Source of the DNA: a virus
Strand: one strand, 5' to 3'
Virus record (IMG/VR): IMGVR_UViG_3300043420_000984
Location: 27,487-91,486 of that record
Length of the DNA: 64,000 bases
The translations under genes and the position numbers were made by a program. The notes beneath the pieces are model-generated. The model did not search any database, had not been told where the DNA came from, and worked only from the letters and a program-made list of their open reading frames with translations. Shown here one piece after another: positions 1-64,000 of the stretch. Each line of letters starts with the position of its first letter. The first letter of the stretch is position 1.

Positions 1-3000
1 TACTATGTTGAGAGTGTTGAAGATGCTGGTGTTATTGAAGATACATTCTACGTCTTTAGTTATGAGACACTGCAGCGTAGAATTGCTGGCCAGCAAGATG
101 GTATTTACTACCTAAGCTGCCTACGTGGTAATATTTCTCCATTCCCAACTGGTGCTGGTTCTGGCGGCAACTTCAGAAACTTTAAGTTCTCGCAACCAGT
201 TAGCAAACTATATCCACTAAACTACAAAAACGATCCTCTGTGGTTTAATAAAGCTGGTACAACTCAGGAAGAGAAAGATTATGCTGCAGCATTGATCGAT
301 CCACCGCAAACTTATTCTGCCGCCGATAACTACATTCATGGACTTGTTACAACAAACGATTACAAGAACTCTGTAACTAGAGAACTTGTTGAAGATTTAA
401 TTAACCAACCAGCATTCATTCAGAATACTTATTCTGGAGCAACTGCTATCCAAGCACAGACTGGTAATGCTACTTCTGGTTCAGAAGATCGCCGTATTCC
501 TATTGCTGGTGCTAGTGATGTTTTATCGGATCAGAGATACTATGTTGAACTCCGCAGACCATCGATTGCTCGTGCTGGTAACCACACATTTGAGTATCTT
601 GGTTTCGGTCCAGGTAACTACTCTACAGGTCTTCCTGCGCGTCAGGAGATCGTCTTAAGTCCCACTGAGGACTTCTATGCTCAAAGTAAGAAACAAGACG
701 CTGGTATTGTCTTCTACACTGGTCTAAACTCTAACGGTGACCTCTATATTGGTAACCGTAAGATCAACGCTATTACTGGCGAAGAAACATTCTTAGAATC
801 TGCAGTTCTTGTAGAAAGTGAGGATGATAGTGAAGATATTGGAGCACTTGTAACCACTTTTGATACACCTGTAACATTTAATCAAAATATTACAGTTGTT
901 GGTGGAGATGGGTCACAGCAAAATACATTCCAGTCTCCAATTGTTGTTTCGGTACAAGACAATAATCTTACAGAGCAAAGAGACGCTTTAATTATTCGTT
1001 CTAATGTATCTTCTGTTGATCCAGTAACTGGATTTGAGCAAGATGAAAGTCTTGATAGAACTTCATTTAGACCTCCAACATCTGGTGACATTAAATTAAG
1101 CAAGAACAGAATTCAAGCTGCCGTCTTTGGATTTAATGCTAGAGGAAACGGACAGAGTTATGCAATTCAAACGCATATCACATCTGGAATTCCATCTAAT
1201 GTGACACCTAATAACAATCAACTAATTGCTGATGGTGGCAATAGATTATATACAAATCAGTTTGTTTCTTATGGTGGTGTTGCTCCTTCTGCTGGTGATA
1301 TTTTACTTAAGGGTATTGAAGTTGGAAAATCTGGATCTCTTGGATGGATTTACGCAAATTACTATGAAAAGATTGCAGATCAGAGCATCTTTACTATTGA
1401 ATTTGATGGTTCAAATGTTGTTAAGGTTACATTAGTTGACTTCAATAGTGGTCTAGACATTAAGAATGGAGATCTTGGAATTAATTCTGGATCTCAAATT
1501 AGAATTAGTAATTATCCAGACGCCAGACTAAATCAAATTTGGACTATCTTTAGTCCAAATGGCGATGCGTTTGATCCAAATAATAACTATTTCCATTTCC
1601 AAGTAATTGATCAAATTTCACTATCAACTTTGAATTGGTTGACTGATATTATTTCTCCTGTTCTTCCTGGAGCTCCATCACCAACCATAGAATTTTCCAA
1701 TTCTAGTTGGAAAGAAGTTGGAGTTATTGGTGCAGAAGCAATAAGAACTGAGACTGAAACTATTGGTGATTACAAAGTCGGTATCAATACTATTGCTCGT
1801 ACTCCACATAGTTCTACTCAGAAGGCATTTATCGATGAATATGCTGAGCCAAGAGCAAATCTTGATATTGTAGGTAACGTCTTCATCAGCGGTACTAAGT
1901 TTAACTCATATCTATCTGAAACTACAACAATTAAGACAGAAACAAATGATGATAACGCTCTGATTGTTGGTGGAGATAGTCTTGATCCCGATAGCAAGGC
2001 AACTCTGAGAGTGATGACCACAAATGGTGGTAGATTTGGAATTAATACTGCAGTTGTTGATAATATAAATCCACAGAACGTTCTTGATAAGAACTTAGTT
2101 GTCGTTGGAAATGGTAGAATTACTAGTAACTTCGAAGTCAAAGGAGATTTGGAAGTTAATGGTGGGGATATTACAACAACGTCTAACACGTTTAACTTAG
2201 TCAACAATACTGCAAATATTCTCAATATTGCAGGCGAGGGACAAGTACTTAGCATTGGAAATAATACTGCAGTTGCTCAAAACATTAATATTGGAAATAA
2301 TACTCCTAATCAAGTAGTTCAAATTGGTGGAGCTGCAACAGATACAACTCTTAGAATTCACAGAAATTCTACACAAGCTGTTGTTGATATTGCTAGTGTG
2401 AGGGATACAAACCCTGGAAACACCTGCGAAATTACAATTGGTGGTGCTTGGAGTAATACAGCATCGTTTACTCAAATTGGAACAAGACAAACACTAATTG
2501 CTGGAGACCTTGAGATTGGTACTAAGTTTGCCCCAGGAACAAGTCAAGCAAGAATATTCGCTCAGACAAGAACTGTAAATTTATTTGACGGAGACCAAAC
2601 AAACACTGTAAATCTTGCAACAAATGCAACAGCATTCACTCTTGGATCTACTGGTGGTAGTACTACTATACGAAACACTCTCAATGTTCTTGCTTCTGCT
2701 GTTGTTGAAGCAAATATTATTATTAACGGTGGATTAAATGCTGGAATTATTGAAATTGAGAGAGGTAGATTTGCAACATCTGTTGTTCCACATAATGTAG
2801 GAAGTGTTGAAAATTCTAATATTGACTTTTATCAATATGATGATACTGGAAAGTTAATTGATACTGGTGGTGTTTCTTTCTGGGGTTCTACTGCTTTCTT
2901 ACTTGCTGGTGGTCAAATTGCTGGTATTGATAATATTACAAATGATGGTGGTGAAAATAGAATTCCTGGAACTTATAGTTTTATTAATGCTACTGGTGGT

Positions 3001-4650
3001 ACTGGAAGTGGAGCGACATTTACTGTTTTAATTAGATTTGACAAGACTTTCGAAATTACAATTGAAAGTCCTGGATCTGGTTACACAGATAACGATCTGC
3101 TTACTATCACCAACAATCAACTTGGTGGAGGATCTGGCGGTGGAGATCTGACTTTTGAGATAAATGGAACTAACGATGCTGGCACTAATTACTTCTTGCC
3201 AATTACAACACCATCTCAATTAGATTTCCAAGTTGGTGATCTTTTATTGATTGATAGAGCAAATGAAGCATCTCCTGATATTGTTGGTAGTGGTGGAAAT
3301 GAGGTTACTGGACTTAGAGATGAATCTAAGAGTGAAATTGTTAGGGTTGTTGGACTTGCAAACCTAAGCAATCCTTATGATCCACTTGGTTACAGACTGA
3401 TTGTTTCTAGAGGTCAGGAAGGAACTCAAGTAAGAATAGATCACCCAGATAACTGTGTTATTGCAAGACTGATTAAACAGTCAAATGCAAGCTTTATCAC
3501 TGGTGCTGATTTGGATCTTGATGGAAATCTAGATGTTCCATCTTCTGGTATCAGCAATTCTCCTCTTAATGTTAGAATTGGTGTTGCTGAGTTTGGTGGA
3601 GTAATTACAACTAGAGATTATCTTAGACTTTCTGGATCTGAATTTGTTAGAGTTGCAAGTCTAATTTCTACAACTCCACAATCTTTAATTATTAATGATG
3701 GTGGACTTCCAGCTGCTGAAGTATTTAAAGTTGAATCAACAACAGGTGATACTTATATCTTCGGTGATATTAAATCTGGTTCTGGATTTAACAAGTTCGT
3801 GGTTGATTCCGCAACTGGTAACACAAACATCGCTGGAACTCTAACCACTGAAAATACACTAAAGATCAATGGTTCTACGATTGTAAATACTCAGTTCTTC
3901 ACGATCACAAATGGTGGATCTACTGGAGTTCCATTGAGAACTACTTTCCAAGTTGATACTGCAACTGGAGATCTGACAATTAATGGCGGTAATTTTAACA
4001 TTTTTGGTACAGATGGAACAACACCAAGACTAACATTTAATAATTCTTCTGGTGACTTTACAACATATGGATCATTCTCCGCTCTTGGAACTGGTCCGAG
4101 CACATTTGGTGGCGATATAGTTGTTGCTGGGGATGCTTATATCAATGGTGGTGATTTATCAATCACTTCCGATGATGATGAAATCTTTAGTGTTTCTAAT
4201 GACGGGGCAGTTAAGATTGCTGGAATTAATAATTACTTTACTAGAACTGGTGGTCCTAAGTGGGAGTATATTTCTGATACTACTATTACTGCTCAGGCAA
4301 ATGTAAATTATTTTGTAAATTCTACTGGTAATACTTTATTCAGACTACCACAAAATCCATTAATTGGTGATACAATTCGCATTATAGATATTAGTGGTAA
4401 TCTAACATATAATCTAAGTCTAGTAGTAAGAGCACCAGATAATGTAAGAGTTCAGGGAAGTTCTACAAACACAGCAAGAAGTCTCACTAGTGGAGTTCCA
4501 GTAAATAGCTTTATTGGATATAATGGCGGTGAACTTGTAGTACAAACTCCATATGCTGCTTTTGGTTTAGTATATGCTGGATCTTCAACTCCAGACGGAA
4601 ATCCTGGTGTTCCTTCTGGGTTAACTGGTTGGTATTTAATGGACGTATAA
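1..4650 (+). CDS. Giant virion structural / tail-fibre protein, 5'-truncated
   Basis: Frame 1 is open from base 1 (YYVESVEDAG...) to TAA at 4650. Gly/Thr/Asn-rich with an SPGSGYT motif and a C-terminal 'LPQNPLIGDTIRIID...GWYL' module typical of cyanophage fibres. Confidence 0.8.
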   Translation, partial: YYVESVEDAGVIEDTFYVFSYETLQRRIAGQQDGIYYLSCLRGNISPFPTGAGSGGNFRNFKFSQPVSKLYPLNYKNDPLWFNKAGTTQEEKDYAAALIDPPQTYSAADNYIHGLVTTNDYKNSVTRELVEDLINQPAFIQNTYSGATAIQAQTGNATSGSEDRRIPIAGASDVLSDQRYYVELRRPSIARAGNHTFEYLGFGPGNYSTGLPARQEIVLSPTEDFYAQSKKQDAGIVFYTGLNSNGDLYIGNRKINAITGEETFLESAVLVESEDDSEDIGALVTTFDTPVTFNQNITVVGGDGSQQNTFQSPIVVSVQDNNLTEQRDALIIRSNVSSVDPVTGFEQDESLDRTSFRPPTSGDIKLSKNRIQAAVFGFNARGNGQSYAIQTHITSGIPSNVTPNNNQLIADGGNRLYTNQFVSYGGVAPSAGDILLKGIEVGKSGSLGWIYANYYEKIADQSIFTIEFDGSNVVKVTLVDFNSGLDIKNGDLGINSGSQIRISNYPDARLNQIWTIFSPNGDAFDPNNNYFHFQVIDQISLSTLNWLTDIISPVLPGAPSPTIEFSNSSWKEVGVIGAEAIRTETETIGDYKVGINTIARTPHSSTQKAFIDEYAEPRANLDIVGNVFISGTKFNSYLSETTTIKTETNDDNALIVGGDSLDPDSKATLRVMTTNGGRFGINTAVVDNINPQNVLDKNLVVVGNGRITSNFEVKGDLEVNGGDITTTSNTFNLVNNTANILNIAGEGQVLSIGNNTAVAQNINIGNNTPNQVVQIGGAATDTTLRIHRNSTQAVVDIASVRDTNPGNTCEITIGGAWSNTASFTQIGTRQTLIAGDLEIGTKFAPGTSQARIFAQTRTVNLFDGDQTNTVNLATNATAFTLGSTGGSTTIRNTLNVLASAVVEANIIINGGLNAGIIEIERGRFATSVVPHNVGSVENSNIDFYQYDDTGKLIDTGGVSFWGSTAFLLAGGQIAGIDNITNDGGENRIPGTYSFINATGGTGSGATFTVLIRFDKTFEITIESPGSGYTDNDLLTITNNQLGGGSGGGDLTFEINGTNDAGTNYFLPITTPSQLDFQVGDLLLIDRANEASPDIVGSGGNEVTGLRDESKSEIVRVVGLANLSNPYDPLGYRLIVSRGQEGTQVRIDHPDNCVIARLIKQSNASFITGADLDLDGNLDVPSSGISNSPLNVRIGVAEFGGVITTRDYLRLSGSEFVRVASLISTTPQSLIINDGGLPAAEVFKVESTTGDTYIFGDIKSGSGFNKFVVDSATGNTNIAGTLTTENTLKINGSTIVNTQFFTITNGGSTGVPLRTTFQVDTATGDLTINGGNFNIFGTDGTTPRLTFNNSSGDFTTYGSFSALGTGPSTFGGDIVVAGDAYINGGDLSITSDDDEIFSVSNDGAVKIAGINNYFTRTGGPKWEYISDTTITAQANVNYFVNSTGNTLFRLPQNPLIGDTIRIIDISGNLTYNLSLVVRAPDNVRVQGSSTNTARSLTSGVPVNSFIGYNGGELVVQTPYAAFGLVYAGSSTPDGNPGVPSGLTGWYLMDV

Positions 4651-4654
4651 TCTA

Positions 4655-5869
4655 ATGTTTTATCAAGGTTCTAAAACTGCAAAAGCTGCTGTAATTGGCA
4701 CAATTATGCCTTGGAGTGGACCATTGGGTTCTATACCAGACGGATGGATTATTTGCGATGGTTCTACTAAGGTTGCTAGAAATTATCCACTTTTAGTTCA
4801 AGCAATTGGAGACACTTACAATGCTGGTGCTTCCAATCTTGGCGGATCATTTCCAAACTATAGTGGTGAATTTGTTCTTCCAGATTTAAACAACAGAATG
4901 TTAATGGATATTGAAGAGGAATATTTTGGTGAAGTTGATAATGGTGGAACTGGAAAAGATATAGATATAGATGTTGATGCTAGATCTATTATTTCTCCAT
5001 ATATTGGAGATAATATTGACAATGGAATACCTGTAGTTTACAATAATGTCTATACTGATGTTGTTTTTACATTAAATGATAGAACTGGATATTCGGGAAG
5101 AATACGAGGAAACACAATAATTCCAGGAGATTTTGAAAAAACAATATTTCTTGGTGGTAGAAAATTGGGAACTTCTCATGTTAGAAATCACAGTCACTCT
5201 GGATCATATGAAACCCTTGCAAATGCTGATCCAACAAGACCAGGAGAAGGTGTAGTTCCATATGAAAATGCAACAACAACTTTTACTATTCAGGCTGTGG
5301 ATACCTTTGGTGATTTAGACTCTAGTGATAATGGCAATGAGATCAGATTTACTTACAATTTAAGTCCTGCAAACTGGGGGCAAGTTGAAAATATTAATGG
5401 ATTTGGATCTGGTGTTCCTGGTAGAACTGTTGCTAGAGTTAGAACCGAACTCCCTCCAGCTAATTTAACTCCACAGAGAGTTATGTTTACCCCGATTAAA
5501 GATAATTTGGACAGTCCTCGTCTAGATTCTGGTACTACAATTCCATATGCTCTTGGTGGAAATACACTAACAGTGCCTACGGGATATAGAAATTATTATC
5601 CTGATATTCCAGGTGTTGGCAATTTCGGGACGTTAGTTAGTAATATAGCTGACAATTGGGATAGTCAGAATTTATTGGCTCATAATCATGATCCAATTGA
5701 TGTTCAATTTGATACTGGCAGTCTTAAACCAGCTTCTAGCCTCGTTGGTTCTGTTAATATTCCAGGGACAACAAATTTAGATAATGGAGCAAATGTTGCT
5801 GCATTTCAAATTGATATGAATACTACTCAACCTTCTTTAACATGTGTTTACCTCATAAGAGCATATTAA
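4655..5869 (+). CDS. Tail-collar domain short tail fibre protein
   Basis: IGTIMPW...PDGWIICDG...YPLL...IGDTY...FVLPDL collar motif; HSH/HNH motifs; C-terminal YLIRAY. Confidence 0.8.
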   Translation: MFYQGSKTAKAAVIGTIMPWSGPLGSIPDGWIICDGSTKVARNYPLLVQAIGDTYNAGASNLGGSFPNYSGEFVLPDLNNRMLMDIEEEYFGEVDNGGTGKDIDIDVDARSIISPYIGDNIDNGIPVVYNNVYTDVVFTLNDRTGYSGRIRGNTIIPGDFEKTIFLGGRKLGTSHVRNHSHSGSYETLANADPTRPGEGVVPYENATTTFTIQAVDTFGDLDSSDNGNEIRFTYNLSPANWGQVENINGFGSGVPGRTVARVRTELPPANLTPQRVMFTPIKDNLDSPRLDSGTTIPYALGGNTLTVPTGYRNYYPDIPGVGNFGTLVSNIADNWDSQNLLAHNHDPIDVQFDTGSLKPASSLVGSVNIPGTTNLDNGANVAAFQIDMNTTQPSLTCVYLIRAY

Positions 5870-5878
5870 TTACTAAAA

Positions 5879-6769
5879 ATGGCAAACTACGCAAGAGAAA
5901 AATCTAGATATGGTGGTTGTACTGGATCTATTTTAGTACATTCTACTCCTGGTCTTGGATCTACAAATGATCCTGATTCCGCTGTTTTCAAGGAAAACTT
6001 GCCTGCTGGATATTTAAAATGTGATGGATCTGTACTTAATGCTAAAGATTACTTAGCATTATCTCAAATTCTTGGTGTTGGTGACGCATGTAGATTTGCC
6101 AAGGAGGGAGTAATCTTACGAAATCCAGATGAAAACACTGGAGATCTTGGAAGCTTCCAATTGCCAGATCTTGGATCTAAAGTAATTATTGGTGGTAGAG
6201 CAACTGGAACTTATAATAATGATACGGTAGAAACAGAAGTTATAACAACTGCTAGACCAGTTAATAGAGTTGGGCCTCAGATAGAAGTTATTTCTAATAT
6301 TGGAAATAGAGTTGAGGCTGGTTTTATTGGAAATATGACGCTTTCTGCAAGTGGAGAGATTTTTATGATTGGTTCTCCAAAGTACACTCTTGATAGAAAA
6401 ACTTCTTTGACTAGTTTGGATATTGAATATTTCCAAGGTCACGCACACAACTCATCTCAAAGATATCTAAACTATAGTGCATCACATGAAGTTGGTGGTG
6501 AAGGCGGTAAAGATCGTGGAAGAGCTCTTGCTAACAGTGGATCTGGCAATACTTTTGAAGAAACTGGAGATGGGGGAACTACGTCAATTCATCAACATAA
6601 CATGACACGACCATTTACATATTCTCATGATTTTTCTTATACTTATCCAGAAGTCAATATTGATATGTCTGGTGTTAGTGCATATATTGACGTTAAACTA
6701 TCTGAAGAAAACAAGTTAGATCAATTGGTAACTCCGTTTATACTCGTAGAGTATATCATTAAATTCTAG
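5879..6769 (+). CDS. Tail-collar domain protein
   Basis: PAGYLKCDGS...FQLPDLGSK; HAH/HQH motifs; C-terminal EYIIKF. Confidence 0.8.
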   Translation: MANYAREKSRYGGCTGSILVHSTPGLGSTNDPDSAVFKENLPAGYLKCDGSVLNAKDYLALSQILGVGDACRFAKEGVILRNPDENTGDLGSFQLPDLGSKVIIGGRATGTYNNDTVETEVITTARPVNRVGPQIEVISNIGNRVEAGFIGNMTLSASGEIFMIGSPKYTLDRKTSLTSLDIEYFQGHAHNSSQRYLNYSASHEVGGEGGKDRGRALANSGSGNTFEETGDGGTTSIHQHNMTRPFTYSHDFSYTYPEVNIDMSGVSAYIDVKLSEENKLDQLVTPFILVEYIIKF

Positions 6770-6771
6770 AA

Positions 6772-8487
6772 ATGCCAGTAACTACTAATATTTCTACCAC
6801 TCAAAACTATACAATTCCATCGGACGTTTTTAGTTTAACTATTCGTCTCTGGGGAGCTGGTGGCGGAGGTGAGTTTGTTAACACAAATGCCACTTTAACT
6901 GCTACTGCTGGTAGCAGTGGATCTGCTACTTCATTTATTGGACTTGTTGCTGGTGGTGGACAAGGTGGTGGTGTTGGTGGAAAAAATCAAGGTGGATCTG
7001 GTGGATCTGCCTCTACAACTTATAATTGGGCAACTGAGCATTCGGCAACGGTAAGTTCTAATGATGGTAATTCTGGTTCTATTAGTAGTGGTGGTGCTGG
7101 AAGAACATTAAATTCACTAACAAAAGGCGATGGTGGTAGTGGAACAACTGGTGCTGCAGAATACACCTCTAGCATATATCATGTATTTAATAATGATGCT
7201 AATGTTCATATCGTCACTAATAGTAGTTCAGATATTATAGTTGGATATGAATCTCCAGAGGCTCCAAATAGTCAACCATGTAGTACAAATTATAGCTATA
7301 AACACTATAGAATTACATTTGTATCTCCATTTGTAGATAGTAGTTACAGTATTAGTGTTTATGATATATGTCAGCAAGCTGCGGCTGGTGGAACTGGCGT
7401 ACCAATTACTGTTGCTGGATTTCGAGATAAAACATCTAGCGGATTTCGTATATGGTTTTGTAGAAATGCTAATAGTTATGTCAGATGCTTTTCTTTTACT
7501 GCGTCTGGAATTAAGTCTGGTGCTGCTGGTATGGGTGGTGGTAGTGGAGCTACTATACAAACTACACTAACACGTCAAATGTTTATTAATTCTACTACTT
7601 ATGCTCCTGGTACTGCACATTCTGTTACTATTGGATCTGGGGGTGCTCGCGGAGGAACCACTTCTGTAGCTGGATCTGATGGATATGCCCAAATTTATGC
7701 AATTATTATTCCTAAGGTAACTTTAACTGCTAGTTCATATGCAATAATTGTTGGTCAATCCACAACTCTTAGTTGGAGTACCAGTGGTGATGGTGACACC
7801 ATTACATGGACATCTGAAAATATTAATAATACTAATTTGACAAGTAGTGTTAGCGTTTCCCCACAAGAAACCACAACATATACTGCCGTTGCCTCTGGAT
7901 TGGGTGGATCATCTGCTCCAGCTAGTGTTACTATTGTTGTATATCAAGTTCCTACCGCTTCCATTACCGTTCCAGAAACTTTGAATTACGGTGAAGATGC
8001 TATAATATCATATACTACGAAATATGCAGATAGTAGTATTTTACTAAGACCATATTACACATATTTAAATGAAGATACTGAGGTTGCTGGAGACCCAATT
8101 TCTTTACCCAAAGCTACAAGTGCAGAAAATGGAAAACTAGATTCTGAAATTGTCAGGGAGAATAATTCTCTTACTGTCAGTATTCCATATAATGATTATG
8201 GACCTACTAGTGTAACATATGTTCTAGAAGCAAGCGGGTCTGGAGGATTTGTGAGTGTAGAACAATCGATTGATATTGTAATAGATCAATATCCTGAAAA
8301 TATTATTATTCCAGAAAAGGAAGATGCTTTTAAAAATCAAGATCCAGTATTTACTCCCGAAACCGAAGTTTTATCAGAATTGTTATTAATAAATGACATA
8401 GATATTCCAGTTGAAATTAAATCAAATTATCCAATTCAAGTTGATATCAATGGGCAAAGTGACTGGCAAAATTTGCGAGAAATCTGA
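6772..8487 (+). CDS. Gly-rich virion/fibre protein with Ig-like domain (paralogue 1)
   Basis: WGAGGGG Gly-rich N-terminus, Ig-like 'TTLSWS...TTYT' domain, C-terminal 'IDQYPENIIIPE...W..LR.I' domain shared with the next two ORFs. Confidence 0.7.
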   Translation: MPVTTNISTTQNYTIPSDVFSLTIRLWGAGGGGEFVNTNATLTATAGSSGSATSFIGLVAGGGQGGGVGGKNQGGSGGSASTTYNWATEHSATVSSNDGNSGSISSGGAGRTLNSLTKGDGGSGTTGAAEYTSSIYHVFNNDANVHIVTNSSSDIIVGYESPEAPNSQPCSTNYSYKHYRITFVSPFVDSSYSISVYDICQQAAAGGTGVPITVAGFRDKTSSGFRIWFCRNANSYVRCFSFTASGIKSGAAGMGGGSGATIQTTLTRQMFINSTTYAPGTAHSVTIGSGGARGGTTSVAGSDGYAQIYAIIIPKVTLTASSYAIIVGQSTTLSWSTSGDGDTITWTSENINNTNLTSSVSVSPQETTTYTAVASGLGGSSAPASVTIVVYQVPTASITVPETLNYGEDAIISYTTKYADSSILLRPYYTYLNEDTEVAGDPISLPKATSAENGKLDSEIVRENNSLTVSIPYNDYGPTSVTYVLEASGSGGFVSVEQSIDIVIDQYPENIIIPEKEDAFKNQDPVFTPETEVLSELLLINDIDIPVEIKSNYPIQVDINGQSDWQNLREI

Positions 8488-8500
8488 GAGGTAAAAAGTA

Positions 8501-9919
8501 ATGCCATATGTAGACTCTTACTATTATTCATTTGGTGGTACTCAGTGTGTTCAAATTAAAGCTTGGAGATGCTGTGGTGGTGGAGATGCTAATGATACCA
8601 CTAGAAATTCAATAACTAGTGCATATTTTTCTTTGTTTGGCAGGTATGGTGAGTTAGCTGGTGTAGAGGGTTATGTATCAACGTGGGTATACAACAATGG
8701 ACCAGCACTCTATGGCACCATTACTGAAATGGTCAGAAGAGGTGGGGATCGGAATGCAAGTCCCCCTGGTAGTGGTGAATGGAATGACGTTCAATCCAGA
8801 GGCAGGCATGTCTGGGGTGGAGCTGGTAGTTGCCCAGTTCTTGGATGTACGGATCCAGCAGCAACAAATTATAACCGAAACGCAACCCAGGACAATGGAT
8901 CTTGCACTTATCCTGCTCCAACGGTTAGTATATCGGTAAATCCATCTTCTATAATTAGGGGTAATTCATCTACGTTATCTTGGTCTGCTAGTGGAGTTGT
9001 TAGTAGCGTTACTGTAACTGATGTTTCTTCTCCATCGAATTCTGGATCTAGATCTGTATCCCCGCCAGATGATAAAACTTATTTTATAACAGCATCTGGT
9101 TCTGGAGGATCTAGTACCGCAAGCACTACTCTTGTAGTTTATATTCCTCCAGTAATAACTCTATCTTTAAACAAGACTTCAATTATTGCTGGTCAATGTA
9201 CCACTCTTAGTTGGTCTACTACTGGAGATGCAAGCAGTATTCAATGGAACTCTCAAAATGTAAATAACTTTAATCTTACCAGCAATACAACTGTTTGTCC
9301 TACAGATACAACAACATATACAGCAACAGTTAGTGGTCTTGGTGGTACAGATAATGATACAATAACCCTGACAGTAAATCAAATACCAACGTTGTCTTTA
9401 ACAACACCCGAATCATTAGATTATGGGAATACTGGTTCTTTTTCTTATGAATCTCAATATGTAGATATTAGTTTAAATTTAAAAATATATTATAGGTATG
9501 CATCCGAAACAGTTTTAGTTACAGACTTAGACTTGCCTACTGCATCATCAACTCAACTAAGTGCTTTAGATAGCGCAACAAAAAGATCTGGAACTATAGA
9601 TTTAAATATGGAATATAATGATTTTGGTCCTAGATATGTTGATGTAGTATTGACAGCTAATGCAAGTGGCGGAAATGCAACTGTTTCGAAAGAAATTGTT
9701 ATCAATATTGATGAGAGACCAGAAAATATTATTGTTCCAGAAAAAGATGATGCAATTAAAGCTGAAAATCCAGTATTTGCCCCCGAGACAGAAATTCTAT
9801 CTGAATTGTTATTAATAAGTGATATAGACATTCCAGTTGAAATTAAATCAAATTCTCCAATCCAAGTTGATATCAATGGGCAAAATAACTGGCAAAATTT
9901 AAGACAAATAATTGATTGA
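8501..9919 (+). CDS. Virion/fibre protein with Ig-like repeats (paralogue 2)
   Basis: GCTDPAATNY...DNGSCTY motif, two Ig-like domains, shared C-terminal domain. Confidence 0.7.
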   Translation: MPYVDSYYYSFGGTQCVQIKAWRCCGGGDANDTTRNSITSAYFSLFGRYGELAGVEGYVSTWVYNNGPALYGTITEMVRRGGDRNASPPGSGEWNDVQSRGRHVWGGAGSCPVLGCTDPAATNYNRNATQDNGSCTYPAPTVSISVNPSSIIRGNSSTLSWSASGVVSSVTVTDVSSPSNSGSRSVSPPDDKTYFITASGSGGSSTASTTLVVYIPPVITLSLNKTSIIAGQCTTLSWSTTGDASSIQWNSQNVNNFNLTSNTTVCPTDTTTYTATVSGLGGTDNDTITLTVNQIPTLSLTTPESLDYGNTGSFSYESQYVDISLNLKIYYRYASETVLVTDLDLPTASSTQLSALDSATKRSGTIDLNMEYNDFGPRYVDVVLTANASGGNATVSKEIVINIDERPENIIVPEKDDAIKAENPVFAPETEILSELLLISDIDIPVEIKSNSPIQVDINGQNNWQNLRQIID

Positions 9920-9930
9920 GGAAAATATAA

Positions 9931-11340
9931 ATGGCAATCATCTATACCAGTAGAGATCTTCCTGGGACTTATAGTGGATATACTAATACTAATTGGGGTT
10001 TTCTTATGAACTCTTATGCCGTTAGATTTACTCCTGGTGCTGGTGGTCAGGGTGGTGGAGCTTTTGAGGGAGTAACGCATTATTTTGGTGTTAGTGTATA
10101 TTTTCCAAATAGTGGAAATTACACAGTAAGGGCATCTGCTGATAACTTTGGAAGTTTAAGTGTTGCTGGCCAGAGTTGTGCAGTATCTGGACTTGCTAGT
10201 GATTCTTCAACTACACTTTACATAAACAGAGGGACTCATACTGTAAGTGGTAGTGTATATAATTCTTTTCATGGACCTAGCTATGCTACCAATCCTTATG
10301 GTATTGCTTTTACTATTGATGCGCCTCCTCCACCACCAGCACCAACAGTTAGTATTTCTGCTAGTCCATCGGCTATTATTCGGGGGAACTGTGTAACTCT
10401 TACATATTCTTCTTCTGGTGTAAATTTAAGTAGTGCTAGTCTTACTGATGTTAGTGATCCAGGATTTAGTGGGTCAGCAACAGTTTGTCCAAATAGTACT
10501 AGATCATATTCTTATGAAGTTTGTGGTGAGGGTGGTTGTACGACAAGAACAGCAACAGTTACTGTTTATATACCTCCAGTAGTTACTCTATCTTTAAACA
10601 AGACTTCAATTATTGCTGGTCAATGCACCACTCTTAGTTGGTATACGACTGGAGATGCCGATACTATACAGTGGATTTCTGGTTCTATTGATAATCTTAA
10701 TCTTACCAGCAATACAACTGTTTGTCCTGCAGATACAACAACATATACAGCAAAAGTTAGTGGTACTGGTGGTGAAGATACTGATTCCATTACAATAGTC
10801 GTAAATCAGGTCCCAACATTATCTTTTACTTTACCAGATACCATTAATTATGGAGACTCTTTATCTTTCTCATACGAAAGCCAGTATTCTAATACTTTGC
10901 TTGGATATACTGTTTCTTATGTTTATACAGACGATACTACATTTTTAGCAGATGAGATTGATCTTCCAAATCCTTCTTCTAGTGAGTTAAATGGCACAAA
11001 TACTTATGTATCTGGCACTACAACCGCAAATATTTCTTATAACGATTTTGGCCCTAAATTTATTGATATTGTTGTGACTGCCGCTGGAGGAGGCGGTCAA
11101 GTTACTCGAAGTGGAAGAGTTGAGGTTATAATAGATCAATATCCTGAAAATATTATTATTCCAGAAACAGAAGATGTAATCAAAAATCAAGATCCAGTAT
11201 TTACTCCCGAAACCGAAGTTTTATCAGAATTGTTATTAATAAATGACATAGATATTCCAGTTGAAATAAAATCAAATTATCCAATTCAAGTGGATATTAA
11301 CGGACAAGATGACTGGAAAGATGTCAGGCAGATAACTTAA
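9931..11340 (+). CDS. Virion/fibre protein with Ig-like repeats (paralogue 3)
   Basis: Distinct N-terminal domain, poly-Pro linker, two Ig-like domains, shared C-terminal domain. Confidence 0.7.
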   Translation: MAIIYTSRDLPGTYSGYTNTNWGFLMNSYAVRFTPGAGGQGGGAFEGVTHYFGVSVYFPNSGNYTVRASADNFGSLSVAGQSCAVSGLASDSSTTLYINRGTHTVSGSVYNSFHGPSYATNPYGIAFTIDAPPPPPAPTVSISASPSAIIRGNCVTLTYSSSGVNLSSASLTDVSDPGFSGSATVCPNSTRSYSYEVCGEGGCTTRTATVTVYIPPVVTLSLNKTSIIAGQCTTLSWYTTGDADTIQWISGSIDNLNLTSNTTVCPADTTTYTAKVSGTGGEDTDSITIVVNQVPTLSFTLPDTINYGDSLSFSYESQYSNTLLGYTVSYVYTDDTTFLADEIDLPNPSSSELNGTNTYVSGTTTANISYNDFGPKFIDIVVTAAGGGGQVTRSGRVEVIIDQYPENIIIPETEDVIKNQDPVFTPETEVLSELLLINDIDIPVEIKSNYPIQVDINGQDDWKDVRQIT

Positions 11341-11346
11341 TGTGAG

Positions 11347-11353
11347 ATAAATA
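11347..11353 (+). promoter_or_regulatory. T4-type late promoter (ATAAATA)
   Basis: Intergenic ATAAATA about 30 nt upstream of the 11383 structural gene. Confidence 0.65.
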
Positions 11354-11382
11354 CTCTATACTGACACCTCTAAGCATCTGGA

Positions 11383-14349
11383 ATGGCGTATCAATATTCT
11401 ACAACACCGTTATATGTCAGAGAAGGTGATTTAATTCAATTTAGATACACCGCTCCTCCTTTTTGGGACTACACGGAAACTATTACAATCCAGATCGGTG
11501 AATTAATTCAATTTTGGTATATTACTACAATACCAGAAGACTTTCAACCAGATCCTTTTCCATTTCAAAAAGTTACTAATGCTGAACTAAGCACGATGTA
11601 CGTATATGGAGATGGTTCTAGGGCAGGAGAAGAAATCGTGACTGTTTCTGGACTAACTCCAACAACCCAGGCTGCAGTTAGCTTAGCATCAAATATTATT
11701 GGAGATGCAAGTGTTTATTCCTTAAGAATTGATTATGACGGTGATGGAACTTGGGATACCGCATGGTTTCAACCAGGAGAGTCTATAGTAGTTGAAAATG
11801 GAGCAAAAATACAGGTAAGATTAACTACTGGTCCAAATTCTAATCAAAATTCTAGATTAACTCTTGGTATTGGACTTGGTTATGAAACATGGAGAGTTCA
11901 AAATAAAGCAATCCCCCTCAATATACCAGAACCATTTCCAGAATTTACTGATTTGACGGGTCAACCAGTTGATACTCCAATTTATAGTAATGTAATCAGA
12001 ATACAAGGACTACTTGGCCCAGCATCGATTTCTGTTGATAATAGTGCAGAATATGCAATATCAAACTCTGATACTACATTTACAAATGATGATGGTTTTG
12101 ATGTATTGAGTGGAGTTACATTTACAAATACTGTTGGAACTATTGATAATGGACAATATTTACAGTTGAAATTGCAGAGTTCTGCAATTCAATTTACTAT
12201 AAATCAGACATCATTAAGTATTGGAGATCAAAGCGACGGATCTGTTTGGGAAGTTACGACTGGGGCAAATCCATCTACTACACCAATTACTTTCTCATTC
12301 CCAGATGTTCTTAGTGCAATCGAAGATTTTTTACAACCATCTCAGGCTAGACCTCTCGGTGGAATAACAGGTCTTGGTGATGGAATTTCTGTGCCAGTTA
12401 CTTTAGTTTCTACAACTGCTTCGGAAGTAAAAATTAAAATTAATAACCAATCGATTGGTGTATTTCCAGCATCTGTTCAAAATGGGGATACTATAACTCT
12501 GTATGCAAAGTCTTCTGCAACTTTTGGTGATCTTGTTGAAACTCAAATTCAAGTTGGAAATCTTGTTATTCCAACTTGGCAGGTTATCACAAATACTGGA
12601 CCAGATTATGATGCTGTATTTACTCCTCCAGCAGACAAGAGTAATGTTGTTCCAGAAAGCTTTGTATCTAGTAGTGTAGTAACAGTTACTGAGATTACTA
12701 GACCAATTACTATTACTGCGACAAACGGAGCTTTAATATCGATTGATTATGACACACCAGTAGAAGGACCAAGAGTATTTGATCCAACTGTAAATAGCAC
12801 TTTCTATCTTGTTTTGCAAGCAAATACGGGGTTGCTCACAGAAGTTGATACAACAGTTGTTGTTGGCACTGAAGCAGAAAATGTTGCTGCAGTGACATTT
12901 ACCTGGACAGTTACTACATATGCTGCTGTTCCACCAGCTGCTACAAATCTTGGTGTTTGGTATAGCAAAAAGACAGAAAAATTTGATGGATATCCTATTG
13001 GTACAGTAATACCTGTTTTAAAGCAAAATGTTATTGTTGGATATGGAGATGTTTCTGGAGATCTTGGTTCTAGATATGCTGGATTTGTTGAATGTGATGG
13101 ATCTTCTTATTCTGTAGATAGGTTCCCAGCACTTTGGGACGTTATTAAAAATACCTATGGTGGAAATGGATCTTATAACGAAGATACTGGAGAATATTCT
13201 GGCAGTTTTAATGTTCCTGATTATAGAAACAGAAGACTAACAGGAACTGGATTTGTTGATGGCACAAATCTTGGATCATCTTTCCTTCCAGTTACTACGG
13301 TAGGTAAAGGTATTTTTGATGTTGGTGCTGAAGGTGGGTATTGGTATTTCGACAAAGTGGATGTTGCTGGATCAGATCCATTGGAACAGGTTGAGGGAAC
13401 TGGAACATCTGGAACAGTTAGCAATTTCTTTACAATTGGAACAGTGAAGGTTTCTGGACTTGAAACTGTTACTGAAAATGTAACTTTTAATGTTAGTGGA
13501 ACTGTTACCGCTCAAGTCGGACCTATAGGAAATACATTAGTGTCTGTCCCACAGCATTCTCACCTTTTTGTTAGTGCTGTAATAGAACAGGATGGTGGAG
13601 ATCCATGTATTCCATGGAGAGCTAGAGCATTATTCTTTACTGGGGATACTGCTGGAAGAGATGATTATCGTGTAGATCCAAATCCAGGATATAGTTCTGA
13701 TAGAATTACCAAATTTAAGCAGTGGGTTAATAATAACCTAGGAGATTTCAATCAAGAAATTGCACTTTATAATCCAGCATATTCTGACCTAGATGTTTTT
13801 GCTTCTCAGATTAATTTTCCATCCCTTCCAGATGCACCTGGATCGGCACCTGAAGTAAATACTGATATTGAATGGATGGTTATCTGGACTAGTCCAGCAT
13901 CAAATTTGGATGGTCCAATCGCTGCGGGAAGATTTACGGATAATAATCTTGAGGTTCAAGGTGGCGCGAATATTGCAACGGGTGTTATTGACACAAACGC
14001 TACAACATTTAGAATTGATTCATATACGCCACCAACTGGATCTACAAATCCTCATAGTCACTATATTACAACAAGTCCAGTTGAAGATCCTAATACAGAT
14101 TATTCTGGTGGAAATACAGACGGTGCTGGCATAATTGGAGCTCCATTTGGTTCTGGTCTGGGTGGAGCGGCAACTAGCATTAATTTATCCTTTAATCAAT
14201 CTGAAGTTAATATAGAACTAACAGATGCTGTTTTTGAACTCAATACAAGTGTAAAGAAACCAGTTCCTGATGTTGCATTGTCGCCGCAAAGACAAGTTCC
14301 AATATTGAACCCATTTCACAAAACTAAATATCTCATTAAAGCATATTGA
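11383..14349 (+). CDS. Large tail fibre protein with C-terminal tail-collar domain
   Basis: PIGTVI...GFVECDGS...FPALWDVIKNTYGG...FNVPDYR collar motif; HSH motifs; C-terminal YLIKAY. Confidence 0.75.
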   Translation: MAYQYSTTPLYVREGDLIQFRYTAPPFWDYTETITIQIGELIQFWYITTIPEDFQPDPFPFQKVTNAELSTMYVYGDGSRAGEEIVTVSGLTPTTQAAVSLASNIIGDASVYSLRIDYDGDGTWDTAWFQPGESIVVENGAKIQVRLTTGPNSNQNSRLTLGIGLGYETWRVQNKAIPLNIPEPFPEFTDLTGQPVDTPIYSNVIRIQGLLGPASISVDNSAEYAISNSDTTFTNDDGFDVLSGVTFTNTVGTIDNGQYLQLKLQSSAIQFTINQTSLSIGDQSDGSVWEVTTGANPSTTPITFSFPDVLSAIEDFLQPSQARPLGGITGLGDGISVPVTLVSTTASEVKIKINNQSIGVFPASVQNGDTITLYAKSSATFGDLVETQIQVGNLVIPTWQVITNTGPDYDAVFTPPADKSNVVPESFVSSSVVTVTEITRPITITATNGALISIDYDTPVEGPRVFDPTVNSTFYLVLQANTGLLTEVDTTVVVGTEAENVAAVTFTWTVTTYAAVPPAATNLGVWYSKKTEKFDGYPIGTVIPVLKQNVIVGYGDVSGDLGSRYAGFVECDGSSYSVDRFPALWDVIKNTYGGNGSYNEDTGEYSGSFNVPDYRNRRLTGTGFVDGTNLGSSFLPVTTVGKGIFDVGAEGGYWYFDKVDVAGSDPLEQVEGTGTSGTVSNFFTIGTVKVSGLETVTENVTFNVSGTVTAQVGPIGNTLVSVPQHSHLFVSAVIEQDGGDPCIPWRARALFFTGDTAGRDDYRVDPNPGYSSDRITKFKQWVNNNLGDFNQEIALYNPAYSDLDVFASQINFPSLPDAPGSAPEVNTDIEWMVIWTSPASNLDGPIAAGRFTDNNLEVQGGANIATGVIDTNATTFRIDSYTPPTGSTNPHSHYITTSPVEDPNTDYSGGNTDGAGIIGAPFGSGLGGAATSINLSFNQSEVNIELTDAVFELNTSVKKPVPDVALSPQRQVPILNPFHKTKYLIKAY

Positions 14350-14354
14350 TTACT

Positions 14355-15020
14355 ATGACTGTTCAACCATTCAGACCAATTGAGTTGATGCAAGATGAAA
14401 GATTGACGAAATCTGATTTTACTGATTTTATTGGTGTTTGGGAAAATTTTATTCCGAGAAATTTTTGTGATAATGTTATTAAATATTTCGAGGACATTTA
14501 TTCTCAGAGGGGATGTTACATTCCCTCGGAAGAAGCACAAGATTTTGGTACATGTGAAGACATTACGAGATCTGAAGATGTTTATGGTGGGGCATTAAAC
14601 AGAAAAGATTATGCTCTTCTGCTTAACTACACAAATCCAGAACTTACATATCAAACAAATCAATTTCTAAAATCCTGCGTTCTCCATTACAGAGAAGTTT
14701 TTCCTCAGTTAAAACAAGCAGCACTTGTTTCTACAGATGTGAAAATTCAGAAAACTCCTCCTGGTGGTGGATATCATTTGTGGCACTATGAAAATAGTAC
14801 TATGAGCCATGCTATGAGGGAATTGACGTGGATGATTTATTTGAATGATATGCCAGAAGGTGATGGTGAAACTGAGTTTTTATATCAGAGAAGAAGAATT
14901 CGTCCCACTGCTGGAACAGTTGTTGTTTGGCCTGCAGGATATACTCACGTTCATAAAGGAAACACTGTATTCGCTCAAGATAAATACATATTGACTGGAT
15001 GGTATATCAAGAATAAGTAA
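14355..15020 (+). CDS. 2OG-Fe(II) oxygenase
   Basis: YHLWHYE, WMIYLND, GETEF, THVHKGN...KYILTGW. ATG at 14355 preferred over the TTG start. Confidence 0.85.
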   Translation: MTVQPFRPIELMQDERLTKSDFTDFIGVWENFIPRNFCDNVIKYFEDIYSQRGCYIPSEEAQDFGTCEDITRSEDVYGGALNRKDYALLLNYTNPELTYQTNQFLKSCVLHYREVFPQLKQAALVSTDVKIQKTPPGGGYHLWHYENSTMSHAMRELTWMIYLNDMPEGDGETEFLYQRRRIRPTAGTVVVWPAGYTHVHKGNTVFAQDKYILTGWYIKNK

Positions 15021-15029
15021 GGTATCACA

Positions 15030-15929
15030 ATGACTATAATTAAAACATCTGTAATGGAAGTTGATTTTTTAAACGACTTTATTGTAATACTTCCTCATGA
15101 TAAAACCACTATTACTCTAGAGTTGAAAGAGAGATTTCTTTCTTCTCTCGATCCTTTCTGGCATAGCGATAAAGATCAACTTGATTTTTTCCAGGTTTTT
15201 AATACTGGTGAATATTTTTGTCAAAGAAAAAAGCTAAAATATGATTTTGCAGAAAATGTAAGTTATTGGTCTACTTATTCTTTTACTGGTGCAACAAAAG
15301 AACAAGCAGAGGAATTCAAAAATCTATTACAAGATTTCTTTGTTGTTTCGCGTGAAGTAAAATTATCGCAAATTAATCAAGCAATTGAAAAAATCGATAA
15401 AGAATTAATCTTTTTCGAGCAAAGATACGAGAAAAAAATCGCAGAAAAAAATGCAATGCTATCGGCATCTGATTGGAGAGTTCTTCCAGATGTAGAAGAT
15501 TCATATCCTGGCGAAAAAGATATGTGGATTGCTTGGAGAAATGCTTTGAGAAATCAAGTTATTAAGATGCCAAGTGATTTCGAAACTAACTTGGAATTCT
15601 TTAAATACAGCTTCAACATAAAGTATCCAATTGACCCAAAAAATTATTTCAAGAAATACCCAGACGGCAAACTAGAAGATGGATCTCCAGCACCCGCGTT
15701 CTTAGATCAAAACGATCCCAATCAGTGGGTTGGATATGATACGGAAGCTTCTGTTGACTTTGTTAATAAAAGGTTGCTTAATATTATTAGATATGCTGGT
15801 AACTACAAGCCGTCTTATATTAAGATAAAATCATCGATTTTGGAGTTGATGAAAAAACTGCAAGTTGATCAAATTTCTGAAATCGACTGGGATAATTATT
15901 ATGTAGATGAAACTGAAATTGTCCCATGA
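15030..15929 (+). CDS. Putative tail-fibre assembly chaperone domain protein
   Basis: 'LSASDWRVLPD...WIAWRNALR...P' resembles the phage tail assembly chaperone motif; lies after the fibre genes. Confidence 0.55.
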   Translation: MTIIKTSVMEVDFLNDFIVILPHDKTTITLELKERFLSSLDPFWHSDKDQLDFFQVFNTGEYFCQRKKLKYDFAENVSYWSTYSFTGATKEQAEEFKNLLQDFFVVSREVKLSQINQAIEKIDKELIFFEQRYEKKIAEKNAMLSASDWRVLPDVEDSYPGEKDMWIAWRNALRNQVIKMPSDFETNLEFFKYSFNIKYPIDPKNYFKKYPDGKLEDGSPAPAFLDQNDPNQWVGYDTEASVDFVNKRLLNIIRYAGNYKPSYIKIKSSILELMKKLQVDQISEIDWDNYYVDETEIVP

Positions 15930-16585
15930 TATATGAAATTGATTTATTTGATGATGATAATTTGAAATATATTATCTCTCATTACACTAAAAATAATTTT
16001 ATTGATGGATCAATAAGTAATTCTTCCCCATCAAAGAAAAATATGATGATGCGAGATTGTTATGAATACAGATTGATAAACAAATATTGCAACGAAATAC
16101 TTTTATCTAATTCTCGTTTTAGATCAGTTTTTATTCCAAAGCAAATATCGCAAATGTATTATCTTTGGTATGAAACTGGAATGAAATATGGATATCATAT
16201 TGACAATCATCCTATTGGTGGAGTTAATGCACATTATAGCATGACGTGCTTCTTATCCGACCCAGAAGATTATTCTGGTGGTGAACTAGTTTTAAAGATT
16301 GGATCCAAAGAATTGGAATATAAATTGAAACCTGGGAAAGCAGTTATATATTCAACTGGAATAAAGCATAAGGTGAATGAAGTAACAAGTGGTGACAGAA
16401 AAGTATTTGTATGTTGGATAGAATCTTGTGTGCAAAATAGTTTTATCCGCCAATATCTTATTGACTATGGAAATACAGTATTTGATATGAAAGTGGTTGA
16501 TGATAAAATTGAATGCGCTTCTGAAGTATTGGAAAATTTGGAGCAACTTAGAGTTAATTTAATTAGAGAATATGGATCGTTCTGA
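15926..16585 (+). CDS. PKHD-type 2OG-Fe(II) hydroxylase
   Basis: YGYHID, SMTCFLSDPEDYSGGEL, HKVNEVTSGDR...WIES. Confidence 0.85.
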   Translation: MIYEIDLFDDDNLKYIISHYTKNNFIDGSISNSSPSKKNMMMRDCYEYRLINKYCNEILLSNSRFRSVFIPKQISQMYYLWYETGMKYGYHIDNHPIGGVNAHYSMTCFLSDPEDYSGGELVLKIGSKELEYKLKPGKAVIYSTGIKHKVNEVTSGDRKVFVCWIESCVQNSFIRQYLIDYGNTVFDMKVVDDKIECASEVLENLEQLRVNLIREYGSF

Positions 16586-17096
16586 TATTATTGAATATGA
16601 TAACTTTTTTTCTAAAGAAGATTATTCCAAAATACTTGATTGTGTCTACGATGCAAAGTGGAAGTTTGGGCATGGAACATATCCACAATCGGATCCCAGA
16701 TATAAGACAGCATTTCCGTTTTGGGCTATGGGATTTGAAAATAATCCTTTCTTCACGGAATATCTTCTAAATATTATTGAAGAAAAAACAAATCAAAAAT
16801 ATGATTTGTTTGATGTTTATGCCAACGGGCATACCTTTGGGACCAAAGGATCTCTTCACCAAGATTGGTATGATGAACGTGGAAAAACATTTTTATATTA
16901 TGCAAACGAGATGTGGCATGTAGATTGGGGTGGTAAAACTATTTTTGATTTTGGGAATGGGGAATACTATTTCCATATGCCAAAACCAAATTCTGCTATA
17001 TTATTTCCTGGTGTTATCAATCATTCTGCAGAGGGTCCTTCTAGGAGTTTTCCTGGACTTCGTATAACAATTGCTTGGAAGTTGCTAGTAAAATGA
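16572..17096 (+). CDS. 2OG-Fe(II) oxygenase
   Basis: HQD, WGGKTIF, FPG..NH, RITIAWK. Confidence 0.8.
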   Translation: MDRSDIIEYDNFFSKEDYSKILDCVYDAKWKFGHGTYPQSDPRYKTAFPFWAMGFENNPFFTEYLLNIIEEKTNQKYDLFDVYANGHTFGTKGSLHQDWYDERGKTFLYYANEMWHVDWGGKTIFDFGNGEYYFHMPKPNSAILFPGVINHSAEGPSRSFPGLRITIAWKLLVK

Positions 17097-17434
17097 ATAC
17101 CGAATATCAAGTCTATTTTTTTGAAAACTTTATCGAGAAGTATGCACAAGCTACTGGTAAATGTGTTGCGTACATTAGAACATATGGATGGAACAATACA
17201 TCTGATGTTGACAAGATAAACGAATCAATTTCTTTATATGAAAATCTTCTTCCATTGGATTTCATTACAGTAATGAAAAATAGTGAGTTTATATTTGTAG
17301 AAATTGATGATATTGCCGAAGCGGTAGATTTCTTTGAGAGCTATTTCCCAGTGGATCAAGAAAATTGTGAACCAGCGAACTACGTTCACTTTACTTTGTA
17401 TAACAATCTAGGTCAAATAGTACTCTCTAACTAA
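17093..17434 (+). CDS. Hypothetical protein
   Basis: ATGA-coupled to the upstream gene. Confidence 0.7.
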   Translation: MNTEYQVYFFENFIEKYAQATGKCVAYIRTYGWNNTSDVDKINESISLYENLLPLDFITVMKNSEFIFVEIDDIAEAVDFFESYFPVDQENCEPANYVHFTLYNNLGQIVLSN

Positions 17435-17435
17435 A

Positions 17436-18317
17436 ATGTTTTCAGACAACTATATTGTATACGATAAATTTAGTCTTTTTGACAAGAAGTATATTTCTAC
17501 TGGAGAAGTGATGCCATGGAGATTTACTTCTTTGTATGATAATTCATACCTACCAGATATTAATGCAGACGTAGCGGATAAATTAAATTTATTTTTTAGA
17601 TATAAGTACATTCATTCAATTGAAAATTTATATGATGAATTTAAGAACTTAATCATAGAACATGATGGTGAAAATATTTTGGAATACAAAATATACAACA
17701 CCATGAAATATGCTACGGTAAATGGACATCGTTCCTTCTGGAACCATTTTACGAGTTCAATCGATTGTCCAGAACTAGATTTATGTCAGGAAAAGATTGA
17801 CCTGATGACAGATGAAACCGATGAATTGTCTACAAATATCGTTCAAATTAACTACACGACTGAAGGAGAATTTAAATCAGTAGTTATTCATGATTTGAAA
17901 TACGATCTCAACAACTATGAAAATAACACTGGTTTGCATTTAGTTAATGAATTATGCAAAAATAATCCTGGGACGTTTAAGGGACTAATCACCCTTTATC
18001 CAAACTCAGATAACATCACTTTTGATTTGATGGGAAATTATGCTCCTTATAGTATAGTTCCTTTCCGTGCTATCGATAAGAAGAGGCATGAAGTATTAGT
18101 GGTTCCTCATTCGAATAATTTTCACAATATCAACTTTAAAAAGATTTTATTTGATAAAGAAATTCTTACACAAGAGCAAGTTGATTACATCGATACGATA
18201 ATTACTGATAATTCTAGATTTGATCTTAGATTTGAAATAGATCAAAATGGAACATTTAACGACATTCGACTAATACATTACCGAGTTTACGAATTCGAGG
18301 ACTTGACAGAGGGTTGA
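17436..18317 (+). CDS. Hypothetical protein
   Basis: 293-aa ORF tightly packed in the operon. Confidence 0.7.
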   Translation: MFSDNYIVYDKFSLFDKKYISTGEVMPWRFTSLYDNSYLPDINADVADKLNLFFRYKYIHSIENLYDEFKNLIIEHDGENILEYKIYNTMKYATVNGHRSFWNHFTSSIDCPELDLCQEKIDLMTDETDELSTNIVQINYTTEGEFKSVVIHDLKYDLNNYENNTGLHLVNELCKNNPGTFKGLITLYPNSDNITFDLMGNYAPYSIVPFRAIDKKRHEVLVVPHSNNFHNINFKKILFDKEILTQEQVDYIDTIITDNSRFDLRFEIDQNGTFNDIRLIHYRVYEFEDLTEG

Positions 18318-18354
18318 CACCTGTGCTACTCTAGCAAAGCACAATTGAAACCAC

Positions 18355-18582
18355 ATGAAAGTTCCCACACAACCTGAGCTGATCCATCTTCAACTTCAAG
18401 CTATGTTGCGAGATCACAACATCCCAGAGACTGAGGTGAAGTATCTGGGTGATCGTGAATATACTATTGAGTATCAAGCACATCCTGAATATCATGGTCA
18501 AATCATGCCGTGGTATTTGATTGCAAACGAGCATGAGGTGCCTGTCTGTGATATAGCATCAGTTGATCGCGCGGACGATTGA
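18355..18582 (+). CDS. Hypothetical protein
   Basis: Preceded by TTGACA (18303)-N18-TACTCT. Confidence 0.65.
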   Translation: MKVPTQPELIHLQLQAMLRDHNIPETEVKYLGDREYTIEYQAHPEYHGQIMPWYLIANEHEVPVCDIASVDRADD

Positions 18583-18651
18583 ACAACTGTCACAGGGGGT
18601 CCAGCACCCCCTTTTTCGTGCCCTATACTATTCTCATCAACAGCGCACCAG

Positions 18652-19896
18652 ATGACCCTCACTCTTCGCCCCCATCAGCAGCGTATGCTCGATGCTCTGC
18701 TGACTGCCTCTAAAGGTCGCGTGACCTGCCCTACGGGCGGCGGCAAGACCCTTGTGATGATCCTTGACTGTCTGCGTCGCCTGCAGCAGGCAGACCGCCC
18801 TCAGACGATCGTGGTGGTCTCTCCTCGCATCCTGCTGTCGGTCCAACTCTATGAAGAGTTCTTTGCTGAACTGAATGGCAAGGTGAATGTGGAAGTTCTC
18901 CATGTTCATAGCGGTGAGGTTGATGGCATGAGCACCACCAAGATCGATATGATCCAGTGCCATGATGTTGTGTGTGAGACTGCTGGTGTTCATCAACTGA
19001 TCTTCACCACCTACAACTCTCTTCGCCGTGTGAATGAGGCAGGCATCGATGTAGATACTATCTACTATGATGAGGCGCACAACTCTGTTCGCCGTGACTT
19101 CTTCAAAGAAGTTGCTGCTGCTACTCTGACTGCCAAGAATGCTTACTATCTGACTGCCACCCCTAAGTTTCGTGGCGGTGTGATCAGCATGAACAACACT
19201 GATGTGTATGGTTCCGAGTTGATCTCTGTTCCTGCTCCTGAGTTGATCAACAACGGTAGCATCATTCCTCCTACTGTGCAAGCTCACGTTGTAGATTTCG
19301 AGCGTAACAAGTCTCTGCTCGCTGCAGAGAATGACCGTGAAGTGCTGATGGATATTGTCAGCAAACTCGATGGTGATAGTGCCCAGAAGATCCTGGTTGC
19401 TGCTCCCAACACTCGTGTGCTGTGGGCGCTGCTGTCGCAAACTAACGTGATGGCAGAGTTTGCTGCTCGTGGTTATGATGTGCTTCACATCACCAGCAAG
19501 CATGGTGCTTACATCAACAAAAAGAAAGTAGGTCGTCAAGAGTTCTTCGATACTCTTGATGCCTGGGGTAAAGATCCCAACCGTAAGTTCATCATGTTCC
19601 ACTACAGCATCCTGTCTGAAGGTATCAACGTCCCTGGTCTCACCCATACTATTCTCCTTCGCAATCTGCCCGTGATTGAGATGGCGCAAACCATCGGTCG
19701 TGTGATCCGTCTTGACCGTCAGGATGCTGCTGACATCGCTGCTGGTAAGATCACTCCTGGCAAACTGGAGATGTATCGCAAGCGTACTGGTTTCGTGACT
19801 GTGCCTGTCTTCACCAACTATGGTAAGCAGACTGAGAAGCGCCTGCAAGCGGTTGTGGATACCATCTTTGTCAAGGGTCAATCCCTTATCGGTTGA
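18652..19896 (+). CDS. SF2 DEAH helicase (type III restriction Res-subunit-like)
   Basis: PTGGGKT, YYDEAH, LTATP, ILSEGINVP, QTIGRVIR. Confidence 0.9.
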   Translation: MTLTLRPHQQRMLDALLTASKGRVTCPTGGGKTLVMILDCLRRLQQADRPQTIVVVSPRILLSVQLYEEFFAELNGKVNVEVLHVHSGEVDGMSTTKIDMIQCHDVVCETAGVHQLIFTTYNSLRRVNEAGIDVDTIYYDEAHNSVRRDFFKEVAAATLTAKNAYYLTATPKFRGGVISMNNTDVYGSELISVPAPELINNGSIIPPTVQAHVVDFERNKSLLAAENDREVLMDIVSKLDGDSAQKILVAAPNTRVLWALLSQTNVMAEFAARGYDVLHITSKHGAYINKKKVGRQEFFDTLDAWGKDPNRKFIMFHYSILSEGINVPGLTHTILLRNLPVIEMAQTIGRVIRLDRQDAADIAAGKITPGKLEMYRKRTGFVTVPVFTNYGKQTEKRLQAVVDTIFVKGQSLIG

Positions 19897-19913
19897 GTAA
19901 ATAGTAATCAATC

Positions 19914-20102
19914 ATGGAGATTAGCATGGACGACAAGCAACGTAAGCAGAAAGATGCTCTCGGTCTATTCATTGAGAGTGTCTTGAAACCAGACCATGAG
20001 CTACGCCAGTGTGCCCATAACCAGAAATGTTACAATGAACTGCTGGAATGGCGCGAAAGTGTGCTAGAATATCTCTACGCGAAGAGAAAAGACTTCGAAT
20101 GA
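19914..20102 (+). CDS. Hypothetical protein
   Basis: Small ORF in a coupled run. Confidence 0.65.
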   Translation: MEISMDDKQRKQKDALGLFIESVLKPDHELRQCAHNQKCYNELLEWRESVLEYLYAKRKDFE

Positions 20103-20428
20103 AACTAAATCCCACTAACCCCTACGTTTTTACTATGACAGGACATGAGTACGTGACTGAAGGACGCCCTAATGTGAGTGTAGATTGGAAAGCGGAGTAT
20201 GCTAAGCAACGCAAAGATCGTTTGGCAGACAGTATCCACGAGTATCTTGAGGATAGTGACGTGAGTATCCTAGAATTCTATAACGATCTGCGCGATATTA
20301 TTGTGGAGATCAATACTTACCACAAAACCTTCGCTGAAAAGGCTGAGGGCGCCCTGCTGCTGGTCCATGGCAAACCCAAGACCGAAAATGGTGATGTTGA
20401 ACCTCCTGCGGAAGCCTGGAATGGATGA
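20099..20428 (+). CDS. Hypothetical protein
   Basis: ATGA overlap with the upstream ORF. Confidence 0.6.
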   Translation: MKLNPTNPYVFTMTGHEYVTEGRPNVSVDWKAEYAKQRKDRLADSIHEYLEDSDVSILEFYNDLRDIIVEINTYHKTFAEKAEGALLLVHGKPKTENGDVEPPAEAWNG

Positions 20429-20570
20429 GAAAACCAAACTGATCCTTGCACAGATGCAAATAAATAACCTCGTCGAACTGCTGAAAGGCAACGAATACGA
20501 GCAGTATTTGTATCACAAACTTATCACTGTCGATGTAGAACTGAAGCGCCAACTATCTCACCATGACTGA
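20421..20570 (+). CDS. Hypothetical protein
   Basis: MDEKTKL..., coupled ORF. Confidence 0.6.
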   Translation: MDEKTKLILAQMQINNLVELLKGNEYEQYLYHKLITVDVELKRQLSHHD

Positions 20571-20784
20571 AGACGATTTTAAGAAAGCAATCGAAAATGT
20601 TCTGATGATGCAGAATAATAACGATGCAAACTTCCAAATTTTACAAGCACAAAATGATAGATTGCAGTCTCAAATTGATGGACTGAAACAACAACTATCC
20701 GAATTGAATGATCTCAAGGAGATGTTCCGTCTTCCTAAACCAGAGAACAAAGATCGTCAATTGTTTGAAGTAATTGACGAATGA
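20563..20784 (+). CDS. Coiled-coil hypothetical protein
   Basis: Heptad-like LQAQNDRLQSQIDGLKQQL. Confidence 0.65.
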   Translation: MTEDDFKKAIENVLMMQNNNDANFQILQAQNDRLQSQIDGLKQQLSELNDLKEMFRLPKPENKDRQLFEVIDE

Positions 20785-21050
20785 CTTTCAAATATGGTAC
20801 GATGGTAGAATACCGCAACGTTCGCGGTTGGGTCAATTTCATTGACGATCAGTACATTACTATCTGTTATATTGACAGACCAGATAGATCATCTCATACT
20901 GGTCGTTACCAAGCAAACCTTGTAGTTTTTCGTGAGTATTGGAATGAAGTACGCAGTTGTGTGGATGAAACAAAAAAAGAACAAGCAGACGAAACAACAA
21001 GCTATTTTCTACAATCTAGAGGATGCGATTATGTGGGAGCAGCATGTTAA
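20781..21050 (+). CDS. Hypothetical protein
   Basis: ATGA overlap with the upstream ORF. Confidence 0.6.
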   Translation: MTFKYGTMVEYRNVRGWVNFIDDQYITICYIDRPDRSSHTGRYQANLVVFREYWNEVRSCVDETKKEQADETTSYFLQSRGCDYVGAAC

Positions 21051-21102
21051 TATGACAGAACATGCTAAAACAGAAATCCACCCCGTCTTCGGGGACAGTT
21101 GA
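20944..21102 (+). CDS. Small hypothetical protein (MKYAVVW...)
   Basis: 52-aa ORF not in the track; its stop lies inside the promoter module. Confidence 0.55.
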   Translation: MKYAVVWMKQKKNKQTKQQAIFYNLEDAIMWEQHVNMTEHAKTEIHPVFGDS

Positions 21103-21173
21103 AAAAGTGGTACGGGGGGCGATTGACACCGCCCCTTTTTCATGCCATAATACCAGTATCAACATAATCTATC

Positions 21174-22019
21174 ATGACACCACTCCAACGCCTTGAGTCT
21201 ATTCTAACTGCAGTTTATGATAATGCTAGACATCTAGAAACTGCTGCTGATCAGGTGTATATGTCATGCTTCCGAACAGGAACTGACCTCACTTCCTTGT
21301 TGGACAATATTCAATCTGACATGATGTTTGATGTAGATAATTTTAGTGAAGCATCTGCTGGTAATATTTTCGGTTATATACGAGAAGAATTTCGTGAATG
21401 TGTCTCACGTTTTGTCAATATTACTGCTGGTGGTAATGGTGGCATGGCATCTATAGGTCGTGGTGAATTCATGATTTCGTTTGCTAGTAACTTTAAAGCT
21501 AAGATTAGCAAGGCAGGTAAGGGTGATCTTGAATATGTCATCAATCTTATTAACGAAGAAGTAAAGCGGATTAACGAAGAAGTAAAGTGGAATGGTGGTA
21601 AAATCGAAGTATCTAAAACTCAGGGTAAGGAAGTTTATAAGGAGTTTATCTCCCTATTGAAAGAGAATAATGATATTGATCTTATCATCAAGGACTTTCT
21701 TCCCTTTCGCAAAAAAGATAAGAAGGTGTATGACGCTGACACTATCAATCTCCTGAATTCTTATTTCTGGCAAGCGGTTTCTGGGCAAAAATGTGGTCCT
21801 CTTACAGATGCTGAGTTGAAAAAACTCTGTCTCCGCTGTGCTTTTGATCTTACTTTTACTAAATCAGATTCTATTCTCATTGTCAATGAAGATGGTAAGT
21901 TTGTTCGCTTTACAAATGTAGATAATGCTGTAGAATATTACCAAAACAAAATTGATGAGGTTGATCTAGAAATTCGTGCTAAACAAACTAATCCCATTGC
22001 CATTTACTTATTTGTATGA
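21174..22019 (+). CDS. Putative PD-(D/E)xK endonuclease (candidate restriction endonuclease)
   Basis: GRGE...GD...EVK.NGG arrangement; ATGA overlap with the methyltransferase. Confidence 0.5.
   Translation: MTPLQRLESILTAVYDNARHLETAADQVYMSCFRTGTDLTSLLDNIQSDMMFDVDNFSEASAGNIFGYIREEFRECVSRFVNITAGGNGGMASIGRGEFMISFASNFKAKISKAGKGDLEYVINLINEEVKRINEEVKWNGGKIEVSKTQGKEVYKEFISLLKENNDIDLIIKDFLPFRKKDKKVYDADTINLLNSYFWQAVSGQKCGPLTDAELKKLCLRCAFDLTFTKSDSILIVNEDGKFVRFTNVDNAVEYYQNKIDEVDLEIRAKQTNPIAIYLFV
21549..21590 (+). repeat. In-frame 21-bp tandem duplication (INEEVKR/INEEVKW)
   Basis: attaacgaagaagtaaag(c/t)gg occurs twice in tandem. Confidence 0.9.
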
Positions 22020-22783
22020 CTTTTGATTTACAACTAGGTGACTGTCTGGAACTCATGAAAGAGATTCCAGACGAATTCATTGATTTTATTTGTTGCGATC
22101 CACCCTACGGCACTACCAGCATCAAATGGGACGAGATTTTGGATTTTGATGCTATGTGGGAGCAGTATGGTCGCATCATTAAGCCCAAGGGTATGATGTG
22201 TCTGTTTGGATCACAACCATTCTCCGCGCAGTTGATCTGTTCGAAGATCAATTGGTTCAAGTATGAACTGGTGTGGAATAAGAACAAGTGTGGTTCTCCT
22301 GGTCTTGCCAAGTATAGACCTATGAAAACACATGAGAATGTACTTTTATTTGCCAAGAATCCTGGTGGTATCTACAACCCACAGATGGAGGAGGGAGAAC
22401 CATATGCTCGCAAGAGCAAGAATCCCGAGGGATATGTTGGACGTAAGAATGACCATGGATATGGTATGAAACCACGCAAGGAGTTTGAGAACAAAGGTAC
22501 GCGCTACCCTAAGTCTGTTTTGAACATCTCACGCGACTTCAGCGCACAACAGCAAGTACATCCCACACAAAAGCCCGTGCCTTTGATGGAATGGTTGATC
22601 AACACATACTCCAATGAGGGTGATACCGTGCTTGATAATTGCATGGGATCTGGTTCTACTGGTGTTGCTGCCGTTAAATTGCGCCGTAATTTTATTGGTA
22701 TGGAATCTGACGCGGAATATTACTCCGTGGCAGAGAAAAGAATAAAAGAAGTAGATAGGGTTGACATTAATAATTTTTTGTGA
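22016..22783 (+). CDS. DNA methyltransferase, N6-adenine/N4-cytosine, beta class
   Basis: GDCLELM, DPPY, HPTQKP, VLDNCMGSGSTG; catalytic motif IV precedes SAM-binding motif I. Confidence 0.92.
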   Translation: MTFDLQLGDCLELMKEIPDEFIDFICCDPPYGTTSIKWDEILDFDAMWEQYGRIIKPKGMMCLFGSQPFSAQLICSKINWFKYELVWNKNKCGSPGLAKYRPMKTHENVLLFAKNPGGIYNPQMEEGEPYARKSKNPEGYVGRKNDHGYGMKPRKEFENKGTRYPKSVLNISRDFSAQQQVHPTQKPVPLMEWLINTYSNEGDTVLDNCMGSGSTGVAAVKLRRNFIGMESDAEYYSVAEKRIKEVDRVDINNFL

Positions 22784-22789
22784 TATAGT
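22761..22789 (+). promoter_or_regulatory. Sigma70-type promoter
   Basis: TTGACA-N17-TATAGT with extended TG. Confidence 0.75.
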
Positions 22790-22849
22790 AGTTCGGTAAT
22801 TAGAAATGGACAATTTCCATTTCTCCCAAACAGTTTAAGGAGACCCATT

Positions 22850-23941
22850 ATGTCTTTCGCAAAACCACCAGAAATTAAGCGAGTTATGTTTAATGACTGG
22901 GTAGATGAAAAAAAGTACAGAGTCAATCCAATTGAAAGACCATACAAGCAACGAGCAAAAAGAGCTGATGTAATTGAACGGTTCAATCCATGGCAGCCTA
23001 CACATTATCTTGGACACGCTACTATTCTTCAAAATGATGACGTTGATGAAGTCAGTGGTATAAAATATAAAAAAGGAACCATATTCAAATTGGATATGCA
23101 CACCAGACCCCAAGTAATTATTAATGGGGATAGTGATGCAACTCCAGAACTAATTGATCAAAATGGCGGATTCATTATTTCCACGGAAAATGCTGATAGT
23201 ATCAAGGATGTGAAGAGACAATATAAGCAGCATGATAGCTCAGAAGCAGTTGAGAAGAGATCTGATGCAATGTATTCTGCTTTCTTTTCCGCTTACTGCG
23301 ATACTCTGATTCCACAACCAGACAATCCTGCTTTTATGAAAGCTCAACCACTTTCATATGCCGCACACTACACATTTGGATGGGATCCAGTAGAAAGAAC
23401 AGGATTCAAAACTGACAGTGGATTGGATCAAGAAACTCTTTCTTATGCTGTAAAAGAGTTTATGCCTTACTTTGATAAACTTGATAACATCACCTTTAAT
23501 ACTAAGAAGATGTCATCAAAAAATGATGCAGCACATGTTTATTCTTGCATCAAATGGGATAGTTGGTTGTATTTTGCCAGTTTGATGACTGGTCATTATC
23601 ATAACTGGTCTCCTGCTTGGTATCATACAGTTTTAAAGATCAACGATTGTGATCTGTCTGGTTTAGATCTTACTGGAAAAAAAGGATCTACAGCACTTGC
23701 TCTCCTCTGCCGCGAATGGGATCAAACTAATGGTGTTCCAGCACATCCAGACAAGCGTTTGAACAAAGGACAATTAGGTAGTGCTTTGATCGATCAATTG
23801 TTCTTTCTATTTGATACTTCTATCAATGAACCCAACAAAAGATTTAAGAGTATTTCATCTGAAAGTGCTGGTTATTTTGATAATTTCTATAAATTCAGGT
23901 TGAACAAAGGTAGGAAGAATAATCTCTCGTTTTTCTTTTGA
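22850..23941 (+). CDS. Hypothetical protein, possible ParB/Srx-like N-terminal domain
   Basis: 363 aa; 'FKLDMHTR' resembles the DGxxR motif (weak). Confidence 0.6.
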   Translation: MSFAKPPEIKRVMFNDWVDEKKYRVNPIERPYKQRAKRADVIERFNPWQPTHYLGHATILQNDDVDEVSGIKYKKGTIFKLDMHTRPQVIINGDSDATPELIDQNGGFIISTENADSIKDVKRQYKQHDSSEAVEKRSDAMYSAFFSAYCDTLIPQPDNPAFMKAQPLSYAAHYTFGWDPVERTGFKTDSGLDQETLSYAVKEFMPYFDKLDNITFNTKKMSSKNDAAHVYSCIKWDSWLYFASLMTGHYHNWSPAWYHTVLKINDCDLSGLDLTGKKGSTALALLCREWDQTNGVPAHPDKRLNKGQLGSALIDQLFFLFDTSINEPNKRFKSISSESAGYFDNFYKFRLNKGRKNNLSFFF

Positions 23942-24024
23942 TGTGACACTTTGAGAAGTGGCACAGGGGTCCTCGTGACCCCTTTTTTATGCTCTATACT
24001 ACTAAGGTAATCGAGAGACACCCC

Positions 24025-24246
24025 ATGCAACTGGTCCAAGGCGCAATGCAAGTTGATTTCTATCCTGCTGCTGGATTGACTGGTAAGTTCGTTCAAGTAA
24101 CTTCTTTTGACGGTAAAGAAATGAGTGAGCGTCTGATCTCCAAGAAAGATATGGAGTATGAAGCAGACTCTCGTATTAACACTTATGGTTACAAAGTGAC
24201 CAAGTTTCACACTTTCCCCCGTGTTAAAGTTATGGTGTGCTGCTGA
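24025..24246 (+). CDS. Hypothetical early protein
   Basis: First ATG after promoter module 23943. Confidence 0.65.
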   Translation: MQLVQGAMQVDFYPAAGLTGKFVQVTSFDGKEMSERLISKKDMEYEADSRINTYGYKVTKFHTFPRVKVMVCC

Positions 24247-24431
24247 TGTTTGCTCTCATTCTCGCCACAGTTACTGCTTATCAAGATCCTTATGTTGCAC
24301 CCGAGTTTGTACGTCGTCATTGCGCTGCTGTCGTTGGTATTCCTTATGCTTCCGACAACTTCACAGAAGAAGAATGGTTTGAATTCGTGGGATGCGTCCG
24401 TCGTCATTTAGATACTCAGATTGATGTTTGA
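24246..24431 (+). CDS. Hypothetical protein with signal-like N-terminus
   Basis: TGATG coupling with the upstream ORF. Confidence 0.6.
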   Translation: MFALILATVTAYQDPYVAPEFVRRHCAAVVGIPYASDNFTEEEWFEFVGCVRRHLDTQIDV

Positions 24432-24708
24432 ATTCCCATATAAACCACCTAAAGGATACACCTATGAGATCATGCCTCATAAGCGCAATGTTCTTTCTAT
24501 TTGGATCTGTAACCACGGTAAGTTTAGCTATACTGATGATACCCCAGTTAAGTCAATCTGGGGATTTTATAATACAAAAACCAATCAATACATTGCACCA
24601 GTTAATTCATCAACACCAGGAGAAGTGGTAGAATTTGATGCCACAACTCCCTACAGCGCCATGCAGATCCTGAAACCGCTGCGCCCCAGCGTCCTATCGT
24701 TCTGCTAG
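24424..24708 (+). CDS. Hypothetical protein
   Basis: PPKGY.Y...IW...SIWGFY...TPYSAMQ; coupled ORF. Confidence 0.7.
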   Translation: MFEFPYKPPKGYTYEIMPHKRNVLSIWICNHGKFSYTDDTPVKSIWGFYNTKTNQYIAPVNSSTPGEVVEFDATTPYSAMQILKPLRPSVLSFC

Positions 24709-24746
24709 AGGCACCTAGGAGCGCCTGTAACCCCCCTCTGACCGTT

Positions 24747-24941
24747 ATGACCTATCTTTGCCCCTCTGTCGTCACCATGGCGACCCTAGACACGCAGCAG
24801 CTCCAGTTCCTGATCGACCTGATGTGGGGGCACGATCCCAAGGATACCAGGAAACTGGCGAAGCACCATGGCGTTGATGAGATCAAGCTCCTGTGCCAGT
24901 TGGCAGAGTGTCTCAACAACGCCCTTGCTGAGCTCGACTGA
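24747..24941 (+). CDS. Hypothetical protein
   Basis: ORF ending inside promoter module 24893. Confidence 0.5.
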   Translation: MTYLCPSVVTMATLDTQQLQFLIDLMWGHDPKDTRKLAKHHGVDEIKLLCQLAECLNNALAELD

Positions 24942-24975
24942 CCCTATACTACTAAGGTACTCAAGGGAACGCCCC

Positions 24976-25179
24976 ATGATCAAAGACCTCCCCGCTGAGA
25001 TCTACGACATCTGCCCCAATACTGGTATGCCTCTCTTTCCTGGTCAATCTCCTATGACACAAGAAGAGATTGATGAGTTTCATCGTGTTTGTGAGATGAC
25101 TGAGGAAGAATACTACATGTATTGGAATGAGGGTGAAGACCACGCTCAAGATGCTATGTGGCATGAATCTCACAATTGA
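24976..25179 (+). CDS. Acidic hypothetical early protein
   Basis: First ATG after the promoter module. Confidence 0.6.
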   Translation: MIKDLPAEIYDICPNTGMPLFPGQSPMTQEEIDEFHRVCEMTEEEYYMYWNEGEDHAQDAMWHESHN

Positions 25180-25181
25180 TT

Positions 25182-25331
25182 ATGAAAACAACTTACATCT
25201 TTCTCGCGGTTATTGCCATTATCATGTATAATGGCATGTTGATCAACCGCGACAAACAACTATTTGAAGCATACGATAAAGTATGCGCTGAACTTCCCAA
25301 ACCCCATCCTGATTGCCGTTACTCCAAATGA
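25182..25331 (+). CDS. Small membrane-anchored protein
   Basis: MKTTYIFLAVIAII..., 49 aa. Confidence 0.55.
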   Translation: MKTTYIFLAVIAIIMYNGMLINRDKQLFEAYDKVCAELPKPHPDCRYSK

Positions 25332-25456
25332 CACCTGATACTTACAGTTTTGCTGGTGATGCTACCACCTTCCTTGGTCTGGTTGGTGTGGTTTCGTCGC
25401 TTGTTATTATTGTTACTGCTTTCCGCCGCTTTTACACTTCCCCCTTGAACAAATGA
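25328..25456 (+). CDS. Small membrane protein
   Basis: One hydrophobic helix; ATGA coupling. Confidence 0.55.
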   Translation: MTPDTYSFAGDATTFLGLVGVVSSLVIIVTAFRRFYTSPLNK

Positions 25457-25640
25457 TTGAAGAAGTTATGCTTGACCGTCAGATCCTAGAACAACTGGAT
25501 CGCTATGATATTTCCCTAGGATGGGATGACGAACTGCCTGATCTGGATACCGAGTGGGCAGTTGAACAACTGTCACAGGAGGCCCTCCTGCTCCTGTCCT
25601 GATCCTCTATACTGATTACATCAGCGAAAGACACCGCACC

Positions 25641-26006
25641 ATGATCTCCCTGCCCAACCCCACCTTCGCCCAGTTCCAAGCAGAGCAAGACGCTCGCAAC
25701 ACTATCCAACTGAACATCGTCAAGTATGGTCTGATGCTGTGTGATGCTCTCCAGCAAGATGCTCCTGATGGTTACACTTACGCTCTGGATTCTTCTGGTC
25801 GTAAGTATCACAAAGTCTTCATGTATATTGATGGTAAGCGTAGCAGCATCCACGCTTTCATTGACAAGAAGACTGGTGAAGTCTACAAACCTGCTAGTCT
25901 CAAAGCGCCTGCCAAGGGTGTTCGTTACAACGTTCTCTCTATTTCTTCCCGCGAAGAGATGTTTGAGAAGTGTGACTGGGCGGGTGGTTATCTTTACATG
26001 CGTTGA
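25641..26006 (+). CDS. Conserved-type phage hypothetical protein
   Basis: GRKYHKV...SIHAFIDKKTGEVYKPAS.KAPAKGVRYN; follows a promoter module. Confidence 0.8.
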   Translation: MISLPNPTFAQFQAEQDARNTIQLNIVKYGLMLCDALQQDAPDGYTYALDSSGRKYHKVFMYIDGKRSSIHAFIDKKTGEVYKPASLKAPAKGVRYNVLSISSREEMFEKCDWAGGYLYMR

Positions 26007-26059
26007 CATTCCGCCCCTCACCTGCTAAATTACTACAGAGTTCAATCGCTTTCACTCCC

Positions 26060-26287
26060 ATGTTTTACATCGTTACTGGTGGTACTGCTTACGCCATGGA
26101 TCATTCCACGGATGTTATGTACGGCATGACCTGTTTTGACGACAATACGGTTGATGTTGATGACTGCTTCGAGATCGACTATGATAGCATGGATAATGAT
26201 GAACGTGAATATGTCGCTCATGTGGCGTATCACCTTCAGCAGATTGCTAAGTTGACCGAAGAGCACCGTGAGGTATTTGTCAAATGA
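26060..26287 (+). CDS. Acidic hypothetical protein
   Basis: Follows TTGACA(26003)-N17-TAAATT. Confidence 0.65.
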   Translation: MFYIVTGGTAYAMDHSTDVMYGMTCFDDNTVDVDDCFEIDYDSMDNDEREYVAHVAYHLQQIAKLTEEHREVFVK

Positions 26288-26532
26288 ATTTACTACAGGA
26301 TTACATCAGGGATTTCATAGAACCCTATCCCAATCGTTACACGATGGGTGAGTACGAGACCCGTGTTCGCCCCAAATCTACTCTAGATGACGATGGGGTA
26401 GCTAAGTTCTGGCGTCTGTTCGCTAAGTTTCCCAACGATTTTGCCGCTGCTGCAGTTTCGCTGCTTCCTCGTGATGTAGAATTCATCCAGTACGACCACC
26501 TCAACAACATCCTTTTCCTGAAAAAACTATGA
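26284..26532 (+). CDS. Hypothetical protein
   Basis: ATGA coupling. Confidence 0.65.
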   Translation: MNLLQDYIRDFIEPYPNRYTMGEYETRVRPKSTLDDDGVAKFWRLFAKFPNDFAAAAVSLLPRDVEFIQYDHLNNILFLKKL

Positions 26533-26759
26533 ACGAAATTCAACGCCTCTCTGCCCAACGTGATGACATCTACGATTGGGCATGTGATCGCTTTCAGGAA
26601 TTGTTGGCGGCGGAAGATCATGATGGTGCTTTATCTATTGCTGATGAGTTTTTTGAGTGGTTGGACCCCGAACAACTGGAAGACGAACCTATTCACTACT
26701 ATGACGAACGAGAACTCATCCAACTCCACTACGAACTCTATCAGCAGCGAAATGCGTAG
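26529..26759 (+). CDS. Acidic hypothetical protein
   Basis: ATGA coupling. Confidence 0.65.
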   Translation: MNEIQRLSAQRDDIYDWACDRFQELLAAEDHDGALSIADEFFEWLDPEQLEDEPIHYYDERELIQLHYELYQQRNA

Positions 26760-27102
26760 TTTGATCCTAGATTACATGACAGCGTACAATTCTGATAATT
26801 ACGTATTGGCAGAAACTCTGCTACAAAAAATCAAGCAGATGAGGAAAAATGAAAGTAACGATTGAACTAGGTCCCGATCTCCAACTAGAATATCAGTCCT
26901 GGTTGGACGTAAAAGAAAGTCTTGGTATTGATCGTAGCATCAACAACTTTCTGTACTACACTTACAACTTTGGTACGTTTGCCAATCCTAAGAACCCTGA
27001 CGAAAACCAAGATGAATGAGAAAACATGTTGTAAAATCTCTCGCTTCGCCATGGTTTATAGTTGAGACATTTTTAGCACACTACTTACAGAAATGGAGAA
27101 AC

Positions 27103-27399
27103 ATGATTGATGTCAAACAAGAAGACGACGGCACCCTCACCATCAGCTGGGACGAAAACGACCCTCAAGAAAGCATCCTCAACACCTGGACCGAAGAAGA
27201 CTTCATCAACGCAATCCAAGACAAATGCAAGTCTCTCCAAGAACTTGGAGAAGCTGACAACGCAACCGAAGCGGTCAACCAAGTCACAGACTACTTCATC
27301 GACCAAACCCCAGAGGAAGTCCAGCAAGACATCCGCAACGCCCAAGAGTTCATCGAAAAGAAAGAATACAAGTCCACAGGAGCTCGTCTATTCTTCTGA
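27103..27399 (+). CDS. Acidic hypothetical protein
   Basis: GGAG ribosome-binding site before MIDVKQEDDG... Confidence 0.7.
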   Translation: MIDVKQEDDGTLTISWDENDPQESILNTWTEEDFINAIQDKCKSLQELGEADNATEAVNQVTDYFIDQTPEEVQQDIRNAQEFIEKKEYKSTGARLFF

Positions 27400-27547
27400 T
27401 CTGAACTTGTTTCCCTATGTCGATACATTCCCGTATCGCCTAGAGGACAAGACCGAAAAGAAAACCTGTTACTTCCAAACTGAAAGCCATGCTCGAAAGT
27501 ACATTGACCGATACAAACCTGAATACCAACTATACTGTTTTGCTTGA
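27107..27547 (+). CDS. Hypothetical protein, start uncertain (only the last ~50 aa look globular)
   Basis: LFPY..FPYRLE...CYF...H.RKY..RY; 5' part overlaps the upstream gene in the +1 frame. Confidence 0.45.
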   Translation: MMSNKKTTAPSPSAGTKTTLKKASSTPGPKKTSSTQSKTNASLSKNLEKLTTQPKRSTKSQTTSSTKPQRKSSKTSATPKSSSKRKNTSPQELVYSSDLNLFPYVDTFPYRLEDKTEKKTCYFQTESHARKYIDRYKPEYQLYCFA

Positions 27548-27692
27548 GGAAGACGGAGATGATCTCATTCTCCCTATTCCCGATGAGATCCTTGATCAAC
27601 TGGGTTGGGATGACGGTTGCCTACTAGATTGGAGTGTTGATGAGGTAAATAATACTATTATCATCAGCAAGGTGAACGAGGAGGTGATGTAA
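27489..27692 (+). CDS. AbrB/MazE/SpoVT-like DNA-binding protein
   Basis: GDDLILPIPDEILDQLGWDDG..LDW......IIISK swapped-hairpin pattern. Confidence 0.7.
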   Translation: MLESTLTDTNLNTNYTVLLEEDGDDLILPIPDEILDQLGWDDGCLLDWSVDEVNNTIIISKVNEEVM

Positions 27693-27693
27693 T

Positions 27694-28086
27694 TTGGGTA
27701 TGTTCGACTATTTCAGATCATCTTATGACCTGGGACCACAACTAACAAACGTGGAGTGTCAAACCAAAGATATTGAAGATGGATATAGTGGCACCATGTC
27801 ACAATACTGGTTGTCACCCGATGGTTATCTGTATGTGGTAGACTACTCCAACACTCAGGATCTCAAGATGTACGAGCCAGGAGATCCTGAGTATAATGCT
27901 GAACGATCCTGGTTGAATTTTGCCTGGATACCAAACGGCAACCACGGAAAAATTAGAGTACATGCCCTCACCAAATATGTTGAAGTCTATACATCAGCAT
28001 GGGGAGGAGCATGGGAAGACTGGCCTCGTGCTAAACTACACTTCAAGTACGGTAAGTTACAAGACTATGAGCTTATTACGCGCTAG
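27694..28086 (+). CDS. Hypothetical protein (MGMFD...QTKD type)
   Basis: Recurrent phage N-terminal motif. Confidence 0.7.
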   Translation: MGMFDYFRSSYDLGPQLTNVECQTKDIEDGYSGTMSQYWLSPDGYLYVVDYSNTQDLKMYEPGDPEYNAERSWLNFAWIPNGNHGKIRVHALTKYVEVYTSAWGGAWEDWPRAKLHFKYGKLQDYELITR

Positions 28087-28375
28087 ACACCGTGAAGACT
28101 TCGGACATGAGTGGTACGTTCAAATCCTAAACACAGGTAAGCATGTACCTAGACCATTCAAAGATATGTCCCTGTTACAACTGTCTGTATCATGGAATGA
28201 TTATCCTAGTTGGCCCTACCTACAGATCAAATCTGGAACTGGTAGTCTATTGAGTATCCTGTTCTGGGCTTACAAACTAGGATTTGATATTGGATTTATT
28301 GAGCGCACCTGGGATTGGGGGCGCGTTGACAATTTGACTAATGACCCTGATTTTATTAGAATAGAGGATTGCTAA
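28067..28375 (+). CDS. Hypothetical protein
   Basis: Coupled ORF. Confidence 0.6.
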   Translation: MSLLRARHREDFGHEWYVQILNTGKHVPRPFKDMSLLQLSVSWNDYPSWPYLQIKSGTGSLLSILFWAYKLGFDIGFIERTWDWGRVDNLTNDPDFIRIEDC

Positions 28376-28773
28376 TGGCACAAGATAACACTATTCGTAA
28401 CTTTGGTATTGTTGGGGTATCCTTTCTGGTATCCCTGTTTGTGATTAGTTCTATTATAGGACCAATCTACAACGTCTGGGCTCAGTCTCTTGATGGTAAG
28501 GCAGAGCTACAGAAAGCAGAATACACTCGCCAGGTTGCTGTGCTTGAAGCACAAGCAAAGAAAGATAGTGCTCAGCAACTTGCTGATGCTGAAATTATCC
28601 GTGCTCAAGGTGTGGCAAAAGCAAACTCTATCATCGGTGAGAGTCTGAAGGACAATCCTGCTTATCTTCAGTATCTGTGGATTACCGAGGGTGAGAAAGA
28701 TTCTAACCGCACGGTGTATATGGTCCCCAGCAATGGTGGCGCTCCAGTTCCTACATTTGATATTCAAAAATGA
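28375..28773 (+). CDS. Membrane protein with SPFH/band-7-like coiled coil
   Basis: N-terminal TM helix; AEIIRAQGVAKAN.IIGESL...YLQYLWI; upstream TTGACT-N17-TAGAAT. Confidence 0.7.
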   Translation: MAQDNTIRNFGIVGVSFLVSLFVISSIIGPIYNVWAQSLDGKAELQKAEYTRQVAVLEAQAKKDSAQQLADAEIIRAQGVAKANSIIGESLKDNPAYLQYLWITEGEKDSNRTVYMVPSNGGAPVPTFDIQK

Positions 28774-29138
28774 CCTTCAGTAGAGCAGTGCTTGGTACAG
28801 CAAATAAGAAAACCAAACTCAGTTGGTGGGACTATTGGATCAACCACTGCTGGATGACTGGTTGGCAGAGCATCAGGCACTCATTCTACAACTGGGCTGA
28901 CCTGATGACTGGTAACTGGAAAGATTACGGTCTCATGTTTTATGATGATCCTTTTGAAGAGTGTCGTGATTGCTTCTGGTCTTACCTTGGTGAGGATGAC
29001 ACTCTACCGAAAGAGTTTTTAGAGCATCTACAAGAACTGGTAGATCGTATTGAGCGTGGTGAAGAGAAACTCATCCCCATGGATGAAGTCATGAAAAATC
29101 TTAGAGAAGATGATGAACCTCCCAGTATTTCTGAATAG
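28770..29138 (+). CDS. Trp-rich hypothetical protein
   Basis: ATGA coupling. Confidence 0.65.
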   Translation: MTFSRAVLGTANKKTKLSWWDYWINHCWMTGWQSIRHSFYNWADLMTGNWKDYGLMFYDDPFEECRDCFWSYLGEDDTLPKEFLEHLQELVDRIERGEEKLIPMDEVMKNLREDDEPPSISE

Positions 29139-29322
29139 ATTAGTAATTGGATCTAAATTGATTAGACACACTCCATTCTGGTGGTGGTACAGGTTGATCT
29201 CACATGAAGGATTTCGCTTTGATGATTATCATGTGTGGAGAGAGTTCTGGCATTCACTCAATCATGGATGGCAGCACATGGAATATGTAAATGAGTTTGA
29301 AACGTTCTGGGGCAAGCGATGA
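29110..29322 (+). CDS. Trp-rich hypothetical protein
   Basis: Coupled ORF. Confidence 0.55.
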   Translation: MMNLPVFLNRLVIGSKLIRHTPFWWWYRLISHEGFRFDDYHVWREFWHSLNHGWQHMEYVNEFETFWGKR

Positions 29323-29513
29323 AGGAATTTCCCGACAAACTAGACCTCAGAATTATGTGGACGGTAGCCACATCGACCAGTATCGAAACTGGCACACCTG
29401 CCTACGAAGGCTTCGCCAGGATGCTGTATGATTACATCACAGACAAAAAACCCCTCGTTGAACTGAACTATGACCTCTATCCGTCAGAAACAAGCACTGA
29501 TCAAGAAACTTGA
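29319..29513 (+). CDS. Hypothetical protein
   Basis: ATGA coupling. Confidence 0.55.
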   Translation: MKEFPDKLDLRIMWTVATSTSIETGTPAYEGFARMLYDYITDKKPLVELNYDLYPSETSTDQET

Positions 29514-29745
29514 GAATGCTTACAAAACATGCTTTGATTGTGGACGAACCTATGGTGTTTATTCTGTAGGTTGTTCTTCTGTTTATGAAGCAGTCTGTGA
29601 TGTATGTGGAGAAACTAAACCTATTACTGAAACACGAGACTTTGGTTATTTCATCACAGGTATTCGCAAACTCAAAATGGAGGTTCTGAATGAAAAGAGT
29701 AACAGTAAGACCAAAAAGCAAAAAGGCCAAGAACCGCCTTTGTAA
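29470..29745 (+). CDS. Zinc-ribbon protein
   Basis: CFDCG...CDVCG. Confidence 0.65.
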   Translation: MTSIRQKQALIKKLENAYKTCFDCGRTYGVYSVGCSSVYEAVCDVCGETKPITETRDFGYFITGIRKLKMEVLNEKSNSKTKKQKGQEPPL

Positions 29746-29884
29746 TATCATGGACAACAATCCTATTTGTATTGTTGAACAGGACAAAGGCGATGGTATG
29801 ATGTTCCTTGCATCTGAAAACAAAAAATACTTCTTCTGGGTTAATGTAAATGATTTCTGGGAGTGTGACTGGGAAGTGCTATGA
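29690..29884 (+). CDS. Hypothetical protein
   Basis: GGAGG RBS; V.PKSKKAKNR..N.M. Confidence 0.7.
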   Translation: MKRVTVRPKSKKAKNRLCNIMDNNPICIVEQDKGDGMMFLASENKKYFFWVNVNDFWECDWEVL

Positions 29885-30060
29885 AACCTAAAACTCGTGT
29901 CATCTTGGAGATGGCAATTGAACAAGGCATACAACGTGGTTGGCGTCTTGCTCACAAGCATATGGATAATCCCCAAGAATATGTCATCGTTGAGCGGATT
30001 AACTTTGCTGTGATGGAACAAATCTACGAATACTTTACTTTTGACGACGAGGATCTATGA
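29881..30060 (+). CDS. Hypothetical protein
   Basis: 59 aa; ATGA coupling at both ends. Confidence 0.6.
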   Translation: MKPKTRVILEMAIEQGIQRGWRLAHKHMDNPQEYVIVERINFAVMEQIYEYFTFDDEDL

Positions 30061-30332
30061 GTTTTAGCAAGACTATTTCTGTGTTTGCCGCACTCGCTAG
30101 CATCTTTGGTGCTGGAGCTGCTGGATGGAAACTGTCTCAAGAAAATCAAACCAAACCTGTGGAAGTACAACAAGATATATCTGTATTTGAGAATAAGATC
30201 AACGAACTTGAAAAGAAACTAGAAGAAGCAGAAAAACCACAAGAACAACCTGTGATCGTGCAGCAACCTCAACCGCAGATCCTACCACCTCTCCCCCCTA
30301 TGCCCGAACCCAAACCAGGAGAGTTTGAGTGA
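30057..30332 (+). CDS. Membrane-anchored Pro/Gln-rich protein
   Basis: TM segment, coiled coil, poly-Pro tail; stop codon inside a dyad. Confidence 0.65.
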   Translation: MSFSKTISVFAALASIFGAGAAGWKLSQENQTKPVEVQQDISVFENKINELEKKLEEAEKPQEQPVIVQQPQPQILPPLPPMPEPKPGEFE

Positions 30333-30409
30333 CACTCTGACAACTGGCACACCACCCCATGAGGCAGGGGGGTTTCGCCTTATAATAAACACATCAACCA
30401 AGGCACTCC

Positions 30410-30580
30410 ATGACTGACCGCCTCCAGCAGATCCTCAACCGCCCTGAAGACCGTGCTCGCTATGCTCTCCAGTTCTACTACGATTTCATGGATCCTAAGA
30501 TGAATGAGAAGGCGCTCAACCGCTTCCAAGAGTTCCTGGATGTGATTGAGTACAACGTTGAACCCTACGAACTTTACTGA
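30410..30580 (+). CDS. Hypothetical early protein
   Basis: First ATG after promoter module 30329. Confidence 0.6.
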   Translation: MTDRLQQILNRPEDRARYALQFYYDFMDPKMNEKALNRFQEFLDVIEYNVEPYELY

Positions 30581-30583
30581 ACT

Positions 30584-30787
30584 ATGTCTAACTCTTCTTC
30601 CTCTTCCTCCAGCGGCATCGGTTTCCCTGGTCTGCTGACTGTTCTCTTCATCGGTCTGAAACTCACAGGCCATATTACCTGGAGCTGGTGGTGGGTGCTG
30701 TCTCCCCTGTGGATTAGTGCTCTGCTTGCTATTGCTATTCTTGGATTTGCTTTGATCATTCTTCTCATTCAAGGTGCTTTCAAATGA
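30584..30787 (+). CDS. Small two-helix phage membrane protein
   Basis: LFIGLKLTGHITWSWWWVLSPLWI. Confidence 0.75.
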   Translation: MSNSSSSSSSGIGFPGLLTVLFIGLKLTGHITWSWWWVLSPLWISALLAIAILGFALIILLIQGAFK

Positions 30788-31342
30788 CCTACACTATCAC
30801 CAAACACATCAAAATTGAACACGAAGAAGATGGTTGGAGTTTTGATTTTACTGCTGATGAATGTGGAACTGTGAGTGTGCGTGATGGTAATGGACCAGAA
30901 TACCAAACCATTCACATTCCCAAAGATTGTATTCAACACTTTATTGATGTTCTGGAGCAATTCAAATGACCGTTGCTGAATGGATTGAAAAACTCAAAGA
31001 GTTTCCACTTGATCAAGAAGTAAGAATTACTGATGGACACAAGTATCACTTCTATGAAGGTGATTTTGACTTCCAACTTTTTGAGGATGTTGATGGTTCT
31101 ACCTTCGTAGATATTGGTATTGGTGGATTTGAGGAAGAAGAATGACCTACGATGAACTCTACGAGCATGTGCTAAAGTATGTTGCCATGCCAATAGATGA
31201 CAAACGCCGTGCCTGTCTCATTCTAGGAGCATTTATGGAGTTTATCATGGATTGTACTGATGCTGGTATTGATCCACGCACACTTGATATGACTGGTATT
31301 ATGAATGAGAAACTTGATCAACTGGAGAACAAAAACAAATGA
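30784..31342 (+). other. Three coupled small hypothetical ORFs (30784-30969, 30966-31145, 31142-31342)
   Basis: Successive ATGA overlaps. Confidence 0.6.
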
Positions 31343-32391
31343 CTATCCGCAAACTCGCCAGTATCGCTGAAATCACTTACATCAAACCTATTGAAGGTGC
31401 TGATGCTATTGAATGTGCCATCGTGAATGGTGGTTGGCCAGTTGTGGTCAAGAAAGGTGAATATCAAGTTGGTGATGTTGCCATCTATCTTGAGATTGAT
31501 AGTTGGGTGCCACATGAACTTGCTCCTTTCCTGAGCAAAGGTCAAGAACCCCGTGAATATAATGGTGTGAAGGGTGAGCGTCTTCGTACTGTGAAACTTC
31601 GTGGGCAAATCAGTCAGGGACTTCTGCTTCCCATCAACCTGGATTCGCCTCTTGCTGATGCTGTTTCGTTGGGTGATGATGTAACAGAGATGCTCAAAAT
31701 CCAGAAGTGGGAACCACCTATCCCTGCTCAACTTGCTGGTACGATGAAGGGTAACTTCCCTCACTTCATCCCTAAAACTGACCAGGAACGTTGCCAGAAC
31801 CTTCGTAAGGACATCTTTGAGATCCACAAAGATGAAATCTATGAAGTTACCACTAAACTTGATGGTAGCAGTATGACTGTGTATGTCAAAGATGGTGAGA
31901 TTGGTGTCTGTTCTCGTAATATTGACCTGAAGGAAACTGAAGGCAATAGTTTCTGGAAAGCAGCACGGGAACAGAATATCGTTGATGCTCTGCTTGCTTT
32001 GTGTTCCAAGCATGGTGAAGAGTATGCTATTCAGGGTGAGTTGATTGGTGAAGGTATTCAGGGCAATCCTGAGAAACTCAAAGGTCAGCGTTTCTATCTG
32101 TTTGACATCTTCAGCATCACTTATGGATACTATCTGAAACCAGAAGAACGTTACACTGTTCTTGAAATGCTGGGTGATATGGGTGCCGATATTGAGCATG
32201 TTCCCATTATTGATCAAGATGTTCGTGTTGCTCAAGCATATGATACCATTGATGAACTTCTGGAGTTTGCTGAAGGTCCATCGCTGAACCCTCAAACTAA
32301 GCGTGAGGGACTTGTATTCAAGTCCTGGGAGAGTGATTTCACTTTCAAGGCGATTGCTAACTCTTATCTTCTGAAGCACAAAGACCGATGA
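31339..32391 (+). CDS. RNA ligase (Rnl2-like, DRB0094 family)
   Basis: N-terminal 'RKLASI...PIEGADAIE' domain; KLDGSS, QGELIG, FDIF, REGLVFK, FKAI. Confidence 0.9.
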   Translation: MTIRKLASIAEITYIKPIEGADAIECAIVNGGWPVVVKKGEYQVGDVAIYLEIDSWVPHELAPFLSKGQEPREYNGVKGERLRTVKLRGQISQGLLLPINLDSPLADAVSLGDDVTEMLKIQKWEPPIPAQLAGTMKGNFPHFIPKTDQERCQNLRKDIFEIHKDEIYEVTTKLDGSSMTVYVKDGEIGVCSRNIDLKETEGNSFWKAAREQNIVDALLALCSKHGEEYAIQGELIGEGIQGNPEKLKGQRFYLFDIFSITYGYYLKPEERYTVLEMLGDMGADIEHVPIIDQDVRVAQAYDTIDELLEFAEGPSLNPQTKREGLVFKSWESDFTFKAIANSYLLKHKDR

Positions 32392-33601
32392 CTGACAAAA
32401 CTAAACTACTCAAGATGATTGAGAATGCTCTCCAAACAGCACCACCTAATGAAGAGGCAGAAGCACAAGCAGTAATTGACACTATGGCAGATTGGTTTGA
32501 AGAAGTTTTGAGCCAAATTGGTATTCAACCTTCATGTATCCCCACTCTGCTACGATGGCAAGCACACCAACACGAGTATCTGAACGATGACTGACATCAC
32601 CAACCTTACTTACAAAGAACTTCAACAACTTGAAAAACAGATTGAAGAACGCAAAAAGGCACTGCGTTATTCAAAGGATTGTGTTGAAGGGTATAAAATC
32701 ACCTTCTGTGTGAAATTCAATCCTGCTACTCATTCAGATTCTCAACTGGAAAATCCCGTAGATTTCGGTGATTATCTGGCAAATGATATAGCAAACACAA
32801 TTGTTGATTATTTTTGCCTTCGTCAATCTGATGTAAGTGGTTTTGAAGTTGAAGAGATGACTGATGAGTATAAGGTAGAATGGAAGGACTTCTGGGAGAA
32901 TGATGAATGAAACTCACAGCACACGAACTCGCAGTTATTATTGATACACTCAACCATTCTCTAATGGTATCAAACTGGAATGGATATTATACTGCCCAAT
33001 CAAGGGAAAATGTAAGGAATACGATTGCTGTGATTATGAATGAAATGAGTGTAGAGATTATCACAGACAAACCAAACTTCACTATTGATGCTGACGCAGG
33101 TATTTAAAATGACTGACATAAAACTCTGTAAGGATTGTAAGCACTACAAGAAAGATTGGTATGCTCGTATCACTGGATATGGAGACACATTTGATATTTG
33201 CGTCAATCCTCATTTGATTGCTGTAAATCCTGTGAGTGGAAAGACCAAAGGTGATTTTTGTGATACAATGAGAAAGTATCACGGATGTGGTATGGAAGGT
33301 AAGTATTGGGAGGCACGAAAATGAGCAAATCTGAAACATTCCTCATTATCTCACAGATTTATTGTGTAGGTGATCTTATTGTTGAAGGTAAAAAAACATT
33401 TTTATATGGTGTGGGATGAAAGAACTTGAAATAGGTTCTAAATGGAAACATAAGACCTCAAATGATGTTTATGTTGTGAAAGAACAGTATTCTCATAGAG
33501 TAGTGTTAGAGCATGAACTTACTGGTGAAACTGTAAAACTAACTGTGGGGCATTTCAATCCTCAAGGTTTTGATGAGTATGAGTATTATGAAACTAACTA
33601 A
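32388..33601 (+). other. Run of small hypothetical ORFs (32388-32594, 32587-32910, 32907-33107, 33109-33324 Cys-rich, 33416-33601)
   Basis: Coupled starts and stops; 33109 carries CKDCKH..C..C..C. Confidence 0.6.
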
Positions 33602-33634
33602 ACTAATCTTTGATTATAAGTGGTATTATTTGAG

Positions 33635-34326
33635 GACACTTGAAGAACTGGCACAGGAGCATCCCACAGGTGCTCCTTTTGCCCTATAATACTCTCATAC
33701 ACACAGAAACCTGATGACCTACACACCAGAACAGATTTCTCAAATTGTCCTTAAGGTTCTTAAGGAAATTGAAGAACCTGATATTCTTAAACTTTCTTAC
33801 CTAGAGAAACTTAAACTTGCAAAAGACCCAAACACATCACAAGAAACTTTAGCAATTCTTGCGACTGATGAGAATTTTGATGTTCGTTATCGGGTTGTAG
33901 TACATCCAAACACATCACAAGAAACTCTAGCAGTTCTTGTAACTGATGAGTATTGGGGTGTTCGTTATGGGGTTGCACAACATCCAAATACATCAACAGA
34001 AACTATAGCAGTTCTTGCAACTGATGAGGATCCTGATGTTCGTTGTTGGGTCGCAAAACACCCAAACACATCACAAGAAACTCTAAATGTTCTTGCAACT
34101 GATGAGGATTCGAGTGTTCGCTATTATGTTAAACAAAACCCAAACTATAAGAAGCAAACTCTTGAACTGAATACAAAACAGTATGATGCCCTGAAGAAAC
34201 TGATTGAGTCTTCACAAGATGAGTCTCTTAAGGATATTATGTGACACTTGAAAAACTGGCACAGGAGCATCCCACAGGTGCTCCTTTTTCCCTATAATAC
34301 TCTCATACACACAGACACCTGATGAC
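33635..34326 (+). repeat. 84-bp direct repeats (33635-33718 and 34243-34326, 3 mismatches) flanking the LRV gene
   Basis: Direct comparison of the two copies. Confidence 0.95.
33714..34244 (+). CDS. Leucine-rich-variant (LRV)/HEAT-like repeat protein
   Basis: Four ~25-aa repeats, HPNTSQETLAVLATDE..DVRY.VA. Confidence 0.85.
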   Translation: MTYTPEQISQIVLKVLKEIEEPDILKLSYLEKLKLAKDPNTSQETLAILATDENFDVRYRVVVHPNTSQETLAVLVTDEYWGVRYGVAQHPNTSTETIAVLATDEDPDVRCWVAKHPNTSQETLNVLATDEDSSVRYYVKQNPNYKKQTLELNTKQYDALKKLIESSQDESLKDIM

Positions 34327-34672
34327 TATCAAACGCATCAAAGTCAAAGAAACCGCAGAGATTGACGCATCTAACTTCACAGGTAAGTTAGAGAATCTTA
34401 TCGCACAACTTCAAGATTGGATAAATGAAGGTGAGTGGGAAGGGATTGAGGAATATTATGATGGTGGTTATGACCTTTCTTCTCCTATCGTAGAGTATTA
34501 TCGTCTTTACAAGTTCCGCGAAGAAAACGACCAAGAGTATAATAAAAGAGTAAAACAACTGGAGAAAGAAAAAGCAGAAAAAGCAAAAGCAAAGGAACGA
34601 AAACTTCAACAACTCAAGAAAGACCTTGCTAATCTAACTGAAGACGAACTCAAACAACTTGGAGTAAAATGA
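34322..34672 (+). CDS. Hypothetical early protein
   Basis: Follows a promoter module; coiled-coil C-terminus. Confidence 0.7.
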   Translation: MTIKRIKVKETAEIDASNFTGKLENLIAQLQDWINEGEWEGIEEYYDGGYDLSSPIVEYYRLYKFREENDQEYNKRVKQLEKEKAEKAKAKERKLQQLKKDLANLTEDELKQLGVK

Positions 34673-34854
34673 CTGAACGAGTAAAATTCACACACATCAC
34701 ACGAGTGATTGACCCAAAGACACGCATTCATTATCTTGACGCAATAGACACCAACGGAAATCATTGGAGTGCTGAAATGCAAACTGGTGTAGAACGATGG
34801 ATTATCTACAAGGAAGTTTGGAAAGAAGACCCACAGCAACCTTACATTCTATGA
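34669..34854 (+). CDS. Hypothetical protein
   Basis: ATGA coupling. Confidence 0.6.
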   Translation: MTERVKFTHITRVIDPKTRIHYLDAIDTNGNHWSAEMQTGVERWIIYKEVWKEDPQQPYIL

Positions 34855-35075
34855 AACATCCTACAAAAGATTGGGAATGGGAAGAAACTGCCGAAGTCGC
34901 ATTTCAGGAATGGTTCAACGGAGAGTATGGTAATTTTACATTCCGTTGTGAATGGTTCTTTGGTGATTGTGAAGTTGAGGATGTGAATACTCGTAAGGAT
35001 TTGATGACTAAGTGGGTTCATTCCGCATTTTTGACGGGTTATAATACTGGGAGATGCTCCAAGACAGATGAGTGA
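34851..35075 (+). CDS. Hypothetical protein
   Basis: ATGA coupling. Confidence 0.6.
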   Translation: MKHPTKDWEWEETAEVAFQEWFNGEYGNFTFRCEWFFGDCEVEDVNTRKDLMTKWVHSAFLTGYNTGRCSKTDE

Positions 35076-35694
35076 TCTAATCTTCTACACAAATAATGAG
35101 GAAACATACCGTATTTCTTTTCCAACTCTTGGAACCAAATGTCCTGAAACTAAACTTGAAATCAAAATGACTGAAACCGACATCTCAAAAGTTCTCATAG
35201 AAGGAGAATACGCAACCATTATGGGTGTGAAGTATAAGAGAGTGGAAGAACCAAAAAGTTTCTATGATAAACTTTGGGAAGAACTTGGAAAGAAAGTAGG
35301 ATATGGTATTGATTGTGATGAACTGACTGATAGGGTTATGGACTTGATTAAAGATAATATTCCAGAACCTACGGGAGAGTTTCAACCATCTCCTCAAACA
35401 CCAGAACAAGTTGCTGATGGTTTGAAAGAAGCATTCCGTGAAGCAGTCAAGCAAGGTGTGGTATCATCTACTAAATCAAAAACTCTCACAGATCTCATTT
35501 ATCGTTGGTGGGATGATATATTCACAACTCATAGTAGTCGGGGTATGGAAACTTCTATTGAAGATTTGGTAGACCAGATTGAGTTATTTCTACCTAAAGA
35601 ACAATCTGCTGCTGGTTCTCAAAATGCTTATGTTGAATCTGCTGTGGAGGGATTTAATGATGCGATTAAACAAATCAAATCAAAGTTGAGGTAA
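35068..35694 (+). CDS. Hypothetical protein
   Basis: 208-aa ORF. Confidence 0.65.
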   Translation: MSDLIFYTNNEETYRISFPTLGTKCPETKLEIKMTETDISKVLIEGEYATIMGVKYKRVEEPKSFYDKLWEELGKKVGYGIDCDELTDRVMDLIKDNIPEPTGEFQPSPQTPEQVADGLKEAFREAVKQGVVSSTKSKTLTDLIYRWWDDIFTTHSSRGMETSIEDLVDQIELFLPKEQSAAGSQNAYVESAVEGFNDAIKQIKSKLR

Positions 35695-35705
35695 ATAAAT
35701 AATAA

Positions 35706-35766
35706 TGTCTGTTTGGACGGCAATCTCTACAGACAAAGATTGGGTGCTCTTTTGGGCACCTTTTCT
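35706..35766 (+). ncRNA. Predicted late small RNA antisense to the HNH mRNA leader
   Basis: ATAAATA at 35695; stem TGTCTGT/ACAGACA with a 16-nt loop complementary to 35779-35790; terminator hairpin 35743-35760 followed by TTTT. Confidence 0.55.
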
Positions 35767-35768
35767 AT

Positions 35769-35776
35769 TATAAATA
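35769..35776 (+). promoter_or_regulatory. T4 late promoter TATAAATA
   Basis: Perfect consensus 25 nt upstream of the HNH ATG. Confidence 0.85.
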
Positions 35777-35801
35777 GTATTGCCGTCCAAATAGAATAGA
35801 A

Positions 35802-36497
35802 ATGAACTACCTAAAGGTATATTGTAACCTTATTAGGAAAGCAGAGAATAGAAATCCTCCTGAAGGATATACGGAAAAACATCATACATTTCCAAAAAGT
35901 ATCTTTGGAAAGAATAATAAAATTGTTGTGCTTACTGGAAGGGAACATTACATAGCACACGCATTATTGGAAAAGGCATTTATCAAAAGATATGGATTGA
36001 ATAATATAAAAACACAAAAAATGATAAAAGCATTTTGGTGTATGAATAATCAAAAAACAAAAAATACATATCTTAATTCCCATTTATATGAAAGTTCAAA
36101 AATAAGATACATTGAAAATATAAAAGGAGAAAATCACCACTGGTATGGGAAAAAACATTCCCAAGAAACCAAAGAAAAAATGAGAAAAAGAGAAACACAT
36201 CCTATGAGTGGAAAAACTCATAGTGACGAAACGAAAATAAAAATGAGTAAATCTCATATAGGAAAACCTTCACCAAAAGGAATGTTAGGAAAAAATCATA
36301 CAAAAGAGACAAAACAAAAACTACAACAAAGTAAGGAAGTTAAATCTTTTTCAGTAATAAGTCCTACTGGTGAAATAATTCATTCTAAAAATACTAAACA
36401 ATTTTGTAGAGATAATAATCTGGATAAAGGTCACTTTTCTCAAGTTTTGAATGGAAAACGACCATCCCATAAGGGATTTCGTCTCTATACTGGATAA
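35802..36497 (+). CDS. Free-standing HNH homing endonuclease with NUMOD3 repeats
   Basis: YTEKHHTFPKS...N...LTGREHYIAHALL; three G(K)xHS/TxETKxK repeats; C-terminal HTH; very A-rich. Confidence 0.88.
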   Translation: MNYLKVYCNLIRKAENRNPPEGYTEKHHTFPKSIFGKNNKIVVLTGREHYIAHALLEKAFIKRYGLNNIKTQKMIKAFWCMNNQKTKNTYLNSHLYESSKIRYIENIKGENHHWYGKKHSQETKEKMRKRETHPMSGKTHSDETKIKMSKSHIGKPSPKGMLGKNHTKETKQKLQQSKEVKSFSVISPTGEIIHSKNTKQFCRDNNLDKGHFSQVLNGKRPSHKGFRLYTG

Positions 36498-36578
36498 GGA
36501 CACTTCCAAAACTGACACAAGGGCACTTGAACTTGGTGCCCTGATGCCCTATAATACTCTTATACTCATAAAATCCAA

Positions 36579-36977
36579 ATGAAAATCAAAGTTCTTGAGT
36601 GTCCTCTATGGATTAAACACAAATTCTCTTCGAGGTATTCTTCTAGTTATTTAAAATTTGAATTTGATGAAATTGAACCACTTTTTCATAGAGATGGTTA
36701 TTATTTGATTGATAATAAGTATGTTGTTGTTGAGTATCAGGGATTTGCTTGGAAATGTAAAGATACACAAAATTCCGTAAGGGCATTTCGTTGGGAACTT
36801 GAAGATGCTGAGTATGAAGACATCAATATACTCAGCAAAGAGCAAAGTGATGCGATTTTCACTTTGATGAAGATAAATCTTGCGAGTGAAATGCAGAAAA
36901 ATATTTTTGGAAGGGATTACACTAAAAAACACTCAAAAAAGTTTTCCTTTAAACTAAAAAAGATGGAAGACACTTGA
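36579..36977 (+). CDS. Hypothetical early protein
   Basis: Single-gene cassette between two promoter modules. Confidence 0.65.
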   Translation: MKIKVLECPLWIKHKFSSRYSSSYLKFEFDEIEPLFHRDGYYLIDNKYVVVEYQGFAWKCKDTQNSVRAFRWELEDAEYEDINILSKEQSDAIFTLMKINLASEMQKNIFGRDYTKKHSKKFSFKLKKMEDT

Positions 36978-37050
36978 AGAACTGTCCCACTGACCCCTGC
37001 GGTTGGTGGTTTTATGGTTTATAATACTCTTGTAAACACAAACACACCTT

Positions 37051-37218
37051 ATGAGAAGCCTTGTTATTCAACGACTGACTACTATTATTGAAGATTGTGA
37101 GGGTATTCCACGATTTTTTGAATCTGATGATTACATTACTGATGCTGAAGAACTTGAAAGTATGAGTGATGAAGAACTTTTGGAGGCATTTGAAACTGCA
37201 GTAGGTTTTGCAGGTTGA
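37051..37218 (+). CDS. Small acidic early protein
   Basis: 55 aa between two promoter modules. Confidence 0.6.
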   Translation: MRSLVIQRLTTIIEDCEGIPRFFESDDYITDAEELESMSDEELLEAFETAVGFAG

Positions 37219-37292
37219 CGAACTGGAACAGGGAGACCCCACAAGGTCTCCTATTGCCTTATAATACTCTCGTACACACAAAGGAACATTTT

Positions 37293-38035
37293 ATGGACGA
37301 TTGGATGCTTGAGTTACGAACTGTTGAGTTAGAGAAGGATGTTATATGTGAGACAACTTATCGTAAAATTATTTCCCACGACAACTTTGATTACGATGAA
37401 CACCTCGTTGATGACAAAATTAGGATGAATTATTTCTGATGACTAAAACACAGGTGTTTCAAATTTCTTGGTTTATCATGAAATATGGATTTTTAATTTA
37501 TGTTTCTTGTCTTTTACTGAACTTGGGTGTCATTATTCCATCAATTCTTATTTGGGGTTTTGTTTTTGTTGATTTGGGGTATGAATTTTTAAGAATGGTT
37601 GAGTATTATCAACCAACAAACCGTGAGAAAGTAAAATGACTGAATACCTGAAACTACGCTAATGCCATTTTTTCCCGATTGCTATGATGAGTGGGGACTC
37701 TATAAAATTACATATGATGGAGACCACAAGATGTATGAAATGCTATTTGAGGGCACAGAAGAAGAGTGTCGTCAGTATGCTTATGAGAACTACACAGATA
37801 AGGAGCAAGGTGAAATGTGCCTGATGGATTATGAAGCAAGGGAATGGCAAGTATGAGTAAAAGAAACTTCAAACAAGAACTTTTCTATTCTCAATATATT
37901 GATAATGAAAATGGACGAGACACAGAAACAATTGATAATCTTGCGTTGATTGAACTTCTGCAAGAGATGAATGAACGAATTGAACAACTTGAAAAAGATA
38001 ATGAGCTGCTAAAGTCCTACGCATGGGAACAATGA
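37293..38035 (+). other. Small ORFs 37293-37439, 37439-37639 (membrane), 37662-37856, 37853-38035
   Basis: Coupled ORFs after promoter module 37208. Confidence 0.55.
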
Positions 38036-38736
38036 CTGAGCACAATTTACCAGATAAAGATGATGCTCCGTGGTTGGATACAACCTATGATGGTTTTATG
38101 ACCCATGGGGAAATGTTAGAAGTTGCTGCTCAACGAGAAGCAGAGAATAAGGCATTAGAAGCACTTGATAAACTCTATGAGGAGAATGGTGAAGGTATGA
38201 AACAACTTGCTGAACATGAAAGGATCAAAGTAATTCAAACTGCTTGCGGTGCGATTGACAAGTATTCTGATGCACTCAAAGCACTTGCTGAAACAGAGAA
38301 GGTGGAATTGCGAGAAGAACTTGAAAAGAAAAAAAAGGAAAACTTCCAACTGGTTGCTGATGCTTGTATGTTAGAATATAGCAAAAAGTACAACCGTGAT
38401 GTATTCCCAGTAGATGAATACTGGGTGTATATGGTTGGTGAATACTTCGGCACGGGTGAAGGTCAAACCACTTGTATTATGATGACACAAGCAACGCCAT
38501 ATGGTGATGACTTCACAGAAGAAAATCGTTATGTGCCCATCAATTCTAAAGAGTATCGTGCTGTAAGGAAGTTCCACGAACAGTTTGGTACATGGTATCT
38601 CCATGGTCTGAAGTTCCTGTCTAAAGAAGATTTTCTCACAGAGTGTGCTTATTTCATTCCACCTGTGATGATGAAGCTAGCAAATGCTAATTGCTTCAAA
38701 GAGTTCCACACCCGCGTTCATTACAATTTCTCATGA
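38032..38736 (+). CDS. Hypothetical protein
   Basis: Coiled-coil N-terminal half; ATGA coupling. Confidence 0.65.
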   Translation: MTEHNLPDKDDAPWLDTTYDGFMTHGEMLEVAAQREAENKALEALDKLYEENGEGMKQLAEHERIKVIQTACGAIDKYSDALKALAETEKVELREELEKKKKENFQLVADACMLEYSKKYNRDVFPVDEYWVYMVGEYFGTGEGQTTCIMMTQATPYGDDFTEENRYVPINSKEYRAVRKFHEQFGTWYLHGLKFLSKEDFLTECAYFIPPVMMKLANANCFKEFHTRVHYNFS

Positions 38737-39370
38737 AAATCACATTCAAAGGCCACTCCCCATCAGATCGTGAAGTAGAATTCACACAAGACGACCAAGT
38801 GCGTCTGTTTGAGATTATGAAACAAGAGTTCATTGAACATATCACCTATACTAGGTTTACCAGCATTTATCCCACATCAACTGAAAAGCAACTTCAAGAC
38901 TTCTGTAATGATTATGGTGTAGATATTGAATATGGTAAAGATCGTGTAGCTTTCTTTACTGCTCTAATTAAGGAGATGAAGTATGACTGATAAAGAACTA
39001 TACAATCCAGACGAATTCCTATTAGATAATATCAAGGAATATCATTATGAAGTGATGGATGAAGGACATCATGTGTGGATGGCATTCTATTTCACTAACG
39101 GTAACACAGGACACTTGAATATCTTCCTCAATGATGGTAAGATCAATACCCGATACGAGGAATGGGTGAATGAGTAGAGCACAAACACTAATGGATGAGA
39201 TCTGGCATGAAAGAAATACGTGGGCGGATACTGAAACAAAACTCGTAGCAGCAATCCTCCGTAAAGCTGTCACTCATGCTAAAACACTAACAGCATCTAA
39301 GCTCAACAATTTAAAGGTAATCGACCTCAATGATTTAATCACACTGTCAGTAGAACTAGAAAAACTGTAA
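38733..39370 (+). other. Three small hypothetical ORFs (38733-38990, 38983-39177, 39170-39370)
   Basis: Overlapping start/stop coupling. Confidence 0.6.
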
Positions 39371-39936
39371 TGAATACATATCACCATCAATATGTCAAAC
39401 TGTCACTTGAAGATGATGTATTTGATGAAATCATTGAAATCACAAACAAACAAACAGATTTTGTCTCAAGTGAAGCAGCAATCTATGATGGTAATGATTA
39501 CGTCCCTGATCCACACAAACGACGTAAATCTAAGTCATGTGTATTCAGAGATACCAATCTGATTGATATTATTGAAAACATCATCAGAGTAACAAACATT
39601 AAATGTAATTGGAACTTTGATCTCTCACTCATTGAAGATCTAGATCTAATTCACTATCATCCTGGTGATTACTTCTCATGGCACACAGATGAAATAAGCT
39701 GGACGCCTGGTAAACGAAAGTTTAATCTCATGAGAAAGCTCAGTTTCACCATCCTACTCAATGATGATTTCACTGGTGGCGAATTTGATGTATTCACAAC
39801 CAAAGAATACACAATACCACTCAAAAAGAAAGATATTATCATCTTCCATTCTGATATACTACATCAAATAAGACCAATCCAAACAGGCATAAGACATGCA
39901 CTAGTAGGATGGATAGAAGGACCACCATGGAGATAA
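39370..39936 (+). CDS. 2OG-Fe(II) oxygenase (prolyl-4-hydroxylase-like)
   Basis: WHTD, RKLSFTILLNDDFTGGEF, FHS...HQIRP..G.RHALVGW..GPPW. Confidence 0.88.
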   Translation: MNTYHHQYVKLSLEDDVFDEIIEITNKQTDFVSSEAAIYDGNDYVPDPHKRRKSKSCVFRDTNLIDIIENIIRVTNIKCNWNFDLSLIEDLDLIHYHPGDYFSWHTDEISWTPGKRKFNLMRKLSFTILLNDDFTGGEFDVFTTKEYTIPLKKKDIIIFHSDILHQIRPIQTGIRHALVGWIEGPPWR

Positions 39937-39940
39937 ACAA

Positions 39941-40216
39941 ATGACTGAAATTCATCTATTCGTACAAGAAGGTTGCAGACCATGTATGTACGCAGAAACA
40001 CAACTAAAAAAAGTCCCAAACTGGGATAAAGTAATCAAGATCACCAACGCAAAAGAAAATAACGTATGGTCTGATTTTGCTAGAGATTGTGGTGTAGATG
40101 TAACACCTACTCTCATCGCCCTCATAGATGGAGTAATCGTAGCAAAGATGACTGGTTCAAAAGAAATGACATCTGATTTCTGGAGACAAACAATTGAAAA
40201 ACATTCTCAACAATAA
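39941..40216 (+). CDS. Thioredoxin/glutaredoxin-like protein
   Basis: CRPC motif and cis-Pro 'VTPTLI'. Confidence 0.8.
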   Translation: MTEIHLFVQEGCRPCMYAETQLKKVPNWDKVIKITNAKENNVWSDFARDCGVDVTPTLIALIDGVIVAKMTGSKEMTSDFWRQTIEKHSQQ

Positions 40217-40863
40217 TAAACTGACACTCACACTACTACTCATGAATAATATCATTACAGTAGTCACATTCATCAAATTACCTGAACCACCACCACAATA
40301 CTTCTGTCAACCAGGAAAGGATATGTATGGCAATCAATATAATTACATCATATGTAATCCAAGCTAACCATGTACCGAGTACAAACCTGGAATAAAAGAA
40401 CAAACGCAACTGTCTACCATGATGTACCAGATGCAATAGATGCCTATGATGCAGAACAAATCATCAAGCATCAATACCCAGAAGAAAAAGTACTAGCAAT
40501 TATTACAACAAGAGATGATCAACAGTAATACACCATACAAATTAGCAGAAATAATCAGAGATACATGGCCTCAACTCTATCATCTGAAGCAACGTGATAA
40601 TGACGTTGATAATGATTCTGAACCAGATTGTCAAGGTGTTCCGCGTCAGTATCAGTAAGGGTTCTTGATACTAATTCGTATCATTATTGAAATGTTTTTA
40701 AATCATAATAAAAATAGGGTTAAGGTGCGGTAGAGATGTTGGCTTAGCACGCTACCACTCGAAAGTCAAGAAGCACTGTGACACTACCCATAGTGTCCCA
40801 AAACCCTCTGCTGGCCTCCCAGGTGCCCTATAATACTAAGGTAGTCAAGGGAACACCCCAAAG

Positions 40864-41037
40864 ATGCTGACTGTTACTGAGACCATTACCCGCCCTCTGA
40901 ATACTGATGAGAGCCTTGCCCTGGACCCTTCTGAGGTCTTTGCAGAATACTCCAGTGCCAGGGTGGCAGGGGACAAGAAAACCGCCGTCGAGTGTGCTAA
41001 GATTATGATGCTCCAGGCGATGTCTATGGGTCGCTGA
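40864..41037 (+). CDS. Small early protein
   Basis: 57 aa after promoter module 40778. Confidence 0.6.
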   Translation: MLTVTETITRPLNTDESLALDPSEVFAEYSSARVAGDKKTAVECAKIMMLQAMSMGR

Positions 41038-41095
41038 GTTTTCCACAACCCTGTGGAAAACTTTCTTAGTTTTTCCACAACCCTGTGGAAAACTC
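41036..41095. repeat. Two copies of TTTTCCACA-ACCC-TGTGGAAAA (four DnaA-box-like 9-mers)
   Basis: Boxes at 41039-47, 41052-60 (reverse), 41071-79, 41084-92 (reverse). Confidence 0.9.
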
Positions 41096-41218
41096 AAAAT
41101 CTCAAAAAGTCAAAAATCCCACTTTTTTGCTTTTTTGAAAAACTGAGAAATCTCAAAATCTTAAATTTTAAGGTTTTTCAGTTTTTTATCCTTTAAACAT
41201 TAACAAAACACACACATC

Positions 41219-41467
41219 ATGACGAAAACCTACGAAAATCTTAACAGTAGTGCTATTAATAGCATTAATGTAGAAGATAATGTAGTTAAAGTAGTGTATA
41301 ATAGTAATACTGACAAAGAATATACGTTTATTTGTCAAAATGTAGATCAATTCATTGAACAACTGTCTGCAGAATTGATCGATGTAGAACTCAACAACGG
41401 CAAAGGATCTGTTGGTCGTTTTCTATACCAACAGATCCGAAATGGTGTCCTTGTTGAATCTAAATAA
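41219..41467 (+). CDS. KTSC-like domain protein
   Basis: SSAINSI...V.V.Y.S...EY.F...SVGRF....I. Confidence 0.6.
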   Translation: MTKTYENLNSSAINSINVEDNVVKVVYNSNTDKEYTFICQNVDQFIEQLSAELIDVELNNGKGSVGRFLYQQIRNGVLVESK

Positions 41468-41500
41468 TCACACAGTTTGAGTAAGTAACTACCCAAGAAA

Positions 41501-41662
41501 ATGAGCAACAAAAACTATCGCTACAACAGCAACGATAAGTTTACTGAATTCGACGATGATTTTGAAGACTACGGTTACGACGTAAAGAATATTCGAAGGC
41601 AGAGTAAAAAGAAAGTTACCAAATTCAAGACGCGAGACGACGAATACTATGACAGTTATTGA
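41501..41662 (+). CDS. Small charged protein
   Basis: 53 aa; CTAAATA late-type motif at 41460. Confidence 0.55.
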   Translation: MSNKNYRYNSNDKFTEFDDDFEDYGYDVKNIRRQSKKKVTKFKTRDDEYYDSY

Positions 41663-41731
41663 AGTGGCACAGTAGGGGTTGTGGATGGTCCCTGGTGATG
41701 TATTCTACAGAAGTCGTCAGGGATCACCCCA

Positions 41732-42004
41732 ATGAACACCAAATACATGGTCATCGGTTTTGGTAGAACTGAGACTGGTTTCTTCAACCAGAAAGCATTC
41801 GCAGGTAGCATCGGATATGCCTGTGGTTTCTATAACGGTCACCTGCAAGATCCTGAGATGGATGGTGCTGTACTGATCAGGATTAATCATGAGGATTGGG
41901 AAGTGATTCAAGAGTTTAATCGTGAGCACTATCCTATCAGCATCGAATACAGCGCCTTGGGTACATTTAGCGTCAAGCAATCCCCTGATCTGGTGATGGT
42001 GTGA
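41732..42004 (+). CDS. Hypothetical early protein
   Basis: Single-gene cassette. Confidence 0.7.
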   Translation: MNTKYMVIGFGRTETGFFNQKAFAGSIGYACGFYNGHLQDPEMDGAVLIRINHEDWEVIQEFNREHYPISIEYSALGTFSVKQSPDLVMV

Positions 42005-42081
42005 CGGTCTAGGAACTGGTACAGGGGGTGCCACAGGTGCCCCTACCACCCCTTATAATTACTTCAGTTCAAACAAACCAA

Positions 42082-42270
42082 ATGCCTACTGCTTCCGAAG
42101 TCCACATGTTTGACCTTGAGATTGCTCCTGCTCTACGTGATTTCATGAGCAATAACATCTGTGACGCAAACGATTGTGTTGATTGGGTGTGTGAGGTGTT
42201 TGATATCAATGCCTCTGATTTTATCATCGATCGTGTGTGTGATGAGTTTGAAGAATTCTTCGGTGAGTGA
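42082..42270 (+). CDS. Highly acidic small protein
   Basis: Single-gene cassette, D/E rich. Confidence 0.7.
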   Translation: MPTASEVHMFDLEIAPALRDFMSNNICDANDCVDWVCEVFDINASDFIIDRVCDEFEEFFGE

Positions 42271-42349
42271 CGGTCTGAGAACTGTCACAAGGGGGGTTGC
42301 AAGGACCCCCCACCCCCTGTTATCTTACATTTGTTCCTGAGGAATCCCA

Positions 42350-42535
42350 ATGGCAGTCATTCTCAACGGCGGATGCATTCGTATGGCACTGATGGATCGT
42401 CGCTCCGAATTGATTCGTTGTGCCAGCATCACTAAAGATGCAACATTCGACCAAAAGATTCAAGAACTGGACGATGCGTTAATGCAACTTTGGGATGCAA
42501 AAGAAGTGTTGCTCTCCCCAAGTGTGACGGTCTGA
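42350..42535 (+). CDS. Hypothetical early protein
   Basis: Single-gene cassette with GAGG RBS. Confidence 0.7.
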   Translation: MAVILNGGCIRMALMDRRSELIRCASITKDATFDQKIQELDDALMQLWDAKEVLLSPSVTV

Positions 42536-42603
42536 CAAGTGGCACAGGGGGGATTGACCTTCTCCCTGATCTCTGATACATTACATTTGTTGCTGAGGAA
42601 TTC

Positions 42604-42783
42604 ATGACTGGTAATTACTTCAACACCAAGATCATTGAGAACCATGATTCTCACATGTACCTGAACAACAGCATGGCAGAGTGCTATGATTTCTGCCTAG
42701 GTGTTGCTGAGGTGATGGAAAGTGTGCCTGATCAGGCATGGTGGGCGGATCAAAAGAAAGGTCACATCTGCTACGACGTGTGA
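42604..42783 (+). CDS. Hypothetical early protein
   Basis: 59-aa cassette with GAGG RBS; stop codon inside the next dyad. Confidence 0.65.
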   Translation: MTGNYFNTKIIENHDSHMYLNNSMAECYDFCLGVAEVMESVPDQAWWADQKKGHICYDV

Positions 42784-42860
42784 CAGTCTGACAAGTGGCA
42801 CACAGGGGGTTGCAATTGCCCCCGATATCCATCATACTACCCAAGTAAACACAAATTCAA

Positions 42861-43136
42861 ATGACTCTCACTGACATTCAAGTTCAAGAGTTGCTGACTG
42901 CTCACTGCTATCGTGTGTTGAGTAGCATGAATGAGGATGATTTGCTGTCCTATGCCATGCAAATGATGTCACAGTCATTTGATAAGAATCCTGGTCAATA
43001 TGATGTTGATTTGGATATGCTTATCGGTGACATTCTGATTGCAGAGGATGAGGATGAAGAATCCGCTGCTGAATTTATCGTGGGCACTGGTATCGATCCT
43101 GAGGTGGCCGATGCCCTGGTTAACCGCCAGGTGTGA
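42861..43136 (+). CDS. Highly acidic small protein
   Basis: Cassette; EDEDEES tract. Confidence 0.7.
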   Translation: MTLTDIQVQELLTAHCYRVLSSMNEDDLLSYAMQMMSQSFDKNPGQYDVDLDMLIGDILIAEDEDEESAAEFIVGTGIDPEVADALVNRQV

Positions 43137-43217
43137 CACCTTCCAAACTGTCCACCAAACCCCCCACGGTGCCCCTGAGGGTGCCATACTAACAGAGTCA
43201 ACCAAAGGGACACCCCC

Positions 43218-43547
43218 ATGCGTAAGATCGAACGCCAAATGAACGCTGCCATTCGTGACAGCAAGGATTGGAAGTCTGCCAACACCATGGTTACCACTGT
43301 TAATGGTGTTTCCCATGTGTTTCTTCATGGTAACAAGATTGCTGAGGTTGGTGACAACTTCATCGTGCTGATGGATGGTGGTTGGCAATCTAACACCACT
43401 AAATCTCGCCTGAATGCTATCCTGTGTGAGCATGGTTGCCCTGGTGAGTGTGTGTTTCAAGAGAAGTTTCAGTGGTTCGTTAACATGAAGAACGCCAAAG
43501 GTGAGAATATGAAGGTTCCTTTCTTTTCTGGGATGCGTCTAAACTAG
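43218..43547 (+). CDS. Conserved-type phage early protein
   Basis: MRKIE...VFLHGNKIA...DGGWQSNTTKSRLNA. Confidence 0.8.
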   Translation: MRKIERQMNAAIRDSKDWKSANTMVTTVNGVSHVFLHGNKIAEVGDNFIVLMDGGWQSNTTKSRLNAILCEHGCPGECVFQEKFQWFVNMKNAKGENMKVPFFSGMRLN

Positions 43548-43562
43548 GAAATTCCTAAAATT

Positions 43563-43821
43563 TAGAATTCTCAATAAAATGAAATTATTGAGAATTCTAT
43601 TTTTTTATAAAATAAGAAAGTTATAACTTATAATATCTTTATTATAATAACTAACAAACAATTGAGGTTTATTCTAATGACCATTCAAGAAATGTATCAA
43701 GAGTTAAAAGAACAAACCGAAGAAGATAATATAGATCTATACGATGATTGTTATATCTTCGATATAGAATATACTACTCTGGAGTAGTATATTATACTAT
43801 ACTAGTACTAGTATAGTATAA
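43563..43821. repeat. AT-rich island with stacked palindromes
   Basis: 15-bp inverted repeat 43563-77/43585-99; 12-bp inverted repeat 43768-79/43782-93; perfect 30-bp palindrome 43792-43821. Confidence 0.92.
43677..43787 (+). CDS. Tiny acidic ORF (36 aa)
   Basis: GAGG upstream; MTIQEMYQEL... Confidence 0.4.
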   Translation: MTIQEMYQELKEQTEEDNIDLYDDCYIFDIEYTTLE

Positions 43822-44017
43822 GTCAAGTATAACTGTGCCAGTTTGAGAGCTGGCACAGTAGGCCAGAAGCGCCCTGGATCCCTCCCTCGCCTCCCTCTAG
43901 TCTAGAGGTCGCCGCGGCCAATTCAAGGGGGTTGCAGACGGTTTGAGAGGTGGCACAGAGATGGTCGCAAAGGTGCTGACCCGTGCTTATAATGATCAAG
44001 ACAACCACATTCACCTG

Positions 44018-44251
44018 ATGACTGACACTTTCTTCAAGACCTTCGCTAACACTTTGGTCTACAACATCGCCACGATTGTTGCTATCATCGTGGCAGTAGT
44101 TAGCTATACTTACCGTGCTGCCCGAGTTTGGTATAATGAAGGCGGTCGTGAGTTTCTGATCACTAACGCCTGTAAGTGCATGGCATTTGTTAACAAAATG
44201 GCAGAACAGGCATACTACCGTCTGGAGGATGCTGAGACCGCCGCGGCCTAG
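44018..44251 (+). CDS. Small membrane protein
   Basis: Cassette with one TM helix. Confidence 0.65.
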   Translation: MTDTFFKTFANTLVYNIATIVAIIVAVVSYTYRAARVWYNEGGREFLITNACKCMAFVNKMAEQAYYRLEDAETAAA

Positions 44252-44331
44252 TACAGTCTGACAAGTGGCACAGGGTCAGTCGCAACCTGCCTCACCCTGT
44301 GCCTATAATGACCTCAGTTCAATTCACTTCA

Positions 44332-45144
44332 ATGGACCGCCTCGAAATGCTCATGTCGCGAGAACAGTTAATGGAGGATATTGATTGTATCATCAGCGGT
44401 TATTTTCAGGGCATCGATGAAGATGAACTGAATGAAGTTACCCGCATCCTGTGTGATGCTGTCTGTGCCAACTTCCCCGCTAACTGATCATGTACCGCAC
44501 ACTTTCTGAACTTCGTGATAGTGTCAATCAGATGATTGATGCTCAAGGTGAGAACGCTCCCTGTGCTGCGTTTGTATTCACTCAGCACGATGTATTTGAG
44601 TTCAATGAGGAAACCAATCAGGATGATTATTTCTCCTCTCTTTTCACTCAAGATGTGCTCGCTGATGTAGGTGGTTCTTCCTACATCTACGAACAGGTAG
44701 GTGAGATGATTGATGATACAATCCGTCTCCGTAAGAATCTGACTGTCTATTCTGGAAAGATGTGGCAGCATAATGATGAGGATGACAACTGATGAACCGC
44801 ACTGAACTCCAGGATCAACTCATTCAGACAATTCTGGATGGTATGGACATGAAAACCCTCGAACAGTATGCTTACGACATGCTGGTGAATTGCTTTGAGG
44901 GTTATACTGATGAAGAACTGATCACAGAGGTTAGTGATCATTACCCTGAACTTCTGGAGGACTGATGTTAGCTCTACTTAGCATGGGCGTTGATAGTTTC
45001 AAAGACGCACTTTACTGGTGGCGTGAGAATGAAATGCCTGCGTTCTGGATTGAACTGAACAGCGGCTATTATCAGCTCAATCCTAAACTCTACGCTGCAG
45101 CGATGCTAGGCAACAACTATGCAGACGTAGTTTATACAAACTAG
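44332..45144 (+). other. Four coupled small, mostly acidic ORFs (44332-44487, 44490-44792, 44792-44965, 44965-45144)
   Basis: Close spacing and TGATG couplings after promoter module 44250. Confidence 0.65.
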
Positions 45145-45330
45145 GCGGCCGCGGCCAGTACGTTCATACTACTGGCCCTAGAGGGGGATCCCGCCCTCTT
45201 GCCTCCCTCCAGCATAGAGGCGGCCGCGGCCGATTGCAAGGGGGTTGTGGGCAGTTCGACTGGTGGCACACTGGTGGTTGTGGTGGGGTCGCTCCACCCT
45301 ATACTAAGGGAGTCAAACGCACCGAGACCC

Positions 45331-45516
45331 ATGTGGGATGAGATCCAAGACATGCCTGGTGAGATCTTCGACATCTCAGACGAGACCCGCGACGAGATGG
45401 CCGCGGCCTGGGCAGACGATGCCGAGGAGGAGCCAGGGTGGGATCTGATGGGATGGGACGATGATCAGGCCCTGGAGGAGTTCTCCCTGGAGTGCGCCTT
45501 CGGCCCTGAGGAGTGA
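45331..45516 (+). CDS. Extremely acidic 61-aa protein
   Basis: MWDEIQDMPGEIFD...; about one third D/E with a single Arg. Confidence 0.7.
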   Translation: MWDEIQDMPGEIFDISDETRDEMAAAWADDAEEEPGWDLMGWDDDQALEEFSLECAFGPEE

Positions 45517-45597
45517 CAGTCTAAGGGGTGGCACACCTGCTGCCCCTTCCCTCTCCACCCTGTGCCTATAATGATCAAGTCAACCACAAACGACACC

Positions 45598-46032
45598 ATG
45601 ACCGTGACCCTCACCTCTAACTACCGCGAGATGCTCGCTGCTGCTACTGTTGAGAAGATCGATGAACTGATCGATGAGACTTACTGCCTCGATGACATGC
45701 TGGTGTTCATCGATGAGTATAACGAACGTGCCTTTGTAGAAGTCTATGAAGAGTATGTGCGTTGTGGTGAAGCGATTGGGTATGAAGCAGTAGATGCCCT
45801 TGCTAGTGAGTCTGGCATCGATTACATCGATTGCTGTGATGAACGCTACCAGGGTTGCTATCAGTCTACCGCTGATTTTGCAGAGGAGTTTCATACCTCT
45901 ATCGGCAACCATGTTCCTGAGGGTATTGAAGTCGATTGGGAAGCGACTTGGGATCGTAATCTCTACTACGATTTCACCGCATGTAACGATGGCACGACTT
46001 ACTGCCCCATCCACATCTTCCGCGATATGTGA
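45598..46032 (+). CDS. ArdA-like antirestriction protein (copy 1)
   Basis: Acidic; YQGCY....FAEE...P..I.VDWEATW..L.YDF resembles the ArdA C-terminal pattern. Confidence 0.65.
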   Translation: MTVTLTSNYREMLAAATVEKIDELIDETYCLDDMLVFIDEYNERAFVEVYEEYVRCGEAIGYEAVDALASESGIDYIDCCDERYQGCYQSTADFAEEFHTSIGNHVPEGIEVDWEATWDRNLYYDFTACNDGTTYCPIHIFRDM

Positions 46033-46065
46033 TCACAACTGATCACCACTAAGTAAACACTACAG

Positions 46066-46090
46066 GGGGGCAACTCTGCCCCCTTTTTTT
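46066..46090 (+). terminator. Intrinsic terminator
   Basis: GGGGGCA-ACTC-TGCCCCC followed by T7; identical hairpin at 47975-47992. Confidence 0.85.
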
Positions 46091-46218
46091 ATTGTCTCAT
46101 TTCAACCTGCCTCACCTGCCCGTCGTCAAGGCATCGGGGACAGTAGACGAGCTGGCACTCGGTCTCCTGCGATCGGTCCTCACCCGTGCCTATAATGACT
46201 GCAGTTCAGACAAGCACC

Positions 46219-46422
46219 ATGCACAAGATCAACACCCTCGGCAGCGACGCCATCAAGCGAATGACCGTCGATCCCTTGAAGGGCAGCGTTCGCGTTTGCT
46301 TCTGGAGCGGCGGTAAGGTCTACCGCTTCGATGGCGTCTCCCGTCGTGCCATCCTCTCCCTGATGGCATGGCAGGATCGCAGCTTGGGCCAGTGGGTGAA
46401 CCGTCACTGCCTCGCTCGCTGA
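46219..46422 (+). CDS. KTSC-like domain protein (copy 1)
   Basis: S.AI....V.F.SG..Y.F.GV......SLGQWVN. Confidence 0.65.
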   Translation: MHKINTLGSDAIKRMTVDPLKGSVRVCFWSGGKVYRFDGVSRRAILSLMAWQDRSLGQWVNRHCLAR

Positions 46423-46466
46423 CCCCATCCCGACCCTGTAGACTAACCTCAGTTCAAACGACCACG

Positions 46467-46655
46467 ATGAACCTGACCGAATCGACCGCCCTCGCCATCG
46501 CCATCGTTCACGCCAACTGCCCCCATGCCGCTGATGGGCACGTTCGCTCCCTCCATCAGACCACTGAGGGTGCCGAGATGCTGCGCCTGATCGTTCGGGA
46601 TGATCTGGCGGGTGCTGCCGACATCATCGCCAACGCCCTGATGGGCAATCTCTGA
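46467..46655 (+). CDS. Hypothetical early protein
   Basis: Single-gene cassette. Confidence 0.65.
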   Translation: MNLTESTALAIAIVHANCPHAADGHVRSLHQTTEGAEMLRLIVRDDLAGAADIIANALMGNL

Positions 46656-46722
46656 AGTGGCACAAGAGGGGGCAGAGATGCCCCCATCCTGGCTCTAGAC
46701 TTCTCTCAACAGCAAACGACCC

Positions 46723-46851
46723 ATGAAAACCGCTCTCCTCCTCCCAACCGCCTTCGCTGCCCTGATCATCGGCACCCTGTTCGCAGGGCACGTCGCTAGC
46801 GAGTTTCACGGGCAGCGAGCAGCAGAGGCACACTTCGCTGCCACTCGCTGA
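46723..46851 (+). CDS. Small membrane/secreted peptide (copy 1)
   Basis: MKTALLLPTAFAALIIGTLFAGHVASE; paralogue at 49464. Confidence 0.65.
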   Translation: MKTALLLPTAFAALIIGTLFAGHVASEFHGQRAAEAHFAATR

Positions 46852-46921
46852 ACCGTCCACAGGGGGACCGAGATCCCCCTTCCCTGCCTGTAGACTAACC
46901 TCAGTTCAAACGAAACGACCC

Positions 46922-47107
46922 ATGATCAACCGCGCTCGCGTCATCGCTTCCCTGCTCGCCATGTTCAAGGCAGAGCACGGCAGCACCCCTCAGTGGTTGC
47001 TCGAACTCCACCACCGCTCTGATGATGAAGTGCTGGTGGCACGTCTCGCCAACTGGCGCACCAACTATCCCAACCACTATCAGCGCCACGGTCTCTATGT
47101 GATGTGA
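46922..47107 (+). CDS. Hypothetical early protein (copy 1)
   Basis: TP.W.LELHHRS.DE...W..NYP; paralogue at 48491. Confidence 0.7.
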   Translation: MINRARVIASLLAMFKAEHGSTPQWLLELHHRSDDEVLVARLANWRTNYPNHYQRHGLYVM

Positions 47108-47186
47108 CGATCAGCAGGGTGGCCGCGGCCGCCCTGATCTGCCCTCACCCGTGCCTATAATGACCTCAGTTCAAACGAAACGAACC

Positions 47187-47459
47187 ATGACCGCTTCCAC
47201 CCTCTCCACCTACAACGGTTGGGCAACCTACGAAACCTGGAACGCTGCCCTGTGGATCCAGAACGACGAGTTCCTCTACAACACCGCTCGGGCATGTGTG
47301 GAGTTCTGCGGCGATAACGAGACCCCATGGGACAAGTTCCAACGGTGCATGATGGACGGTCAGATCGGACGGATGCTCGGTCAGACCCGTGACGGCGTGG
47401 CATGGGATAGCGTCGCCATCGATGCAGACGAGATGAACGCCATGATGGTCGATCTCTGA
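47187..47459 (+). CDS. Conserved-type phage protein (YNGW.xYETW motif)
   Basis: YNGWATYETWNAALWIQNDE.LY. Confidence 0.75.
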   Translation: MTASTLSTYNGWATYETWNAALWIQNDEFLYNTARACVEFCGDNETPWDKFQRCMMDGQIGRMLGQTRDGVAWDSVAIDADEMNAMMVDL

Positions 47460-47526
47460 ACCGACCACTAGGGGGCGCGACCTGCCCCCACCCGTGCCTA
47501 TAATGACCTCAGTTCAAACGAACCCC

Positions 47527-47967
47527 ATGACCGTGACCCTCACTTCCAACTATCGTGACTGCCTGGATGCTCACACTGTAGATTTCATTGATGAGCGTAT
47601 CGATGAGAACTATGCTCTGGACGACATGCTGGAGTTCATCGACACTCACAACGAAACTGATTTCTGCAACTATTACGAGGAGTATGTGCGTTGTGGTGAA
47701 GCGATCGGGTACGAGGCAGTTGATGCTCTGATTGAAGAGATGGGCGACATGTCCTACATCGATTGCTGCGATGAGCGTTACCAGGGACACTATGATGATG
47801 AGGCAGAGTTTGCAGAGGAGTTCATGACTAGCACGATGGGTTATGAAATCCCTGCTGCAATCGTTGTCGATTGGGAGGCAACTTGGGACGCTAATCTGCG
47901 TTATGATTTCACTGCCTGCCGCGATAAGACTTCCTACCGTCCCTGCCACATCTTCGCTGACAACTGA
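47527..47967 (+). CDS. ArdA-like antirestriction protein (copy 2)
   Basis: Paralogue of 45598 with an identical YEEYVRCGEAIGYEAVDAL block. Confidence 0.65.
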   Translation: MTVTLTSNYRDCLDAHTVDFIDERIDENYALDDMLEFIDTHNETDFCNYYEEYVRCGEAIGYEAVDALIEEMGDMSYIDCCDERYQGHYDDEAEFAEEFMTSTMGYEIPAAIVVDWEATWDANLRYDFTACRDKTSYRPCHIFADN

Positions 47968-48020
47968 ATCAAACGGGGGCAACTCTGCCCCCTATTCTTT
48001 ACACTAACTGATCGCCACTG

Positions 48021-48170
48021 ATGAACACTGCCTCGCTGATTCGCCTCGCCCTAGTTGCAGGCATCCTGATGATGTTCTCTCAAACTGTAGGATCGGTGTT
48101 TGCCCTTGCCCAGACCCTAGACCGTGTGACAGCAGACAAGGTGGCACAGATGGCATCGCTGAGCGACTGA
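48021..48170 (+). CDS. Small membrane peptide
   Basis: 49 aa with a hydrophobic N-terminus. Confidence 0.5.
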   Translation: MNTASLIRLALVAGILMMFSQTVGSVFALAQTLDRVTADKVAQMASLSD

Positions 48171-48207
48171 CCCTGCCTGTAGAATGACCTCAGTTCAAAC
48201 GACCGAC

Positions 48208-48441
48208 ATGACCAGCACCGCCTTCGCCTTCTACCGTGTGGAACTCGACAAGGCAGACGGTAGCACCGCTGTAGAGTATCGCAAGCGTCGCAAGGCAACC
48301 ACCGCTAAGGGCATGTCCCGCCAGCATGACAACGTGGTGAATGCCGTTATTGAGGAACTGCGCTATTATCGCATCGAGGGATGGAAGCGCCTCACCGTGA
48401 CCCGTGTGCCTGCTGCAGAGGTGGCACAAGCGACTCGCTAA
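48208..48441 (+). CDS. Basic hypothetical early protein
   Basis: Single-gene cassette. Confidence 0.65.
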   Translation: MTSTAFAFYRVELDKADGSTAVEYRKRRKATTAKGMSRQHDNVVNAVIEELRYYRIEGWKRLTVTRVPAAEVAQATR

Positions 48442-48490
48442 GGGGTCGCCCCTGCCTCTAGACTAACCTCAGTTCAAACGACACGAGACC

Positions 48491-48688
48491 ATGACCAGCA
48501 CTCAACGCACCCGTGCCATCGCTTCCCTCTGTGCCATGTTCAATGATTACCATGGCAACGACATCACCCCTGCCTGGGTTCTGGAACTGCATCATCGCAG
48601 CACTGATGAGGAGATCGCTCAGCGCCTCAGCACCTGGCGTGAGAACTATCCCCAGCAGTTCGCTCGCTTCGGCACCTATGTGATGTGA
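48491..48688 (+). CDS. Hypothetical early protein (copy 2)
   Basis: Paralogue of 46922. Confidence 0.7.
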   Translation: MTSTQRTRAIASLCAMFNDYHGNDITPAWVLELHHRSTDEEIAQRLSTWRENYPQQFARFGTYVM

Positions 48689-48768
48689 CAATCGACGGGG
48701 TGGCCGCGGCGACCCGCTGACCGCCACCCTACCCTCTAGACTGACCTCAGTTCAAACGACACGAGACC

Positions 48769-48972
48769 ATGCTCCCCATCGACTCCAAATACAGCAGCGC
48801 CGCTCGCAAGGTGACCGCCAACCCCTTCACTGGCAGCGTTCGCGTTCGCTTCAAGTCTGGCAGCAAGGAGTATCGCTTCACTGGCGTCTCCCGTCGTGCC
48901 ATCATCAGCGCCGCGATCATCCCCCCTCTCAGCGTGGGACAGTGGATCAACCGTCACTGCTGGTCGCTCTGA
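48769..48972 (+). CDS. KTSC-like domain protein (copy 2)
   Basis: Paralogue of 46219. Confidence 0.65.
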   Translation: MLPIDSKYSSAARKVTANPFTGSVRVRFKSGSKEYRFTGVSRRAIISAAIIPPLSVGQWINRHCWSL

Positions 48973-49019
48973 CCGCCAACCCTGCCTGTAGAATGACCTC
49001 AGTTCAAACGACCAAGACC

Positions 49020-49190
49020 ATGACCCGTTACAACCCCAACGCCTACGAAGCCCAGATCCTCGCCAAGGGTCGGGACCTGCCCACCGCTCCTGCCCCCAAG
49101 GCACAGTACCCCCGTACTATCGGGCACCGTACTTTCCAGACTGAGGCAGAATACCAGGAGGCGCTGGCAGACTTCCTGAATGGCATGTGA
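49020..49190 (+). CDS. Hypothetical early protein
   Basis: Single-gene cassette. Confidence 0.65.
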   Translation: MTRYNPNAYEAQILAKGRDLPTAPAPKAQYPRTIGHRTFQTEAEYQEALADFLNGM

Positions 49191-49270
49191 CGGTGGAGGG
49201 GGTGTCCCCTGATGCCCCTTTCCCCCCCTCACCCGTGCCTATAATGACCTCAGTTCAAACGACCAAGACC

Positions 49271-49423
49271 ATGACCAAGACCAAACTCGACATGTCTGCC
49301 ATCCTCGCCCGCTACACCCAGCAGGTCATCGCTGAGGACCAGCGCTGTCGGGCAATCCGTGAGGGTCGCCTCCCTGCCGCTCAGGGACAGTCGGGCACCT
49401 GGAACATCAGCGATCGGGACTGA
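49271..49423 (+). CDS. Hypothetical early protein
   Basis: Single-gene cassette. Confidence 0.6.
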   Translation: MTKTKLDMSAILARYTQQVIAEDQRCRAIREGRLPAAQGQSGTWNISDRD

Positions 49424-49463
49424 CCCGACCTGCCTGTAGAATTCTCTCAGTTCAGACAACCCC

Positions 49464-49595
49464 ATGAAAACCGCCTTCCTCCTTCCCGCCGCCTTCGCTG
49501 CCCTGATCATCGGCACCCTGTTCGCTGGGCACGTCGCCAGCGAGATGCACACCCAGCGGGCAGTAGAGGCACACCTGCAGCAGACCGCCAACTGA
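49464..49595 (+). CDS. Small membrane/secreted peptide (copy 2)
   Basis: Paralogue of 46723. Confidence 0.65.
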   Translation: MKTAFLLPAAFAALIIGTLFAGHVASEMHTQRAVEAHLQQTAN

Positions 49596-49645
49596 TCAGG
49601 GGTCGCCCCCCATGCTACACTAACCAAGACACACACAGACAGACC

Positions 49646-49822
49646 ATGCCCAAGCGCAACCCCACCTGCTTTCGCCTCGCCTCTGACCTCGCCACCCGTG
49701 AGCGTGTATGGGTCAGCAGCAACCCCCTCACTGGTCAGGGTCACACCGCTGCCATGATCGCAGGCGCGTATGCTGAGCACTTCCACGATGAGGCAGTCGC
49801 TGCCCTGCCCACGTTCGGTTGA
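49646..49822 (+). CDS. Hypothetical early protein
   Basis: 58 aa after a TGcTACACT -10 box. Confidence 0.55.
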   Translation: MPKRNPTCFRLASDLATRERVWVSSNPLTGQGHTAAMIAGAYAEHFHDEAVAALPTFG

Positions 49823-49839
49823 TTTCTCTACACTAACTG

Positions 49840-50013
49840 ATGACAGACAAGCAACTAAAGCGCCTGGCAGCAGCGAACGATTGGACCCTCGCCCGTAGGG
49901 GCAAGCACGAGATCTGGAGACGTGGCAGGGTGGAGCAGATCGCCATACCCTACCGACCCAACCACCAGACCGCCCGCCTCATCGGCCGACGCCTAGAGGC
50001 AGCGCCTGCCTGA
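49840..50013 (+). CDS. HicA-like (mRNA interferase fold) small protein
   Basis: MTDKQLKRLAAANDWTLARRGKHEIWRRGRVEQIAIPYRPNHQTARLIGRRL, translated by hand; not in the ORF track. Confidence 0.55.
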   Translation: MTDKQLKRLAAANDWTLARRGKHEIWRRGRVEQIAIPYRPNHQTARLIGRRLEAAPA

Positions 50014-50171
50014 CGCCGTGGGGGCACACCCGCCCCCTGGCAGTTATTTTATAACGTTATCGTTATAACGGCGGGGCCGAGCGAAAAGTTCGGGTCCTTC
50101 CTAACCTACAAACGTTTCCCAGAGGGGGCTATTTTGTATGCTATAATATTCGAAAAATAAAAAATTTCGCC

Positions 50172-50684
50172 ATGAAAATTCTCCCCACAAAGTTCGCAAG
50201 GTATTCAGTATCGGATACTGGAATAGTTTTCAGGGATGGTAAAGAATTAAAAAGTCATCCCAGGGGTGCCATTACAAATAACGGCACAAGGTATCAAGCA
50301 GTTAACATATCAATCTATGATGAAAACGGAAAGTTTGCGAAACAAATAAAGTATTACGTACATCGCCTGGTTGCCGAAACATTCATAGAAAATCCAAACA
50401 ATTTATCAGATGTTGACCATATAGATCGAAACAAAGAGAATAATTGCGTAGATAATCTACGATGGTGTAGTAGAGTAGATAACATGGCATGGAACGCCAA
50501 AAGATTTAAAATTACCGATGTAAAAACTGGAAGAGTTTACGAAGGAGATAATAACATCACATGGATCAAAGAAAATTGGGAATGGATCTCAAAGAGGACT
50601 AAAATGGACATAGTAGATTATACTAAGTATCTAAACTATAGAAAGAAGGCATGTGGTCTAGTGATTGAGAAGTATGACCGATAA
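50172..50684 (+). CDS. HNH homing endonuclease (NUMOD4/HNH type)
   Basis: YSVSDTG.V...VHRLVAETFIENP...VDHIDRNKENNCVDNLRWCS..DN; upstream TGcTATAAT. Confidence 0.9.
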   Translation: MKILPTKFARYSVSDTGIVFRDGKELKSHPRGAITNNGTRYQAVNISIYDENGKFAKQIKYYVHRLVAETFIENPNNLSDVDHIDRNKENNCVDNLRWCSRVDNMAWNAKRFKITDVKTGRVYEGDNNITWIKENWEWISKRTKMDIVDYTKYLNYRKKACGLVIEKYDR

Positions 50685-50732
50685 ATATTTCTGAAAAACC
50701 CGAATTAAAAAAATTCGCCCAGAAAAAAAATC

Positions 50733-50978
50733 ATGGAAAAACCCGCGTTTGAAAATTTCGATAATATTCTTAGTAACTTTGATGCTTTCTGTGATGAGTT
50801 TGAAAATCGTGCCGCAGAGGCATTTATGAGAGGAGATCAAAATGATGGAAGAGTTACAAAAGCAGCAGCAGAGTCTGGAGAAGGCACTCCTAGCGTTGTC
50901 CGAGAGATTGCAGAGCCTGGACCAGCGGATATCGCAATTAGAGCGCCCATCATTAATGTATCGCCGCCCATCGAGTAG
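50733..50978 (+). CDS. Hypothetical late protein
   Basis: Follows ATAAATA at 50681. Confidence 0.55.
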   Translation: MEKPAFENFDNILSNFDAFCDEFENRAAEAFMRGDQNDGRVTKAAAESGEGTPSVVREIAEPGPADIAIRAPIINVSPPIE

Positions 50979-51072
50979 AGATTATGAAAGTCTCTCAGAT
51001 ACTTTAGATTATCTTCACAATAATGTAGAAGGTATTAAGAAAGATTTACTAAAAGTCGCTAAAGCAGTCTAA
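50842..51072 (+). CDS. Coiled-coil hypothetical protein
   Basis: GAGGAG RBS; TAATG coupling to the PAAR gene. Confidence 0.7.
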   Translation: MMEELQKQQQSLEKALLALSERLQSLDQRISQLERPSLMYRRPSSRDYESLSDTLDYLHNNVEGIKKDLLKVAKAV

Positions 51073-51374
51073 TGGCAGTAGGAGCAGCAAGAGTTGGAGA
51101 TGCAGTTGCAACTGGTCATCTCTGCGATACCACAACAACAATCGCAAGTGGTGCCACTACCGTATTAATTAATGGCAGACCAGCTGCGAGGGCATTGGAT
51201 CCCCTCGCACCCCATACCAGTGGTATTCCTCCAATATGTCTCCCACACTCTGCTGTAGTCAATGCAGGTCGTCTGGATATTTTGGTAGAGGGGAAACCAT
51301 TGGCAACATTTGGAAGTTCTGCGGATGCTGGATCTATAACATCTTCTTCTGAGAATGTTGCAGTATCAATTTGA
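51072..51374 (+). CDS. PAAR baseplate spike tip protein (T4 gp5.4-like)
   Basis: AARVGD, GH, VLINGRPAAR, PH. Confidence 0.9.
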   Translation: MAVGAARVGDAVATGHLCDTTTTIASGATTVLINGRPAARALDPLAPHTSGIPPICLPHSAVVNAGRLDILVEGKPLATFGSSADAGSITSSSENVAVSI

Positions 51375-51409
51375 ATATGTTAAAATAATAGAGTCAAACG
51401 TCAAAGAAT

Positions 51410-51556
51410 ATGGCAAAATCTAAAATTGGTATCAGCGGTCTGAAGTTTGAGCCTGGTCCTCCTAAGAAATCCCGTCAAGGTCGTTCAAAGAATACCAGTC
51501 TCAGTGCTACATCCCGTAATGGACGCAAGAAGCGTTATCGTGGTCAGGGGAGTTAA
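51410..51556 (+). CDS. Small very basic protein
   Basis: PKKSRQG...RNGRKKRYRGQG; upstream TTGCAG-N17-TAAAAT. Confidence 0.7.
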   Translation: MAKSKIGISGLKFEPGPPKKSRQGRSKNTSLSATSRNGRKKRYRGQGS

Positions 51557-51650
51557 TCTCCGAGAACGAAAGCGCCGAGAAACTAAATATTTAAAGAGAT
51601 AGCAACCTCTCTAAAAGTTCTGGAAACAGACTCTTAGAGAGGTTATTTTT

Positions 51651-51857
51651 ATGGGACTCTTCCCTGTAGATAAAGGCAACGATTTCTTAGAAGAAGGTAG
51701 AACACTAATCACAGAAACAGACAGTGAGAGGTATCTACAAGCGCACCAGAAGCGCAAGAAAAGGGATGAACTATACGATCTACCAGAGGACAGAATGAGT
51801 CGCCCCTGTGGCGGTCCTGGGGGATTTGATGATTTTGTAGAGCGTTGGCATCAGTGA
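51651..51857 (+). CDS. Hypothetical late protein
   Basis: Follows CTAAATA (51583) and a hairpin leader. Confidence 0.65.
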   Translation: MGLFPVDKGNDFLEEGRTLITETDSERYLQAHQKRKKRDELYDLPEDRMSRPCGGPGGFDDFVERWHQ

Positions 51858-51864
51858 ATAAATA
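51858..51864 (+). promoter_or_regulatory. T4-type late promoter (ATAAATA)
   Basis: Intergenic, 24 nt upstream of gp25. Confidence 0.7.
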
Positions 51865-51888
51865 ATAGCATCCTACTGTTGTGTCTAA

Positions 51889-52281
51889 ATGCCAACTTTT
51901 CAGACGTTCAAAGATTTGAGCGTTACTTTTAAGAAGCATCCAGTTACCGATGATCTAGTCACGGTAAAAGATAAGGCAGCTATCGTGCAGTCGATTACTG
52001 CCTTGCTTCTTACTAGGAAAGGAGAAAGACCATTTCAACCTCAACTTGGTTGCGGCATTCAAAATGCATTATTTGAACCACTAGATTATGCAACCGCTGG
52101 TCTAATTCGTTCAGAAATTGCTGAAGTTTTAACTAAGTATGAACCACGAATTTTAATTGAAAACATTATCGTTAGACCAGACGATATGAGTAATGGATAT
52201 GAGGTAGAATTATTTTACAGAATTGTTGGCAGAGATGATGTACCAGTAGCCGTAGAATTCTTCCTAGAGCGTACTCGATAA
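51889..52281 (+). CDS. gp25: Baseplate wedge subunit gp25
   Basis: HPVTDDL...AI.QSI..LLLT.KGERPFQP.LG...YEPRI. Confidence 0.92.
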   Translation: MPTFQTFKDLSVTFKKHPVTDDLVTVKDKAAIVQSITALLLTRKGERPFQPQLGCGIQNALFEPLDYATAGLIRSEIAEVLTKYEPRILIENIIVRPDDMSNGYEVELFYRIVGRDDVPVAVEFFLERTR

Positions 52282-54077
52282 TGCCATATACACAAGTTGC
52301 TAATCTGGACTTTGAAGATATCAAAGCAGCTCTGAAAGATTATCTCAGAGCACAATCCGATTTTACGGATTATGACTTTGATGGATCGGTATTATCAACT
52401 ATTATAGACACTCTTGCCTATAATACGTACTACACAGCATTTAACACCAATATGGTGATAAATGAGTTGTTTATTGATTCTGCTACTCTAAGGGACAATG
52501 TAGTAGCAATCGCAAAGCAACTTGGTTATAGACCAAAATCAATAACCTCACCAACTGCTTATGTATCATTTACTGTTGATTACACAAATCCAACAAATGA
52601 TACTGAACTTTTATTAAAAAAAGGAACTGGATTTATTTCTTCATTTGATAATACAATCTATCAGTACGTTGTGTTAGATGATGTAAAAGCTTTAGTCTCA
52701 AACCAAAAAGCAATTTTTGAGAATGTTGCTCTGAGAGAAGGAAATCAGATTGTCAGTACCTTTACTGTTAACACTTCGTTAACAACACAAAGATTTATTT
52801 TAGATAACACGAATATCGATACCAATACTATTAGAGTTAAGGTTTTCCCAACTGGAGGATCTTTCAGTGAGCCTTATCTTGTAGCAAACAATATTATTGG
52901 AATAGATGGAAATTCTAAGATCTTTTTTATCGATGAAATTGAAGACCAGAGATACGAATTACTCTTTGGCGATGGAGTTTTAGGTAAGAAACTTGAAAAT
53001 GGAGCAAGAATTGAAGTTTCTTATTTGAGAACCGCTGGTCCAGAATCAAATGGTGTTAAAACATTTGTTTTCAGTGGTGTTTTAGAAAATCCAGATGGAG
53101 TTTCTCCAAATGCATTTGATGTAACCATTAATTCCACAGTTGCAGCATCTGGTGGAGAAGAATTAGAATCAACTAGCAAAATTCGTTATAACGCACCAAA
53201 AGCATATGGTACACAAGACCGCGCTGTGACCGCCCAGGACTACTCCGTGATCGTTCGTAGGGTATATCCCTCTACAAGCGATATAATCATCTTTGGAGGC
53301 GAAGATCAAGACCCCCCACAGTATGGAAAAGTTTTTATTGTATTAAAACCCAAGGATGCATCATATTTGACATCATTAACCAAGAAGCAAATTACAGATG
53401 AAGTAAAGAAGTATGTTGTTGCATCCGTAGAACCAGTTATCGTAGATCCTTCTATTCTGTATGTTGAGATTGATAGTAAAATATTTTATAGTGGGGTATC
53501 AACAGATCAATCTCCGTCTCAAATTAGAGACAAAGTTATTGGTTCGGTTCAGAATTATTTGAATACTACAGACACAGAAAAATTTAACGGCAAATTTAGA
53601 TATAGTAAAATTGTTGGTGTTATTGATGATGCAGATCGTAGTATCAATTCCAATTTAACTACGGTAACAATGAGGAAAGATTTTTACCCTCAACTCAATT
53701 CGACATTCTATTATGAGATTTGTTTCCAGAATGCATTTGATATTGAATGTGATGATCCTGTTCTTTCAACAACTGGATTTAGAGTTACAGAATACCCCAA
53801 TTTTGATGTCTATTTGGAAGACAGGGATAGCAAAATTGTCCTATATAGACTAGATGCTGCAACTGGTGAAAAGGTCGTTCTCGACAAGGAAATTGGAGAT
53901 ATCGATTATGAAAAAGGTGAACTCAGAATATACAATTTGACTATTATTAAAGGAACATCCTTTGATAATCGTATTTCCGTAAGAGTAAAGCCTCTTTCGA
54001 ATGACATTAAGGCACTCCGCGAGGTTTATCTTGATGTTGATGTAGCAAATTCAAGTTTCATCGCATACAAAGAGTAA
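52281..54077 (+). CDS. gp6: Baseplate wedge subunit gp6
   Basis: LDFEDIK..L..YL...FTDYDFDGS, FGDG..G, QDRAVT..DY, PPQYGKVFI. Confidence 0.93.
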   Translation: MPYTQVANLDFEDIKAALKDYLRAQSDFTDYDFDGSVLSTIIDTLAYNTYYTAFNTNMVINELFIDSATLRDNVVAIAKQLGYRPKSITSPTAYVSFTVDYTNPTNDTELLLKKGTGFISSFDNTIYQYVVLDDVKALVSNQKAIFENVALREGNQIVSTFTVNTSLTTQRFILDNTNIDTNTIRVKVFPTGGSFSEPYLVANNIIGIDGNSKIFFIDEIEDQRYELLFGDGVLGKKLENGARIEVSYLRTAGPESNGVKTFVFSGVLENPDGVSPNAFDVTINSTVAASGGEELESTSKIRYNAPKAYGTQDRAVTAQDYSVIVRRVYPSTSDIIIFGGEDQDPPQYGKVFIVLKPKDASYLTSLTKKQITDEVKKYVVASVEPVIVDPSILYVEIDSKIFYSGVSTDQSPSQIRDKVIGSVQNYLNTTDTEKFNGKFRYSKIVGVIDDADRSINSNLTTVTMRKDFYPQLNSTFYYEICFQNAFDIECDDPVLSTTGFRVTEYPNFDVYLEDRDSKIVLYRLDAATGEKVVLDKEIGDIDYEKGELRIYNLTIIKGTSFDNRISVRVKPLSNDIKALREVYLDVDVANSSFIAYKE

Positions 54078-54081
54078 TTAA

Positions 54082-57000
54082 ATGGCTGCTAAGACCAAAA
54101 GAATTTCTACTCTTGTTGAGTCGCAACTCCCAGAGTTTATTTCTACTGAATATGAGCTTTTCGGAAAGTTCCTTCAGAAGTATTATGAAGCTCAGGAAGT
54201 ACAAGGCGGTCCATTGGATATTATAAGTAATATCCAAAAATATTCTGATATTGATTTTTACGAAAAAAATTTACTAAAGCAAAATGATGAACTTGCTGTA
54301 GGAATAACAGCAACTGATAATATTATTGTACTAAACGATGCATCTTCTTTCCCAGAAAAGAATGGATATGTCAGAATTCAAGATGAGATCATCTTTTATG
54401 CTTACAGAACAGACACGACATTAGAAGAATGTTCTAGGGGAGTTAGTGGAAATACCACTCTAGGAGATTTATACTCAGAGTCTGATTTTAAGAGTACTTC
54501 AGCAGCACCACATGTTGCTGGACATAAAGTACATAATGTAAGTAATCTATTCTTGTATGCTTTTATAAAAAGTTTCGAGAATCAATATCTAGGATCTTTT
54601 CCAGAAAAATATTTGAAGGGTGATGTAGATAAAAGAACCCTCATCAAAAATATTCAAAAGTTTTACAAGACAAAGGGAACTGATAGCTCTATTAAGTTTA
54701 TCTTTAACACCATTGTTGCTAAAGATATTAACAATAAACCATCTGTATATAATCCAAAGGACTTTACATATAAGTCATCTAACTCAGATTGGGTCAATAT
54801 TTACGCATTAAAAGTAAAAGTTATTTCTGGAGATCCAAAAAATCTTATTGGATTGAAGATTGTTCAAAACCCAACTGATGAATATGATTATGCTTCTGCT
54901 ACTGTAGATAATGTATTTCCTGATGGAACAATTGATGGTGAAAGAATTTGGAACATTGTATTAGCACCAGAGACTGTTAATGGTTCATTTGCTATTTCAA
55001 CAAAAACTAGATTAGAAAAAGATTTATCTTCTACTGAAACTACAGGAGGAAGAGTTGATGCTTTCTCTACAATAGGGTGGGAACCTGTTGGTGAAATTTT
55101 AATTGAAGAAGAAGTAATAACATTTGAAGATAAAAATGCAACTCAGTTTTACATTAAAAACAGGGGTCCAGTTCCAGTAGAGCACAAACAAGGATCTTCG
55201 ATTTATAAACCAGTTATCATTGACGGATCTGGGATCAAATTATTGACTTTAGGAGTCGTTTATAATTTACTACCATCCACAAAAAACCCATATTCGTCCC
55301 CAGGAGATAAAATTCAAGTTTCCAATCCAGGATTCGAAACTTCAAATCAAAAAATAGTAAAAACTGGAACTAATAATCCAAGATGGATATTAAATCAAGG
55401 AAATCCTATTATTTCCCCAACAAATACTTCTGTACAGAATTCTCTCAATCAAGTCAAGTCTGACGTTTCGGGAATCTTTGAAGATGATCAGTATTATTAT
55501 ATTGCTAGTTCTAGTTACCCATCTTACAAAATTCTTGATGGTTCTACGGTAACACAGAATGTACAAGATCAAAAACTACTTAAAATTATTAGAAAAGAAT
55601 CAACAAGAACAACAGAAATTTATCAGTCTTCTAAGAGAGATGTTGGTATTCTTGTAAATGGTGTTCCTATTTACGGATTTAGAGATACAGAAAGTATCAG
55701 ATATGGAAAATTAGAAGAGATTCGAGTTAATACTCGTGGTAGAGGTTATAACAATCCACCGTTTGTTCTTATCAATGGACAACCAAATAAAGCTAGGTCA
55801 TTTTTATCTGGACAAGTTTTAGACAGAATTGTAGTTACTACGAATGAAATCTTCTTGAAGGAACCAGATATAACGGTAACTTCTGGATTTGGAGCAGAAG
55901 TTAGAGCAGTCGTAACTAAAGGAGAAATTACTAGTCTTGTTATTGATGATCCTGGAAAGTTTTATTCTTCTCCACCATTAGTTCAAATTAGAGATAATGC
56001 AGGTCAAGGAAGATTTGCAAATTTCACTGCAGTAGTCGATATCAATGGTAAAATTATTGATTTCATCAAAGTATCTGGTGGAAATTTTTATACACAAGAA
56101 AATGTTGTTGTTGATATAATTCCAGTTGGATCTGATGCGACTGCTATTCCCGTATTGAAAGAATGGAATTTCAATAGGTTTGAAAAATACAAAAATAATT
56201 TGGATGATCAGTATGGTTTCTTGTTTGAGAACTATAATAGACTTTTAGAATATGGATATGGACATGTTGGAAATCCAAAAGCTCTTAGAGTTTTATTAAA
56301 TGACAATTTATCAAATTCTGGTGTTGCGCCACAAAATCCATCACATTCGCCAGTAATCGGTTTTGCTTATGATGGAAATCCAATTTATGGACCATACGGA
56401 TATGAGAATGGTCTTGATTCTTCTTCACCGATTGTCAGGATGACATCTAGTTATGTTTTGAATGCAAATAGACAAGATAGACAAGATAGACCACCAATAT
56501 CTAGGTATCCTATTGGATCTTTTGTGAATGACTACACATATAAGCATAGTAGTGGATCACTAGATAAAAATAATGGAAGGTTTTGCGTTACACCAGATTA
56601 TCCAGAAGGAGTTTATGCATATTTTTTAACTATTGATTCTTCGCAAAACCCAGTATTCCCATATTTTATTGGTGAGAATTTTTATTCATTGCCTGTAGAT
56701 AGTAACTATAATTCAAATATCAATCAAAATGATTTACCAAAAAATGCCAAGAGATTTTTCGTTCCTGGTATGCCTGGAAATGGTGGTGGTTTAATTGCAA
56801 AAATTAATGAAGTAAGATCTGGGTCAGTTGATAGAATTTCCATTGATTCATCCTCAGATAATTTTTCTGTCAATTCTAAAATTTATTTTGATAATAAAGG
56901 AACTGAAGGTTTTGATGTTGAGTCAATTGTCTCATCTGTAAAAGGAAAAAATGTAAATTACTTAGAAAGCAAAGAAGATAAAGTAGTAAAACTCACTACA

Positions 57001-60000
57001 ATCCAAAATGCTTACTTATTTACTGATGATGTTTTGAGACAACCTGCTTCTGGAGCGTCTGGTCAAATTGTCGGAACCGTTCAGAATGATAATGAAATTG
57101 TTTTAAGAAACGTCATAGGAACTTTCAACAATACAGGAACATTTTCTGCTGATATTAAAACTTTCATAATACTACTAGATCAAGATAGTTCTTATACAGA
57201 AGGAGCGGTTTTAAGTCTCACTGATGGACTAAATCCACCAATTGCTACAGCAGAAGTTCTGGAAAGTACTGGTCGACAAAACACAGTTACTATAAAAGTT
57301 CTCACTGGAGTGTGGATTGTAGATGATGATTATTTCTTGCAGTCTAGCAACTTGTTTAATACTGCTGGATCTAAAATTATTACATTAACTTCACTTAGTG
57401 ATAACTTAGAGCCATTTGAAGTCAATCAGAATGTTGCTTTAATAGAAACAGATTCTCCTCATGGTCTTGGTGTTGGTGATAGAGTAACAGTTTCTATCTC
57501 CCCAGATGATTCCACAAAGACAAAAAATTATTATATCAGAAAAAGACTTTATCAATCTGTTAAATTTAAAGAACCATCAAACTCAACAGTAATAGACTAT
57601 ACTGGAATTGGAAGATTTCAAATACTGAATGGTGGTGCTGATTACACTCCTGGTGTTTATACTAACGTTCCTCTTACTGGAGGTTCTGGATCAGGAGCAA
57701 CAGCAACTATAACAGTATCAGATGAAGGTGTAGTTTCACAATTACAAATTCAAGATGGTGGATCAAATTATGAAAAAGCAGATTTTGTCGGTGTAGATGA
57801 TCAGGAGTTACAAAGATCTGGCGCTTCATTAAGTTCTTCTAGATTGACACTTTATATCGATCATGTCGGAGTGTCTTTGGAATCCTCAGTATTTCCATTA
57901 AAAACTACTATAGGTTTTGCTGAAGGTGATCTGGTAAAGGTTGGTCAAGAGATTATAGAGATAACATCTATTAATGGTGATAGAATATCTGTTCTAAGGG
58001 GTATTGAAAATACTATTCCCGTAGATCATTTTGATGGACAATCAGTAACTCTATACAAACCAAAGTATAATTTTCCAGATAACTACAGAATTTCCACCAA
58101 TTCTGGATCTGGATTCATTCAATCATATAATCCAGATACACAAGAGGCGGTGATTGTATATGAATACTCAACTCAATTATTGACAGCGGAAAAAATTGAA
58201 CTTAGGACAACATTTTTTGATGTTAGTTCTCCACAAAGCAGATTGGTTAGAATTCAGGAAATACAAGATATAAACTTCAAATTTGAATTTTCTGAAGATA
58301 ATGTAGAATTTACACCAAACCCAACAATAAACATTCAAGAGTATTATAGGTATCTTTTTGATACTTCACATCCATCTTTAACTGGAGTTTATTTTGATTT
58401 GAGTCCAAGTAAAAGTTTTAATTTGGAAACCACAGAAAAAATAGAATCTACTATTTTACCTGGAAATCCTGGATCTTTCACAGACCTAAAGTTTGGTTTT
58501 GGAGCTCGATTAGCGAATAATAACTACAATAATAGAGTTGGTACAGATTTTGCTAATTTTTACTATTTCGACAGAAATGGTATAGTTAATTCTGATGGAT
58601 CTTACTTAAGAATTATTGACGATCCTTTACAGGGAACAAAAAGAGTTTCCTACGTAACTCCAAATCGTTTTGTTTATCATTTAAGTTCTGTACCTCTATG
58701 GGATGGATCTGGAGATATCTCATATACCACAAATGGTCAATTTGCTGTTGGTAAAATTAATTCCGTCAATATTACAAATTTTGGATCCAACTATAAGAAA
58801 GTTCCAGTAATTTTAGGTTGTTCTCCAAATAGCAATTTTGAAGGAAAAGCAAATGTTATATTTGATGAAAATATCAAAAAAATAGTTGGAGTCGAAATAA
58901 CTGAACTTGGATCCAATTATGTCAATCCAAAAGTAATAATTACAGATGGTGATGGTGTTGATGCAAGTTTTAAAGTAGTTGCTAGAGGAGGAAAGTTATT
59001 TTCTATTACAGTAGAAAATCCTGGTAGAGGATATACATATGCACCGAAAATAAAAATTATTGAAGGTGAATTAAAAGCATATGTCGAGAGTGACACTATT
59101 GGCATACCTCTGAGCGTAACTATTGTTAGAAATGGAGGATCTTTCCATTTAGATAAAACAGTTTCTTCAAATTACACAACAAATTATACAGTTTCTCTAA
59201 AAGACTTTACTGGAGATTTTCAGAGTGGTGAAGTTGTAACGCAAGAAATTAATAATGTAGAAGTCTTGAGAGCAAGAGTCTCAGAATGGAGAATTGGCAG
59301 TAACCTGTTAAAACTAGAAAATATCCAGGGAACAATTAGAGAAGGACTATTAATCAAAGGGAGAATATCAAGAACTGAAGGAACAGTAAAGTCTATATTT
59401 GTTACCAATTTTACAAATAATATTACAAGCTTCTATGATAATCTTGGATATTATACATCAGACAGAGGAAGACTTGGCGTTTCAAATCAGAGATTGACAG
59501 ATAGCTTTTTCTATCAAGATTATTCATATGTTGTAAAATCAAAAACTCCAATAGAACAATGGAGAGATTTAATTAAATCCACCACACACCCATCTGGATT
59601 TAAATTATTTGGTCAAGTTGATGTAGAATCTTCTGGCAATAACGTAATGCCAGAAGTAAAACCAGATCAGAAAGCAAGTCGTTTCTCGATTATCCAACTC
59701 TGGGATCCAGAAAAAAATAAGATAACTGTTGAAAATACTAGAAGAACGGTTACACAGACTGTACAAAAAGTAGAGAATACTAGAGTTAGAAAAGGAATTG
59801 GATCTGCCGCAACATCAGAGTTTAACTTCAATGAAACAAGGGCATTTACATTTACTCTTGCTGCTCCTTTAGATGGATATTATGATTCTGATGGAAGACT
59901 TCAGGGAACAACAGTTTTCCAAGTTTTAGATGATAATGGAACACCATTCAATCCAATTAGTGCGGAAAGTTTGATTGTTACTTTAGATGGCATTTTGCAA

Positions 60001-63000
60001 GAGCCAAATGTTGCATATACAGTTGAAGATGATAAAATTATATTTTCGCAACCACCCCTTGGACCAGGAATAAAACAAACGGGAGATAATTTATCTGATG
60101 TTACTTCATATAAAGGAGTAACTTTCTATGGCAAATGCTTCTACTTTAGAGACAGTCAGTATAACACAAGATATCTGAGAAAAATTAGAAACATCTTCCA
60201 AAGAAATGGAAGATGGATTGATGCATCCAATCAGCTCGAGAGAAATAAACAATTTATTATTGAGGAGTCTATTGGATATGGTAGAGAAAAATATCCAAAT
60301 TTACAGTGGAATACAAAATTAGAAGATTACAAAGAGATTGTAGAATTTTTCCTCGATGCATATAATCATGATTTGAGATTCGGTGGTAACTCAAAAACGG
60401 TAGATTATACTAATATTTTCGCGAAATCCAGAGAATACCAATTCTCCTTAAAGAATAAAAGTGAAACTTTAGATATTATAAAATATGCCACAAAACTAAC
60501 TTCTCTTTCGATTAGAAATTGGGACATTGTAGAAACTACAGTTTCTTATTTACAAGGATCTGACAAGATTAATGTAGTCGATTCTGATAGATTAGCAGTT
60601 GGAATGTATGTAAGTTCTGGAAGGGCTTTCCCTTCAGACACAAGAATTATTTCAATTGATAGTAACACACAAGTAACTGTATCAAAACAAGCATTAGTTA
60701 ACTCTGGAGGTGGCGGCGGTGCTCCAACTAGTGCTACTTTTTATATGAGTGGTATTAATAGTGGAACATTCTATGATGCTTCCAATTTAATTATTGCAAA
60801 TAAAGAATATCTACAGGAAGAAATTAGTGAGTATATTTACGATAATTATAACTTACCACAAAATGATAAAGCAAAATGCCGTAGAGATTTGGGGTACTTG
60901 ATAGACGCTGTTGTTTATCATTTAAGATTTGGTGGTAACAGAAGAGTTGTTGAATTTGCTCAATTATACTATACAAATGTTGGATATCCATATGGAGAAG
61001 AATTAACTTATATTAATAGAACCCCAGAAGAAACAACTGCTGCTATAGATGCTTGGACAAAACTCCAAGAAAAAATGATTCTTGCAATGAGAAATAGTTT
61101 AGGTGCTGGAACATATACGCAGATAGCACCATTTACAGATAATACAGTATCTACAGATACACAGTTCCCATATTGTGTTGAAGTAGCATCTTCTATAACT
61201 GAGATGATAAACATCGTAAAAGAAATTATCGATAGAGGAACAGGTATTGTAGAAATTACTGAGGTAAATCCAAATAAGAGTGGATTTTGGACTAATACAC
61301 TATCATACTCAAACTACAACATAATTGATGATCCTCTGATTTATGATCAGGAATGCGATGATGTTGTTTCATCCGTAAATTCTTTATATGAAAATTTGAA
61401 CAATATTGTAAATTCAAATCCTGTTATTAGAACTACTCCAGATTATATTGATGGCGAGACAACTACATTTGATCTATACTGGGAGAATGGTGATCCAGTT
61501 ATTACAGAAGAAGATGAAGATTTATTCTTGACAATCAATGCAGTTTTACAAAAACCAAAATATAATGAGTTTTATCCAGGACCAGACGCATATTATATTG
61601 ACAGAAATTTTGTTCCCAACAAGATTGTATTTGATGTCGCTCCTATATGGGATCAAGACTTTGGTGCCAGAACTATTGGAGAAGCAACAGCTGTTGAAAA
61701 AGTAGTTGGAATTGGAGTTGGAAACTATAAGAGACTCACTATTGATTATGATTTAGTTGATGGTAAGAGGACTGGACCTTTCTTAATTCTAGATTTAGAA
61801 GATTTAACAGTTGAGAATATTGAAGAGCCAGACTACATGTTTGTGTTTGTTGATGGCGTATTACAAAGAGAAAATTATTCATATACAGTTTCTGGTCCAA
61901 ATATTTACTTTACTGTTCCGTTAGTAGAGCAAAATAAAGTAGATATCAGATATCTCTATGGAAGAAATGTTGGTCAGATTCTGAGAATTTATGATTTTGA
62001 TCCAGATGGATTATTTGCAAAATCATCTGTTTCAATTGAAGTTACATCTGGATTATCAAACTTACTCTCATACTCTTGGTTGGGTGGAGATTTTGGAAGA
62101 CCAATTCATGCTTTCCAATTTAATCCAGACGGAACTTTCAATATGATTGGATCTGTTAAGAATTTGAAGGGTGTTGGTAATACATTAACTTTTGATTGTT
62201 CTGGAAATAAAAGTGAAATACTCCCAGGTGTCGATGTCTATTTTGCTTCGGCTGGAAAATATACTAGTCTTAATACTTCAATATCGATAACTTCTGGAAT
62301 TATAAATTATGAAACTGATGAAGATGGAAGGACTATCTTAGAAGACAATGAATCTTGGAAAGGAACTTTTTACAAGTGGAGATACAAAAATCCATTCATC
62401 AATATTTCTAATGGAGATAAGATCAGGCTAGAAGGTCAGAATAAGTTTAGAACTATTAAACAAATTCCAAGAAAAGCAACATCTAAAGAAGAAAGACTAC
62501 AAAATCAAGTATCGAATAATTTCTATTCTGCCGTAGAAATTGAAAGATATAATGGAATAACTCGTGGTGAAGGTCTGAGTGTTGTTGCTATTGTCGAAAA
62601 CGGTGTTGTTGTTGATTTACAATGGAATCAGCGTAATTATGACCCAATAACACAACCAACTGCATATCAATATTTCACTCCTCCTGTACTACATTTTATA
62701 CCAAAAAATGGAAATGGCGGTGGCGCAAAGGCAAATGTTTTAGTAAGTAAAGGTCAAGTTATAAGTGTTGATCTAATAAATGGTGGATCTGGATACACAG
62801 AACCTCCACAAGTTGTAGTTGCCAGAAGATTTGACGTTTTAGATGATAAAGATATAGGTGTCAGTGTTATTAACGCTGGACTAAATTTAGAGATTACTGG
62901 TTTTACAATGACCAGCAGCTCTAGAATTGACACGGCAGGAAATCAAGTACCTGGCATTAATACATTTGTGTCTATTATATTCGATAGTCCTATTGATTCA

Positions 63001-64000
63001 GATAGGACTATCACAGCGATAATCCAACTAGTTGAAGAAAACAATAATCTAGATTTGGTTGAAAGTGAACTCTTCAAAACAACCACACCAGGAGTAGATG
63101 AAATCAACAGAAACAGAATTGATGTATTCCTAGATACTTCAGAATTTGTTTCTGTTATCTCTGGCAGGGTAGAGGATGTAATTTCTAACTCTATTATTAC
63201 AACTGGAAGACAAATTACATCAACTATAATCCATGAAATTGATAATACATCTCTATCTAACATCAATTACTTTGAAGTTGGTGCATATCTTGATATTGAT
63301 TTGGATCCTACCGACAACATTGTTTATATCCCAAACACTTACAAGTTTAAAACAAATGGTTATCTGTTAGTTGGTAATGAGGTAGTAAGATACTATAAGA
63401 AACTATCTGATCGTTTCTTAACTGTTCAGAGAGGTCAGAATAATACCATTGCACAATTCTGGCCAGCGGGAACTTTCTTGCGTCAAATCCCAGATCCAGT
63501 ATCTTTAGCATTCGCTGGTGTATCTGTAATTGAATCCGACAGTAAAACAGTCGGTATATCGGAAGTTAGACTTTCAGAAAGAGGAAAGAGATTACAAATC
63601 TTACAAAATGCATCTCTGAATACTGTTACAAAAAATATCGCAACTGTCATTGAACCAACACTAAATGTTGAATCGATATCCAGTGTCACATTTAATAAAG
63701 TTACTAAGTTAGAACCATCTTTTGATGTTGTTCCTATTGCATCTATCACGAGAGGAGAATCTAGAGTTTTTGAAATTTTCCAAATAGTAACTTCTGAATT
63801 TGTTGTCAGAACTGTTACAAAAAATATCGCAACTGTCATTGAACCAACACTAAATGTTGAATCGATATCCAGTGTGACATTTAATAAAGTTACTAAGTTA
63901 GAACCACCTTTTGATGTTGTTCCTATTGCATCTATCACAAGAGGAGAATCTAGAGTTTTCGAAATTTTACAAATAGTAACTTCTGAATTTGTTGTCAGAA
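54082..64000 (+). CDS. gp7: Giant baseplate wedge initiator gp7-like protein, 3'-truncated (>3300 aa), with YHYH-like domain
   Basis: Starts MAAKTKRISTLVESQLPEFI; contains FYKTKGT, HSPVIGFAYDGNPIYGPYG, LTDSFFYQDYSYVVKS...HPSGF. Frame was open in every stretch translated; absence from the ORF track is consistent with no stop before the window end. Confidence 0.85.
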   Translation, partial: MAAKTKRISTLVESQLPEFISTEYELFGKFLQKYYEAQEVQGGPLDIISNIQKYSDIDFYEKNLLKQNDELAVGITATDNIIVLNDASSFPEKNGYVRIQDEIIFYAYRTDTTLEECSRGVSGNTTLGDLYSESDFKSTSAAPHVAGHKVHNVSNLFLYAFIKSFENQYLGSFPEKYLKGDVDKRTLIKNIQKFYKTKGTDSSIKFIFNTIVAKDINNKPSVYNPKDFTYKSSNSDWVNIYALKVKVISGDPKNLIGLKIVQNPTDEYDYASATVDNVFPDGTIDGERIWNIVLAPETVNGSFAISTKTRLEKDLSSTETTGGRVDAFSTIGWEPVGEILIEEEVITFEDKNATQFYIKNRGPVPVEHKQGSSIYKPVIIDGSGIKLLTLGVVYNLLPSTKNPYSSPGDKIQVSNPGFETSNQKIVKTGTNNPRWILNQGNPIISPTNTSVQNSLNQVKSDVSGIFEDDQYYYIASSSYPSYKILDGSTVTQNVQDQKLLKIIRKESTRTTEIYQSSKRDVGILVNGVPIYGFRDTESIRYGKLEEIRVNTRGRGYNNPPFVLINGQPNKARSFLSGQVLDRIVVTTNEIFLKEPDITVTSGFGAEVRAVVTKGEITSLVIDDPGKFYSSPPLVQIRDNAGQGRFANFTAVVDINGKIIDFIKVSGGNFYTQENVVVDIIPVGSDATAIPVLKEWNFNRFEKYKNNLDDQYGFLFENYNRLLEYGYGHVGNPKALRVLLNDNLSNSGVAPQNPSHSPVIGFAYDGNPIYGPYGYENGLDSSSPIVRMTSSYVLNANRQDRQDRPPISRYPIGSFVNDYTYKHSSGSLDKNNGRFCVTPDYPEGVYAYFLTIDSSQNPVFPYFIGENFYSLPVDSNYNSNINQNDLPKNAKRFFVPGMPGNGGGLIAKINEVRSGSVDRISIDSSSDNFSVNSKIYFDNKGTEGFDVESIVSSVKGKNVNYLESKEDKVVKLTTIQNAYLFTDDVLRQPASGASGQIVGTVQNDNEIVLRNVIGTFNNTGTFSADIKTFIILLDQDSSYTEGAVLSLTDGLNPPIATAEVLESTGRQNTVTIKVLTGVWIVDDDYFLQSSNLFNTAGSKIITLTSLSDNLEPFEVNQNVALIETDSPHGLGVGDRVTVSISPDDSTKTKNYYIRKRLYQSVKFKEPSNSTVIDYTGIGRFQILNGGADYTPGVYTNVPLTGGSGSGATATITVSDEGVVSQLQIQDGGSNYEKADFVGVDDQELQRSGASLSSSRLTLYIDHVGVSLESSVFPLKTTIGFAEGDLVKVGQEIIEITSINGDRISVLRGIENTIPVDHFDGQSVTLYKPKYNFPDNYRISTNSGSGFIQSYNPDTQEAVIVYEYSTQLLTAEKIELRTTFFDVSSPQSRLVRIQEIQDINFKFEFSEDNVEFTPNPTINIQEYYRYLFDTSHPSLTGVYFDLSPSKSFNLETTEKIESTILPGNPGSFTDLKFGFGARLANNNYNNRVGTDFANFYYFDRNGIVNSDGSYLRIIDDPLQGTKRVSYVTPNRFVYHLSSVPLWDGSGDISYTTNGQFAVGKINSVNITNFGSNYKKVPVILGCSPNSNFEGKANVIFDENIKKIVGVEITELGSNYVNPKVIITDGDGVDASFKVVARGGKLFSITVENPGRGYTYAPKIKIIEGELKAYVESDTIGIPLSVTIVRNGGSFHLDKTVSSNYTTNYTVSLKDFTGDFQSGEVVTQEINNVEVLRARVSEWRIGSNLLKLENIQGTIREGLLIKGRISRTEGTVKSIFVTNFTNNITSFYDNLGYYTSDRGRLGVSNQRLTDSFFYQDYSYVVKSKTPIEQWRDLIKSTTHPSGFKLFGQVDVESSGNNVMPEVKPDQKASRFSIIQLWDPEKNKITVENTRRTVTQTVQKVENTRVRKGIGSAATSEFNFNETRAFTFTLAAPLDGYYDSDGRLQGTTVFQVLDDNGTPFNPISAESLIVTLDGILQEPNVAYTVEDDKIIFSQPPLGPGIKQTGDNLSDVTSYKGVTFYGKCFYFRDSQYNTRYLRKIRNIFQRNGRWIDASNQLERNKQFIIEESIGYGREKYPNLQWNTKLEDYKEIVEFFLDAYNHDLRFGGNSKTVDYTNIFAKSREYQFSLKNKSETLDIIKYATKLTSLSIRNWDIVETTVSYLQGSDKINVVDSDRLAVGMYVSSGRAFPSDTRIISIDSNTQVTVSKQALVNSGGGGGAPTSATFYMSGINSGTFYDASNLIIANKEYLQEEISEYIYDNYNLPQNDKAKCRRDLGYLIDAVVYHLRFGGNRRVVEFAQLYYTNVGYPYGEELTYINRTPEETTAAIDAWTKLQEKMILAMRNSLGAGTYTQIAPFTDNTVSTDTQFPYCVEVASSITEMINIVKEIIDRGTGIVEITEVNPNKSGFWTNTLSYSNYNIIDDPLIYDQECDDVVSSVNSLYENLNNIVNSNPVIRTTPDYIDGETTTFDLYWENGDPVITEEDEDLFLTINAVLQKPKYNEFYPGPDAYYIDRNFVPNKIVFDVAPIWDQDFGARTIGEATAVEKVVGIGVGNYKRLTIDYDLVDGKRTGPFLILDLEDLTVENIEEPDYMFVFVDGVLQRENYSYTVSGPNIYFTVPLVEQNKVDIRYLYGRNVGQILRIYDFDPDGLFAKSSVSIEVTSGLSNLLSYSWLGGDFGRPIHAFQFNPDGTFNMIGSVKNLKGVGNTLTFDCSGNKSEILPGVDVYFASAGKYTSLNTSISITSGIINYETDEDGRTILEDNESWKGTFYKWRYKNPFINISNGDKIRLEGQNKFRTIKQIPRKATSKEERLQNQVSNNFYSAVEIERYNGITRGEGLSVVAIVENGVVVDLQWNQRNYDPITQPTAYQYFTPPVLHFIPKNGNGGGAKANVLVSKGQVISVDLINGGSGYTEPPQVVVARRFDVLDDKDIGVSVINAGLNLEITGFTMTSSSRIDTAGNQVPGINTFVSIIFDSPIDSDRTITAIIQLVEENNNLDLVESELFKTTTPGVDEINRNRIDVFLDTSEFVSVISGRVEDVISNSIITTGRQITSTIIHEIDNTSLSNINYFEVGAYLDIDLDPTDNIVYIPNTYKFKTNGYLLVGNEVVRYYKKLSDRFLTVQRGQNNTIAQFWPAGTFLRQIPDPVSLAFAGVSVIESDSKTVGISEVRLSERGKRLQILQNASLNTVTKNIATVIEPTLNVESISSVTFNKVTKLEPSFDVVPIASITRGESRVFEIFQIVTSEFVVRTVTKNIATVIEPTLNVESISSVTFNKVTKLEPPFDVVPIASITRGESRVFEILQIVTSEFVVR
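63622..64000 (+). repeat. 189-bp (63-aa) in-frame tandem repeat, at least two copies
   Basis: 63622-63810 versus 63811-63999, about 5 mismatches. Confidence 0.95.

Follow-up and report, generated by a model that had tools for sequence, protein, structure and literature searches.

Two gene junctions in the early region of this cyanophage appear to carry, to the left of the promoter facing the next gene, a complete early-type promoter cassette without an ORF, pointing backward and sharing its dyad with that promoter. On balance we lean, with modest confidence, towards a backward-firing early cassette that would make a G-rich RNA of ∼45–75 nt and that adjoins, back to back, the promoter serving the next gene. 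As we found the unit in ∼27 distinct copies in metagenomic contigs of uncultured cyanomyoviruses, it probably represents a gene for a small non-coding RNA that has not been described before. All findings on the leftward units are computational.

T4-like cyanophages are among the sea's most abundant viruses, yet little of their early regulation and few of their replication starts have been mapped. Here the promoter architecture of the phage itself indicates a conserved unit, devoid of an ORF, that would fire against the gene flow at some junctions. If transcribed, the units would constitute a new phage small-RNA family and add a second, backward-facing half to the concept of the PeSL (promoter-early stem-loop) cassette; their sharply conserved G-rich RNA start is a concrete object for testing. 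Given its location at synteny breaks, the unit may also shed light on how phages swap early genes.

Rightward early cassettes

The window (the whole stretch of DNA that was analysed, 64 kb) is the early, hyperplastic region of a T4-like cyanomyovirus of the Kyanoviridae (S-PM2-like). The early hypervariable region of the phage also contains anti-restriction genes; no tRNA or tmRNA was found in the window. From 18.5 to 49.4 kb we counted ∼22 rightward promoter cassettes built on one plan: a TGTGxCA..TGGCACA dyad as the upstream region, often with a stop codon inside it, followed after 29–31 nt by a −10 of the form TAnnnT (including TAGACT). The −35 is variable; examples of a sigma-70-like −35/−10 with a stem-loop are located at 42796, 42283, 46658 and 23959, and the leader, CTCAGTTCAAACGA, has no Shine-Dalgarno sequence.

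The features of the two junctions, with leftward units W1 and W2, are the following.

43799–43826, minus strand: predicted third leftward promoter, TTGACT-N16-TAGTAT, six bases after dyad D1
43824–43892, minus strand: predicted RNA 1 (type A1, ∼69 nt), AGGCGAGGGAGGGAUCC.., then a 9–10 bp hairpin from dyad D1, then the tail UUAUACUU
43832–43859, no strand: perfect dyad D1, CTGTGCCAG-N8-CTGGCACAG; end hairpin of predicted RNA 1 and dyad of the third leftward promoter
43899–43926, minus strand: putative leftward promoter of W1, TTGAAT (43926–43921), N16 with GCCGCGGC, TAGACT (43904–43899)
43935–43958, no strand: dyad D2, left arm imperfect, common to the rightward promoter (TATAAT 43989–43994) and W1
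43959–43994, plus strand: rightward early promoter of gene 44018–44251, stem-loop, TCGCAA, TATAAT (43989–43994)
45132–45204, minus strand: predicted RNA 2 (type A2, ∼73 nt), G-rich 5′ end, 5′ hairpin 45180–45199, second hairpin 45153–45177, 3′ module
45211–45239, minus strand: putative leftward promoter of W2, TTGCAA (45239–45234), N17 with GGCCGCGGCC, TATGCT (45216–45211)
45248–45270, no strand: dyad with imperfect left arm, then TGGCACA, common to the rightward promoter of gene 45331–45516 and W2
45271–45305, plus strand: rightward early promoter of gene 45331–45516, TTGTGG-N16-TATACT (45300–45305)

Putative leftward promoters

The initial annotation had proposed that the dyads at 43935 and 45248 are bidirectional, and all motifs and hairpins that it quoted (43832–43859 and 45153–45177 for the latter) were found at their places. 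Cassette geometry and related sequences both support the mirror-image leftward promoters at these dyads. The description of the dyads had to be amended in two respects: the left arm at 43935 is imperfect, and the dyad at 43832–43859 adds a third leftward promoter. RNA from this promoter would run antisense to the small ORF 43677–43787. The promoter is retained in the contigs L045 and L004, with unrelated spacers, and the D1 arms are identical in L004.

Both leftward hexamer pairs are placed at offset 24 from their dyad, which is the geometry of the rightward cassettes of this phage. A mirror-image minus-strand promoter with a TTGnnn −35 at this offset was present at exactly the three dyads with non-coding left flanks, versus 0 of the 20 dyads having a coding left flank; the background is 2% (14-position window). 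TAGACT, the −10 of W1, also serves as the −10 in rightward cassettes at 46658 and 48422, and the W2 −35 comes after ACCCCC, six bases beyond the dyad arm. In L004 the counterpart of the W1 promoter reads TTGACT-N17-TAGACT; in L045, TTGATT-N17-TACAGT precedes a leader identical to that of W1; the W2 hexamers recur in L002, L034, L125, L127 and L128. Taken alone, the W1 and W2 hexamer pairs are mediocre (8 of 12 positions each, under the scan threshold of 9 of 12), which counts against the leftward-RNA reading; however, we consider them more than chance because of the cassette geometry, the real homology of the flanks and the retention of the hexamers in relatives.

A family of conserved units

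As the initial annotation had suspected, the left flanks of W1 and W2 are true paralogues: their local score is 40, against 8.4 ± 1.6 in 2000 base-order shuffles, they are 78% identical, and the homology also appears as repeats D4 and D5 in the repeat search. The family copies share a −10 hexamer with a G-rich block behind it; further along come a hairpin and a tail fairly rich in U. By leader, the copies are of type A1 (W1, L004, L045), type A2 (W2, L002, L034, L125, L127, L128) or type B (∼18 contigs). The leader pattern with which IMG/VR was scanned for type A fitted A2 only, not A1; type B members were collected by an exact 19-mer, so identity within this 19-mer is not evidence.

In type B the information content steps up from ∼0.5 to 2 bits precisely where the −10 begins and drops back ∼28 nt further on; conservation begins at the −10, with the −35 and the spacer turning over. 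Still, the best match to TTGACA at spacers of 16–18 averaged 3.85 of 6 over 26 units with distinct upstream sequence, in comparison with 1.4–2.4 at control offsets and 3.15 over the dyad arm. L125, L127 and L137 lack the dyad, yet have TTGCAT or TTGACT 17–18 nt upstream of the −10. Evidence against the leftward-RNA reading comes from the −10 of type B, TAACCT, which is weak by consensus, and from six type B units without a −35-like hexamer.

The core is 92–97% identical among orthologous copies; beside it, the rightward stem-loop is 55–65% and the flanking genes are 50–70% identical. The 23-nt leader of W1 is identical in L045 despite both flanks of L045 being unrelated, and L034 is a hybrid, with its left part of W2 type and its right part of W1 type. 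The element consists of invariant blocks, GGATCC, GCCTCCCT, GCCGCGGCC and CAAGGGGGTTG, two of them palindromes, with variable linkers between them. A partial resemblance of the element to pieces of rightward cassettes counts against the leftward-RNA reading: GGATCC..CCCTCTTGxCTCCCTCC matches the promoter of an anti-restriction (ArdA-like) gene in S-PM2 and L004, and GGCCGCGGCC is a variant dyad arm. Occurrences of CAAGGGGGTTG taken for a separate upstream element (L003, L005, L010, L012) proved to be ordinary cassettes on the other strand.

Genomic context and distribution

We counted 28 copies for context. A convergent ORF stops 54–140 nt after the −10 in 23 of them (54–117 nt if the ORF has at least 45 aa), and a divergent ORF starts 89–132 nt away on the other side in 21. 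The genes flanking the unit are different in L002, L004, L034, L045 and the type B contigs; the units are located at synteny breaks and at a step in GC content. As conserved units lying between phage-variable genes, they also serve as modular recombination points, like PeSL cassettes.

A genome has from none to two copies. Among the four near-complete related genomes searched, three were without a copy, including S-PM2, which lacks the unit at the orthologous junction; the fourth has one. No homologue was detected in isolated phages by blastn with the W1, W2 and type B units (the last of these searches may have been blinded by the low-complexity filter), which counts against the leftward-RNA reading. 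In prokaryote genomes an exact type B 25-mer gave no hits; matches to a degenerate type A pattern were confined to high-GC bacteria, at chance level, with none in cyanobacteria. No Rfam family reached the gathering score in the window or in four loci of the family, where the hits were at chance level (E up to 10).

Predicted RNAs

Under the reading we favour, minus-strand transcription by host sigma-70-type RNA polymerase would begin near 43892 and 45204, and the RNA would run from a strongly conserved G-rich 5′ end through a hairpin into a rather U-rich tail, ending just where the preceding gene, which is convergent, has its stop codon. Comparative evidence supports the earlier prediction that the RNAs would start G-rich and run into a hairpin: the first 25 nt have on average 54% G and 17% C, and a hairpin is present in every unit, its start lying between +28 and +82. 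The 10-nt tail of the hairpin contains on average 3.8 U in the RNA sense versus 1.6 in the opposite sense. On the other side of the balance, the tails are just moderately U-rich, and the hairpin of a few units (L137/L144, L143) clearly serves as terminator for the convergent gene. Folding energy did not discriminate between the strands (z of −3.0 and −1.4 for minus, −2.4 and −2.6 for plus).

Given its likely ends, RNA 2 would have a 3′ module, GCGGCCGCC-N-AGUUUGU, overlapping the stop codon TAG (45142–45144) of the convergent gene; the predicted 3′ tail covers the stop codon region only, e.g. ACAAACTAG at 45136–45144. The second hairpin of RNA 2 shows a compensatory change in L034. Another candidate, a conserved RNA hairpin at CCTCTAG.CTAGAGG, was rejected, because changes in L004, L002 and L034 break the pairing rather than compensate.

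The role we prefer is that of a small RNA whose working part would be the G-rich 5′ block. It would most likely act at the gene junction itself, where it could pair with transcripts reading through from the upstream gene or block them; action in trans as an sRNA is nearly as likely. When the 91-kb contig was searched for phage targets of the G-rich block, CCTCCCTC was found within the two units only. A Shine-Dalgarno decoy, in which the leader would pair with the 3′-terminus of 16S rRNA, was considered as well; A1 would fit, and we dropped the idea because A2 and B leaders do not.

Alternative explanations

The flanks could be a recombination scar, i.e. stacked dead pieces of rightward PeSL-like cassettes left by deletions and exchanges, with the leftward hexamers as by-products and the identity of copies due to recent exchange or gene conversion. 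Several observations suggest such an origin: the likeness of GGATCC..CCCTCTTGCCTCCCTCC to the rightward promoter of the ArdA-like gene, the presence of GGCCGCGGCC and CAAGGGGGTTG(CAA) in intact rightward cassettes at 47122, 48701, 42289 and 42805, an 18-nt direct repeat flanking W1 (repeat D7) and a 14-nt direct repeat flanking W2 (repeat D2), the hybrid L034, and the S-PM2 junction without the unit. Dead fragments, however, are expected to decay, whereas at each locus no segment is better conserved than the core, which adjoins a stem-loop of 55–65% identity. W1 and W2 are old paralogues, and their 78% identity, with each kept at 92–97% in other phages, excludes homogenisation within one genome. 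In addition, a −35 at the correct spacing has been regained within unrelated upstream sequences, and most of the 28 copies are placed alike. We thus see a scar as an unlikely origin, though one to keep in mind. Less likely still would be an element working at the DNA level or on the plus strand, with leftward transcription irrelevant: the C-rich block, with its palindromes GGATCC and GGCCGCGGCC, would offer protein-binding sites upstream of the rightward promoter or belong to the 3′-UTR of the upstream gene. The invariant, partly palindromic blocks with variable linkers would suit this explanation, as would plus-strand RNA folding about equal to that of the minus strand. Yet rightward cassettes work without the C-rich block at ∼20 other junctions, and the −10 with its G-rich block persists in type B and L045, which are without the palindromes; moreover, conservation begins exactly at the leftward −10, and the hairpin tails, read leftward, contain more U.

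A small protein encoded across the element, on either strand, is hardly credible. One could point to open minus frames at 45374–45141 (77 aa) and 44014–43823 (63 aa), and to a plus-strand frame that in W2 and L002 runs in phase into gene 45331. But a frameshift in L034 and a stop in L004 interrupt the minus frames, W1, L004 and L034 do not keep the plus-strand frame open, differences between copies are mostly non-synonymous, and the W1/W2 indels shift the frame. No ORF was conserved across the element in any of the six frames of five copies, which agrees with the earlier statement that there is no credible minus-strand ORF.

Possible R-loops and replication origins

The G-rich nascent RNA could also stay on its C-rich template, with the displaced G-rich strand folding into a quadruplex; the hybrid would then prime an accessory origin or cassette-shuffling recombination. 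The leftward units have promoter-like architecture of early type. In T4, oriF and oriG use promoter-made R-loops, and oriE depends on an early promoter (PMC3016281). The G content of the first 25 nt would fit, as would the location at synteny breaks and a GC-content step. Type B leaders match the canonical four-tract G-quadruplex motif (−27 to −30 kcal/mol when quadruplexes are allowed, vs −12 to −14 without), and W1 has GGG-N6-GGG-N1-GGG-N5-GGG. With the motif defined as four tracts of at least three G and loops of 1–7 nt, type B and W1 have it, W2 exceeds the loop limit (8 and 11 nt), and L045 is without a fourth tract. Against this, the folding program leaves W1 and W2 without a quadruplex, and the G runs of A2 are paired with a run of C. 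The unit apparently ends at a terminator-like hairpin, and the low copy number, with three of four near-complete relatives having none, speaks against such a device as well. Altogether, G-richness of the transcript at most suggests R-loop formation, and we regard the device as quite unlikely.

The initial annotation had offered R-loop primers as one of two inferences, next to paralogous sRNAs, and had compared the units with T4 origins, with RNA 1 pointing straight into the AT-rich island. The island turned out to be a conserved small gene with its own terminator rather than an empty tract. In T4, oriF and oriG depend on an A+T-rich unwinding element that immediately follows the promoter, and T4 origins have no common sequence motif (PMC3016281). 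Such DNA directly follows the promoter in W1-type copies only (GC of 0.27–0.28 at +60 to +160), where it is the small gene; W2 (0.51) and most members (family mean 0.39) would fire into DNA of ordinary GC. Like a T4 origin, the unit has a putative promoter from which a transcript could remain paired with the template; in contrast to oriF and oriG, most units seem to terminate after 45–75 nt. The replication-origin idea is weakly supported. One could speculate further that G-rich early counter-transcripts form quadruplex-stabilised R-loops at cassette junctions, which act as accessory starts of replication or recombination and drive modular shuffling of early (anti-defence) genes; we give this little credence, but if true it would be a mechanistic basis for PeSL-type exchange.

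Comparison with known systems

G-rich primer-forming transcripts are made at mitochondrial CSB II and as ColE1 RNA II, with G-run-rich nascent RNA near the promoter and then a U-rich stretch. The likeness of the units to them is one of composition and motif only, with type B as the canonical G-quadruplex motif; A1 and A2 differ in being weak or non-canonical quadruplex formers. Lambda OOP RNA is a 77-nt antisense RNA convergent on cII that overlaps ∼55 nt of the cII coding sequence. Like it, the RNA predicted here would be short, with its own promoter and terminator, and directed against the flow of its neighbours towards the 3′-end of the upstream gene; unlike OOP, it would overlap just 0–10 nt (the stop codon region) unless there is read-through, and neither sequence nor structure is similar. 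Cyanophages have antisense RNAs too: CfrI of S-PM2, and those of P-SSP7, which protect mRNA from RNase E. They resemble the predicted RNAs as non-coding counter-transcripts in cyanophage genomes, but overlap coding sequence extensively, are not tied to promoter cassettes and have no sequence relation to the units; S-PM2, the source of CfrI, is without the present unit.

A further parallel is with PeSL cassettes. As in PeSL, cassettes of ∼100 bp are repeated between genes of the hyperplastic early region, extend between the stop codon of one small gene and the start of its successor, and combine a host-type promoter with a G-run/C-run stem-loop between −35 and −10; they are more conserved than the flanking genes and lie at synteny breaks, marking points of modular exchange. 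PeSL cassettes are known in the T4-type phages RB49/phi1, PST/T4 and nt-1/KVP40, have a sigma-70-like −35/−10 and a stem-loop (polyG then polyC) mostly between −35 and −10, and showed promoter and terminator activity in reporters (PMC2839356; PMC4122927). The 2014 survey of PeSL makes no mention of cyanophages (PMC4122927). PeSL cassettes are described as one-way, the words 'bidirectional' and 'antisense' being absent from the PeSL paper (PMC2839356; PMC4122927). The cassettes of the present phage differ in having a spaced dyad in place of the AT-rich upstream region and a leader devoid of a Shine-Dalgarno sequence; some of its junctions, moreover, add a putative backward promoter with its own conserved G-rich, ORF-less leader.

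Rightward promoter cassettes

The window belongs to a 91.5-kb virus record, and its closest match by blastn is Synechococcus phage S-PM2. Many small plus-strand ORFs lie between about 41.6 and 49.4 kb, each preceded by one common cassette: an imperfect dyad, TGTGaCAg-N8-cTGGCACA, in which the previous gene's stop codon often lies; a G-run/C-run stem-loop that includes a variable -35-like hexamer; a TAnnnT -10 (TATAAT, TATACT, TAGACT or TAGAAT) 29-31 nt past TGGCACA; and a leader, CTCAGTTCAAACGA.., without a Shine-Dalgarno sequence. The sequence GTGGCACA occurs 12 times in the contig, every time on the plus strand. This cassette is the cyanophage counterpart of the promoter-early stem-loop (PeSL) cassettes of T4-type coliphages (PMC2839356). 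PeSLs have been described as one-way units only; what appears to be new here is a PeSL-like cassette with an attached conserved, ORF-less counter-unit, predicted to be transcribed leftward.

Predicted leftward promoters at the dyads

Features of the region are as follows.

43218-43547: Kyanoviridae Gp96 family gene, upstream of the units
43935-58: dyad with predicted leftward promoter at offset 24 (unit W1, predicted -10 TAGACT)
45248-70: dyad with predicted leftward promoter at offset 24 (unit W2, predicted -10 TATGCT)
43832-59: perfect dyad with a further predicted leftward promoter at offset 24, missed by the initial annotation (TTGACT-N16-TAGTAT at 43826-43799, minus strand)
Downstream of the units: anti-restriction (ArdA-like) gene

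The motifs quoted in the initial annotation are all present where it had placed them, and the homology that it claimed between the left flanks of W1 and W2 gave a local alignment score of 40, against 8.4 +/- 1.6 with base order shuffled (n = 2000). By themselves the leftward hexamer pairs are unremarkable (8 of 12 matches, under the consensus-scan threshold); it is the geometry, rather than the hexamer match, that speaks for leftward promoters. On the minus strand, the dyad arm is followed by six bases (ACCCCC), TTGnnn, 16-17 nt and TAnnnT; thus, the -10 falls 28-29 nt past the arm, matching the layout of the rightward cassette. A scan of all 23 dyads found minus-strand TTGnnn-N16-18-TAnnnT at three only, at an offset of exactly 24 in each; the background rate of this pattern is 2% for the entire 14-position window. 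A non-coding left flank is exclusive to the same three dyads. The succession of arm, ACCCCC, TTGnnn, N17 and TAnnnT is also found ahead of real genes in L005/L007, L012/L014 and L003, which are other cyanophage contigs; the block CAAGGGGGTTG is therefore simply the C-run and the TTG of the -35 in reverse complement.

The predicted promoter at the perfect dyad has equivalents in two related contigs (TTGACT-N17-TATAGT in L045, TTGACA-N18-TATTGT in L004), with spacers unrelated among the window, L045 (2040-2150) and L004 (1990-2060). Its predicted RNA would be fully antisense to a conserved, very acidic ORF of 36-43 aa (43677-43787); no minus-strand ORF of at least 20 aa is present in this antisense region, the AT-rich island. 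The Gp96-family gene ends in a strong intrinsic terminator at 43557-43612 (AT-rich stem of 15 bp, then TTTTTTT), to which a terminator of different sequence corresponds in L004.

The sequence GCCGCGGCC is found at seven sites in 4.8 kb (43911, 44240, 45148, 45223, 45400, 47122 and 48702; 0.03 expected). It occupies the leftward-promoter spacer in W1 and W2, encodes Ala-Ala-Ala preceded by Glu and one further residue at 44240 and 45400, and substitutes for TGGCACA or caps the cassette stem-loop at 47122 and 48702.

Relatives and leader types

Pattern scans and a synteny search yielded close copies of both units in matching stretches (L-numbers), mostly from uncultured phage contigs: L004 and L045 for W1, L002 (= L019, L022) and L034 for W2, with more distant copies in L058, L069 and L113. 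A leader search added four further copies of type A2 and 25 IMG/VR stretches with the type B 19-mer; among the latter, L133 is a chance match and several are contigs found earlier. In RNA sense, type A1 has TAGACT or TACAGT, then AGAGGGAGGCGAGGGAGGGATCC; type A2 has TATGCT, then GGAGGGAGGCAAGAGGGCGGGATCCCCCTC; type B has TAACCT, then AGAGGGCGGGAGGGGAGGGAAG. Leader types have 3' modules in common, the hairpin GCGAGTAGT..ACTACTCGC in L034 (A2), L130 and L153 (B) and the tail GCGGCCGCC-N-AGTTTGT in both A2 and B; together they are therefore a single mosaic family with about 27 distinct members. Exactly two of these are in the 91-kb contig. Rfam has no family for the unit, and no copy was found in 50,697 records of isolated phages or in representative prokaryote genomes.

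In a more distant phage (L125:8170-8400; 186-kb contig, 99% complete), an A2 unit, apparently oriented like the next promoter, is located between two copies of TTACAGATTGTTTCAATGT, a different repeated motif standing where TGGCACA dyads would be. Therefore, the unit moves between different cassette systems.

Conservation and possible role

Conservation and context together point to a predicted transcription unit. Across 18 units of type B, information content climbs from ~0.5 to 2 bits precisely at the -10's first T and drops again about 28 nt after the -10 start; the six -10 positions and three bases past the 19-mer were outside the search pattern. Upstream sequences turn over completely, with a -35-like hexamer staying at the proper distance: in 26 units that differ in their upstream regions, the best TTGACA match at spacers 16-18 averaged 3.85/6 (at least 4 in 17), against 1.4-2.4 at control offsets and 3.15 over the dyad arm. 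In the six units that lack such a hexamer, a dyad arm lies about 30 nt ahead of the -10; L125, L127 and L137 lack the dyad, yet have TTGCAT or TTGACT at 17-18 nt.

Orthologous cores are 92-97% identical, as against 55-65% for the neighbouring rightward stem-loop and 50-70% for neighbouring genes. W1 and W2 are only 78% identical; each paralogue has thus been maintained on its own. L045 shares all 23 nt of the A1 leader with W1, although the flanks are unrelated on both sides. Gene context hardly varies: a convergent ORF ends 54-140 nt past the -10 in 23 of 28 copies, and a divergent ORF starts 89-132 nt away on the opposite side in 21. The absence of a credible minus-strand ORF, remarked on at the outset, was borne out: no ORF is conserved on either strand.

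All units have a hairpin that begins between +28 and +82; its 10-nt tail (commonly AGUUUGUUAU in type B) averages 3.8 U in RNA sense versus 1.6 when read the other way. In L034, a different, equally paired stem takes the place of the W2 hairpin (45153-77). The tails fall short of classical terminators, the hairpin clearly belongs to the convergent gene in a few units, and folding energy did not separate the strands.

Conservation peaks in the G-rich beginning of the predicted RNA (mean composition over 25 nt: 54% G, 17% C). The type B leader is a canonical quadruplex motif, with predicted energies of -27 to -30 kcal/mol when quadruplexes are allowed versus -12 to -14 when they are not. The G runs of A2 pair with a C run within a 5' hairpin, and folding predicted no quadruplex in W1 or W2. 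We favour a short RNA with a functional 5' block, which might work locally, countering at the junction any read-through from the upstream gene, or else in trans.

The origin hypothesis

The proposal that these RNAs prime replication has some logic, since T4 oriF and oriG combine a promoter with an A+T-rich unwinding element and a persistent R-loop, and an early promoter serves oriE (PMC3016281); the evidence is thin. W1-type units do face AT-rich DNA, but they alone do so (family mean GC downstream, 0.39), and the island is the conserved gene of 36-43 aa, which has a terminator of its own. Of four near-complete related genomes searched, one has a single copy and the other three, S-PM2 included, have none; the orthologous S-PM2 junction retains the outer ends of the unit and nothing more.

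Cassette-like pieces

Several pieces resemble parts of the rightward cassette. GGATCC-CCCTCTTGxCTCCCTCC is matched in the anti-restriction gene's rightward promoter, both in S-PM2 and in L004; at cassettes 47122 and 48701, GGCCGCGGCC either stands in for TGGCACA or caps the stem-loop, and in L129, L130 and L153 it is the dyad arm; W1 looks like an L129-type promoter rebuilt via a 20-nt insertion and a deletion. The units therefore certainly evolved by cassette recombination. That they are a pure recombination scar, as such likenesses would allow, is improbable, for a scar leaves their conservation pattern unexplained.

In the S-PM2 anti-restriction promoter (L041:2300-2390; 22.3 kb), a perfect palindrome of 20 bp surrounds GGATCC and is followed by TTGACT-N17-TAATCT; the match to W2 (45180-45210) there extends to about 28 of 31 bases. 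The S-PM2 junction after p070 (L041:1500-1560; 21.45 kb), without a unit, keeps only CAAACT..GCCGCGAGT. Over its first 44 nt (45331-45374, MWDEIQDMPGEIFD), gene 45331-45516 has 95-100% identity with L002 and L034, against about 50-57% over the rest, which suggests a recombination boundary or a functional 5' segment; a gene with this N-terminus comes next after at least nine units (including L002, L034, L113, L129, L130, L134, L150 and L152). Base composition changes in a step at the units, GC averaging 0.39 on the convergent-gene side and 0.53 on the divergent-gene side; the window's GC-rich array (about 0.6) starts immediately right of W2.
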